This document shows, piece after piece, positions 1-64,000 of a stretch of 64,000 nucleotides of DNA. The notes beneath the pieces are model-generated. The model was given only the letters and a program-made list of their open reading frames with translations, made no database searches and was not told where the DNA came from. Source of the stretch: Lama guanicoe (Eukaryota); the NCBI GenBank assembly GCA_013239625.1, contig MU053823.1:627565-691564 (forward strand). The letters run 5' to 3'. A program made the translations under genes and the position numbers. The first letter of the stretch is position 1, and every line of letters begins with the position of its first letter.

Positions 1-3000
1 GAGAAGATACTACATCCAGAGAAACAGACCTTTCTCAGCATCTTCAAATTCCAGTCCCATCCTTGTTTTCCTCATTTACCTGATGACCAGACCCCATGTT
101 TTTTCAGAAAATAGATTTTGCTAATTTTCATTCCTTACCCTCCCCTCCCCTTTAATCCATCCATTCCTTCTAGAATCCTGCCGATTTTAGAAGTTCCCAT
201 CCTCTCCATCTTATCTCAGCTATGCTTCAGGACACTGTTCCCGTATCATTCCCATTTCCACCTTAAATTTCTCACTCGCTGCTTATCTATCTCTGCTGCC
301 AATGGGATTCTAAAGTACCCGCATCCCCAGGTACTCTCATCCTTCCTCTCCCTCTGCTTCCCATAAGGTACCCTGTCTTTCACTGTCAAAATCCTCCAAA
401 GAGCGATCACTTCCTATTTCTGTTTCTTTCCCTTCCATTCCACATCAACATGTTTCAGAATATCTAGTGGTCCCACATAGAGGTTCAGACCTCCCTATGA
501 AATTACATACCTGCTATTGACAGTAACTTTGGTATGACTGGAATTCTTAATTATTTTATTGAAATAATGATTATCCTCCTATGGCCCAACGCCTGTGAGA
601 AAGTAGGGTTTCCCTGAAAAAAGTGGGTATTCCCAGATCTAGGGAAAAAAGGAGGGTCCTGAAAGAGAAAACAAGAACTCTTCCACAGGTGTAAGGAAAC
701 CTGAACTTGGCACCTTGGGCTTGGAGTTTCGATGTGTTTAAGGACCTTCCCAAGAGGCACAAGGCAAAGCTGGCTTCTGACAAATGGAACTAGGCCAAGT
801 GCTCCTCAGGAAGACAGGTCGGCAGCAAACCACCTCACTTTTAAAAGAGAAAGATCTATTACTCATAACTCTTGTAACATTCTTTCTATCTTCTTTCATC
901 TTAGTCTTTGGAAAGTCTTGCTACAACATTCCAGGCTTATCTCAGCTGTATTAAGCAGGGGATATGGAGCCAGAATTAAAACAGAAGCATTCTGCTTTCT
1001 TCGAGCTCCTTCCCTTAGGCTACACCAAGATGGTAGTTATAGTCTTTGGCAATAATTTTCAAGGAAAACATGTTTTTTTTGCCTGAAAGTTCAAGCACTC
1101 CCCCCCAAATTCCATTGCATCCTCTCTACTGAAGCTTCAGCTGCAAAAAATATAAATGACCTGATTGCAAACTAGTGACTTCCTCAGCTCTAACCCAACT
1201 CAAGCTCTCTTCCTCATTCACACTGTTAACGAGCTCCCCTAACCTCTCCTGGCATCCCCACCATTCTCGAGGTGGTCTTCCCAACCTTCCTAATACCTAA
1301 TCCTACTTCTTTTTCATTGATTCTTCCTCAGTGACTCTTAAATGTCGGGTTTATCTTTGACCAGATTCTCTGTCTTCTCAGCCTTTCCCACCGAAGAAGG
1401 GGACCTCTACGGCTTTCACTCCAAACATTCTTCTCAATTCCAGACCACATTTACAGTTGCCTGCTGTGAAGCTCCACATGGATATCCTGTAAATATCTCA
1501 AGCTCAACATGCCCAAAATTGATCTTCCAAATATGCCTCTGCTCCTCCTCCTCTAACTGATTTGCCACCACCATGTAGTTTAAATTTGGGGGGGGAAAAT
1601 TGCTGGATTTCCCTCTCCTAAAGTACCAATTTTTATTTCTAGCAATTCTGTAAAGAGTTTGGTCATATCCCCACCAAAACTGAATAGTGGTCATTATTTT
1701 TAATTTGTCTAATCTCGTAGATAAAATATTATATCATTTCTGTGTTGATTATGAGTGAAGCAGTGAAAATGTGCGTACATGTGCCTCATGGGTTTGTTGT
1801 AGTTAATAATCTTTGTGTGACCTGCCTCCTCAGAGAAGATACTCACCATTCCTTCAAAAAAGGCAGTGGTCAAAAGTGTTTAGAATAATCTCATCCTTAT
1901 ATACACGAACACATAATGTACTATGCACAGGGAAAATACAGAGCATTACACTAAATGGTTAACTCTAGTAAGATTATAGAGAGCTTTCACTTTACCTGGT
2001 ATATATTTCTCTGGAATAAACTTAAAAAGAGAAAAGAAAAAAAGCATACTTTGTCTTGTAGGAAAAAATAATAGTGAAAAATATTTTTCAGTACAGATCT
2101 GATTATGTCACTGTTATGTTCAAAACTCTTCAGCGATTTGCTGCTTACAGAATAAAATTCATACTGACAAATGAAGCGCTCAGAGCCCTACACAATTCCC
2201 TCTCATTTCTCTCCTCCCCATTCGCTCCCATCTCATCTGGTCACACCTCTGTACCTTCTCATTGTGATTCCCCCTGCCTGAAATATGGTCATTTACATTT
2301 TCTGGCTGTTCCACACCTCCGAGGCCCAGCTCAAACGTACCTCCAGCTGTGCTCTTCCCAAACCTCAGAAACAACGAATCATGCTCTCCTGAGTGCTCAC
2401 CCAGCACCCATTTTTGGTTACAGTTCTACTGTAGGACTAACCATAACCTTGCTGTGTGCTGTAGTTGAGCACACATGTTACTTCCTTGGGGTCCCCTGTT
2501 TCCTCCCAGCACCCAGTACAGGAGCTGCGGGGGTGGAGCGGGGAACGACACCAGGCGATGTCACTAGCGAATACCAGTCTTGTGAACGATGGAAGCATAG
2601 GAGATTTACGGGACTCAGACTCCCATGGTGACACCGCGTAAGACTGTGCTAGGTGTGTGTGCACACCCAGATTACCACTCACAGAAGAGTTTACCCGAAT
2701 GGCACCCCCTCCCCTAACCCAGAAGTGCCTGATTTCCTGTCTTGCAGGGGGGACCTGGTAGGGGGAAGAAAGAAAATTCAGGCAGGAGGAAGGGCTGTGG
2801 TTCGTGCCCAGGAGGGCTTCCTCTTTGAGAAGGTAAGTTGAGAAAGAGCTGAGGGTTTGGCAGTAGTTGCCTTGACAAAGCAGGAGGGAGGGAGATGGGA
2901 GAGAATTGTGTGCTGGCTGAGGTGCAGCACGAGAGAGGGCTTGATGGCTGGAGCCCGGTGCGTGTGTGATCCTGCAAAAACTCCCACGTGGCTGAAGCGC

Positions 3001-4219
3001 AGACGCCAAGGATGAGAAGTGCTGGGCAGTAAGCAGGGACCATAACACACAGGGCCTAATGTGCCAGTTAGAGGGGTGGAACTTAATTCTGAGGACCACA
3101 GAGGGTTAATAGGTTACACTTGAACACAGTAACAGCATGAACACAAATTTAAGGAAGATTACTGTTTGTATTAAAACGAGGAGCTTTCTACACTAATACA
3201 TGGCGATGACTTGAACTGAGGTACCAGCAGGGGGTTCAGAATATCAGGTATCAAAGGGACTCAAAAAGTACATCTAATGCCAGCCTCTGTTTTCAAGGAA
3301 ATTTCCTTGACACGCAGACCTTAAGATATCTTGTTTGATTTTGTTTCTCTGAAACTACAGACGGACAAATAAAACATAGAAATAGTTGTGACAAAGCAGG
3401 GAAAAAAACACAGAACCTGACCTGGGGTATTCATTCAATAAACAAAAGTCCATTTATCAACTATTTCCTATTGGGTCCTCAGCATAATTCTCTGGATACT
3501 GTAGAAAGATGTATTTTTCTGGTTTAAAGCCACTGGGAAGCCTCAATAGATACATTGCTATCTGATCATGGAGAAGCAGATTTCTGTGGGCTGGTGGGCC
3601 TCCCATTAGGATACAATCTTTTAGAAAATATTTCAGCTATTTCTCAGTTTGTTTCTCCAGACAGAAGCAAGGTTACACGCTCATTAGATCAGGTGCTGAC
3701 AATGGTGGCATTTGCTCCTCTTCAGCATTCCTGACCTTGAATTCTATTGCTTTTGGGAGAATAACCTATGTTTATCCACTGCAAGAAGCCTGTGGTTAAC
3801 CTTTCCTTCTCTTTCTCCCATGTTGCAAAGAATTCTTCCTCCTCCCACTTGCAGAGTTTTTCACCGGAAGGTTTCCCCAGGTCTGGGGCATGTTTCTTTT
3901 CATCTGGAATTGCTCCACGTCACTTTCTCTCTCGGGCTCGGCTCTTATCACCAACACTGTGCAGCCATAGATAACACTATAATTTAAGAACAAAAGATAT
4001 TTGGAATGTTGGGCACTTAGACAAGGGGTAATGTCTGGGACAGAGCCTAGGCAAGAAAAGGGGAAAGGTGAGGTAGGTTGATATCTCCAGGCAGTAGGTA
4101 CAGGAGTCCCCACTGAAAGTCCTGTCATTGCCTGGAGACACTGGTTCTTGCTTAGTTCTGGAAACTCTAAGAATTCGATCATCTCCAAGATCCCTTCCAG
4201 TTTTACAATTTTACAATTC

Positions 4220-4400
4220 CTTTTTTAAAAAAGTGAAGTATAGTCAGTTTACAATGTTGTGTCAGTTTCTGGTATACAGCAGGTTTCAATCATACATATA
4301 TATACACATATTCGTTTTCAGATTCCTTTTCATTATAGGTTACTACAAGATATGGAATATATAGTTCCCTGTGCTCTACAGGAGAAACTTGTCTATCTTT
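4220..4400 (-). mobile_element. LINE-1 3' end fragment
   Basis: Antisense L1 3'UTR motifs (gaagtatagtcagttttacaatgttgtg...gttccctgtgctctacag). Confidence 0.75.
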
Positions 4401-5153
4401 ATGATTCTTATTGTAGGATTTGAACAACATATCTATTCACAAAGTTGATTTGTAAAGAGAACTAAATAATTCTTAATTAAAATTAGGATTGAAGACGTGA
4501 GACCCACGGATAAATCTGGAAATAGAAGTTCAATTTCTGGAATTTCCTACAGTTCCTTCAGTAGATTCCTATAAAAATTATCTGAAACGTTAACAACCTT
4601 TTGCCTCTAACTTTTGGCCCCTCTTACAACCCAAACATCAGTAAGGCAAAAGAGTATAAGCTGGGGAATTTGTTTAAGTTGTGCAATGTGTTTTGAAGAA
4701 AATAATTTATTTTTAATATGAGGGATAAAAGAAACAAGAGTTGCAAAACCTAAAAAATACAAATAAACAGAATGCCATTAAGTGTGAATTTCAGATAAAC
4801 AAGGAATACTTTTTGCTAGTATAAATATAACCCATGAAGTGTTTGGGACATAACCTACACCATAAAACTATTTTATATGGCATCCCTAAACAGAGGTAGC
4901 TAAAAGTTCTGTTCCATCTCATAGGCTGTTAAGAAGATTAAATCAGATAAAGTGGAGGAAGCACCTAACACAGTTATCAAATGAAAGTTCTTTTTGCTTT
5001 CTCCTGAGGCTGAGGAATACGACATGATAATTTTCAATTATCCATGTGTAGACTATAAAAAGTTAAATCCCAGTTGCCCTGCATACTTCTGGTTCATTTT
5101 CCCCTGCTGTCCTGTCTTAGCCACAGAAATGAGACAAAAAAAAAAAAAAAAAA

Positions 5154-5227
5154 NNNNNNNNNNNNNNNNNNNNNNNNNNNNNNNNNNNNNNNNNNNNNNN
5201 NNNNNNNNNNNNNNNNNNNNNNNNNNN
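5154..5227. other. Assembly gap within poly(A) tract
   Basis: 74 Ns flanked by A runs. Confidence 0.99.
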
Positions 5228-5234
5228 TAAAACA

Positions 5235-5267
<33 letters not shown>

Positions 5268-6169
5268 AAGAAAGAAAAAATTCTTAGTATTAGATGAAAC
5301 ATATTTAGAAAAGGAAATCTGCTAGCGGATATTGAAGTCATAAACTATTGTGGTTTAGTTATACAACAGCTTCCATGAGCACAAAGAACTGGCTTTATTT
5401 GGGCAGCTTCAGATGTTAGAAAAATTTATCGTATAAAGTGAAAGGCCTGTTACTAACTGTGTGACGTTGGCTGAGTTGTGCTTTAAGGTTTAGATCTGTA
5501 GGATGGTGATTGACAGGCTTGGAGTTTTGGGGAGGATTCAATAGTATATATTAAAGCTCTTTGGAAACTGTAAAGCACAAAGTTGTTACTGTGCTGAGTC
5601 CCACACAGTACAGGAAGTGAGGATTCCTTGAGCCAGAGATCACGCAATGGTTCATCCACAGACAGACTTTCCTCAAAGGCATTTTCCTCTACACAGAGCT
5701 TAGGAACTCAGTGAGTGTCATCTGCCAGTAACACGACTTCATCACTTCCTAGTGATCACTCAACCATCACTCTGGACAGTAGGCAACCCATCTCTGCATC
5801 CTCTTAAGGACAGTTATGTCAATTTCAGTTCCTATTTGTTTTCTGATAACCATTCTCCCCCCACCCCCAAGTGGCTGTATCAGCAGTGCTGGGACCATAA
5901 GAAGAAATCTAAACAGTTTGTGTAATATACTCTTTGATCTGGCTGTCACGTCTTCCTGACCCTAAACCACTATTCCTTCCAGGCCACAAATGCTCCTTCT
6001 TGAAGTACCAGCCTATAAGTTATAATTAATCAGCCATATCATTTTGTATACAATTTTACATTTTTTAGTGCAAAATCTGACAAGTAAAATTCTGACTACT
6101 ATGGTCATATGATTTTTAATCCAGTAGCCTTCAAACTGGGCTATCTTTTGTTTTTTTTAAAGATCCATT

Positions 6170-6580
6170 ATCAAATCCCCCAGGAGAACGGTATATTTGT
6201 TACGGGTGATGAACCTGCACTGGCACATCTTTATCACTTAAAGTCCCTAGTTTACACTGGGGTTTACTCTTGGTGTTGCACATTCTGTGTGTTTGGACAA
6301 ATGTATGATGACTTGCATCTGGCACTATAGTATCATACAGTGTAGTTTCACTGCCTTAAAAATCCTCTGTGCTCCACCGACTCATTCCTCCCTAGCCCTT
6401 CATCCCCCTGCTTAAAAAAAAAATTTATTGAAGTGCATTTGATTTACAATGTTAGTTTCAGGTGTACAGCAAAGTGATTCAGTTATAGGTGTACATACAT
6501 GCATCTATTTTCTTTTCAGATTCTTTTCCATTATATGTTATTACAAGAAACTGAATATAGTTCCCTGTGCTATACAGCTG
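6170..6580 (-). mobile_element. LINE-1 3' end fragments (older L1M plus younger L1)
   Basis: L1 3'UTR antisense motifs (gtatatttgttac..gatgaacct; tcaggtgtacagcaaagtgattcagttat). Confidence 0.7.
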
Positions 6581-6899
6581 GACCTCCTCCATCCATTTTT
6601 AATGAATAATTTTCCAAATCTTCAACACGAAGTATTTGTTTTCCTTCCTAAAATTGTTTTTCTTAACAATGTGCCTGGATTGCTCTTTTTTCTCTTTCCC
6701 ACTTTTCTTTTCACTACTTTCTCCTACTTTCTAAAAGAAGAGTTCACCTCCAACCCATCTTAAGTTTTTACTAAGCTGCACACAATCAGACAGTGCACAG
6801 TCCCTGAGGGAGGGCACGGTGACCGTCAGTGCGACACGGGGTGGGGGCGGGGGGAGTGTTAAAGGCGGGGTGCCCTTCCCCTGCTGCTCAGGGCAGAAC

Positions 6900-7070
6900 C
6901 ATCCACTCATGTGCCACATCAGCCTCTCCTGGGAGCTGGTGAGACGTGAGCATTTTCAGCTCCACTCCAGACCTGCTGGGTCAGACTCTCTGAAGGGCGG
7001 GACCAAGAAATCTGTATTAACAAACCTTCCGAGTGACTCTTAAATGTGCTAAGGTTTTAGAAACATCAAC
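6900..7070. mobile_element. MER5A-like hAT-Charlie DNA transposon remnant
   Basis: Resembles recalled MER5A consensus (cctgggagctggtgaga...ccagacct...cagactct...aatctgtattaacaa). Confidence 0.7.
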
Positions 7071-7859
7071 TGGTAAAGAAACCACCGTAAGCAAAGTTCT
7101 GCAGCATCTGTCTTAGAAGAAAGAAGTAAGACGGTTGGTGGAGGGACAGAAGTTAACACTTTAATCTCAATAAAAAAGAAAGGCTCTTTCTGGCAGAAAA
7201 AGAAGTCTGATTTGGCCTAGTGGTGTGCCCATGAACAGGTTTATAGTTCTATGTAACTGAATGAGCTATGTATTCAAAGTTTAACGAAAAGAAAAAAGGT
7301 CTACAAGGCCATGTGTTTGTATATGTGTGTGTTTGCAGAACAGGGGGAAACGGACCCTGAAATACAGGCCACAACCAGCTGGGGAGCCCTGTTCCTCGGC
7401 CAGAAGGAGAAGCTTTTCTTTGCACAAGGGGACTTGCGTCCCCTGAAGATCTGCCCCACTCTCTTTCCCAGAAGGTTATCTTTCCCTAATTTGCACAAAG
7501 GCACAGGAAAGGCTAACAGTGGCCCTGAAAGCATGTATGTGCTATTCAAGACAGCAGAAATTAATCCCTGAAAGCCATTTAAATATTTTAAAAAATATTT
7601 TAAAAACTTTAAAATGTAAGGGGGGGAAAGTAACAGTTTTTCAAAATGATTTTGTGAGTAAACAAGCCAAAAGGAAGCTCACTGCTCCCGTCTTTCTCTG
7701 GCGCCCAGCCCCTACCCGGCGGCAAGACTGCCAGCGCCTTCCTCTCCCTGGGGGTCCGTCTTTCCGCCTTGCCTTCTTAGACCCCCTCACACCCTATCCT
7801 GAACGGCTGCCTTTCCTCTTACCTTCCTCCTGATCTTTTCCCTAAATGTTCTCAAGTTT

Positions 7860-8200
7860 CTCTTGAGGGCCTCGCCGGTTCCCAGCGAGGACCACGCTTT
7901 CAGGCCTAAGGGAATCCACCAGCCCAGCCCGCGCGTCACTCGCCCGTCACTCGCCCGCCGCGCTGCGCCTCTGCGGGAGCCTCAGCTCCAGGCCCCGCCC
8001 GCCCGCCCGCCCACGGGACTAGGAAGGCGCCCCGAGGACACACACTGCCACCTGGCGGCGGCTGCTGCCGAGGTCCGGCGACACCGGCACGCTCTCGGGC
8101 GACAGGCCTGCGGGCGGATTGGCAAGAGATCTGTCGTGGGTGGAACCGCCAGTGCGAGCTCCCCTGGCTTAAGCAATTGCATTTTCTCTGGCTGGAAACA
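7860..8200 (-). promoter_or_regulatory. CpG island promoter with overlapping GC boxes, CCAAT box and CTCF core motif
   Basis: CpG dense; (cccg)n GC boxes at 7992-8012; ATTGG at 8118-8122; CCGCCAGGTGGCAG on - strand at 8045-8058; downstream - strand donor at 7823. Confidence 0.65.
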
Positions 8201-8699
8201 TCTTTCCAAATCTTTTCCCCTCAAAATCCGTTTCATCTTTCAAAGTCCTGAGTAAACGCCATGATCCCTTTTTTCTGACCTTCTGCGTTAGAGTGTCTCA
8301 CGCCCCGTGGAGTAGGTCCAGCATTTCGTCTGTAATTCTCAGGGAGCGCCACACGGCCTGTTCCAAACCGTTCCTCCTCCTCTAAGTCCCTCAAAGACTC
8401 AGCTCCTCTGAAGCACATGCCACCAGGATATTGCAATCATCGGCTGATCTCCTGGGTCCACCCCCACCCCCGCCCCACCCCCGCCTCCCCATTCCCTGGA
8501 AATTTAAAAGCCTGATTCATCCTCTTGGTTACACAACTCCTGTCATCATTCCTAGTGGCTTCATCATCCATGGAAACAATTCACGCCATGTGCTGGCCTC
8601 TCAGCTCCTTATCCACTCATTTCCAGTCATTCTGTTTTCCAGTCACTTCTCAAGGTGACATCCTCTCTCTGGTCATTCATAACAAAGGCATTCCTTCCA

Positions 8700-9449
8700 N
8701 NNNNNNNNNNNNNNNNNNNNNNNNNNNNNNNNNNNNNNNNNNNNNNNNNNNNNNNNNNNNNNNNNNNNNNNNNNNNNNNNNNNNNNNNNNNNNNNNNNNN
8801 NNNNNNNNNNNNNNNNNNNNNNNNNNNNNNNNNNNNNNNNNNNNNNNNNNNNNNNNNNNNNNNNNNNNNNNNNNNNNNNNNNNNNNNNNNNNNNNNNNNN
8901 NNNNNNNNNNNNNNNNNNNNNNNNNNNNNNNNNNNNNNNNNNNNNNNNNNNNNNNNNNNNNNNNNNNNNNNNNNNNNNNNNNNNNNNNNNNNNNNNNNNN
9001 NNNNNNNNNNNNNNNNNNNNNNNNNNNNNNNNNNNNNNNNNNNNNNNNNNNNNNNNNNNNNNNNNNNNNNNNNNNNNNNNNNNNNNNNNNNNNNNNNNNN
9101 NNNNNNNNNNNNNNNNNNNNNNNNNNNNNNNNNNNNNNNNNNNNNNNNNNNNNNNNNNNNNNNNNNNNNNNNNNNNNNNNNNNNNNNNNNNNNNNNNNNN
9201 NNNNNNNNNNNNNNNNNNNNNNNNNNNNNNNNNNNNNNNNNNNNNNNNNNNNNNNNNNNNNNNNNNNNNNNNNNNNNNNNNNNNNNNNNNNNNNNNNNNN
9301 NNNNNNNNNNNNNNNNNNNNNNNNNNNNNNNNNNNNNNNNNNNNNNNNNNNNNNNNNNNNNNNNNNNNNNNNNNNNNNNNNNNNNNNNNNNNNNNNNNNN
9401 NNNNNNNNNNNNNNNNNNNNNNNNNNNNNNNNNNNNNNNNNNNNNNNNN
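8700..9449. other. Assembly gap
   Basis: 750 Ns. Confidence 0.99.
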
Positions 9450-10154
9450 CCGCCCGCCCGCCCGCCCACGGGACTAGGAAGGCGCCCCGAGGACACACAC
9501 TGCCACCTGGCGGCGGCTGCTGCCGAGGTCCGGCGACACCGGCACGCTCTCGGGCGACAGGCCTGCGGGCGGATTGGCAAGAGATCTGTCGTGGGTGGAA
9601 CCGCCAGTGCGAGCTCCCCTGGCTTAAGCAATTGCATTTTCTCTGGCTGGAAACATCTTTCCAAATCTTTTCCCCTCAAAATCCGTTTCATCTTTCAAAG
9701 TCCTGAGTAAACGCCATGATCCCTTTTTTCTGACCTTCTGCGTTAGAGTGTCTCACGCCCCGTGGAGTAGGTCCAGCATTTCGTCTGTAATTCTCAGGGA
9801 GCGCCACACGGCCTGTTCCAAACCGTTCCTCCTCCTCTAAGTCCCTCAAAGACTCAGCTCCTCTGAAGCACATGCCACCAGGATATTGCAATCATCGGCT
9901 GATCTCCTGGGTCCACCCCCACCCCCGCCCCACCCCCGCCTCCCCATTCCCTGGAAATTAAAAACCCTGATTCATCCTCTTGGTTACACAACTCCTGTCA
10001 TCATTCCTAGTGGCTTCATCATCCATGGAAACAATTCACGCCATGTGCTGGCCTCTCAGCTCCTTATCCACTCATTTCCAGTCATTCTGTTTTCCAGTCA
10101 CTTCTCAAGGTGACATCCTCTCTCTGGTCATTCATAACAAAGGCATTCCTTCCA
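9450..10154 (+). repeat. Near-identical copy of 7995-8699 across the gap (probable false duplication)
   Basis: Offset of exactly 1455; both copies abut the gap; only two substitutions seen. Confidence 0.9.
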
Positions 10155-11074
10155 GAACCTCTTATTTCTCGCATCTCACACTGACCATCACTTCCTCTCC
10201 ACAGTTTCTTGACAGAAGTAGGATCTCTAAGCTCTGAACGCTCCCACATTTTCACTGCTCGTCATCCTGCTATGTCACTCAATTTAAATTATTTATCACT
10301 CTAAACACTCCTTTGCATAAACCTGCAGCTCCCTAGCACTTCCTTCTCTCCTGTTATATTCCTTGGTCAAACCCCAACCCTTGGTTAAATACCACTATAA
10401 TTACCCTGCTTGCTTGCATTCACTAACAACAACAAGAATGTAGCTGTAGGAAAATCCACAGCCGAGCTGTCTGGTCTCCCACTGAATTTAGATGATACTC
10501 TCAGGTGGGCTCTGCCCTGCGAAGCTTATTTTCCCAAATCATTTCACTCCCTACTGTTCAAGAAAACAATTTCACACTCTGTCCCCGATCCTCAAATTTT
10601 CAAGATCTCCTCCATCCTTGCTCACACGTAGCTGATAATCTCATTTCTTATTCATTGAAAAACTGAAGAAGAGAAACCTCCTACTTCACTACTAAGCCTA
10701 CTAAGCTGACTGAATTCGCATCCACACACTCAGCTTCCCTCCCGTTAAGGTGACCTCACTGTCTCCTGCTTTCCTCTCAGACTAGCCCCTCCTCCATGCA
10801 GAGCTGGGTCCCTCTGCCTCTCACCTTACTCAAGAATTTTGTTCTAAAAGTAGTTCCCTTATATAGGAAAAAAAAATTCCCTTTCTATTTCTGCTACTAT
10901 CGTAATATTTCTTAACAAGACTCCCCCTTAGATAAAGACAAAATTCAGAAAAGTAGATACTTCTGGCATGGGGAGACACAAGAGCGGAGTCTTACAATAC
11001 GTACAAGATTCAGTTTCTTAAGCAGGGTGGATATCAAGGTGCTCATTAACTTTTTTAACTCTTTTAATTTATTT

Positions 11075-11193
11075 GGGGGGGCAGTTAGTTTTATTTGTTT
11101 CTTTTTTTTTTTTTAATGGAGGTACCGGGGATTGAACCCAGGACCTCATGAATGCGGAGCAGGTGCTCTACCACTGAGCTATGCCCTGCCCCC
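11075..11193 (-). mobile_element. tRNA-Ala-derived SINE (camelid vic-1-like)
   Basis: Pol III A box (tagctcagtgg) and B box (ggttcaatccc) on - strand, with A-rich tail. Confidence 0.85.
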
Positions 11194-11224
11194 TCAAGGT
11201 GTTCATTTAAAACATTCTTGCCTG

Positions 11225-11571
11225 CTTCACAAAGATGGTGCAGAAAGTGAAAGGAGTCCCCGCCCCTCCCAAAGCCAAAGCCAGGAAAGCAGCGCTGAAA
11301 GGCATCCACACACGGGCCTCTGAAGGTGGCCCGATACGCCCGGAAGAACGCCCCCAGGAGGAACAGGCCTCTCGGTGCCAGCAAGTTCCCTCTTACCGGA
11401 GTGCGCCCCGAAGGAGATGGAAGACACGTACTTGTGCTCATTGTGGAGGTCAAGGCCAACAAGCACCAGGTCAAGCCAGCTGCGAAGCAGCAGCAGCAGC
11501 AGGATGCCACCAAAAAGAAGGAGAAGGAGAAGGAAGACAGGGGAGGGGCGGGAGAGAGGGAGCGGCAGTAA
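11225..11571 (+). pseudogene. RPL23A: RPL23A processed pseudogene, internally deleted and 3'-truncated
   Basis: Intronless; MVQKVKGVPAPPKAKARKAALKGIH and YARKNAPRRN..KFPLT..VLIVEVKANKHQVK match RPL23A in two different frames. Confidence 0.88.
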
Positions 11572-11704
11572 AGGAGGATCCCTCAGGTTTCTCCTCTACA
11601 GGCGGTCCTTTCTCTCCCAGTCCCAACCAGTGGTGCCTATTCATCTGTCCTCATCCCTATAATCTTGTCATTTACAAAATGTATATAAATGGGGCCTATC
11701 GTGG

Positions 11705-11960
11705 TTTGCAGTGCCATCACAGAGTGGTATAGACTGGGTGACTTAAACAACACACATTTATTTCTCACAGTTTTGAGGGCTGGAAGTCCAAGATCAGGGT
11801 GCCAGCGTGGGTGGGTTCTAGTTAAGGTCCTTTTCCTGGTTCCCAGATGGCCACCTTCTCACTGTGTCCTCACGTGGCCAAGGGAGAGCAAGCTAGATCT
11901 CTGGGCTCTTCTTATAAAGACCCTGTTCCCATTCATGAGGGCTCCATCCCCGTGACCAAG
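11705..11960. mobile_element. MLT1 (MaLR) LTR fragment
   Basis: agactgggtgacttaaacaac..atttatttctcacagtt..ggctggaagtccaagatcagggtgcc is typical of MLT1. Confidence 0.8.
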
Positions 11961-12034
11961 CCATCTGTATACCTTCTTCAGTGAAATGTCTGCTCCATGA
12001 CTTTTACTTTCTCTATTTAACTGCTGAGTATTTT

Positions 12035-12960
12035 TTTAATAATGGCTTTATTGAGATATATCTCAGATACTGTACAATTCACCATTTAAAGTGTACAATT
12101 CAGTGGTTTTCAGCATACTCACAGAGCTGTGCAACCACCACTGTAATTAATTGTGGAGCACTTCATCACCCCCAAAATGAACCCCACACCTGTTAGCACT
12201 CACTCTCAAAGTTCTCCCCAAACTCCCAGGCCTAGGCAAGTACTAATCTACTTTTTATCTTTATGGATTCGCCTCTTCTAAACATGTCATGTAAATGAAA
12301 CCATGTAGATTAGTCTAATATGACTATTCTTTCTATTTTTTTTCCTTATAGGACTCAAAACTTTAATTGCATTCCCATTATAGTCAGGAAGTATAATAAG
12401 CCCTCAAGAAAAAAAGCAAAAACGCCAAGATGTTCTTTCATTTGTTGCTCATACTTTTGATGTCATATCTAAGAAACCACTGCCTAATCTAGGATCACAA
12501 AAGTTTGCATCTATGTGTTCTTCTAAGAGTTCTGTGGGTTTAGCGCTTACATTTAAGTCTTTGATCCATTCTGAGTTAATTTTTGTATTTCTTTTTTTTT
12601 TGCATATGGCTATCCTGTTGTTCCTGTAACGTTTATTGAACAGACTATCCGTTCCCCACTGAATGTTCTTGCCATCTTTGTTGACAAATCAGCTGAACGT
12701 GGACACGGGGTTTATTTCAGGACTCAGTTGTGTCCACTGATCTTATGTCCAAGCTGCTGCTAATACCACCCTGGTCGGAGTACAGTTTACTGCTGGGTTT
12801 TGTTGAAAGGGCTGCTTGTTTTCTTGATGCACGACCTTCATCAGTATGTGCTTTGTAAATGTTTTTTCTGTGGCCTACCTTTTCATCATCTCTAGGGTCT
12901 TTTGCAGAGCAAATGCTTTTCATTTTGGTGAGGCCTTATCTGTCTGTCTATCTGGGCTTG
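12035..12960 (-). mobile_element. Old LINE-1 (L1M) fragments
   Basis: tacaattcaccatttaaagtgtacaattcagtgg and tttaagtctttgatccattctgagttaatttttgt motifs. Confidence 0.7.
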
Positions 12961-12979
12961 TGCTTTTCATGTTAAGCCT

Positions 12980-13160
12980 CTGTTTTGAAAATAAAGTTTC
13001 ATGGTCACACAAGCTTGTCCACTTATTTACATACTGTCTGTGGCTATTTTAACTTATAATAGCAGTGTTGGAAAGTTGTAACAGAGACCATGCGGCCCAC
13101 AAAGCCTAAAATTTTTGCTATCTGGATCTTAGCAGAAGAGTTTCTTGGCCCCCTGCTCTA
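12980..13160. mobile_element. MER58A-like hAT DNA transposon
   Basis: aaataaagttt..tttacatactgtctgtggct..gttgtaacagagaccat..ggcccacaaagcctaaaat motif. Confidence 0.75.
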
Positions 13161-14029
13161 ATCTGATAAATCTTTATTCTCCGTGGCCTTTTCATACTCC
13201 CTCTGTCTGAAACGCTCTTTCTTCTCAAGGCTGGCTCCTTACTGTTACCCGGGTTTCTGCTCAAATTTACTTTAGAGAGGCCTTCCCTGACCACAATATT
13301 TAGAATATGCCACCCTCCCCACCATCTGTGCCCTTACTTACTTTTTCTTCATAGAATTTATCACTTCCCACACTAGAGTAAGCGCTGTGAGGGCAGCCTC
13401 AGGCACCAACAGTGCCTGGCATGTAATATCACTCAAGAAATATTTGAATGAGTAAGTGAGTCATAGAGAACTATGTGGAAATCACATCTTTCCAGAAAAA
13501 AATAATCCTACTTACTGTCCCATAAAATGTTTTGTTGGAGGAACAATACTTGAAAAAGAGAACACTATGTCCGATTCCCATCATGAGCTGTGTAATGTTG
13601 ATGTGTCATTTTACCTCCGTGGTTTTTCTCCATATATCAAGCTGAGGAGTTACAGAGGATGTCTGAAAATCTTTACATTTGTTTTCTAACTCCGAATTCC
13701 TTCCCACTCTCTTCTTGAACCTGAACTGAAATTCAATATGTGGATAATAATGTAGGTTATCTTTTTCACACAGTAATTGATCTCTGCTGATTGCTCTTGA
13801 ATTCTGAACCTCTTGATCTGTCTGCAGGGGAACAGTGCAGAGCAGAGGAGAGGAAAGAGCTGTGGCGCAAAGACACCGGTCGCAGGCCAACTCTAGCACT
13901 CACTAGTTGTGCAACCTTGAAAACTTGTCTCAAGATCTTAAACTTTGTTTTCAAATAACAGGTGCCTCACAAATCAATGTATGCAAATAATAATAAATTC
14001 CCAATTACTTAACATCTTTTCTACGCCAC

Positions 14030-14715
14030 TGTGAGATAATAGAAAATACATATTGGTCCCCCGCCTCCCTGTTTCCTGGCATAGATCTCCTAAAACCCTT
14101 GTAATTAAGTGATAAGAACACTGGGACCATCTCTTGGTCTAATATCTGTTTTTGACCAGGTCCCTGACCCAGGGCTCCTAAAAACCTTGTAAATTCCTAA
14201 GTGACTAGAGCACTAGGACTATTTTTTGTTCTAATTAAGGGACTCTGGGTGGGCTCCTGGATGTCTCAAGGATGGGGGCTGGTCACCAGAAAGACCAAGC
14301 CATGATTAGCAGCTTGGAACTTTCAGCCTCATCCCCCATCCTCCAGAGAGGGGAGAGGGGCTGGAAATGGGGTTAATAATTGATCATGCTTACAAGAGGA
14401 AGCCTCCATAAAATCTCAACAGTAGGAGGTCTGGTAAACACATCACACCGGGAAGGTGACACGCCCCACCTCCCTGGGGATGGACACTCCTATGTATGGA
14501 ACTCTCCCAGACCTTGCCCCCATGTATCTCTTTATCTGGCTGTTTGCTTGTATTCCTTATCATATCTTTTAGTAAACTGGTAAACAGAAGTGTTTCCCTG
14601 AGTTCTGTGATTCATATTAGCAAGTTAATCGAACCCAAGGAGAGGGTCGTTGTAATCTGATCTATAGCTGGTTGGTTCGAAGCACAGGTGATAACCTGGC
14701 TTGCGACTGGCATCT

Positions 14716-14752
<37 letters not shown>

Positions 14753-14885
14753 TAGGGTGGGGGTGCAGACTGTGAGACTGAGCCCTTACCTGTGGGATCC
14801 GATGCCATCTCTGGTTAGAACTGAGTTAAACTGTAGGACATCCAGCTGGTACCACAGAGAACTGCTTGGTGTGCAGAAAAACTGA
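14030..14885 (+). mobile_element. MER21-family LTR (ERVL-related), containing (TG)n
   Basis: Resembles recalled MER21C consensus (tcctggca..ctcctaaaacccttg; agaaagaccaagccatgattag); homologous in inverse orientation to 63477-64000. Confidence 0.75.
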
Positions 14886-17829
14886 GGGGTTTTTTTTCCC
14901 TTTACAGTGAAATGCTTTGCCAAGTACTAGAATATATTATGTAATTTTTAATTGTCACAATAATCAGCAAAGACAGATGTTACCCAAAGAGTCAATCATA
15001 GTGTCTGGTTAATAGGTATGAAATAGGACAAACTCACAGCCACATGTATGTGGCTGTCTAAACGGCCTTGTCAAAAATAAAATCACTGGGATTTTTGGTT
15101 TCTTTTTGTTATTGCTGAGGTGTAGTTGATGTAAAATCACTGATTTTAATGCCAACGGCAACAGCAACAACCATCTTAAACCTTTGCTTACCCTTAATGT
15201 CCCACTAAAATTCAGCAGACTTTGTCCTTTAATTTCTTGATTACTGAGATGTTCACAGGCATGTGTTTCTTTTTAAATAAAATAACAACTACAACAATGA
15301 TATATGATATCTTAATAATGATAAGGTTGGCACAATTAGGAAACCCACAAACAACAGAGATAGACTACCCTATGTTTTGAAATGGAACACACAGTACCTC
15401 CCAGTCTTAAATAGTCAAAATTAATAAGTAAATTAAATAAATACACAGTAGGGAGAGCTTGGTGGAGAGCTGGGGTGGGCAGGGGGCACAGTGACTTTGT
15501 TCTTGATTGTTCTTGATCTGATCGATAGGGGAGTGAACACACTTAACAAGAGGACCACTCGTCCCCTGATTTCTGCCTGTCACACCTTGTCCTCATAGTG
15601 CTCCCAACAAAGCCTTTCCGGAAAAATAGTCTTATCAATTGTCACGTAAATGTATCATCTTTAAAAATGTGTTGACTTTTAGGACTTTTCCAAAAAATGC
15701 ATTTTGGGAAAAATGTACTAAGAAAAAGCAGTTGCTCCCCCTGATCTTCTCCCAGCTCTGTTGCTTAGCATGAGCATTAAAAAGATCAGGAAAAAAATCT
15801 GGCAGTCTGAGAAGACAACCATTCAAGATTCCTGTGAATTCCCTGAGAACAAGCTTATTTAAAGTCTTTTGAGATGTGACCACATGTGGTAAACCCTTGA
15901 CTCCAGGCAATACTGATTTAGCCAGCAGGTGATGCTCACCCTGCCCCCATCCCCATCCACAAATCTCTTAATACCTTTCTTGGATCTTCATCACCATGCT
16001 TTGCAAGTAATATGACCCAATTACACTCTAGAGTCTGCTCTGTACAAGTAGTTCTTATTATTGTGCACATTCCGATATGACTCTATGTTACCCCTCCCAC
16101 CTTTACAGCCATGGCAGTTTTCAAGGAAATTCCCCCTCATCCAGTTGTGTATAATTTACTAAGGCCTGTTTGCAATTACAGGGCTGAACATGGATATTTT
16201 ATAGTTCTTATTGTTCTTGATGTTAAAGCACAAAATGCCACAAACATCTGAAAAGGGAGAGAATATGGGAAATGTACTAAACCTACTGGCAGTAACGTTC
16301 TTTCCCACAGCCCCCTATGTAGGTCCACATTAATAAGACAACGAAAATTTAGGAAGATGATAGCTATTGAGATTATTAACATAATCATGACAAAACAATT
16401 TGACATCAATCTGACATAAATTCTTAATACTCACATCCTGTTTGCTGCTCTCCATCTCTCTGCTATACTAAGAATTGACTCTCCCTCCAATTCTTCTTCG
16501 AGGTACTGCTTCCTGTGAATTGTAATTGGCTAGTTATTTATTCGCTTTATCTACTTAAGCTCCTTGAGACATGAGGCTCTGACTTAGCCCCCAACCCACC
16601 AGCACACCAATAAATACTTGTGGAAGAAGGTGAAAGCTCATATAATTCTAACGTCTGAGATGAACTCAATTCTGGGGTCCTCAACAAAGCTCTTTCTACT
16701 TGTTCAGTAGCCAGTGGGAAGACTTTTATCAAGTAAAAGAAGAGAAAAGGGAAAAGGATGGTGAAAATGAAATCTCTATAATTTGAGTCATTGCTCTGTC
16801 ACCAACTAGCACCGTGTCCCCATCAGCAAAATGAGCAGGGATTAGGTGAACTTGCTGTTATAAAGGTCTGTGATTTAATTTGACTATTTTGCCTTATAAA
16901 ATTAGAAAATATTTGAGATAAGCCACCTCCTCATAGCTTCCCCTGAGCCTCAACTCAGCTGCCTCCGTGAGCTGCAGTGGAGTCAGAAATCATGATTCTG
17001 CTTCACCAGCTGTCAAGTTTGAGTGTCTTCTCCTGTACCAGCTCTCCTGTCTTGGATGTGTAGTTCTGGAGATGAACTGAGATGTACTGTGAAGCACTAA
17101 TGTTATTTCCAGTTTATTAAGAGGAGGGGGAGAATTCAGACAGACCATTTCCTTGACTAGTCCATACACTCCTTATCACCCTTTCCTTTTCATTTCTCTC
17201 TACAACCTTCCCACCCCAGCCTCATCTCTCCCCTTTCCTCTGTCTGATAGTTCTTGTCTTCCAGGTCACTCTCATTCCGGAAAAAACAAAAACAAAAACC
17301 CCACAAGTCTTCTCACTCCAATAAACATACTTTTCTTGAAAAGTGAGGTGCCACTTGCATTGCATGAATGAATGAGCCATAATTTTCTAAAGAAATACCA
17401 ATTTTCATCTTGCAAAAACCTACAGAGCTACTCATGTGCATAGCACTGAAATTCTGGGTAGGTATCTTTTTCTGGCCGGCACAGTTCCCTTGGCCTAGAT
17501 TGTTTCTCTGGGGCCCCCTCTCACTTGCTTCAGGTCTCTGCTCCAAAGACACTTCCTCAGACCCACTCCTTCTCCTTCCCCCAATTTACTATGCCAGTCC
17601 CCTCCTCATTTCTTACTACATGTTTCCTTCGTAAGATTTATCAGTGTCTGGCATGTTACGATAGATCCACGCATCTTCTTGTCTATAGCTTCCCTAGATT
17701 ATAAGCTCCAGGAGGGCAGGGCCATTGCCCACCTCGTTCACAGTGGGATCCCCTGCACCTGGAGCAGGGCTCGGACACGGTAGGCGCTCAGGAAACAACA
17801 AATATTCTCTCCAGGACTCTGAGACGACT

Positions 17830-18770
17830 AGCTAGTTTCTCCAGAGCCCCAGGACCCCCTGTCCCTTAGTCCAGCCCAGCTGGGAGTCACCACCCACCTC
17901 CAGCAGAGCCCAGCTCGGAGGCTCGTCCTCCCGCCTGCCGGCCACCGGGACGGCACAGCGCTGCGCACCCTCCACCCGGACCGGGCAACTGCGGTTGGGC
18001 CCAGCGGCTCCACTCAACCGCCCATCTCCGGGACCCCGACGCCGCTCCGCCGGTCCCAGGCCGCCGCGCCCGGGGGTAACAGTGATGGCGCCCCCGCGCT
18101 TCCGCCCGCCCCGCAACGCGGCCGTTAGGACCCCCGCGCAGCTACGAGACGGCCAGGGTTCTGCTTTGAACGATCCGTTGACGCGGGAGTGCAACGTGAC
18201 TCGTGGGTCCGGCTCCCTCCGGACGCAGGACGCAGGCGCCCACCCGCGGCGGGAGCTCGGGTCGCGCTCGCGGGTCCCCCCAACCGCGGCCCCAGCCCCG
18301 CTTCTCACCTTCGCGCCCAACCGCCCGGCGGGGCCGCCGCCCACCCCGCATCCCACCCGGCGCCCCCTGCGGCTTCGCCGGGAGCGCGGGGAACCCTTCA
18401 CGGGGAAACAGCTCTGGGCCCCACCATCCTTAACGCCGCCCTTAAGAGGGTGTTGACGTTTCTGCTTTAAGAGATACCGGTCCCCCTCAACGCCTCCTCG
18501 GCCCGGAGCCGGTGCCCCCAGATATCTCTGCGGGCTGGGCCAGAGTCAGGGCTGAGAAGGCCGAGGCCAGTTTCCAGTAGTTCTTTAGGACCCAGTGGCT
18601 CTTTTCTGATGAAAAGCCCCAGCTGCCTTTCTCTCCACCTCTTGGAAAGGACTCTAAAATTTGGGGTTAGGAGTCATAAATGTCGTCCCCCGCTGCCTGA
18701 TTGGTGCTATTGGGGGAGGGGGGAGGGCAAGCGAGGAAACGGTGTTTGGAGAGATTGCCCGCCTCCCACC
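17830..18770 (-). promoter_or_regulatory. Orphan CpG island with - strand promoter and first-exon donor
   Basis: Strong CpG density at 17900-18530; ATTGG at 18700 and 18709; GC boxes at 18712-18770; donor AAG|GTGAGA at 18309. Confidence 0.6.
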
Positions 18771-18859
18771 CCAAGCTAACTTGGAATTATTTGGAGGCTC
18801 ATCATGATAGCATGGGCTTTAGAAAGCGTTGAATGAATAGTGACAAGGCTTTTAAAAAA

Positions 18860-19600
18860 AAGGAATACACCACACTTTTCAAAAGAGAATACTCCAGTGA
18901 CCAATAAACTCATGAAAAGGTGTGGACTGAACTGATCATCGGGGAACTCCAAATTAAAACCACACGAGAGTCCACCGCACACCCACCAGGATGGTTAAAA
19001 TGAAGGAGGAAAAGGAAAGAAAAAGAAAATGCCAAATGTGGGAGGGGAGATAGAGCATCCAGAATTCTCTCTGTTAATGGGGATATGAATTGATAAATTG
19101 GTGCACTTTGGAAAACTTTTGCAATGTTTATTATAATGGAACATAAGCCTGCCCTATGACCCCACAATTCCACCCCTAGTTATATATGCAACAGAAATGC
19201 ATACACATGTTCATCAAAAAGCAGGTACTAGCATATTCATCTCAGCAGTATTTATAACACTTCCAGGCTGGAAATAATCTGGATATCCATTAAGAATGGA
19301 TAATTACGTTGTGGTATATTCACACACGGGAATATGTCACAGCAATGAGCATGAACATGCTACAGTGAGGTACAGTTATGTGGATGACTCTCACAAAGTT
19401 GAGTGAAAGAACCAGGTGCAAAAGAGAGCAGACCAAATGATTCCATTTATATAAAAAATTCAAAAACAGGCAAAACTGTTCTACGGTGTCAAAAATCTAA
19501 ATTGTGGTTACCCTTTTGGGGGTTGTGACTGGGAGGGGACACCAGGATCTCCGGGGTATGTTCTGTAACTTTTTCTGGGTGCTGTTAACTTTATAGAAAC
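18860..19600 (+). mobile_element. Old LINE-1 (L1MC/ME-like) fragment
   Basis: ORF2-end/3'UTR motifs (gccctatgacccca caattccacccctag; gtggtatattcacac). Confidence 0.7.
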
Positions 19601-20450
19601 AGTCATGCAACCGAACATTTTTTCATATGCATTTAAAAACATTTTTTGTACATACATTTTTATCGAAGTATAATCAGTTTACAATGTTGTGTCAATAAAA
19701 ACTTTTTAATTAAAAAAAGCCTGAACTTTTATTAATTTGTCCAAGTTCTCCTCTATTCAATGCAACATACATTTTATAGTCACTGTTTGGCATATTAAGG
19801 CACTCGTAGGCACTGTGAAATCCTGGAAAGTTGTCTCTGCTTTCCAGGAGTTGATAACCTAGGAGGTGGTACAAATAAAAGTCATTGCTCAGGAGTAGTC
19901 TTTGATTCTATGCTAATTGTTAGGCAAGTCCAAAATAACTACTTTGGAAGAAAATTGGGGGAAAGAATATGCATCTAGGCAGAGTTTGTGAGTCAGGCGG
20001 GATCTTAAGAGCCTGCACTTCCTTGTCGGCAGGGAGCAGGGGGATCAACTGTCTCAGCTTTTCCAGGACTGAGGGGTTCCTCAGGACAGGGTACTTCTAG
20101 TGCTAACTCCGAGACAGTCGTGGGCAGCCTCGGCTGGGTGTTCACGCTAGCCGGGGCTGAGCCGGATTCATCTTTGAAGTTTCTCACACAAAGTCTGGCA
20201 CATAGCAGTTGCTTAATAAGCTCAGTGAATATTTGTTGAAATGAAATGGGGGGAAATGGGGGAAATGGTAACAGAAATAAAGGTACCTGTTTAGGCAATG
20301 GCAGTCGTTTTGGGGGCAGGAATTGTGGGAAATATGGGTCGGATTAGGTTGAGGAGGGCCTTGAATGCTAAGCTGAATAGCATGTATTATGTCTTATTGA
20401 CGACTGGTAGCTATGGACGCTTTTGAACAAACAATGATGTGGGAAAAAAA

Positions 20451-20534
20451 ATTATTTAAATGGAGGTACTGGGGACTGAACCCAGGACCTCGTGCATGCT
20501 AACATGCGCTCTACCACTGAGCTGTGCTCTCCCC
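20451..20534 (-). mobile_element. tRNA-Ala-derived SINE (vic-1-like)
   Basis: ggaggtactggggactgaacccaggacctcgtgcatgct..ctctaccactgagct. Confidence 0.85.
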
Positions 20535-20756
20535 AACCCTGAAAAGGAAAATCTGTGTTTTTCCTTATTAAATCTGGGCTGCCAAACAGGACTAATTGAT
20601 ATAGTTAGAGCTGGCCTAAGTCTACAAGCTGAAGTGCAGGCAGAAGGTTATTAGGAGTCCAGAAAAAAAATTAAGTAACAGACTTTCACAACCATAGGGG
20701 AACTAGGAGCTAATCTAATGCCTTCCTTGTTTTTTCAATTAAGAATTTTTATTATC

Positions 20757-21260
20757 ACAATAGTTTCATCTTATCTATGGGGGATACTTCCCAAGACCCC
20801 AGGGGATGCCTGACACCACAGATTGTACCAGACCTTTTATACACAATGCTTTTTCCTATGCATACTTACCCATGATAGAGTCTAATTTATAAATTCTTCA
20901 CAGTAAGAGATTAATAACAATAACTAATAATAAAATAGAAGTTATAACAATATACTGTGATAAAAGCTATGTGAACGTGATATTGTGACTACATCTGATA
21001 ACTCTGCCAAGCTGCTGAGTGACTAACGGGCAGGTAGTGAATTTGGGGTGGATACGCTAGAAAACGAGATGATTCATGTCCCAGGCAGGATGGAGCGGGG
21101 TGGCTCGAAATTTTATGATGCTGCTTAGAAGGGGGGCACAGTTTAAAACTTGTGGATTGTTTATTTCTGGAATTTCCCCTTTAATATATTTTCAGACAGT
21201 GGTTGACTGTGGGTAGCTGAAACCTCAGAAATCAAATCTGCTAGAGAGGGACTACTGTAT
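20757..21260 (-). mobile_element. MER44/Tigger7-like TcMar DNA transposon
   Basis: Terminal cagtagtccc motif with TA at about 21258; internal aataacaataactaataataaaatagaa and ggggatacttcccaagacccc. Confidence 0.75.
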
Positions 21261-21830
21261 ACGTTTCTTTTAGAAACTGTTTCTTCCATACCTCTTCCCC
21301 TCCTTTCTTAAATGTTAATATTTACTTGTAATCCTAATTTTAGTTAGCAATAAATGAAAGCCCGGTGGTTAAGGTGACTTCTTCTGTTTATTTGGCAGGT
21401 CCTAAGCAGGACTGGGTAAGAAGCTGTCTATTGCTTGCAAGGGGCAGTGAAACCACTACTTCGGTGGTTTCATAGCCCTGCCACGCTGGAACAAAGTGTT
21501 CACTGAGAAAGGAAAGGACCACATAGTGTTTTCCTTGGAGTTATATTTATCCAGCTCTTCAATTCTGAGAGTATAATCTTCCCACCTTTTTGGTGTAAAA
21601 ACTGTTACTTCTTTTATGAAATGATGGCTACGGTCGGTGATAGTTGGTAATGTCTGTGACGATATAAAAAGTCCTCTATTTCCCCTTCTGCCCCTGTTGG
21701 TTTATAAAATGAAAAGATATGAAACAAACTTCTGTCTCATTCTCGTACTGCTTCTGGCTCGGAATCCTTGACATGCAGATACACGTACACTTGTGATGGT
21801 TATGGCTGAACCACATTCTACCTCCTTTTT

Positions 21831-22367
21831 TCGTTTTCTATGGTGAAAATTTTTATATTTAGAATTGGCCAGCTAGACTCAGTTTAGATGATCCTAATTT
21901 TGCTGGCAGCATCTAAAGCATCATAGTCAGGAGCCAGTCGTACATATGCCTTCTTCTCTCCATCAGGCCTGCTCAGGGTGTTGATCTTAACTACATCAGT
22001 GTCATAGAGCTTCTTCATAGCCTGTTTGATCTGGTGCTTTTTGGCCTTGACATCCACAATGAACACAAGTGTGTTGCTGTCTTCTGTCTTCTTCATTGTT
22101 GACTCGGTGCTCAGGGGGAACTTGATGATGGCTAGTGGTCAAGCTGGTTTCTCCTAGGGAAGCTTTTCCGGGGGTTTTTGGGCTGCCTTCTGAGCTGCAG
22201 TGTTTTGGGCTGTCAGAAGTTGGGTGACGCCCGGATCTTCTTTTTTTGTGGCTGTGGTTGCCTCTCAGCACTGCTTTCTTGGCCTTCAAAGCCCTTGCTT
22301 TGACTTCAGCTTTGGGAGGGGCGGGGACTTCTGTCTTTGCTTTATGTGCAGTCTTAGTGAAAAGTCA
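21831..22367 (-). pseudogene. RPL23A: RPL23A processed pseudogene, full length with frameshifts
   Basis: KAKKAVLRG.HSHKK and [44 protein letters not shown]; UTRs and decayed poly(A) present; 11-bp TSD ACCTCCTTTTT at 21820-21830 and 22368-22378. Confidence 0.95.
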
Positions 22368-22700
22368 ACCTCCTTTTTATATGCCTGCAGAAGCTGTAAG
22401 ACCAAACACTATATATCCCAGATTCTCTTGCAGCTAGGGGTCTAGTTGTAAATTGTGATCTATCAATAATTTGCACATCCAAGAGACTTGAAAAGTAGAA
22501 GGGAGGTGGGGGCCTTCTATGGGCTGCTTTGGCCGTTGCCACTGGCCAGCATGGTCATGAGATGTTGAGGTTTTTTTCAGCAGTGTTCTAGTAACCACTT
22601 ACTAGCTCCTGGTCACTGAAGGCTACTGAGGCTGTGTTAGCAACAGTAGGGCTCTGGTCCCCTCAGGGACAGTTTCTGCTTTGGTGTTACTGGGCACCAT
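22368..22700. mobile_element. Probable old ERVL LTR (LTR16/33-like) interrupted by the RPL23A retrocopy
   Basis: atcccagattctcttgcagctaggg motif; the left part of the element appears to lie at about 21792-21830. Confidence 0.4.
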
Positions 22701-22817
22701 CACAGGGAAGTCAGTGCTTTAAGTGTATACATTATTAACCAAAAAATAATACTGTGTGTTTCCACATCATTCATTTAACATTACTAGGAACTAAATGCCC
22801 TTTTTGCTCATAAACAA

Positions 22818-23530
22818 TTTTTTTGAAGGTTCCAATGTGTTTTTATTGATTAGAATTGTATATCGTTGTAATCCTTCCATCATACATATAAAATATAGTA
22901 ATAACCAAATATCTGATACTAAAATAACTTACTGACAAGTTCTACTATTGAACGCAGAATAGTTCTCTCTCTCTTAACAATTAAAGAAAGAAGAAAGAAA
23001 GAAGAAAGGAAGGAAGGAAGGAAGGAAGGAAGGAAGGAAGGAAGGAAGGAAGAAAGGAAGAAAGGAAGGAAGGAAGAAAGAAAGAAAGAAACCACTGAGT
23101 TTATCTTGGAAAATTTAAATTCTGGCCATTATTTTACAAGTCGGCAATCTGAGTAATTCAGCTTGAAGATGACTTTCTCCTTGTAGACGTCTGCTCGTCC
23201 ACGTGCGATCTGGGACCTCCTCGGGTCGCAAGCTTTTTCTGCATATGATGGACTTTGGAGACGGGACCTCGCAATTGTCCTCGCCTTGAGCCCTGGTCAA
23301 AGTTCCATATTCAGCCAATCCCAGTTTTTTACTTTCAGCCAGAGTATATTTGCAGAAAAACGCCCCTTGTACCTTACCAAAAATGTCATAATCCACTGAT
23401 ATCAGGGTGTCCCCTTCTGCCTCGCTCATGCTCACACGCTCCTGGTCCTCCTCCCACGCGGCGGGGACTCCCGGGCCACCACCACGCCAACGGTTCCCCC
23501 AGCCGCGTAACCGCTGCGCCCGGAAGCTCA
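22818..23530 (-). pseudogene. ACYP1: ACYP1 (acylphosphatase 1) processed pseudogene
   Basis: ATG at 23429: MSEAEGDTLISVDYDIFGKVQG..KKLGL, then frameshifted GQLRGPVSKV.HMQ; original stop at 23131-23129; catalytic Arg changed to Cys; AATAAA at about 22848-22843 plus A tail; GC-rich 5'UTR retained. Confidence 0.92.
22984..23090 (+). repeat. (GAAA)n/(GGAA)n microsatellite inside the ACYP1 retrocopy 3'UTR
   Basis: Direct inspection. Confidence 0.95.
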
Positions 23531-24109
23531 GACAAAACAATTCTCGACAAAAATTTTAACACCTCCCTCCTCCCTCGCCCCCGCCCACCAACTTTGGCAC
23601 AAGCAACATACATCTTATTATGCTAGGACTGTTACTGCTTAGTCGTAATTTTCCCGTGGTACTTTTATTACTGCAAATACAGCTGCCTCCTGTTCCTCCC
23701 CTTCTTTCTCCAAAATGGTCATCATGATACTGAAGGGCCAGCATAATATTGTTCCCTGTTAACTATCTGACCGAGATAAGCCAGAAAAATTATAAGAAGA
23801 TGGGATAAACAGAAGGTACCTGCTGCTGAATCTTGACCAATAGGCCTGGCGGGCTCTTGCAGTGGGGATAGTTACACTACCGCCGGGAAGTCCTGGTATT
23901 CCTTCAATTTTAGAGCGCAATTTTCAGACAATGTTAGTTTTAAGAAAATGTCTGGACTAGAAGAAATATATATACATTTGTCCCGAGAAGCAAGCAATTA
24001 TGGATTCCATAATTTATACAGTGTAGATGGTATCTCTCAGCACTCTCAAATAGTAAGTTCTTCCTACTCTGGAATCACAGATTGTAGGTTAAAAACACCT
24101 TACTCCCCC

Positions 24110-24194
24110 CCTTTTTTTTAATGCATCTTTATTGAAGTAGAGTGATTTACAATGTTGTGTTAGTTTCAGGTGTACAGCAGAATGATTCAGTTAT

Positions 24195-24230
<36 letters not shown>

Positions 24231-25560
24231 TTTCCAGATTCTTTTCCATTATAGATTATTACAAGGTATTGAATATAGTTTCCTGTGCTCTGGCACCTTA
24301 CTATTTTTTAATAGTTTTTTAAAATTGAAAGAGGGTGGGAAGGGATAGACTGGGATTTCAAAATTGTAGAATAGATAAACAAGATTACACTGTATAGCAC
24401 AGGGAAATATACACAAAATGTTGTGATAAATCACAGAGAAAAAAAGTGACAATGAGTGTGTATATGTCCATGAATGACTGAAAAATTGTGCTGAACACTG
24501 GAATTTGACACAACATTGTAAAATGATTATAAATCAATAAAAATGTTAAAAAAATAAAATAAATAAAATTGAAGTATTGTTGATTTACAATGTTTCAGGT
24601 GTACAGCAAAGTGATTCAGTTATGTATGTGTGTATATATACTTTTTCATTATACAAGATATTGAATATAGTTCCCTGTGCGATACAGTAGGTTCTTGTTA
24701 TTTATTTTATACATAACAGTGTGTATCTGTTAATCTCAAATTCCTAATTCATGTCCCCTTCTTCCCCTCTGGTAACGATAGGTTTGTCTTCTATGTCAGT
24801 TAATTCTATTTTTATTTTGTAAATAAGTTCATTTGTATCATTTTCCACATGTAAGTGATGTATTTGTCTTTCTCTGACTTACTTCACTTATGTAATATAA
24901 TCTCTAGACCCCCCATATTGCTGCAAATGGCATTATTTCATTCTTTTTAATAGTTGAGTTATATTCCATTGTATACATAACATATCGTTCTTCTTTTAAA
25001 TTTTTTGGGATGAGGCAATTAGGTTTATTTATTTATTTATTGAAAATGTTTTATTTTTATTTTTTCATTTTTAGTTTTATTAGGTAGAATTTATAATTTG
25101 ACTGCACATATATAATATATTGCATATAAATACATATATACAATATATTGCACATTTAAAACATTTACATATATGTACTTTTCATTGTTTCTAAGAACAG
25201 TTTAGAGCTTCAGCTTTTTAAACTTAACATAGTTATCAAAAGAATAAAGCCAACCACAAAATAGCTATTTATTCTTTTATTTTTTAACGGAGGTACTGGG
25301 GATTGAACCAGGACCTTGTGCATGCTAAGCCTACACACTCTACCACTGAGCCATACTCTCTCCCCATATATACCACATCTTCTTTAACCATTCATCTGTT
25401 GATGGACATCTAGGTTGTTTCCATGTCTTGGCCATTGTAAATCGTGCTGCTATGAACATTGGGGTGCATGTATCTTTTTGAATTAGAGTTTTCATTTTTT
25501 TTCCCCAGATATATGCTCAGGAGTGGGATTGCTGGATCAGTTTTTAAAGGACCCTCCATA
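24110..25560. mobile_element. Nested LINE-1 3' fragments (- at 24110-24290, + at 24325-24565, - at 24565-25560) with an inserted SINE
   Basis: L1 3'UTR motifs in both orientations; SINE body at 25266-25365 and its tail at 25007-25041. Confidence 0.75.
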
Positions 25561-26299
25561 CTTACACACCTTATTTTTCATTCACTGGATGTAGAGGACA
25601 TCTATTCACTAATCCCATCTATCTTTTCAACTTTTCTAGGAAGGTAGATTGAAGGAAAATTTTACTTTCAAATATTAAATGCCTCAGGGTATTAAGAAGA
25701 AAGTGGTAGCATTTTCACAGACAGGTAGTTTCCCTGGTAGGTCTGGAGAGCAGATTTATGTTTCACCTTATGGCTGGAAAAACCCAGGTGGTGAGTGTGA
25801 AACATTTTCCCAGGATCATAACATTGGCATAGATACCTTTAAAAACATTCCAAAGATCTGGTATATTTAGAATTTGTCCAGCATACGTCATTGACGTCTT
25901 CTCATTCTGGTTTGGTTCAAAACCAGCGATGTTTTTGAACCAAACTGCCAGGCACTGACTATGCAGGGATGAATAAAATACAGTCTATATCCAAGCAGGT
26001 TTCTGTAATGTGATTAATGCCCTTCGTTCAGACAAATCTTTCAGTTTCCTTCACCTCCACCACATTCACAATTACTTTGTGAATGATTTCTTTAGGAACC
26101 CACTGCTTGGCTGCTGTGATCCCGGGTCAGTCCTTAGCTTTCTGTATGAGAGCTTCGGTTTCCCTATCTTTCCTTAAAGGCAAGGTTAAACCCCATCCTT
26201 TTAGGCAGTGTAAGTAAATGGGAAGTCTGGGACGCAAGGTTCAGAAGAATTTAATTATCACGTATATTGCAGGAAGCCACGGCACACGCTGGCTCGGTT

Positions 26300-27250
26300 G
26301 AGTAAACAGGAAACTATCGATCCCACGCAGGAAATGACCTTGTCCCAGGGCAGCGAAGGTGCCGCGGATTTCCCTTTTTCCTTCAGTTCCCGTCTAAACG
26401 CATTTCCGGGTTTCGATCAATTTGGTCCTTCAGTGCCAGAGCCGACTCCGTTCGGCTTCTTCCCTGTCCCACCCTAGACGGCGTCCCTGAGCGAATGGCC
26501 AATAGGCCCTTTCCTTTAGTGGACATTTTTAGGCCTTGTTTTACATCACAGCAAATCTCAACCAATCAGTAGTTGGGGTAGGAGGTACCCAAATAATCTT
26601 CACTTCCTTCCCAAACAGCTGCCCCTCGCTCGCGTCATCCTGATAGATTACTTAGGTAGCCAATCAACAAGCAATTTTGGGCCCGGCCTACCTTAAAATC
26701 AATCAATTAAAATGAAGACGGGGAATTGGGCGGAGAATGGAAAACTTGCCCCCTCGTTTGGAAATGGTTTGGAGAGGTGCGTTCGGACCTCGTGAACTTA
26801 AAATTTTACGCCAGCGATCACCGCATACTGCGTATCTCAAACGCTCCAGTTCTGCGCCCCTTGGACCTCACCCCAATCTGAGCCCCACCCTTCACAGGCC
26901 TCCCCCATCACCCATTTCAGTAGAACACATCCCTGTCCTGAATCCTCCGGAAAAGAACCAAACCCCGGAGGCCCGTGCTTTACACGCTCCTCCCCGCGCC
27001 GGCAGAGCAGGGGGAAGGAGAGACCCTGCAGCCTCTGGCGCCAATCTTTCCATTCAGTGCGTCTCTCCTCCCTTCCCCACGTTCCCGGGTCGGAGCTGAC
27101 ACGGGAGTGGGAGGAGCCGAGGGGGGGCGGCCCGCTCCGCTGAGGGAGAGGCTACAGCTTCTTAAGGTGGCACCGAGCTGTTGGGTGGCTGGGCCTCTGA
27201 ACCACTGGGATGGGATGTCCTCCTGCCTCCCAACGTCGCTTCCCACGCCG
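26300..27250. promoter_or_regulatory. Promoter-like CpG region with six CCAAT boxes and ETS motifs
   Basis: CCAAT at 26499, 26562, 26660, 26873 and 27041; ATTGG at 26725; ttccgg at about 26404; cacttcc at 26601. Confidence 0.55.
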
Positions 27251-28917
27251 TATCTCATCTCTGGTCCCCTAACCGTAGTCCTAGTCTTATTTTTAGAAAC
27301 AATACACAGGTTAGGTAGAGGATGTAAAGTTAAGCTAATAAAATAATAAAGCTATGCAAAGAAAATACAAACCGTGAAGAGAACTTTTCCCTTACGATTT
27401 AATCACTTGTGCTGTGTTCTCTTCTTTTTCTCCTGAGATTACCTTTTAAAGCAGCGGCTAGAATTTTTCTGACGTGCAAATAAGAGCTCAGATTTTGTCT
27501 GATCAATATTTCTAAGTGAATGGCTTGTATGATTGTTTATTATCTCCCCGCCCAGATCTGACGAAGCCTCTAAAGGAAGCAAGAACCTGTAGTGCCTAGT
27601 GGCTGCTCTTCCTTTTACCGAGGGTCCCTTGAAGGTGGAAGAGGGGAGGTGGTATTTTGGGGCCGCCTTGCAGCCTCCCCTATGGTTAAGTCTTCTCATT
27701 TGTAAGATGGGGATAATAATACCTACCTTCCAGGTTTAGTGTGACTACTAAAAGACTTCGTGAAATGAAAACACATTGTAATCTGAAAGGTGTGAAAAAA
27801 CATTAGACGATGTTATAAATGTAAGGCATACAATCATAGTAAACATTTACATGGTTCTTACTATGTTCCAGCACTTTTTATACAGATTTTTAAAAACTGT
27901 TTTGTAAAATTTCAAAGACATATATAAGTAGAGAGAATAACATTAAACACAAACAAGTCCATGTTTGTAATGAGCAACACACTTGTCTAATCTTTTATCA
28001 TCTATGCATCTCTCCTCCATCACTTATTTTGAAGCAAATTTCAGGCATTTCACGACAATACTTCAGTATGCATCTTTAAAAGATAAAGCTCTCTTAAAAA
28101 TAATAACACTAGTCTGTTAACACAACTAAAATATAATAATTCTTTGATATCACCAAAGCCAGGACTGCAATTTCACCAATTGCTTTCCCAAATGTCTACA
28201 TTTTTTTTTTCCAGTTGCTTTCCCAAATGTCTACATTTTATATTTGATGGATAGCTCTCTTGATCCATATACACTGCATTTCATTGATGTGTCTTTTAAG
28301 ACTCTTTCAGTCTCTAGGTTCCCCTTCCTTCATGCACTTACCTAAGTGCATTCTATGCATGAAACCCCAGCACTGTGAAATAGGTAATATTATTACCTCC
28401 ATTTTACTGATGAGAAAACTAACAGAGCAGTTTAAATGATTTAAGTACTCAGTTACTGCATATCAAAGCTGGGATTTGAATACATGAATTTTATCCACTA
28501 TACCATGTTTCATAAAATACCCAAGTCTCACATAAATACTTCCAAAATGTGTATTGAGGCATATTGATCATCAATATTGCGAAGAAGTGTTTTGCTCAAA
28601 GTAGACTAGCACTCATGAAGAATTATATAATATGTTCTATTCTAGAGAAGTGTGGATCCTTGCATTTTGATTTCTTGCATGTTTCAGTGACTATATGTTT
28701 ATTCTGCTCCATATCACCCTCCTTAATAGAAAGTAAGGGGAGAATTAATGCAAATGCTTCTCCCCCTCTCAGGGTAAAAACAAAACTAGTTTATCAATTT
28801 CTTTTTTTAATTAAAAAAATTACATAAGGAAAGACCATAAAAACATTAATACATAGTGTTTGATATGGATGGAGAAAATGAGGTAAATTATAATAATCTT
28901 TGGTATATATCCATCTA

Positions 28918-28961
<44 letters not shown>

Positions 28962-30639
28962 AATATATGCACACACATACCTATATATTTTAAAAACATA
29001 TAATACAAACTATTTTTTAACACTATTTTCTCACTGGAATATATTTAGATATATGAAAAAATGGATTCTTTAAAATAATACCTGTCTATTGCAAAATATC
29101 TAAATAGTAAAGGAGACATAGAAAGAAAAATAACTCCTCCCTCACTAATTCTACTTCTCAGAGTTAAATAGTATTCTATTACACAGCTGTACCATCGTGT
29201 ATTTAATTTTATTATGGATATTTAAGTTGTTTCCAATTTTCTACAGTTATAAGTAATGCTGCAGCAAATATCGTGTATATGTCAAATAATTTCTTGAACT
29301 TTTAATTTTTCTCAATTTCTAGGAAAAGGGAATCTAATCCTTCCCTAATTTTCCCATTTTTAGTTTTTTAATTTTTTTTTTTTAGTTTTTAATTTTCCCA
29401 GCTCCTTAAATTCCATATATATAAAAAATGTCAAAAAAAGGTTGAAAAGAGAAACATAACGAAACACCTAACACATAGCAAGAAACATGTGATGCCAAAC
29501 TATGTGTGGGAGAATGAATTAATACTTCAAAGAGGAGGAGAAAGTAACAGCTTTAATCCTGGATATTGGAAGGGTGGTAAGAAAAAAAGACTCAATTGGA
29601 ATTCATCTCCTTTAATTACAATTAGAGGAGTGACTTTGAATTCTGACAGCTCAGGAAAATGGAATAGAAGTTGAGTCATTTGGATTTTGGACTTGTTAGT
29701 TTAAGTCCTGACTTTGCTACTTACTAATCATTTGAACTCAGACATAGTCAATAACTCTGAGTCAGTTTTCTCATCTGTAAAATAGGTATAATAATAATGC
29801 CTTATGGGATTGCTTGAAGAATTAAATGTGATAACGCATGCATAGCTCAACGTGTGGCACATTGTAAATATAATGTAATTATATATATTTAAATAAAATA
29901 CAGTATTCTATATTTAGTCAGAAGGCAAAAAAAGACTTTATTATCTAAATGTGAAATACAGTGAACAAGCTGTAATCTTGAATATGCAGGGTTTTTTTTA
30001 AGCAATTAAAATATTTCATGGTTAATATTTTCTCTTTCTTATTATTTTATGTGACAATAAATAGGGTAGTTTGAGAAACATCTGATAGGCCAGAGGAGGA
30101 AATATATAAGAATTTGCAGAGAAGTAACATGATTCCAGGAGGAGAAGTGGACGTGGTCTGCCTCGGGGCGTCTTCTGTCTCTGGGTGGGGATTATTCTGT
30201 ACGGGGCAGAGGATGAGAGCAGGTCATTCTGTGACCAGGATGAGAGATGCTATAGGATTGTCAGGGAAACTGATGCCAAACCGTGCAGTTTAAAGAGCAT
30301 TTTCACGTAAAGGCGCTCGTTTGACTCTTGCGGCAGCCTTACTGGGTAGGCAGGGCGAGTATTAGGATCCGCTCTTCGCCGACCAAGAGTCCATAGAACA
30401 AGGGCCTTGCACAACTTTGAAAGCAAGATTTTCTGATGTTTAATGCAGAGTTTTCTCTGTTGCACGCTCGTTTCTCGCTTTATACATTCAACAAGCATTT
30501 ACTGAACTCCAGGATGGTATCGGGGTAACATGTTAACTTTGCCTCAACCCCATAACCATTCAGAAGCTATCTCAGGGGAAAGAGAAGCCCAGCACATTCT
30601 TGAGAAAACCGGAGACGATCATCTGTATATAGAAGACAA

Positions 30640-31500
30640 TGAAAAAAAGGTCGGTGTGGCAGACTGAGAGTGTTGAATTGCAACTGACAGTTCGCGTGGC
30701 GCGAACGACGGAATCTCCCGATGGACAGCAGGGGGTTGTCATCTTGGGTGGATGGCGAGCGGCACGGAGCCGCGCGGCGGGGTGGCGGCCGGAGGGGAGC
30801 GAGGGCGGCGCGCCGGCGTGTCCCCCGGGCCTGCGGGCNNNNNNNNNNNNNNNNNNNNNNNNNNNNNNNNNNNNNNNNNNNNNNNNNNNGCGGCGGCGGC
30901 GGCCCGGCGGGCGGGGGCGGGGGAGGGGCGCCGAGCGGGGCGGGGAGGCCGGGGAGGAGCCGGGGCCTGCAGCGGAGCCGAGCCGAGCCCGAGCCCCAGC
31001 CGAGCCCTGACACTGTCCGTCCGCCTCCTGGCTCCCCGGGAGCCCGGACCGGCCGGAGCCCGAGCGGTGGTGGCGCGGGGAGCCCCGCGCGCCGGAGGGA
31101 GCGGAGCGGACGGGACGGGACTAGAGGAGGCGCGGCCGCCGCAGGAGCCGCCAGTGACGGGAGTCGGGAGCCGCGGCCTCCCGGCCCCTGCTGCCCAGGC
31201 CAGCTCCGGCGGAGCGGGGAGGACGAGAACCCCACCCTCGGGGGCGCCCCAGGAGCGGAGGCGGGAGCGGGGACGGAGTGGAGACCCTTAGCGCTCGGGC
31301 GAGGGCAAGAAGCCACCCCTCTCGGGGGCGAGTCTCTCCTCCCGAGGGCCGAGGAAGAGCCCCACACCGGCCCGGGAACAGAGCTCCAGAAGTAGAACGG
31401 GGCGATCCTTCCCAAAGGAGGCCGAGTGAGGCGCCCCGACGTGCCTCCACTGCTCCAAACACACTCTCAGCAGTCCTGGACTTTCGAGGCTAAGAGCAAG
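30640..31500 (+). promoter_or_regulatory. FOXJ2: FOXJ2 CpG island promoter
   Basis: Very GC/CpG rich, with GC boxes and (GGC)n; leads into exon 1. Confidence 0.85.
30839..30889. other. Assembly gap in GC-rich promoter
   Basis: 51 Ns. Confidence 0.99.
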
Positions 31501-32070
31501 GGGGCTATGCCAATGGAGTAGGCACCCTGCCTCCTCCCCAGTACTCACAGCGCAGAGGACTCCTTAAATTCAGAAGCGGAGGACACTCCAGGGAAAGAAG
31601 AGGAATCGGCTCTCAGCCTTTCAGGAGAGGGGAAGGACTCCCCCAACTTCCTTGTACCTAGACAGTGGAACAGGGCAAAGCCCCTCCGCTCAGGTCTCCA
31701 GCAGAAGGAAAGAGCCCTCCACTCCAGGCAGATTCAGTTTGGGGGGGAGGGGGACTCCCCCGAGGGGGAGGAGACAACTCCTGGTTGGGAGAGGCTCCTC
31801 CCCTCCTCCCCAGGGAAACCGGCCGAGTGTGGGGGGTGTGCCACCTTCCCCAGGTAGGACCTCCTTCTCCTCCTCCTCCTCCCCCTCCTCCCTCCGCTCC
31901 TCATCCTCTGGGAACCCAGTTCTCCTCCCCAGCTTGGGAGGCTCAGCCAAGCACAGGAAGAGCCACTGAAGATGAGGCTCTTCATCTGCCTTTGAAGAGG
32001 GGAGACCCTCCAACCCCAAACTCCAGTGCCAGGTGGTCCCCTCCCTCCGCGGGGGGAGACTTGGAGACAG
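30890..32070 (+). other. FOXJ2: FOXJ2 non-coding exon 1 (long 5'UTR; start approximate)
   Basis: Donor CAG|GTTAGT at 32070/32071 at the end of the CpG/GC-rich block. Confidence 0.75.
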
Positions 32071-33177
32071 GTTAGTGTTCTCTTTCATCTCTCTGTCATC
32101 TTTAGGCACTAGTAGGTGTAGGGGGCTGTGACGGGGGTTCTTGGTTTTCATTACCTGGGAAGATGGAGTGATAACTCAGAGAACCTTCTGGGAAATGTGT
32201 TCTGAAGCTGCTGGATTCAAACCCTCATCTCGCTTCAGAGGGTCTTGAGAAATGGGTTTCTTAGTGTTTGGGTTCTAAAGGGATGGGATTCATTTGAGGT
32301 CCCCAGGGACGAGTGTTTTCCTGCTGAGGGCAGAGGAATATCAGAAAACACCTGCCTCTTCAGTGCTCCATCCATGCAGCGTGGTAACGATGGACTCTTC
32401 TCAGCTGGACTTCCGTGCCACCCTCCATCCTTGGGTTTTTTCACCCAGAGAGTGCGCCCTCACTAAAGTCATGGTGGCATTTTGTGGCCTGGCCTTGTCG
32501 GGGCTTCCACTGGTATTACATTTTCTTATCTGTAACCCTAGGTCGCTAATGTCCACCAGAGCTGTTCTCTCCAACCCACTGTGATTACTGCTTCCTTAAT
32601 AAGAAAAGCAGTCTGTCTCCACTCACCCTACCTCTGACACCAAGAGACCTCCTCTCATGACATCCCCACTCTGGCTGGAAGCATGCCTTACCAATAAAAT
32701 CCACAGGGAAAATGGGGATCCCATGCCCTGAAGCAAGGGGGAAGGGTGCAGGGAAACACCAGCTCCGCGGGAAAGTTCTTCCCTAATGCTGGCCGGGTAC
32801 CACTGCCCCAGTGCCCGACACCACTCCCGTCTTTTGCTGACAGTTCCTTAGGAAAAGGCAGATACTGGATAGGAGAGGAGAGTGGCTGCTCAGCCTCCTT
32901 CCAGTCTTCCATCGGAATAAGTTGGCTGCCAGGGAGATTTGACCCCTGAGGAGTTTACTTTCAGAAAAGCGCTAATAGTGATATCCTCCCCCATCCTGTT
33001 TCTTGTTCAGTTCTGGGGCTCTGGAACCTTGTAAGTTTTCTTTCATAAGATAATAGCAAGAATCATAGAAGCCCAGAATCTTCAGAAAAGGCAAGAAAAC
33101 GGTGCCAGGAAATCCTTCTAGCTGAGCCTGGGCTGTGGGTTTAGTAGCGCTGCTCTGCCTTTCAACCTGGGATCCAG

Positions 33178-33296
33178 AGGGAGGGTATAACGCAGTAGAG
33201 CGCATGCTTACCATGCACAAGGTCCTGGGTTCAACCCCCAGTACCTCCTTTAAACAAACAAACAAACAAACCTACTTACCTCCCCCCTGCCCCAAA
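33178..33296 (+). mobile_element. tRNA-Ala-derived SINE (vic-1-like)
   Basis: A/B boxes and (AAAC)n tail; direct repeat TCAACCTGGGAT at 33162-33173 and 33297-33308. Confidence 0.88.
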
Positions 33297-34489
33297 TCAA
33301 CCTGGGATGCCTAGCAGGATGCCTCCTTTCTGCCTTAGGAGAATCCTTGTCTCCTGTAGGGGGACTTAGACCCCACAGGGAGTCCAAGTGGGAGGCTTCA
33401 TCTTGTTTGGGTTTTTATGTTTCATCCTTTCTCTGCTGGGCATTGGGTGGACTGCCTAAGTCCCTAAGTACATCCATTTGGTCCTGGAAGCTGCCTGTTG
33501 GTCATGGGACATGACACAGGGCTATAAGCCAGGTTGGTATGGCTGTGCTGCACAATGATGTGCATATGTTTCTTGATTCAGGTGGATGTGGCTCTCAGTC
33601 TGTGTTTTGAATGGGTATGTGTGTGGGGACAGGTACACGTGTGATTTTCAGATGAAGCCGTCAATTACCTAGACCTGTATGTTGCTGGTAGGCCTCTAAA
33701 AGCAGGTGCAGGGATGCGGAGAGGGTGCTGGCCAGGATGCCCAGCTGGGAGGAAAGGCTTGGCCTGCCTTGGTCAGCCGGAGCCCTCGCAAATGACTGCA
33801 CGAAAGCCACCTCCTACAGCAGGGCAGCCCAGTCTCAGGTTGGGACCACATCTTCTAGGACTAATAAGAGAGCTTCATTTCTGATATCTCTGGTCTGAAA
33901 AGCATTGGCTCTTAAATCTAGAACTCCCTCCCCCATTTGCTGAAAAGGGACGGCTCTGTGTAAGAGCAGCCTGTTTCTCACAAATTACTTTACCAGATGC
34001 TGGAACACAACTTGCTGAGTGGCTCAGAGTGAAGTGTCGCACGACACCTCCAGGTGTGCCACCGCCACATGGTGTAACTGGCTCTGCTGGGACTGAGCTT
34101 CCCCACTGCTCCTCGCCTCCGCGGAATCACTTAGAAGCAGATGGCTACAGGGCTGGATTAACTATGGTTTAGAGAGTGCCGTATTCCAGATCGTGTCTAA
34201 TGACTAGACCTAGTTCCCCCTGACAAATAAGAGATGATATTCCCCCATTTCTTCATTCTTGAGCATTTACTCAGTTCTGGCCTTGGTCAGAATTGGGGTG
34301 CCACTCTTCCCGAAGGAAAAGTTTGAGTTTCTGACGTCCTGAAAATGACTGCAAACTCAGTGCAGGCTTTGCAATGCAAACCACTGCAGGCTTGCTACTT
34401 CTAGTCTTACCTGTATGGCCTGTCAGTTTTCTAATTTTTAATTTCTGATAGTCTCTCTCATTTAAAAATAATAATTGCTCCACTTACAT

Positions 34490-34720
34490 AACACTTATGT
34501 AAGTGCTTTAATATATTTAACTCAAGGTAATCCTCACAACAACCCTATGTAGGTACAGTTATTATGTAGGTACTCTGTATTTTATAGTGAAGAAACTACC
34601 ACACAGAGAGGTTAAGTGACTTGCCTGAGGTTGCACAGCAAGCAGGTAGTGGAGCCAGGATGTAAGCCCAGGCACCCTGGCTGGTAATTGGTAACATGGT
34701 AAACTTAACCGCTGCTCTGT
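34490..34720 (-). mobile_element. MIR SINE
   Basis: aatcctcacaacaaccctat..gaggttaagtgacttgcctgaggttgcacagc core. Confidence 0.75.
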
Positions 34721-36739
34721 GAGTTTTATACAGAGCAGGAAGTTATCACTCCTTAATGCCTGACCTTGGTGCCCTGCGGAGAACAATGACTGGCCTTTTA
34801 GAGAAAATGGGAAGAAAACTGTGCCTGTTACTTTGGCTCCTCTGGGTCTCATCCAGGACTAGTCTTCCCCTCCACCAGGATGTCTTTGTGTTTTTCTCTG
34901 CCTTTCTCCCGTCTTCATCAGAGAGAGGTCCAGTGGATGGGATGGAGCCTGCCCTTTGGCTGCCTTTCCCAGTCTCTATGAGTATTTCCTTTGAGTTTTC
35001 CAGCTCGCAGAGAAGAATGTAGCCTGACTCAGGTTCTGCCCCAGCCCAGTGGCACGAGGCCCACCTGGGGAGAGAGGTCTGGGTAACTAGGTTGTTTGGA
35101 CTGAGACATGGAAGTACCTTTTGTGTGCCTTTCTAATAATAGCCCTGCACTTAAGCCTGGTGTCATTATTTTGGGGATTGTGGAATGTGTGGCTGCCTGG
35201 AGCTCATGAAGCTTCATTCACTTCCCTCCAGGAATGAAGCTTTGACAGTGTGGATGCCTTCATCCCTGTTATCGAAGCGGGAAACTGAGGCGTCAGGACT
35301 TCAGGGAGCCAGGGATGGTCAGGGACATCCAGTGAGTCAGTGTCAAGGTTCGGAACAGAACCGGGGGACCTCATTCTCTGAGGTATCATGCACTGGGCTG
35401 CCCCTCAAGAATGGGGAAGTGATGGGGTGGGGGGTAGTGAGGAAGCGGGATGGGTTTAGGGAGAATGGTGCTCAGAGATCAGAAGGGTCTTTTGCTGCAA
35501 GCGTTTTGTAGGTCTTGTAGCTGGTAAGATCCGGAGATATTTTGAGTGCTGGGGCGGTATCTGGAGGGCTGGTGGGGAGGGTGCTGATGGAGAAAGGTTA
35601 AATTTAACCTCCGTGTCCTAACCTGGTGCTGGGCGAAGGATAGGGAAGGGCACAGAGCAAGTAGCAAAAGGCTGAGGGTGCTTCCCTTTCTGGAATTCTC
35701 AGTGATTGGCACTTGCCAGATGGGTTCTGTAAACTCCTTCGAATTTACTCTCCTGTCCCTCCCTGTCTAAGGTGGGGGGAGTTTCAAACGAAATGTCCCC
35801 CGAAGGCTTCTTTGTCCCTAAGGTGAGATTTCCCAGGGATCTTTAGCAGGATGATAGGGAAGAGGGCAAAACTTCCTTGTGGACCCAGGAGAACCTTGGT
35901 CACTGGGAACCTGCACATTGTCATGTCCCTGGGGTACATGTCAGCTGGGAGCCCACCTCCAGGACCCATCGATGCAGGAAGCGCCCTGCTTTCCCCCAGA
36001 GACTGTGCAGCTTTGACTTAGTGAAGCGCTGGGAGGTCTGAGCCGTCCTGGAATGACTTAATGTCCCTATTAGTTTCCAAGTTGTCATGGTTTTCGGACA
36101 AGGTGGTGGTGATGGGCTGGGAAGGAGCTAGGGAGAGGAGCTAAGGATAAAGGAGAAACCCCTTCATGATGCTGTTTACAAACAGAGACTTTGGATTTTT
36201 TTCTCCTGTCAAGCAATTCTTGGGTTGCAACTGGGGCTCATGCTGCCCAGATTCCCGAGGTGCTAAGGTGTCTCCTTGAGCCTTGTGGAGTGGGCGTGTT
36301 ACCGGTGAGCAGCGCAGGGCAGGGGACATGCGTGTGCATGCAGAGGCTGCCTGGGTGGGGACCTGGCGGCAGAGGGAGATGAGTGCGAATGCTGACCCTC
36401 TGGAGAAAGTCCCAGGGGGAGAGGAATCACTACCTGGAGGAGTGAGCAGATAGCCTGCAAGGTGTGTTGGAGGCGGCAGAGAGGGGGGTTGAGCTTTTAC
36501 CTACAAAGTGGGTGGGTTTGTGTGTAGTTGTACGTAATGCGTGTGCCTATAATCTGGGTGTGGATTTGGAGATTCCATACGGATTATGTTTTCAGTCCAG
36601 GATTCTGAACTCTGGCTCTTCAAAAGAAATGCCTTGATGGGACTGTCAGCAGGGGTCGGAGGAAGAAACACGAGCTGGGATCTGCTGGCCCGGTACAGGC
36701 ACAAGCCTGTTAGGCAGCAAGCGCTTAGGGGGTTGCTGG

Positions 36740-37330
36740 CACCGGCGCTAGGGGAGTGCCAAATGGCCAGCAAGTGGTTCCTGCCAGCCTTTCTAGGCCC
36801 AGTGTTCCTCACCTTCCCCCACCAAGACGTCACTCGAGCTGCACCTCTCCGCCGGCGAGAGCGCCCAGGCTGCGTGGGTGGCGGCAGGGCGCGCAAACAG
36901 CGGGCGGGGGCGGTCTGGCAGCGCCAGGAGTTTGCATGGAGGTGCCGTGCCTGGTTGGGAAGGAAGGAGGGAGGAGGAGGGCGGGAGAAGCCGAGCCAGC
37001 TCTTCGCCCCAGAGTGGCTATTTTTAGTCCTGCTATCTGATTGTTACCGGTGCGCACACAGCTGGGTGTCTCCCCGGCGGAGCAGCCGGGCCAGCCGCGG
37101 GGAGGGCCTTGCCGATGCCTTCTTCCTGGTGTCGGTGTCAGTGGGCGGGAGCTCGCAAGGGGGAGCTTTCAAGGTGCGAGGGCGGCTGGGCTCGGATCTG
37201 TTACCTCGGCGTGTGACTTTGTGCTCTGCTGGTAACGTACGCCGCGTATCTAATTGTGATCTGTTGATGTGTCTGGCACCTGCCCTTGGCCGGTTGTCAC
37301 ACTGTCACTTACGCTTGGGCTGTAGCTAAG
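36740..37330 (+). promoter_or_regulatory. Intronic CpG island; candidate alternative FOXJ2 promoter
   Basis: CpG rich; AGACGTCA at 36825; GC box at about 36902; MEF2 motif CTATTTTTAG at 37018-37027; donors at 37173 and 37231. Confidence 0.55.
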
Positions 37331-37964
37331 ACGCCTCAGGTCCAAGTGTGTGGGATCAAAAGGACCAGCACAGGAATGTGATTAATATGAAACATCTTCG
37401 AAAGTGCGGGCGTGTGTTTCGTTATTGTACACTCGTGTTTACTCAACCTGTTTGTCTTCACATGTTCTTTCGCGCTGTCTGAGGATGTTGTGTGTCAATA
37501 TAAGAAGCGTCACATAATTGGAGAATAGACTTTGGCTGATTTTACCTGCTAAGTGTTTTGTTTGTTTGTTTAATTTCTACATGGTTTTAAAATACTCTGT
37601 TGCTGGGCTTTAAGTAAAAAGAATTGAGGGAATAGCTGAATTTGGTGAGTGGTTTGATCTGTCTTTTCATCCTGCGTGAAGGGAGTGGCCTCTTGGCCAC
37701 GTTCCACATGATGATGTAGGAAAAGTACTGGAGAAGTGTCACCTGGTAGGTGATGGTGACATGTCCATTTGGGGGTTCTGGGAACACCTGGTTGAGGGCT
37801 GTCCCATGAGAGGAGTCTTCTATGAATTAGAGTGGGGGGGGGAAGCCTCCTTCCCTTAGAGCACCAGGACTTGTGTATTTCTTGCCGCCAGAAACCGCAG
37901 GTAGCACTCATCTATTCTGTTTTCCTCTTGCCTTTTCCTCTTCTCTGCAGAACCTCGAAGCACC

Positions 37965-38297
37965 ATGGCTTCTGACCTAGAAAGTAGCCTCACCTCCATA
38001 GACTGGCTCCCCCAGCTGACCCTCCGAGCGACCATTGAGAAGCTTGGGAGTGCCTCCCAGGCTGGGCCTCCAGGCGGCAGCCGCAAATGTCCACCAGGCT
38101 CACCCACGGATCCTAATGCCACCCTGAGCAAAGACGAGGCAGCGGTCCACCAGGATGGCAAACCCCGCTACAGCTATGCCACCCTCATCACCTATGCCAT
38201 CAACTCCTCCCCAGCCAAGAAGATGACCCTCAGTGAGATTTACCGCTGGATCTGTGATAACTTCCCCTATTACAAGAATGCTGGCATTGGTTGGAAG
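37965..38297 (+). CDS. FOXJ2: FOXJ2 exon 2 coding part (exon starts 37951)
   Basis: Kozak caccATGg; [29 protein letters not shown]; donor gtggga. Confidence 0.97.
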
Positions 38298-41200
38298 GTG
38301 GGATGGCTTCCATAACCTGAGATCATTCTTAGTCTTGACAACCTTTTCCTCTGCTTTTGTTTCTTCCTATAACATGGTCCATTTCACTCTGAGCTGTCTC
38401 AGTGATATGTGAACTTGAAATTGCAAATCTCCCATCCCTTATTTTTTTGCAGAGTTGAACAACTTTCAGAAGGTATCACGGGGAAACTCCAGTGATACCG
38501 AGCCTCTTGGTATAGTTATGGGGGAGGCAGGATGCGGTCATACCCTCCTCTCTGGTTCCTCAAAAAGGAGATTCATTCATTTCACAGATTATCTATTGCC
38601 ACCCTCTGTTCACATCACTGTGCAAGGCATGGCACTGCTCCAGCCCACCTAGAGGCAGAATCTCGTCAGATCTCCAAAATTTCATGGCACATAGTCATCA
38701 TCTTTTAAAAAACTGTACCAAGAAAAAAATGTAGTATAATTAAGCCCTTTAGCAACAGCTCATCCACCAAGCAAGTAATGAGAAGAGGCTAAGTTGTTTG
38801 GCTGGAGATAAAGGAAGAAGGGGCCTCCTCTTCCAAGCAAAGAAGGAAGACTGATGGTCTCAGTCCTTCACAGCACCACTCACTTGCCAGCTGTGGAGTA
38901 GGAAGGGGGATTTAACGTAGTACAGTCACTCTGTAAATCACCTGCTGACTTGCAGACCAGATGATGCGCTGGAGAGTGTTGAAGGCATTCCGTTTTTTCT
39001 TTATAAATATGTCCCTGCTAGCCGCCACCACCCTCAGCCTCACCCAGCACAAGCATGCAACAATAGTTCTTTCCTCCAGGAGTATTTTGTTTTTTTTTCA
39101 GGGGGGGAGGTAATTAGGTTTATTTATTTATTTATCTTTTTAATGGAGGTACTAGGGATTGAACTCAGGACCTCATGCATGCTAAGCATGCGCTCTACCA
39201 CTGAGCTAGCCCTATCCCCTAATACTTCTTTCCTCCAAATGTGACCATTCTATGAGCTGTTGAAGGGGGAGGGTATAGCTCAAGTGGTAGAGTGCATGTT
39301 TAGCATGTATGAGGTCCTGGGTTCAATCCCCAGTACCTCCTCCAAAAATAAATAAGTAAACCTAATTACCCCACCCTGAAGAAAAAGAGGATCTATCTAT
39401 GAGCTGTTGAGAAGACAGAAGGTGAACTGTGCCTTGTTTCACTCATAATTTATATTTTGTTATCATTTACATAATCGGTTTTAAAACATTGTTTTTATTA
39501 CTGATAGGATGAATTAAAGAACTGGGCAGATGTGTTTTTTTAAAATTAAAGTATAGTTGCTGTACAATATTAGATAAGTTGCAGGTGTACAATATAGTGA
39601 TTCACAATTTTTAAAGATTATACACCATTTACAGTTATTATAAAATATTGGTTATATTCTGTGTATTGTACAATATATCCTGGTAACTTATTTTATACAT
39701 AATACTTTGTACCTCTTAATCCCGTACCCTTCCGTGCTTTTTCCCATTGGTAGCCACTAGTTTGTTCTTTATATCTGTGTGTCTCCTTCTTTTTTGTTAT
39801 GCTCACTAATTTGTTGTACTTTTTAGATTCCACATATAAGTGATATCACACAGTATTTGCCTTTCTCTGTCTGACTTATTTCACTTAGCATAATACTCTC
39901 CAAGTCCATGTTGCTGCAAACGGCAAAATTTCATTTTTTAAGGCTGAGTAGTATTCCATTATACATATATACACCACATTTTCTTTATCCGTTCATCTGT
40001 TGATGGACCCTTAGGTTGGGGCAGATGTGATTTTGAGGCGTTTATATACCTGTTGTCAGTTGGGTGGAACAACTGAAAAACTGTATACACTGCTTTCCAG
40101 AAGCACCTGGTAGTCAAATTTATAGCCATTACCTCTCCTCGGCTTAATTGCTGCTTTTTTCTTATCTCATTGATTTCGCTATCTGATAGGTAATTTCCTC
40201 CATCAGTAAAGTTAAGAAGTTTACACTGATAGTTGAACTTGAGTGTATGTTATGTCCCTTTGTGTCCCTCTGTGTCCTATTGGAAAATTTTCTGCTCTGC
40301 ACGATGCTCAAATCTGACCTGCTTCTCTGCTTCCCTAGAATTCAATTCGTCACAACCTTTCTCTCAACAAGTGTTTCCGGAAGGTGCCCAGACCTCGGGA
40401 TGACCCTGGGAAGGTGAGATTCTTTTGTGAGGATGAAGGGAGGATCAGGAAGGAGCGAGAAGTAGTTGACAGCCCAGAGTCCTGTGGCTGTTTTAATTAC
40501 CCAGAAGAGGAAAGCATGTTAATTACTGAAGCAGCTTTTTTTTTTTTTTATTCTTGGAGAAAGAGCTTGGTTATCAAGTTTGTGGTCCCCATTAGAATGA
40601 GTGACTAAGGGAGACTGTGAAATCTGTTTTTTAATAGAAACATTTATGAAAAAGTTGACTTCATGCTCCTTTTTTTTTTCCATGTGGCAGTCTTTCTAGA
40701 TGTAAAAGGTGGATTTAATGACCTTTGTAGGTATTTTTCTATATGAAAACCCCATGATTTTTACGTTCAAAGGGGAGAGGGTCCTTGTCACTTGAGAGAT
40801 GTGGATTCTAAAGCTAAGAGAGCCTTGCCTCAGGTGACAGGGAGGGGAAAGGCTGGCATTTCCAGCTCTTTGAACCAGCTGCTGTTGTGCTGTTCTCCAG
40901 AATGATTGAGGCCTGTGTTTGGACCACAGCGGGTACCTCGGACATACTCAGTGAGCTGTTAGGACAAATTTAATCCTCAAAAATATCCAGTACCCTCAGG
41001 ATTCTGTGTGACTCTCTAGTCATCTTTCTTAATGTAACTTATTTTGTGTAAAAATCCTCTCAAATATCCACGTTTCCAAAGGGAGAAGTTTCCATATGTA
41101 ATGATTTTCTCCTCTCTGGGGATGGGTTCTCCTTCTAGGGCTCTTACTGGACAATCGACACCTGCCCTGACATGTCCCGAAAGAGAAGACACCCCCCAGA

Positions 41201-44200
41201 TGATGATGTAAGTCCCCACTTCCATGGGGAGATGACATTTCTGAGCCAGCTGCATCTTCTCCTGTATTTCCAGTTATTTCCTAAATTTGGGGTAAAGGAT
41301 AAATACTGGCAGAGGTGAAGCCAGGGGCCTTGGGAGGATGTTTATCATCTGCTTACAGATTTTTGTTCTTTCACAACCCTCAGCTGTCCCAGGACTCACC
41401 AGAACAGGAGGCAAGCAAGAGCCCACGGGGAGGCGTTCCAGGGAGTGGAGAAGCCTCTCTGCCTCCTGAGGGGAATCCTCAGATGTCACTGCAGAGCCCC
41501 ACGTCAATAGCCAGCTACAGCCAGGTAGGAAGTAGAGGTGGCAGGGGGCACAGGGCTGGATGGCTGACTGGGTGGTTGAATAGATTCATGTATCAGTCGA
41601 TTCAAAATTTTCTGATGGGTGTCTGTGCTATAGTAGGCAGATACATTGGGAAAGAAGGAGAAAGCAAAAGAGGAAAGCTGAGAGAGAGAGAGGGAGGGAG
41701 AGAGAGAGGGAGAGAGAGAAGCAACAGAACTTTAAGAAAGATCAGAGGCAAAAAGTGAGAAGAAGAGCCAAAAAATTTACAAGATGGGAAAGGTGAGGTG
41801 GGAGGTAGCACAGGAAAAGGACAGGAGGCTACATCAAGGTCAGAACGAATGAGAAAAGAAGGAGAAAATGATGCTCATTCTTTGAAAACTTGGTGAGGGT
41901 GATGAGGACAGGCAGGAGAGCCTGGTGTCTGTTAAAGGGTTGAGCTGGTCCCGCACTAGGACGGAGATCAGGTCTCTCTCACCTCTTTCTGCAGGGCCCA
42001 GCACCTGTGGATGGCGGAGCAGGGGCAGCTGGGGCTCCAGGCCGAGAGGGCGCTGACGCCCCCCCGCCCCTGTATAACACCAACCACGACTTCAAATTCT
42101 CCTACTCAGAGATCAATTTTCAGGACCTAAGCTGGTCCTTCCGCAACCTCTACAAATCCATGCTGGAGAAGTCCTCTTCCTCCTCTCAGCACGGTGAGGC
42201 TGCGGGAGGGGGTGGGGAGGGGGGTTGGTGAGCTCTTCTGACTTAGGGCTGAAGGACAGCTGTTTCGAGAGGCAGGCTGCGTCATTAGCTTCTGAGTTGG
42301 CGGAATCCCCCTTCTAGAACTAAGGGTTGTGATTTTTATGGTTGCCAGCAAGTCATTCCAAGGATGGCCACTAGGGGCCAGCAGTAGATCCCTTTTCCTA
42401 AGGATCACAGTGTTTCATTGTGAGAATTTAATTTTTAGCATATTTATGTTGATTTTTATTAGGAATAATTTCAAGTAGGTGCATAAATAGAGAAAGTAGT
42501 ACAGTAAACCATCATGTTTCCATCGCCCAATTTTAACTGTTACCGATATTTTAAGCTTGTTTTGTTTACCATCCAGCTTTTCGTTTAATTGGAATAGTTC
42601 AAGGTACATCGTTCTACCTGTAAATACTAGTGCAGTATGCGTCCTTAATGATAAAGACTTTTCTTTTAGTTATCCATTGCCATTATCACTCCTAACGTAA
42701 TAAATAATGCTTCCTTAAAGATACATGCATGCCAGTGTTCACAGCAGCACTATTTACAGTAGCCAAGACCTGGAAGCAACCTAAATGTCCATCGACAGAG
42801 GAATGGATGAAGAAGATGTGGTGTATATATATACAATGGAATACTACTCAGCCATAAAAGAATAAAATAATGCCATTTGCAGCAACGTGGATGGACCTAG
42901 AGAGGATCATACTAAGTGAAGTAAGTCAGAGAAAGACAGATGTCATATGATATCACTTATATGTGGAATCTAAAATATGATAGAAATGAACTTATTTACA
43001 AAACAGGAACAGACTCACAGACATAGAAAACAAACTTATGGTTACCAAAGGGGAAAGAAAAGGGTGGGATAAATGAGGAGCTTTGGACTAGCAAATACAA
43101 ACTACTATATATAAAGTAAGCAACAAGGACCTACTGTACGGCACTGTTTAATATATTGAATATATTGAACTATAGTCAATACCTTGTAATAACCTATAAC
43201 GGAAAAGAATATGAAAAAGAACAGATATATATATAAATCACTTTGCTGAAGACCTGAAACTACTGTAACATTGTAAATCAACTCTACTTCAATAAAAACA
43301 TTAGAACTAATACTTCTAACAATTTAAATACGGAAAAAAAAATTCTTCCTTTATATCAGTTTATATCTTGTCCATACTCACATTTCCCAGATTAACATGT
43401 GAGAATGACTTGAAGTCGTTAGTGGGAGACTCCCTGAGGGATCATCTGGTTTGGCCCTCTGCAATTCCTGGTTTTTTTTTTTTTTTTCATTTTTTAAAAG
43501 AATTTAGAGGTAGGGGTGAAGTCAGGATTTCAGGTGAATCATCTGACCTTCCTGTTCTGTACCGTGGCCTTGGACAGGCAGCAGGAGATGAATGGAATGA
43601 TCAAAAGTGGTTAGGAGTCACTTCTGGGGAAATTTATATTAATTGTCATGAATTTCTTCTTTTATTTATTTCCTTTCATTATTATTTTTAACTGAAGTAT
43701 AGCTTATTTGCAATATTGTGTCCATTTCAGGTGTACAGCAAAGTGATTCAGTTCTATGTATGTATGTGTATGTGTGTGTATATTTATATATTTTTTCAGA
43801 TTATTTCCCATTATAGGTCATTACAAGATACTGAATATAGCTCCCTGTGCTCTACAGTGAATCCTTGTTGCTCTTCTAGTTTATCTGTAGTAGTGTGTAT
43901 CTGCTAATCCCATAATCCTAATTTATCCCTCTTCTCTTCCCTCTCCCCTTTGGTAACCATAAGTTTGTAAGTTTGTTTTCTATGTCTGTGAGTCTGTTTC
44001 TGTTTTGCAAATAGATTCATTTGTATTAGTTTTTAGATTCCATATATGAGTGATATCATATGATACTTGTCTTTCTCTGTCTGACTTCACTTCGTATGAT
44101 CATCTCTAGGTCCTGAAGAGTGTAGGATAATAAGGAAAAGAAGAGAATAGAAACCCCATGGCTTTGTTTTATTTATAATTTATTTTTGAAATCAGATACC

Positions 44201-47200
44201 TGATTTCTTTTGAAACTGTGATTCCAGGCCTACATCTGAATCCCTGAAACATAGCATCAAAAGGTGCATGCTGCCCTCTTGGCTAAAATTTCAGCAGTTG
44301 TCAGGCTGTCAAGGCGCTCCTTCTGTCTGGTATACCGGCCGGGGGGACCAAGGGAGCCAGGGGGCGCTGTGTCCCCGAACATCCTGACCCTCTTGCCTTT
44401 GTAGTCGGCCTTTTCTCTCTGAGGCCTCCGGTCTACCCCGGTGGAAATCCTGTTTAGGGGAAAATGTGTGGTCCAGCTCACCTGCCTGCTTCCTCCCACC
44501 CGGCAGGCTTCTCCTCTCTCCTGGGGGACATGCCGCCCTCGAACAACTACTACATGTACCAGCAGCAGCAGCAGCCGCCGCCCCCGCAGCCGTCGCCCCA
44601 GCAGCCGTCGCCCCAGCAGGCGCCCGCCCAGGGCCCCTCCCCTGTAGGGGGTGCTCCTCCTCTGCACACCCCCAGCCCCGATGGTTGTACCCCGCCAGGG
44701 GGGAAGCAAGCGGGGGCCGAGGGCTACGGGCCGCCCCCTGTGATGGCCATGCACCCGCCCCCCCTGCAGCCCTGAGGCTACCACCCTCACCAGCACCACC
44801 CCCACCCGCACCCCGCCCAGCCGCCGCCGCCGCCGCCGCAGCCACAGGCACAAAGCCAGGCCCCCATCAACAGTTCTGGCTTCGGTGAGTAAGGAGCGGG
44901 CACGCAGACCCTAGAGGGCCGTGGGGGACCCCCTTGTTCTGACTCTGGCACGAAGGTGCAGTTGGGTAGGAGGTTAACAGCGGATCTTTCAGCCTCACTC
45001 TCCCATGAGAGCTCATCTGAGCGAGGGAAGATGCTACTGAGAGCTCTGCATCAGATTCTCGGACAAACTGGGGTGGTTTTACGTGCTCTCCTGCCTGTGA
45101 GCTGGGCTGTCTGTGCCTAAAGCGTTGGTAGCTTTACCAGGTCCTGAGCCTCCAGGGAGGGAGGGTGAAATGGTCTTGGTGTTGCAACTGAGAACACGTG
45201 TGGATGGGAGAACCTTGCCTCAGTCAGCCGGCTGTCAGTGCGCCACCGCCTCACTGTCTTATTCCCCTGTTCCCCTCCTCTTGCCAGCCTTCCCTCCTGA
45301 CTGGTGCTCCAACATCGACTCCTTAAAGGAAAGCTTCAAGATGGTGAACCGGCTCAACTGGTCCAGCATTGAGCAGTCACAGTTCTCAGGTTAGTAATCA
45401 GAGGATGGGGCCTGGAGGGAAGAGGCACCAGTGTGAGTGGAAAAACCCAATGGAAACCAGAACCAGAAGAGGGGGGATTCAGTGAAGTTTGAGGATGGAG
45501 GATTTCACGTGACCTTGGTGCTGCTTTCAAATGAATTCTGATTAACTTGGCCTTAAAATGTGCCAGTGGTTTCTTCTACTCAGTTTTAGCTCTGGGAGAA
45601 GGAAGGCTCTCAGGAACTCAGAAGCCCTTGACAACTGTTTTGTAGTTTTGTCGCCATTTACTGAAAATATGACCATGGCTAATTCACTCAGTCACTTTGA
45701 AACTTTTAATTCATGAGTAAGAAGCAAATTATACTAAGAACTGAGTAAGGAAGAAACAGGGGTCGGGGGGGGCCATTGAGAGCAACGTGCTAACAGATGT
45801 CAGCGTCGGTGGTGCGTGTGATCGGCGGTGGTGCCTGACGGAGTGGCTGCAGCAGTGAGTTGGGCATCAAGCTGGCAGGGCTCTGGGGCCTTGACAAGGT
45901 TAGCATTTCATGCTTCTCTGTTTGTAGAGCTGATGGAGAGTCTGCGACAGGCAGAGCAGAAGAACTGGAGCCTCGACCAGCATCACATCGCCAATCTGTG
46001 CGACTCCCTCAACCACTTCCTCACCCAGACTGGTCACGTGCCCCCCCAGGGGGGTTCCCACCGGCCACCTGCCCCTGCCCGCATTGCTGACTCCTGTGCC
46101 CTCACCAGTGGCAAACAGGAGCCAGCCATGAACCAAGGTACCCCACAAAGCAGGTTGCCAAGGAGGCGGAGACTTGACAATCAAAGCGGGGTAGGGGGAA
46201 GAGAAGGTCAGAAGAGAACCAAAAAACATTCTACGGCAAGCATCCAAATGGCAAAGAAATAGGTCATATGATTCCTTTTAGATCTTGATCTGGGAGGTCA
46301 GGGTTACTTAAGAAAAAAGAGAGAGCCCCCATTCCAAATATGTGTCACGGTCACCCCGACCTGGACCGTATCTGGGGAGTCACGATTCTCTACAATTATC
46401 TGAGCTTAGACCAGTGAAACGAGAGACTCAGCCATCCTGTGTCTATGTTTGTCATCCTCTGATAGCTGTGATATTTCACAATTCTAATATCTGGTCCTTT
46501 TTCACCCTCAGAGGTGAGGACTGATGGCTTCTGCATAGTCTTGATGCCGGCAGGAGCCAGGGAACAGAGCAGGGAAGGGTGAAGAGCTTAAGGGGAGGAA
46601 GAGGACCTTCTTCTCTGTCGGACCCTGCTTCTTTGAGTACAGTGATCCCACTCAAGTAACTCTTGTCTTGCTTTGGCAGTGAACTCTTATGTGCACCCTC
46701 AAGCACCCCACCTCTACCCTGGCCCATCGCCAATGTACCCACTCCCCACCCAGGACTCAGCAGGATACAATCGCCCAGGTAAGAGCCAGGAGGCTTGTTT
46801 CACCACCAGCTGAGCCCTCTCCACCCTGGCGAGTTGCCTCGCTTTCCTGGGGCTCTGAGCCTGTGGTTCTGGCCCTTTTGTCTGCGTCTTCTGGGAGGGG
46901 GTGAGACTTCGTGTTTCCCAGGGCCAGAGGATGTATGTCACGGGAGACTGAAGAAGACTTACTTTAAAATTAGCTGATGTCTGCAGTATTGAGAGGAAGT
47001 GAAAGTATGACTACAAAAAGGAGAGAGACACATAGAACGTTTATGTCTAGCTCTGGAGTCCAGCTGGGAGACACACTCAGGCAAATAAAATGAACACGTT
47101 ATAGAAACCTGCCTGCTTTGTGCCAGGTCTGCTTTCCTGTCCCCTGCCCTAGGGTACCAGGGGCCTGGGACTGAACTATCTCTGATGGTGGAGCTGTAGT

Positions 47201-47911
47201 GGGGGACCCTCAGTGGTCATAAATAGTTCAGGATGCCCAGATCCTTCACCTTTTAGTGCACTTTAGGAAACTCACTATTATCAGCTGCCTTACCACAGTG
47301 TTTTCAGTTTTGGGGATGATATCTGACTCTTTGTCTCTGTGTGCCTAACTTTGTTTGGGGGAGAGAGTAATTAGGTTTATTTGTTTGTTTATTAGTGGAA
47401 GTACTGGGGATTGAACCCAAGACCTCGTGCATGCTAAGCACACACTCTACCGCTGAGCTATACCCTCCCCTTATCCCTGTGTACCTAATCTGGGTCGTGC
47501 AGGTACACATTTCTACGCAGCTATTTCATCTAATGGTGCATCCTGTATGTTTTTTTTAATCATTGTTGCATAGTCTTCATAAGCATCATTTTTAATGGCT
47601 GCGTACTGTTCTATTGCCACCTGGCCTCATTTACTCGATTTAGTTGATTCCCTGAGGCCTTACTGAAGTGGTGGCGGCAACAAAAGTAAAGCGGGGCTGA
47701 TAAGGACAATAGTTCCACCAGACCTTCCCCATGGTGGTGTTTGGGGCTGACCACTGCCTGTCTGGATGGGTAGAACGGCTTCCCACCCACTCTTCTCTTA
47801 ATCTCTTTCTCTCTTCCCACAGCACACCACATGGTCCCTCGGCCACCGGTTCCACCTCCTGGGGCCAATGAGGAGATCCCCGATGACTTCGACTGGGACT
47901 TGATTACTTAG
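37965..47911 (+). CDS. FOXJ2: Forkhead box protein J2; 10 coding exons, 564 codons, with an in-frame TGA at codon 362 in this assembly
   Basis: Spliced translation runs from [18 protein letters not shown] through the forkhead domain to [13 protein letters not shown]; all introns GT-AG with consistent phases. Confidence 0.97.
39101..39220 (-). mobile_element. tRNA-Ala-derived SINE (vic-1-like)
   Basis: Full body and tail; near-perfect direct repeat at 39062-39078 and 39221-39237. Confidence 0.9.
39265..39395 (+). mobile_element. tRNA-Ala-derived SINE (vic-1-like)
   Basis: Full body; TSD TCTATGAGCTGTTGA at 39249-39263 and 39396-39410. Confidence 0.9.
39535..40018 (-). mobile_element. LINE-1 3' end
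   Basis: ttttagattccacatataagtgatatca..ctgacttatttcacttagcataat motif. Confidence 0.85.
40339..40413 (+). CDS. FOXJ2: FOXJ2 exon 3
   Basis: [25 protein letters not shown], bounded by AG/GT. Confidence 0.97.
41139..41207 (+). CDS. FOXJ2: FOXJ2 exon 4
   Basis: [23 protein letters not shown]; donor gtaagt. Confidence 0.96.
41384..41524 (+). CDS. FOXJ2: FOXJ2 exon 5
   Basis: [23 protein letters not shown]. Confidence 0.95.
41995..42193 (+). CDS. FOXJ2: FOXJ2 exon 6
   Basis: ..[34 protein letters not shown].. Confidence 0.95.
42720..43300 (+). mobile_element. LINE-1 3' end
   Basis: ggaagcaacctaaatgtccatcgacagaggaatgga..; ends ctacttcaataaaa. Confidence 0.88.
43685..44113 (-). mobile_element. 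LINE-1 3' end
   Basis: Antisense L1 3'UTR (tttggtaaccataagtttg; ttagattccatatatgagtgatatcat). Confidence 0.88.
44507..44884 (+). CDS. FOXJ2: FOXJ2 exon 7 (Pro/Gln/His-rich; contains TGA at 44773-44775)
   Basis: [22 protein letters not shown]..; frame continues after the stop as [14 protein letters not shown]; 378 nt, phase 1-1. Confidence 0.93.
45288..45389 (+). CDS. FOXJ2: FOXJ2 exon 8
   Basis: [33 protein letters not shown]. Confidence 0.95.
45928..46137 (+). CDS. FOXJ2: FOXJ2 exon 9
   Basis: [35 protein letters not shown].. Confidence 0.95.
46680..46778 (+). CDS. FOXJ2: FOXJ2 exon 10
   Basis: [32 protein letters not shown]; donor gtaaga. Confidence 0.93.
47357..47470 (-). mobile_element. 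tRNA-Ala-derived SINE (vic-1-like)
   Basis: Same family body and tail as the other copies. Confidence 0.88.
47823..47911 (+). CDS. FOXJ2: FOXJ2 exon 11 coding part
   Basis: [28 protein letters not shown]. Confidence 0.96.
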
Positions 47912-50555
47912 TGTGTCACTGAATGTGGCCATTAGCCCAGGGCTGGGTGGTGAAGTCTGGCAGTGGGGAGACAGCAGCCCCGGCCCCTCCCTTCCACCCT
48001 TGCCTGTATATAGATATGTATCCTCTTTTTTTTTGCTTTCTCTGCCAGAGAAGCCACTGCAAGATGCTGCCGAAGATAACCCCTCTTTCTTGCCTCATTC
48101 TTCCTCTTCCTTCTTGTTTTTTCCTAATTCTTTTATTATTATTCTTATTATATTATTATTATTATTATTTTTGGTTATATGCTGTCTCCAGTCTCCTGTC
48201 CCTACACCATGGACCCTGTCCACCTCTTGCTAGTTTAAAATCATCTGGCTGGAAGGTGAGGCCATGACCACCATGGAGAAAGGCCTCAAATTTTGATTTA
48301 CCTTTCCCTTTGAGAAAGTCAACGCTAATCCTACCTTTTGGCCCCAAATCGTTTTTTGTGAACATCAGTTCAGTGCAGGACTGGAAGGGCCACATTATCA
48401 CGTAGAAGGGATCTGGAACACTGCTTGGCAGCCATGAATTTGCAGGTTTTACTCAATGGTGCTAATTTTGCCCTCTGAGCTCTTCCTTGTCCCTTTGTGT
48501 CTCCAGTCCTACTTCTGCTGACCTCATTCTCCATTGAGGGGAAGAGTGACGGTGGTGGTACAGGAGGGTGACAATAAAATCCTGGTGGAATGAGAGGTCT
48601 GGGTTGGGTTGAGTAGAATATGACAGAGAAGCGATGGAGAATAAGAGTCGGAAATTGGGTAGATGCTACTGTGTCAGGGATACTGCCCTTGGCTCATTCA
48701 TGGCCCGTTCTCTGTAGGAGATGGAGTTGATCTTAGCCAGAATCCTGCTTCTCTGGTAGGAATGAGCACAACTCTTCAGCATAGGGTCAGCTTTTTAGAG
48801 ATGGTTTCAATTTAACCATTTTGGCTTTTTAAACATCATTTTTTTTGGACATTAACTGTGGCTTTTCTTTGCATTTCCACATGATCCTTCCATCCCTTTG
48901 TCTCATTCAGCAGGTTTTATTCCGTCCTCCTGTAGTGGTTAGCTCAACCCTCCCACCCATCTGACTTTCTTCCCCCGTTTTCTGGGATTCTCCAGAAAGG
49001 AAAGTAACCCTTTATTACTTTTAGTTTCATCATGGCCTACGACAAGACAGGCATCTCTTCCCCACCGATCACAGCAGAACCAAACCTGGAGTATTGGTGG
49101 CAGATGAGGGGAGCTGCCATGGACATGCGTAGGGAAAATTTCAGTTATTTGACTATGTGGGCAAGTGCTTCTCTTGGAATCCGGATCACTGGGGCTGAAG
49201 CTTTTGAGATTAGGTTTTTTGGGGGGTGAAGGAAGTTGGTAGGGGAGGATAAATAATCTAAAGAGAAGAGTTCCATGAGGGCCAAGGGAGACCCCCTCTT
49301 CCCTCCCAGAAAAAGGTACAGGGATAACTCACCTCCTTTAACCAGGAGTGGCCATGATTTACTGCTGCAAAGTACTGAGTGTATATTTGATATCCATTGT
49401 TGAATTTTAGTTGTAAGAGGGAGGAACAGTTTTACTTCTGCTTTTATTTTACTGAATGTTCACTTTCTCAAAGCTGCAGGACAAAATGTACGGAACAGAC
49501 AAGGCCACTCTCTGATTTCTGCTTTTCGTTCATATTCTTTATTTACCTGTGCTTTCCGCTCTCCTGGTTTTTCCCCTCATCCGCCCTTTCTTTTCTTTGT
49601 CAGGGGTTATATATGAGAGTTTGTTAAGAAGTCCAGTGAGGCTGAAGTAAGGGGGCAGGAAAGGGCAGTTAACCAAACAGCACTTTATTTCTTTGAAGTT
49701 CTTGGTAAGAAATGGGAGTGTGAGTGGCGTGAATTCCCCACTGTGTTGGAGGGCACGAGCGGGGTACAAGACTGACGTCACATTCCCCATTGGGGAAGGA
49801 GAATTTCTCTTCAAGGCTGGCGGCATGCCTTTGCCCAGTGTCCCTAGCTGAGGCGTGTCTTCCTTCCTCCTTCCAATCAAGGTGCCTCCCACGCACAGCG
49901 TCCCCTCTGTTCTCCCGAAGAGCCCCTCTTCACAGACCATCAGTCCTCTTTCTCAACCCCCTGTCTACTCAGATCCACACAGGATTTGCAAGGGTAGATA
50001 AATCAGACCTGTTCATGTCCCTGGTTCATAATTCATCTGTGTCTTCTGAAAACTAGTTTCATTAAGAAGTTTGGGGCTAGGGCTGGACGTTGGCCATCGG
50101 GCCTCCGGGGATTATAGCTTTCCTCCACTAAACCCAGCCTTGCTAAAAGGCACAGGACAAACCTGACTTTCTTTGGGCCTCCATTTCCCTACCCCTCCAT
50201 GCAATGGAAAGAATACTACTTTTTCTTGTTGGTCTGGCATTGCTGGACTTGAAGGTAGAGTTGTCGTTGTATTGGGTGATGTGTGCAAAACCACACGAGC
50301 TCACTGCCTACCCACGAGGAAACAAGGGAGAGAGTGGAGGAGAAGGACAGAAGGAGTAATTATTTGGTGCAGATCCACCCATCCCTGCCTTTCTCTCTTC
50401 AACCCCCATGTTTCTGGTTCAGTGAGTCCTTCACACCACCCATAATGCTTTGCATCGGTGCAGGCTGGGAAGGGGGTGTATGGTCTCACAAGTTGTTGTT
50501 GTTGTTTTTTGCATGCTTTCTTAATAAAAAAAAAAAGAATGTTTATGGTTTTATC
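47912..50555 (+). other. FOXJ2: FOXJ2 3'UTR (about 2.6 kb; end approximate)
   Basis: Repeat-poor region from the stop codon to AATAAA at 50523. Confidence 0.7.
50523..50528 (+). terminator. FOXJ2: FOXJ2 polyadenylation signal
   Basis: AATAAA followed by GT/T-rich sequence. Confidence 0.7.
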
Positions 50556-52715
50556 TTACTGGTGCTGGTCTCAAATTCATTTTTTCCAGGGTAGGAAAAA
50601 AGAAATGTGAAAGCATTTGTTTTCAATGGCCCCTTGCCCTCCTCCCACCACTGGGTGTGATTAGTGGACCCTGACATTTTTTGTAAGATTGATGGGTAAG
50701 AAGACTTAAGAACATGCCTTTCACGTTCTTCTTTTCAAGTGCTATTAAATATAGCAAAATATTTGTGGGAGAGGCAGTGCCCCCTTGCAGCTTGGTATGG
50801 GGACTAAGCCACCTGGCTTGCATCCTGGGATATTTTCAAGATTAAAGATACTACAATCTGAGGAGGGGTTGGCCCCCACTATGGGACTTCCATTGAGCAC
50901 TTGCATGTACTTACCAGAGCTTTTCATCAGAAATGAAATTCCAGTTGTAGGGAAAGGAAAATAGAACTTTCAAAAGGAGTCCAGAATTGTCAACTATTGA
51001 ATCTTTATAACTACGCCAAGATCATCACCCTCATATCCTATACACTAACCCTAGGAGTCTGGGACTTGTGATCCTGTGAGCTGTGTTGGGATTTCTGGGA
51101 GTCTAGCTTATTGTCATTAGAGCAGGCTTACAGCTACCCTCTCTGAGATTTATTTGCTGTATGGTTAGGGATTATGATATATTCTGAGTGTCAAACAATT
51201 GAAAGGATCCATGAATCTCTCAGCCTTGCAAGGAGCCACGAGAAAAAAAAGCATTTATTCACATCAAATATATTAGCAGATTAAATTGGAAGGCAGCATT
51301 GAAAATCTCACATCAGGTCAGATACTGTTACCATACAACTGAAAGAATTCCACATGATTTGAAATTTTTCCACGGAGTATTTTATAACTTATTTGTAGTC
51401 CAGACCTTCACCTCAACCACTGAACAAATAACAGTGCCTTATAAGTCTAAAACATCATGTTTTCTACTTTTCCAATCAAAATCATTGTACTCAGCTTAGA
51501 TGAGGCTATGTTATAGTACCAACAAACCTGAAATTTTAGGCATTTAATGCACAGAAGTTTATATACAAAAGAAAATGAGAAGATGATAGGGATTTGAATA
51601 ACTTTTTTTTTTAAAGGAAAGAAGGATGGAAAAAAGGTTAGAATGGATAAAGTAGGAAAAAAATATGTGATCATGAGCAGATGAAAGGATGATGGTTAAT
51701 ACATATTTGGATGCTGAATAAACAAACCATATGAATGTTTTGGGATAATATTCTTCATCTTTCAAAATAAGAAGTCACTTTATCATGTCTATGAAATCTA
51801 GCAGCATAAGGGCATGACTTAGAAATGTCATGGTAAATATCAGAAGAAACATCTAAAATTGTTTCAAGGGTTTTATCTCTGTGAACTGGGAGTGAGAGGA
51901 AAGGGTGGATGGACTAGTGGGGCAGGAAACTTCTTAGATTTCATTATAAGCCTTGAATTTTCTTTAAACTATGTGCAAGTATTACTTTGGTAAAGATAAA
52001 GATTAATTTTGAAAAACCCCAAAGATATACCTGATAATTTTGGCATGAAAGATACACACCCCTAGTCATGTTTTTAAACGTTTGATGGGATTCCCGGAGG
52101 GTACTTGGTTATTCGGCAGTGAATTCAAGAATTGCCGCCCCGTCCTCTACTCCTTTCATCTAAAATGAGTTTCCAGGGAAATACTAATTTGGAGTGAAAG
52201 GAGGGGAATAATTTGCATCTTATGAAACAATTGGTTATTAGAAGCATAAAGTCTGGAAGAAGTTTTAGAGGCAAAAGAGGAATAAGAGAACTAAGGAGCT
52301 TGAGAAAAGGAATGGAAAAATGCATGATTCTATCAATAGGCAGATAAAGCAAAACAGAGAACTCCCCAAACCACTTAATACTTTTTCATGAGGACGGTTT
52401 AGATGCCCAAGTAGTCTGTCTTTATACAATAGATGCTTATTTAGTTGTAAAAATGGAAACTCAGAATTCCTACGTCCTGTATCCTGGAGGATTCCAAGTA
52501 GCAGAGCATCTGGCACTGTACTCGGCTCCAGACTCAGTCTCATAACTCCTTGTTTTTACAGACTTTTTCTTTCTGCAACTTTTTTTCATTTGAAACCATC
52601 ACCACCATCAATACCCCCCATCACAATAAAGCCATGGAATCAATGATCAGCTTTCACTCATGCAAAACCAAAAGAAATGGTTTAAAATAGAATCTGGAAG
52701 GGGATTTAGAAAAAA

Positions 52716-52721
52716 TTTAAT
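52716..52721 (-). terminator. C3AR1: Candidate C3AR1 poly(A) signal (ATTAAA)
   Basis: ATTAAA about 390 nt downstream of the stop codon. Confidence 0.45.
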
Positions 52722-52799
52722 GATGGGGACATGATTTTAAGATTGCCTTGTCATTTATCTCACGGGACTTTGTTTGGGATAGAAGTCGACTAATTTTTA

Positions 52800-52980
52800 C
52801 AATGATTCCCAAATTTAGCATTCATCAGAAACAAGAGAGCTTGTGAGAACACTTTCGGGGCCCCACCTGCAGAGATTCTGATCCAGCTAGTCTGGAAGCT
52901 GGGGCTTGAGAATCTGTATTTCTAACAACTTTCCGGGTCATGCTGATGCCACTAGCCTGGGACTACAGCTTGAGAATCCC
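52800..52980. mobile_element. MER5-like hAT remnant in the C3AR1 3'UTR
   Basis: gggccccacc..agagattctgat..gaatctgtatttctaacaa motif. Confidence 0.65.
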
Positions 52981-53106
52981 TTAAAAAGTGTTGATTCTTT
53001 GACGGTTTCTGAAATCCCCTGCCCACCATATCCCTTGTCTTTCTAGAAACATGTTGTGCTGAGTCAATCGCTAAGAACCTGTGCTTGGGTCAGCTGCTCC
53101 ATATGT

Positions 53107-54561
53107 TCACACAACTGTACTGATACTCTTCGTTCCCCAAGAGACTTTGTTTTGGGAACAGCTAGTAGAACGTGTCAAGTCCTCACTGAAAGCTGCCTCC
53201 AGAATTCCCTGCATGGACTGCTTTGCTTTTTTCCTAAAATCTTTCCCCAGGAGGGCATAAAGAAAGGGATTGAAGCAACTATTGGCAGATGCTAGAGCAA
53301 GAGACACATGGTCCCAGGTCAACAGAGCTACCCCAAAGGGAGTTTCTGGGTCAATAAACAATAACAGGACCCCAAAAATGTGGTATGGAGCCCAGCAGAC
53401 AAGGAAGACAACCACCACCACCACTGCCACTTTCAAGATTTTGCTCCGAGATTTGAAGCGGCCCTGTCGCATTCGGAAGAGAATAAGGCTGTAACAGGCC
53501 ACCATGACAATGAACGGCAGCAGGAAACCCGCCACCAGCCTAGTGACGGTTATTGCTACCTGGGGTCTTGGCACTCGATGGACATACACAAATTGGCCTA
53601 AATAATCATCATCTTGGAAATCTTGGGATAGGTCAGATGTGTGTAAGGAATTGCTGGAGGCACTATAGAAAAGCTCTAAATCAGTAGGGGAAAAAGCATC
53701 AGAGTGTCCCAGCTGGTTAGCTCTGTGATCTTCAACGGGAAACTCACTGGCGATTGCAGGCGAGACCTTGTCAGCAGGTTTAAATGAACCGTAGTATGGA
53801 TGTTGAACAGGTAATCCAGCTGAATCCGTAGGGAATGGATCTCCAGAAGGTCTTTGAGATATTTGAGAATGGAGGCCACTGGCGGCTGTCCAAGACTGGT
53901 CATTTGTTTGTAGAGAGAAAGAACTGAATCTACCATCCATTTCTCCAGGGTGCTCAACAGTGGAGTTTTTAAGAGACCAGTTTTCCAGTAGATCTAAGAT
54001 GAAGTCTGAATCATCTAATGAGCTGTAGGAACCAAAATTGTAGCCACACATGTTATGGTCACCTACAGAGAACGTTTCCCGGTATATGAACACAGGTATA
54101 CACATTACAAAAGCCATCACCCAGATGCAGCCACAGATGGCGGAGGCTGTGCCTACGTTGCGATGATTCTGGCACCAGACTGGCCTCAGTACCAAAAGGC
54201 AGCGGTCTAGGCTAATGGCCATCAGCAGGAAGACGCTGGCAAACATGTTGAGGATGATGATGGATGGGATGAGTTTGCATAGGAACCAGCCGTAGGGCCA
54301 GTGTCCTTGGAGAGCCAAGTGAACCAGGGAGAAGGGCAAGGAGAGGCAGCAGAGAAAGTCGGCCAGGGTGAGATGGAGAAACCAAACTGTGTTCACTGTG
54401 CGTTGCATCTTTAGGCCAGTCACCCACAGCACCAGCCCGTTGCCTGGCAATCCCAGCAAGAAAGTGAAGCCCAGAATGACCATGGGCAGAATTACGTGGG
54501 GTTTATTCCAGGGCTGTGAGGGGAGGTCAGTTGAATTGGTCTCAGCAGAGAAAGACTCCAT
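53107..54561 (-). CDS. C3AR1: C3a anaphylatoxin chemotactic receptor (class A GPCR), 484 aa
   Basis: Starts [13 protein letters not shown]; 7 TM segments; SLDRC motif; very long ECL2; NPFLY; single coding exon with acceptor at 54571. Confidence 0.98.
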
Positions 54562-55489
54562 GGCTAAATTTCTATAAAAACACAAACAAAAACAGTAAAA
54601 CTCTCTTTTCCAAAAACGCATATTCTTTGAGTTCTAACCTTCCCACAGAATGATGTAGGACCCAAAGACCCTCACACTGTTGTAGTTTGTGTTCCTTGAT
54701 TTCACACTGGATTGCACAAAAGCATTCTCTGATGGACAGTTTAATATCTGCTCTATTGATTTAAATGTCTAGCAAAGTAGTAACTTCATTCGGAAGTCCC
54801 TACCAATGTCAATTTCTCCGCTTTCTTGCACTTTCAGTCTCATTCTCCAATGGCTCCTTTCCAAACCTAACGTCCCCTTTAAACATGAACAAGCTAAATG
54901 GATAAGCAAACAATGACTTTTTGACTAGAGGTTCCCAAACTGAGATCTGCAAGAGGACATCAGGAAGTTTCATCATCACCTCAAGTGACAGAGAACACTG
55001 TAACTTTACGTATTTTCAGTTCCGGTAGGGAAGAAGGTCTGTCCATGCCCTCTACCAGATTTTCAAAGGACTCATCACCACAGATAAATTGCTCTAGACT
55101 CAGTTATGTCTTTTAGATACAACCTCATCTTTTCCTTTTGGGACCAATCTCTCTTTGCATTGACTTCCTTACCATTCACGATTTCTTATTTATTTGTTTT
55201 TTTATATGGGGAAAGTAGCTTTATTATTACAGAAACAGAAAACATGTGTGAGGAGAATTCGAGAACATAAATAAGCAAAAATAAGAACACAAAAATTTTT
55301 CAGTCAGTGATTACTCCTTTAGCATCTTAATTTACATCCTTCTGGATCTTTTTTCATGTACATATGTGTATATTATATGTATGTATATTTTTTTGCTAAG
55401 CAAAATTTAACAAAATTAGATTATACTGTTGCATATTGGTTTAAATTTTTAAAATTCTGGTTATACTGTTGTATATTGGTTTAAAATTT

Positions 55490-55930
55490 TTAAATTGTGG
55501 TGAAATACACATAACATAAAATTTACCATTCTTAAGCGTTTTAAAATGTACAGTTCAGTCATGTTAGGTAGATATATGTTATTGTGCAATCAATTTCCAG
55601 GACTTTCTCATCTTGTAAAACTGAGACATTGGACAACAACTCCCCACTTCCTTTCCCCCCAGCCCCTGGCAGTCACCACTCTACTTTCAGTTTCTATGTG
55701 TTTGACCACTCTAGCTATCTCACGTAAGTGATCATACAGCGTTTGTCCTTTCATGACTGGCTTATTTCACTCAGCATAACATCCTCAAGGTTCATGCATG
55801 TTGTAGCATGTGTCAGAATTCCCTCCTTTTTATGGCTGAATAGTATTCCTTTGTATGTATAGACCACATTTTGTTTATCAATTCTTGCCACCTTTGAGCT
55901 ATTGTGGACAACACTGCTATGAATACGAGT
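55490..55930 (-). mobile_element. LINE-1 (L1MA/MB-like) 3' end
   Basis: aaatacacataacataaaatttaccat..gactggcttatttcactcagcataa. Confidence 0.8.
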
Positions 55931-58302
55931 GTAAATGCATATTGTTTTCTATAAATTGCTTTCTTATCAGTTAGCCGTCTCCACATTATACAGTAAGATT
56001 CTGCCTTAAGGAATGCTCAGACTTATCCATTGGTTTACAATGGTCCCCCAAATTCCCCTTATAGCTGATTTGTCAACAATTATATCCAATCTAGGATCAC
56101 ACTTTTTACCAGGATGTTTCTTAAGTCTCTTAATCTAGCATAGATTTCTCTTTTTAAAGGGGTCTGTTGTTCTCACTACTCACTTCTTAACCCTTTGTAA
56201 TCAGTCTTCTGCCCCATCACTCTGCTAAAACTGCCTCTAGATAACAAATCCAAGTGTCTTTTTTCTCTGTCTTTATCCTTTACAGTATATGAGCCATTTG
56301 ATACTTGGATTCCTTAACACTCTCCTCTCTTGGCCTTGGTAACATTACCCTCCCCTAATTTTCAGCACTCCCGTAAACATGCCCTGCTTTATAGCTTTCC
56401 TGGACAATTCACTACTCCAAGCTCATGCCATTTTCTATTCCTTAGCTAATGCTGTTTACTTCTATCTAGAATTATATCCTCCACCTTAACTTCCTCTTTC
56501 CTCCATTCTTAATCTCTATCTGTTGAAGTCTTAGCCATTCTTCAAGATCAAGTTCAAATATATCTTCCTTGAAACCTCTCTTATAATCCCAATCATAATT
56601 TAGTTCTTCAGTCTCCTAAATTATGTTTGTGTATGTGTGTGTGTGTGTGTGTGCGCGTGTGTGTGTTGAAACTTTTTTCATATTCTCTGTGTAATGATAC
56701 ATTTTATTTTGTATTATAATGATTTTCCTGGCTGTCTTATCCATCATTCTAACCTTAAATTTCACAATGGTGAAAAAGAGTCTTGTTCCTAAATGCTTGT
56801 TCCATGGAATTTAGCACAATGCCTTATAAGGCATAAAGATTAAAGATTACTTGAATGGAGGATGGATGTTGATTTTGGGGGCTTACTTTTTTTTCTTTTC
56901 CAACTAAATTAAAAATTCTTATTCTTATCCATTTAACCCAACAAGAATGCTGTCTCTTCTAACTTCCTTTTTGTTTTCCAGTTCCCACTTTTTACTGGTG
57001 ATAACAGCATTTTACATTTCCTTTTGTAGAAGCCCAAAATATTTTTGGGTCTTGGAAGTTGTTCTGCTGAGCTAACCAAATGCTGTCATAGGGATTAGCA
57101 GAAGTTCAAACAAATCAGGCAACAAAATAATGAAAAGAAAAAGTGATTCTCATTTTCTTTTCTGTAGCCTTGCTTATTTAAATATTCAATTCCTGTTGGA
57201 GACACTTTCTTCTCTGTTGTGCATGGCAGTGACCTTGATCAACTGTCCTGCACACTTATTCACACAGAGACCCGTAAAATATTGAGAGCAGTACAGAGTC
57301 ATGGAATTCTAGGACTGAAAGGGAAGTTAGCAATCATCTCTTCTTGTCTCTATTTTTTATTTTGCAGTTTTTGACACTAAAACTCAGCAATTTAGGTGAC
57401 TTTCATATATTCACAACTAGGAGGGTTCTCAAATCCTAGGTCCAGTGACTGTCAGGCCAATATTCTTTTTACTCTAATAATCACATAACTGAAAAGCCTT
57501 TGATATTGCTAATAAAGGGAAAGGTACCCAGAGCTGTATGAGAATAAGGAAGAATATGGACACAAAAAAGACGGAAAAGAGCAAAATTCCAATATAAAGA
57601 CATTGAGTCATCTGGAGTGAGACATATTTTAAATATCACATATTATCTGTCTTGAGATGAAAGTATGTATGAATCAGAATCTTATCTTTCAGACCAAGAT
57701 CATTTTTTATATTTCTCCAAGTGTTTTGGCTGAAAAGTACCTCTACATTTTTTTTTTTTTTTTAGTTTTCAGTACTGAATTGGCTGACAGTAATTAAAAA
57801 GACAAATAAAATCCTGAAACTAAAATTCAACTATGATAGGAAAAGAAAAGCTGATTTCAGAGTCAAATACTAATGATAGGATGACAAAATCAGCAACAAA
57901 AAGGAAAGAGAAAAAAACAGAAAAGAAAGAAGAGAAAAAGAAAAAAAGAGGGAAATGGAAAAAAATACGTATGTTAAGAAAAAATAGGCAAATTGATGAT
58001 TTGGAAAACAGAACTATTGGAGAAAGCTGGAATTAAAGGTCAGAAGAGAAACAGTTAATTTAAGAGAGGGGAAAAATGACATAAAAATTCAATATTAGTT
58101 TCAGAATGAAAATATTAAGAGCAAAGAGAAATAGAATGTGGAGTATTTAGTGAAAGAAAAAGGTAAACATGGGGATAAAACAAAAGAAATAAAACTAAGG
58201 GAAGGAATAAGGGGAGATAGAAAAAAAATGATCCACAAACATTATTTATAATAAGCAAAACAAGCTAGGCTCAAGTCATTACATGGATCTAGGTGTTCTT
58301 AC

Positions 58303-58430
58303 CAAAAACCCAAGGTAGTAGCTGAAGGCTTCAGCACTGATGTGGAGGCCCCTGGGTGTCCCAGCCGATCCCCACACTTAACCACAATCAAGTCCTGAAG
58401 TATGTTTAGGAAACTTGCTGAGTTTCTCCT
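58303..58430 (-). other. C3AR1: C3AR1 non-coding exon 1 (5' end approximate)
   Basis: Donor TTG|GTAAGA at 58303; taagtgtgggga..gtgctgaagccttcagctact resembles the recalled C3AR1 5'UTR. Confidence 0.8.
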
Positions 58431-58539
58431 CTTTCCTTTTCTCTCTTCTTTTCCGATGATAAATTCTAGTAGGCACCTCTGACTGCTATCTGACTCCACA
58501 GAGTTTCAAAGTGAGTCATTTCTAAATGTGTCAGATAAG

Positions 58540-58587
<48 letters not shown>

Positions 58588-58680
58588 AAGAAAGAAACTC
58601 ATACAAAACCAGAACAAAAAAAACAGAAGTGAGAGACTATAGTTCTCAGAAGTTTTCCGCAAGACAGAGTACAGTTGGAG
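58430..58680 (-). promoter_or_regulatory. C3AR1: C3AR1 proximal promoter
   Basis: AP-1 TGAGTCA at 58512-58518; GATA AGATAA at 58533-58538; 40-bp A tract at 58546-58585. Confidence 0.55.
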
Positions 58681-58876
58681 AGTACTTTTTTACATAAGCA
58701 TCTCACTTTGTAGGTTTTGCTTTTGTTTCATTTGGTTTTAGAAATGCACAAAAATGACCCCATGAGAGTCAAGGTGGGGAGTGGTTGGGAAGAATGACCT
58801 GCACAACTTCAGCTAATGAATCTCAAAGAACGTCTTTTTTTTTTTTTAATGTATTGCACTTTTTAAAAATTTATTA

Positions 58877-58991
58877 GGAGAGAGGTAATTAAGGTTTATT
58901 TATCTTTTAGAGGAGGTACTGGGGATTGAACACAAGACCTTGTTTGTGTATGCTAAGCATGCACTCTACCCCTTGAGCTATGCCCTACCCC
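58877..58991 (-). mobile_element. tRNA-Ala-derived SINE (vic-1-like)
   Basis: Same family body and tail as the other copies. Confidence 0.85.
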
Positions 58992-61900
58992 GCAACTTCT
59001 TCTTTTTTTTTCAACACCTTTATTGTGGTATGGTTCCTGTACAGTAAACTATACATATTTCAGGTCTACAATTTGATGAAATTTGATAGATGTATACACC
59101 CATGAAACCACCTCCAAAATCAAGCTTAACATATCCATCACTCCCCAAGGGGTGCAATTTTCAAATTCCCAATGTATCCTTTCCCACCCGCTTTAACCCC
59201 TGGTAACCGTAAGTCTGTTCTCTGTGAGTCTGTTTCTGTTTTGTAGATAAGTTCATCTGTGTCCTTTTATTTAACATACTAATCAACTTCTTGTCCAAAC
59301 AATAATATCTGCTCCTCCTCTTGTTTGTGATCAAATCACCATGAATATTTTTGAGGCAGAAAAACCCAAGAAAAATGCCACAAGTTCTGTTTTATTTATT
59401 TGTTTGTCTGTCCATTAGTTTATGTATTTATTTCCATTATTATTATCTAATGACAAGAGTAGTACATACTTATAAAAAAAGATTGATTTAAACACTACAG
59501 AAATATAAAGGGTAAGAGAATGAAAGTGTACATTTCCAATTCCATTGCCTGGAAGTAACTTTTTTATAGATTAGTATTCATTCTCTGTGAACTTTTTCTA
59601 GTTTCAAATAAACATGGGATTCACATGTGATTTTATGACTTGCTTTTTCACTTGACAATGTATCAGAACATAGTTCCATGTTAGTGCATGTAATTCCAGT
59701 AATTACATTTTTATATAGTATTTAGAAATATTCAATAATGAAGGTATTCAGAAAGCAGAGATATAAAACTCACAAAAGATAAACAGTACTACAATGTGTG
59801 TGTGTATATATATATAGACACACATTGTATATATATATGTATATATATATATACACACATTGTATATATATATATGTAAAAATTCATTTCCATAGTAAAA
59901 GATTTGAATATAGAAAGATTAAAGTGAAAACTAAAATTTCCTGAACACCTAGCTACCCTAGTTCCACTCCCTGGAGGTAATCACTTTCATAAATACAACT
60001 GTAATTCCATTGCACGTGTTGTTTTATTCTGCTTTTTCCATTTATCTTTTAATATCAGGACATAATGGCCTGCATCCTACTTTTCAAAATTACTCCATAT
60101 TATATCATTTAGTCAATTATTCCCCTCTTCATGGATAGTCCGTTTTTATCCAGTGATAAACAATGCTTCCATGAGCACTCTTGTATTCTATACATCTATG
60201 AATATTTCTGTAGAATGGTTTCCTAGAGTTGTAATTGCTAAATCTGAGAGCATGTGCATTTACATTGCTGAAAGATACGGCATTTTCCACTAAAGAGACT
60301 CCAATAATTTACACTCCCATCAACGGTGGCAAGGGTATCTATTCCATTTCCAAAAGGTAAGGTCTTTATCATTAAGTTCAGCATCATAAGCAAGTACATA
60401 GACTCTATGCTTTGCACTGTAGGAGATGCAATGATAGACGTATGTATGCAATTATAGTACAATGAGGGCTGCTAGCGGGTCCCAATATACCCTGCAGACA
60501 CGGATGAAGAAAAGACTAATTCTTACTGAAGCAAACAGGAAGACAATGCACTCACGAGGCAGCACTTGAGCTGGCCTTCAAGGATGAGTAGGGATTTGAC
60601 AGACACTAATAGTGCTGGAAAATAATTTCTCTGTCTCTCTACCCTATTAGACCAGGAATTTGTAATTTGTTTCTATCTCCAGTGCCTGCTACCATGCCTG
60701 GAATAACATGTCTGGGGCACCAATAAATGAAGGAAGGAGTGGATGAATGTCTGGTTGAAAGGATATTGGCTTTTGAATACAATTCAAAGAATTAATTTGA
60801 GTCTTTAAAGTTGTTTCTGGTGTGAATCTAGTTTTACTGATTCCTCTCTCTCTGAAGATTATAAAGCAATTAAAACCAGTCGGAGAATTTCTAGCTATAT
60901 TATTTGGATTTTCAGATCAGGAAGGACATGGCTGAAAACACCTTGCGAATAGAGCTCCTGTTTCTGGATGGCTCCAGGCCCTTTTTATAAAATATTAGTT
61001 GTATTATAGTGTAATGTGGAAAATTTGGGGGAATTTATGTGACTCTCTTCTGTTTTGTTCCTTTTTAATACTTAACATATATGTTTATGCAGAGATCAGA
61101 TGCTCTGGAAAGAATGAAATTTTGAATCTACATAGCAAACACGGCCATTTTAAGACCTTTTACGAGTCACTAATTAATTCTCCCTTTTCAGTGATGGAGA
61201 TCTGTACTCACTTGGCCAAAATTAAAATTTTAGAATCATAGAATCTCTAGCCTGTTTTGTCTGAAAGAATAAATGACAAAGTTTCTGTCCTTAGGGACTT
61301 TGATGAAAAATGATTAGATTCATTATTAGACTATATATGATTAATTATACTTTAAAAGATAAATAACAAAGTACCAAAAACTATGGTTGATGTAGACAAA
61401 TGCTAGGACAATTTAGCAGAGGACAAGACTGATAAAGACTGATGGTGGTTAGGATGAGCTGAAAAACTTTCAAGGAAGACAACCCTTGAGGTGAAACATC
61501 CTCTAGATTAGGAATTTGAGCTCTAGTTTTAGTAATAACTACTTGACCTTGGGCTGGATGCTTGGCCTAGAACATTTTTTTCTTAGATGTAAAATTAAAG
61601 GGTGGAATTGAATTCTCTTTAAGGCTACTTTTACATCTAACAAACTTTAATTCTCGCATTTGAGCAGGGAGAGAGAAATTGAAAGGGCATTTCAAGCAGG
61701 GGGAAAATATAAACACGTATTAATGTGGAGGTGAATCCAACACGTGTGGATGACAAGTAATGTGGTTTGGCTGGAGTGAAAAGGACACGTGGAGGAGCAA
61801 GAGGAGTGTAGGGAGCCTGGGTGTGACTCCTAGCTCTGCCCCTGACTAAGTGTGTGATTGTACAGGAATTATTCAGACCGTGTTTTCATTTCCTCACCTA

Positions 61901-63476
61901 CAAGGCAGGGATTGTGTCAGATTTTATCTATTGATCCTCAAGCCCATTCCCCTTCTTCCTTATTATCTTTTAGAAGCCTGGGGGCTACATTTCCTAGACT
62001 TTCCCTCCAGCGAGGTCTGAATAGGCTCTACCCAAGGGCACTTTCATGTTTATTGGGAAGTGAAAAGGGAGTCATTGCTTTCGATACTGGAACTTGTGCA
62101 CAGAGACTGCAAGGGTTTTTTAGAACATTAAATAGGATAAACATTCAAAATATTAAAATATAAAATAGAGGGAGAGTGAAAGGGAAATCAATGGCAGACA
62201 ACTGTGGTCAGCTCTTGAAACAGAAATGGCAGGTGTGTCCTTGGTCGCAGCTGGGGACTGTGGGCTCTAGCAAGATTGCAGGTGTCAGCCACATCCCCAG
62301 CCCTGTGATAATTTCTCTTCCAACTTTAGGGGAGTAGCTACCTGCAATTATGTTATCTGCTCCCCTTTTAATCTTCTAGTCCTTCTAACACTGTTATAAC
62401 CGAGTCCTTGCGGTAAACACCCTGTCTAAAGTACCTACAGTGGTTTCTGTTCTCCTGGCTGGTCAATGACTGACTGGGGGAACAGTCACTGTACTGACTC
62501 TATAGGACCGTTAGGAGTAAATAAGTTAATACACATAAAGCACTTAAAACAATACTGGCACATAGGCATTCAACAGATGTTAGCAATTATTATGTCAAAA
62601 AATGAATGTGCCTTCCAGTTGTCTATTATAGCAAAACTGTTTTCCCACCTTGGACATGTAAATAATTTCCACAATGTCCCCTTCTCATTTGTTAAGTCAC
62701 ATCCCTTCTGTCAAATCAAATCCTAACCCATAGTCCTCAAGGATGGAGATGAGACAAACTCTCTACTCCCTGTGGTTTAGCCACCTAGTCATACACACAG
62801 TTATAGTAAAACCAAGTAGGAGCACAAGTTGAAGAACAAAGTTGCCCAGAAATTAAAATAATTCCGTTGAAAGACAAACAAAACAAAACAAAACAAAACC
62901 TGTTAATCCCATCACCATCAAAAATATCTATGCACTGATGCCTGGATCTTGAAAGAAACCAGCCAAATTTGGCATGATGAATCATTCAAATCTGAGTGGC
63001 TTAAAGAAAAGTTAGCAAATGTTGCTTCTTCTATTGATTTACAGATTATTGATTTTCTATTATAGTACGTATCCAGGGCAGCCAAGGAAGGGAGATTGGA
63101 GGGGAAGTAAACTGAGTGTTTCATGAACACCCTTCGTGACTTTAGTTCCGTAAAACTTAAAATGAACAAAGGACAAGGCTTCAGTCTGTGTTCATCTAAT
63201 CAAATGAGAAGCCATAGGGACTTTTTTGTGGGGGACAGGATTCACGGCTACTGAGAGATAGATGGTTCTCACAAATGTAGGTCTAAATAACTTTCTGAGT
63301 AAATTTTGATGGATTTTTTAGGTTAGCTATCTTATTTGTTCAGTATTTAGAAAATGTCTTCTCCATTTCCTTTCTCCTTTGCCTTTTCTTCCCCATTTCA
63401 TTTCCACTAGAATAGGGGCAAAGAAGGTGGCATGACGTAATGGTACTCGGTTGGAAAACTACCCAGTTTTTCTTTC

Positions 63477-64000
63477 TGTGTAGAGAAACCCGCAGGTCCC
63501 CATTTCCTGTCTCCATTTACTTTCCCACAGCTGACACTTCACTTTGACACTTCTGGTCACCAAATGTGTGTTTGTTTGTTTGTTTGTTTTTCCCCATCAT
63601 ACAATTCTGTGATGCCAAGTGGGTGTTCCACAATTTAACTGAGTCCTGACACTGTCTACCTGGAGACAGCATTGCATCCCACAGGTTAAAGGTGAGTGCC
63701 ACAAAACTGCTGCTCAGCTCAGGTGCCAATCTCAAGCAGTAGGTAGATCCCCAGGTCACCCACCACTTCTGTCTGTCTTGGCTACAAATCTGAGGTCCCA
63801 GGACTTCCTTCCCCTGGGATGTGATTATTTCCTAGAGTGGCTTATAGACTCAGGGAAATGCTCATTAAGTTCACTGGTTTATTAAAGGATATGATAAAGG
63901 ACACAGATGAACAGTCAGGTGAAGAGATACATGGGGCGAGGTCTGGAGGGTCCTGAGTGCAGGAGCTTCTGTCTCAGCGGAGTTGGGGTGTGTCACCCTC
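63477..64000 (-). mobile_element. MER21-family LTR (runs off the window)
   Basis: gacacttctggtcaccaaatgtgtg..cccacaggttaa..tttattaaaggatatgataaaggacacagatgaacag. Confidence 0.75.

Follow-up and report, generated by a model that had tools for sequence, protein, structure and literature searches.

The start of the window (the whole 64,000-nt stretch of Lama guanicoe DNA analysed here) is best read as carrying a minus-strand non-coding transcript or upstream leader, a reading in which we place about even confidence. A first-pass annotation had described a lost protein-coding gene that is possibly still transcribed as a lncRNA; a promoter-driven and probably spliced non-coding unit on the minus strand is plausible, and it is the lost protein for which we found no homology. 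The unit would have no coding capacity: stops occur in all three frames of the proposed exon chain (7-22 across them), both strong exons are free of ATG, and no Rfam family was found for it, the sole match over 1-30000 being a tRNA-like SINE head at 11117-11186.

Promoter and candidate exons

Judged by its sequence features, a promoter with a first-exon donor is present.

7680..8160, minus strand: CpG-island promoter (GC 0.67, CpG o/e 0.84; motif scan)
8117, 8012 and 8004 (GC boxes), 8122 (CCAAT), 7949 and 7938 (TGACG), minus strand: promoter motifs (motif scan)
7823..8140 (5' end putative), minus strand: likely first exon, ending at donor 7823 (donor rank 1/414)
511..658, minus strand: ATG-free exon of 148 nt, bounded by the region's top acceptor and its second-ranked donor; contains AATAAA at 560-555
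17830..18560, minus strand: second CpG island (GC 0.72, o/e 0.89), with a strong minus-strand donor at 18309 (score 6.4)
9450..10154, no strand assigned: second copy of 7995-8699 (705 nt, 2 differences), across the N gap 8700-9449

The island, its three GC boxes and its CCAAT bear out the promoter originally proposed. The donor at 7823 is confirmed too and ranks first among the 414 GT sites on the minus strand of 500-8200 when these and the 588 AG sites are scored with crude splice-site frequency matrices. On the same scale, acceptor 658 ranks first of all AG sites and donor 511 is second-best of the region. Together they form the top acceptor-donor pair on the minus strand of 1-30000 (score 16.4), although a pair on the plus strand reaches 16.2 and the minus-strand pair is thus not unique. 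The segment from 658 had been taken for a terminal exon; its acceptor and AATAAA are confirmed, but "terminal" is doubtful, since 658-511 ends in a strong donor and is thus a complete internal exon too. It may be an internal or a composite last exon. ATG is absent from 8182 to 7578, which covers the first exon, and from 658-511, as it is from 223 of 3421 matched 148-nt windows.

It is possible to draw these elements into a simple scenario. An RNA polymerase II unit on the minus strand would start from the CpG island (about 7.7-8.2 kb), and its first exon would splice at 7823, most simply to the 148-nt exon. The transcript could then stop at the AATAAA as a short lncRNA, or it could be spliced onward at 511, out of the window and toward the expected SLC2A3 side, as an upstream non-coding leader. 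Between the two exons would lie old intergenic sequence whose splice sites are weak or cryptic, and the peptides would be a chain fitted onto it rather than a demonstrated relic protein. The promoter features, the splice-site ranks, the chance level of the chain and the lack of homologues are observed, and from there we infer the direction of transcription, the junction from 7823 to 658 and any link to SLC2A3. Farther upstream, the second island and its donor at 18309 mark another possible first exon, and the 705-nt duplication flanking the N gap is probably an assembly artefact.

The unit had been placed between SLC2A3 and FOXJ2. A forkhead exon and C3AR1 are present in the window; no SLC2A3-matching ORF occurs among the window's ORFs, and SLC2A3 is expected on the downstream side of the unit. 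SLC2A3 has a long upstream leader in human and mouse, for which our literature search found no describing paper. Intergenic lncRNAs and distal first exons driven by CpG islands exist as a general class. The unit resembles them in its island with GC boxes, in the strong donor that follows, in exons free of ATG and in its orientation toward the expected SLC2A3 side. It differs in that its junctions and its SLC2A3 link are putative, with SLC2A3 itself not seen in the window.

The exon chain and its chance level

The lost-gene proposal draws on the following segments.

5590..5802, minus strand: candidate exon A, with a composition resembling coding DNA (top 0.6% of windows), weak splice sites and two stops
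4965..5052, minus strand: candidate exon B, old alignable DNA, composition unremarkable
4508..4568, minus strand: candidate exon C, with one stop between weak sites
3801..3976, minus strand: candidate exon D, purine-rich, coding-like (top 0.9% of windows), one stop
3422..3498, minus strand: candidate exon E, fair sites (acceptor 30/588, donor 7/414), two stops
3355..3421, minus strand: candidate GT-AG intron of 67 nt, pyrimidine-rich (purine fraction 0.30)
3320..3354, minus strand: candidate exon F, 35 nt (phase chain, chain search)

It is conceivable, though in our view doubtful, that they descend from an ancient unitary pseudogene of about 250 codons and of an unrecognised family, already dead when the camelid lineage parted from that of the mammal with the open reading frame P0006 (see below). 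Exons A and D, and perhaps E and F with the 67-nt intron, would be true relics, and the promoter and last exon would persist in a non-coding RNA. At 5802-5590, 5052, 4568-4508 and 3976, the four peptides first reported were all reproduced from the sequence, as were their AG/GT ends and phases. The short intron given as 3421-3356 also exists, with its end corrected to 3355. The segments can be extended to a phase-consistent chain of seven exons and 252 codons with six internal stops, which closes in phase onto a stop within the last exon, as a lost gene would. Just inside exon A, the second exon, an ATG in strong context lies in frame, which also favours a lost gene; an out-of-frame ATG precedes it. 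Interspersed-repeat copies do lie in the inferred introns, as had been noted (4234-4398 and 6424-6577, with L1 and MIR as putative labels), and unlike these, exons A-F have no second copy within the window.

Phase consistency was nevertheless rejected as evidence for a lost gene, because a better six-exon chain was found in 24/24 control stretches. The internal sites are weak as well: the acceptors of A-E rank 29-154 of 588 and the donors of A-C 49-154 of 414 (exon A itself 154/588 and 113/414), only donor E being high. Given both observations, the chain is not evidence. A gene-finder-like search placed 11/27 or 8/27 controls above the region, and of the two settings of the chain search one returned the exact bounds of E and F, a point for the pseudogene. 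Codon usage was dropped as support, since 54% of background stretches score as high with a weak, one-gene training set. Only the composition of A and D exceeds controls. They are the top two coding-like peaks, peak A begins at the exon's AG, and their summed score is matched by 0/300 Markov resamples and by 1/31 controls, a figure that overstates significance because the region was chosen by eye. Exon D has a coding-like score of 9.4, yet its second frame scores 6.9.

The stops had been read as a sign of decay because TGA and TAG are one C>T step from CGA and CAG; this is a weak sign, since TAA is also one such step from CAA. TAA is absent from the six, an outcome with P=0.053 given the background and about 0.2 when decay is simulated; it is about three times likelier under decay and to that extent favours a pseudogene. 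Their number argues the other way. In simulation, six stops take about 0.2-0.3 substitutions per site, a level that should also bring 6-30 frameshifts, whereas the model has none. A long-dead gene does not decay through stops alone, which makes such a history unlikely.

Homology, family and catalogue searches

The unitary pseudogene also lacks homology support. Exons A-C have no intact protein among 1.84 billion representatives, a library that includes annotated camelid proteins and whose sensitivity was 100/100 at 60% identity, 88-96 of 100 at 50% and 45-68 of 100 at 40%; for these exons an intact ortholog appears to be missing. The sole match was P0006, a spurious ORF read from the corresponding DNA of another mammal, which changes frame twice within exon B. 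The switches are equally dense within the exon (2 in 88 nt) and outside it (4 in about 195 nt), and identity to P0006 is 21/26 inside vs 44/61 outside. The exon's GT donor appears absent in P0006, judging from the next codon, His. For this one exon in one other species, the frame seems no better protected than its flanks, which counts against a lost gene.

Word-based searches gave no match to exon A among 5.8 billion proteins (38-123 aa and 124-2000 aa), and residues 1-60 of P0006 matched only P0006. Pfam returned 0 families for exons A-E, the last exon and P0006, and the control FOXJ2 matched Forkhead. Exon D was compared with Pfam and exon E with Pfam and PDB, F being too short for a search. 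PDB held nothing for exon A. The PDB matches of exon E, six designed repeat proteins with summed 5-bit pieces, were discarded as an artefact, and a suspected likeness to HORMA-domain strands found no support there. Pattern searches gave 353 matches in JGI metagenomes and 8 in viral contigs, 0 confirmed in either, and a degenerate motif common with P0006 gave 0 matches in the metagenomes. Since A and D are coding-like, D was compared with Pfam alone, and a gene dead for more than 80 My may fall below detection, these results do not refute the pseudogene either.

In the duck gene table the interval from SLC2A3 to FOXJ2 is empty, and two gene-loss catalogues and a reviewed PhyloCSF list have no entry for the locus, observations that weigh somewhat against a lost gene. 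We take the human counterpart interval to be chr12, about 7.94-8.03 Mb. At these approximate coordinates, Data S1 of Mudge et al. (2019; PMC6886504) has no row. The PhyloCSF unitary pseudogenes of that study resemble our locus in that segments shaped like exons, with stops, lie where nothing is annotated; they differ in showing a coding signature across species and in having an ortholog that is intact. According to Hezroni et al. (2017; PMC5577775), lncRNAs derived from lost coding genes rarely retain similarity to them (11 human pairs, about 20% of excess pairs), so that a lack of homologues is by itself not enough to rule such an origin out. Like those cases, our locus is a non-coding unit of several exons in a syntenic, intergenic place; they require a coding gene at the corresponding place in a reference species, and none is known here. 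Four supplements of that paper contain 0 occurrences of FOXJ2, SLC2A3, SLC2A14 or C3AR1, and their six NECAP1-anchored rows map elsewhere; one supplement of PMC10195156 likewise gave 0 occurrences. PMC9664204, PMC3894937, PMC4520476, bioRxiv 10.1101/2024.12.21.628413, PMC5487954, PMC10110494 and PMC6453668 have no bearing on the locus.

Transcription and significance

It is unlikely, in our estimate, that no stable transcript is made at all. In that case the island would be an orphan regulatory element, promoter or enhancer, of the NANOG-SLC2A3-FOXJ2 region, and the splice signals would be accidents of repeat-rich intergenic sequence. Against this, the region's top donor sits where a first-exon donor is expected, on the downstream margin of the island, and the second island is arranged likewise on the same strand. 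Such an element would nonetheless agree with the mouse super-enhancer in this neighbourhood that contacts Slc2a3 and Foxj2 (PMC9019034), and with exon-like pairs that are equally strong on the plus strand. It would also agree with the share of the stretch's words contained in four RNA runs, all of one study: at 27-34%, this exceeds the roughly 15% coverage expected from the proposed exons, as unspliced RNA or DNA would. The presence of these words in RNA also counts for the transcript that we favour, although DNA carry-over in that single study may explain the share. Ten further runs had word shares of 0.13-0.19 and were not counted as evidence.

If a gene that other mammals keep intact and annotated had been lost only recently in camelids, or if the locus were an unprocessed duplicate of one, this would suit stops without frameshifts, but it is highly improbable and for exons A-C largely refuted, because an ortholog at 60% identity would have been detected and none was found, the stops are too many (at least six in 0/40 simulations at 0.1 substitutions per site) and the frame is missing in another mammal too.

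Perhaps the most far-reaching scenario, which we put forward only tentatively, is a fossil protein of about 250 residues and no known family, lost early in placentals from the NANOG-SLC2A3-FOXJ2 pluripotency cluster, with its promoter and last exon recycled into a reproductive-tissue RNA or an SLC2A3 leader. If an outgroup ortholog were found, it would define a new protein family, whose loss from an intensively studied pluripotency locus the catalogues searched had overlooked. As the non-coding unit that we favour, the locus would be of minor importance beyond camelid annotation; if it is a distal promoter feeding SLC2A3, it would be relevant to how GLUT3 is regulated in reproductive tissue.

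The island and the outer exons

At 7680-8160 lies a CpG island (GC 0.67, CpG o/e 0.84) with three GC boxes and one CCAAT, the promoter features that the first-pass annotation had claimed for a decayed gene at 540..8130 on the - strand, and the strong first-exon donor it had placed at 7823 is the best of 414, on approximate splice matrices. On the same matrices the acceptor at 658 ranks first of 588. The terminal exon proposed to start there keeps this acceptor and its AATAAA, but the region's second-best donor, at 511, had been overlooked, so that 658-511 (-) is a complete 148-nt exon and possibly a composite internal/terminal one; this donor sits 44 nt beyond the AATAAA. Within 1-30000, no other acceptor-donor pair on the - strand looks as much like an exon as 658-511, which scores 16.4; the top pair on the + strand reaches 16.2. 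Both it and the first exon are ATG-free, as are 223 of 3421 windows matching in size and GC content.

We see about an even chance that the region yields a promoter-driven non-coding transcript on the - strand, either short or continuing towards SLC2A3. The island would drive transcription on that strand, the first exon would be joined from donor 7823 to exon 658-511, and the RNA would then end at the AATAAA or be spliced onward at 511. Long upstream isoforms of SLC2A3 probably exist in human and mouse.

The proposed exon chain

The described AG/GT-bounded segments are all present, as is the short intron, though it ends at 3355 rather than at the claimed 3356 (3421-3356):

Candidate exons and short intron
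5802-5590, - strand, exon A
5052-4965, - strand, exon B
4568-4508, - strand, exon C
3976-3801, - strand, exon D
3498-3422, - strand, exon E
3421-3355, - strand, short intron
3354-3320, - strand, exon F
from 658, - strand, last exon

The completed chain is phase-consistent over 252 codons; it has six internal stops (four TGA and two TAG, the types claimed) and closes on a TAA that shares bases with the AATAAA. The introns linking A to D (537, 396 and 531 nt) are each a multiple of three, and therefore the four peptides originally read share a single genomic frame. Internal acceptors rank 29-154 of 588 and the donors of A-C 49-154 of 414; that of E ranks seventh.

Such a chain is no more than chance provides. 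All 24 control stretches of 2.5 kb, allowed sites as weak as those proposed, contained a six-exon phase-consistent chain with a better length-versus-stop score. In a gene-finder-like search the region was outscored by 11 of 27 controls (or 8 of 27), and one setting recovered E and F exactly. The chain carries no codon-usage signal against a weak training set of one gene, and its six stops, against 12.8 expected, give P=0.026 before allowing for frame choice. Amino-acid composition is the single signal remaining for a coding past: A ranks among the highest-scoring 0.6% of windows and D among the highest 0.9%, and the two are the tallest peaks of a stretch picked by eye, their sum being matched in 1/31 controls and 0/300 Markov resamples. 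Taken by itself, the higher peak is equalled by 5/31 controls, a second frame of D scores nearly as high, and nothing in the composition of B, C, E, F or the last exon stands out.

Decay and protein homology

An ancient unitary pseudogene is rather doubtful. The A and D sum favours it, as does the missing TAA among the internal stops, about threefold likelier with decay. When neutral decay was simulated on 251 codons, with 40 runs per divergence level, six stops appeared in 0/40 runs at 0.1 substitutions per site, 5/40 at 0.2 and 16/40 at 0.3. At 0.2-0.3 substitutions per site, 650 nt should have gathered about 6-30 frameshifts (assumed rates, 0.05-0.16 per substitution), and the chain has none; so clean a read-through is unlike a truly old pseudogene, and therefore the chain is either a product of fitting or does not show the real frames.

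A phmmer search with the A-C read-through against 1.84 billion representatives, whose parent collection includes annotated vertebrate proteins, gave one match, P0006 (E 5e-17), an unnamed singleton from a 1349-nt contig. It was rejected as an intact homologue because it aligns to exon B and flanking intron across all three frames, which suggests a spurious ORF on matching DNA from another mammal. When its residues 1-95 are aligned with frameshifts allowed, 65/87 positions are identical (21/26 inside exon B, 44/61 outside) and the frame switches six times, twice within exon B; a His follows the donor position, so the GT has presumably been lost there. Word-based protein searches with exon A, Pfam (the sole database searched with exon D), PDB searches and contig scans were empty or artefactual. 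Calibrated on mutated copies, the phmmer search would recover an ortholog 100 times in 100 at 60% identity, 88-96 at 50%, 45-68 at 40% and 5-10 at 30%. Excerpts of PMC5577775 report that lncRNAs born from lost genes seldom retain detectable similarity, and the pseudogene idea therefore stays alive.

That the island is an orphan giving rise to no stable transcript is unlikely. Recent loss of a gene is highly improbable, given the calibration at 60% identity with P0006 as sole match and the failure of simulated decay to reach six stops at 0.1 substitutions per site.

Of 792 sampled words, 27-34% occur in four RNA runs of a single study with the label reproductive system, and 85-94% in six runs whose kind is unstated. 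Only some 15% of the stretch falls in the proposed exons, so the RNA contigs also carry further sequence, be it unspliced RNA, additional exons, repeats or DNA.

The locus and its neighbours

The camelid origin of the window shows in C3AR1 (53110-54561, -), which groups with Camelus proteins in clustering; the gene encodes 484 aa here and 483 aa in full-length named Camelus cluster members. A forkhead exon at 37965-38297 we take to be FOXJ2, by gene order beside C3AR1. The placement between SLC2A3 and FOXJ2 is a synteny statement, because no ORF in the window matched SLC2A3. Other features lie nearby:

7995-8699 and 9450-10154, one 705-nt segment twice, with 2 differences, flanking a 750-N gap
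11117-11732, tRNA-derived SINE head (Rfam tRNA) adjoining a lysine/alanine-rich ORF, presumably a ribosomal-protein L29 retrocopy
21884-22364, - strand, frameshifted retrocopy, presumably of RPL23A
23115-23555, - strand, decayed retrocopy, presumably of acylphosphatase ACYP1
17830-18560, a further CpG island, without a known gene, whose - strand donor at 18309 is strong

The 705-nt segment takes in the upstream half of the first island, and its double copy probably represents both haplotypes or a contig overlap.

Literature searches turned up no gene described for the interval, which has no entry in the supplements of PMC5577775, one supplement of PMC10195156 or, at approximate human coordinates, the PMC6886504 supplements other than files 1 and 8. 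A duck gene table (PMC13718420, Table 1) gives SLC2A3/FOXJ2 synteny and lists zero genes between the two, and excerpts of PMC9019034 describe a mouse super-enhancer here with contacts to Slc2a3 and Foxj2.

The earlier observation is partly confirmed. The unitary pseudogene is unproven, and the defining tests that were run did not bear it out. The region is probably a further member of an ordinary class, and the second island could be another distal first exon of the same system, directed towards SLC2A3.
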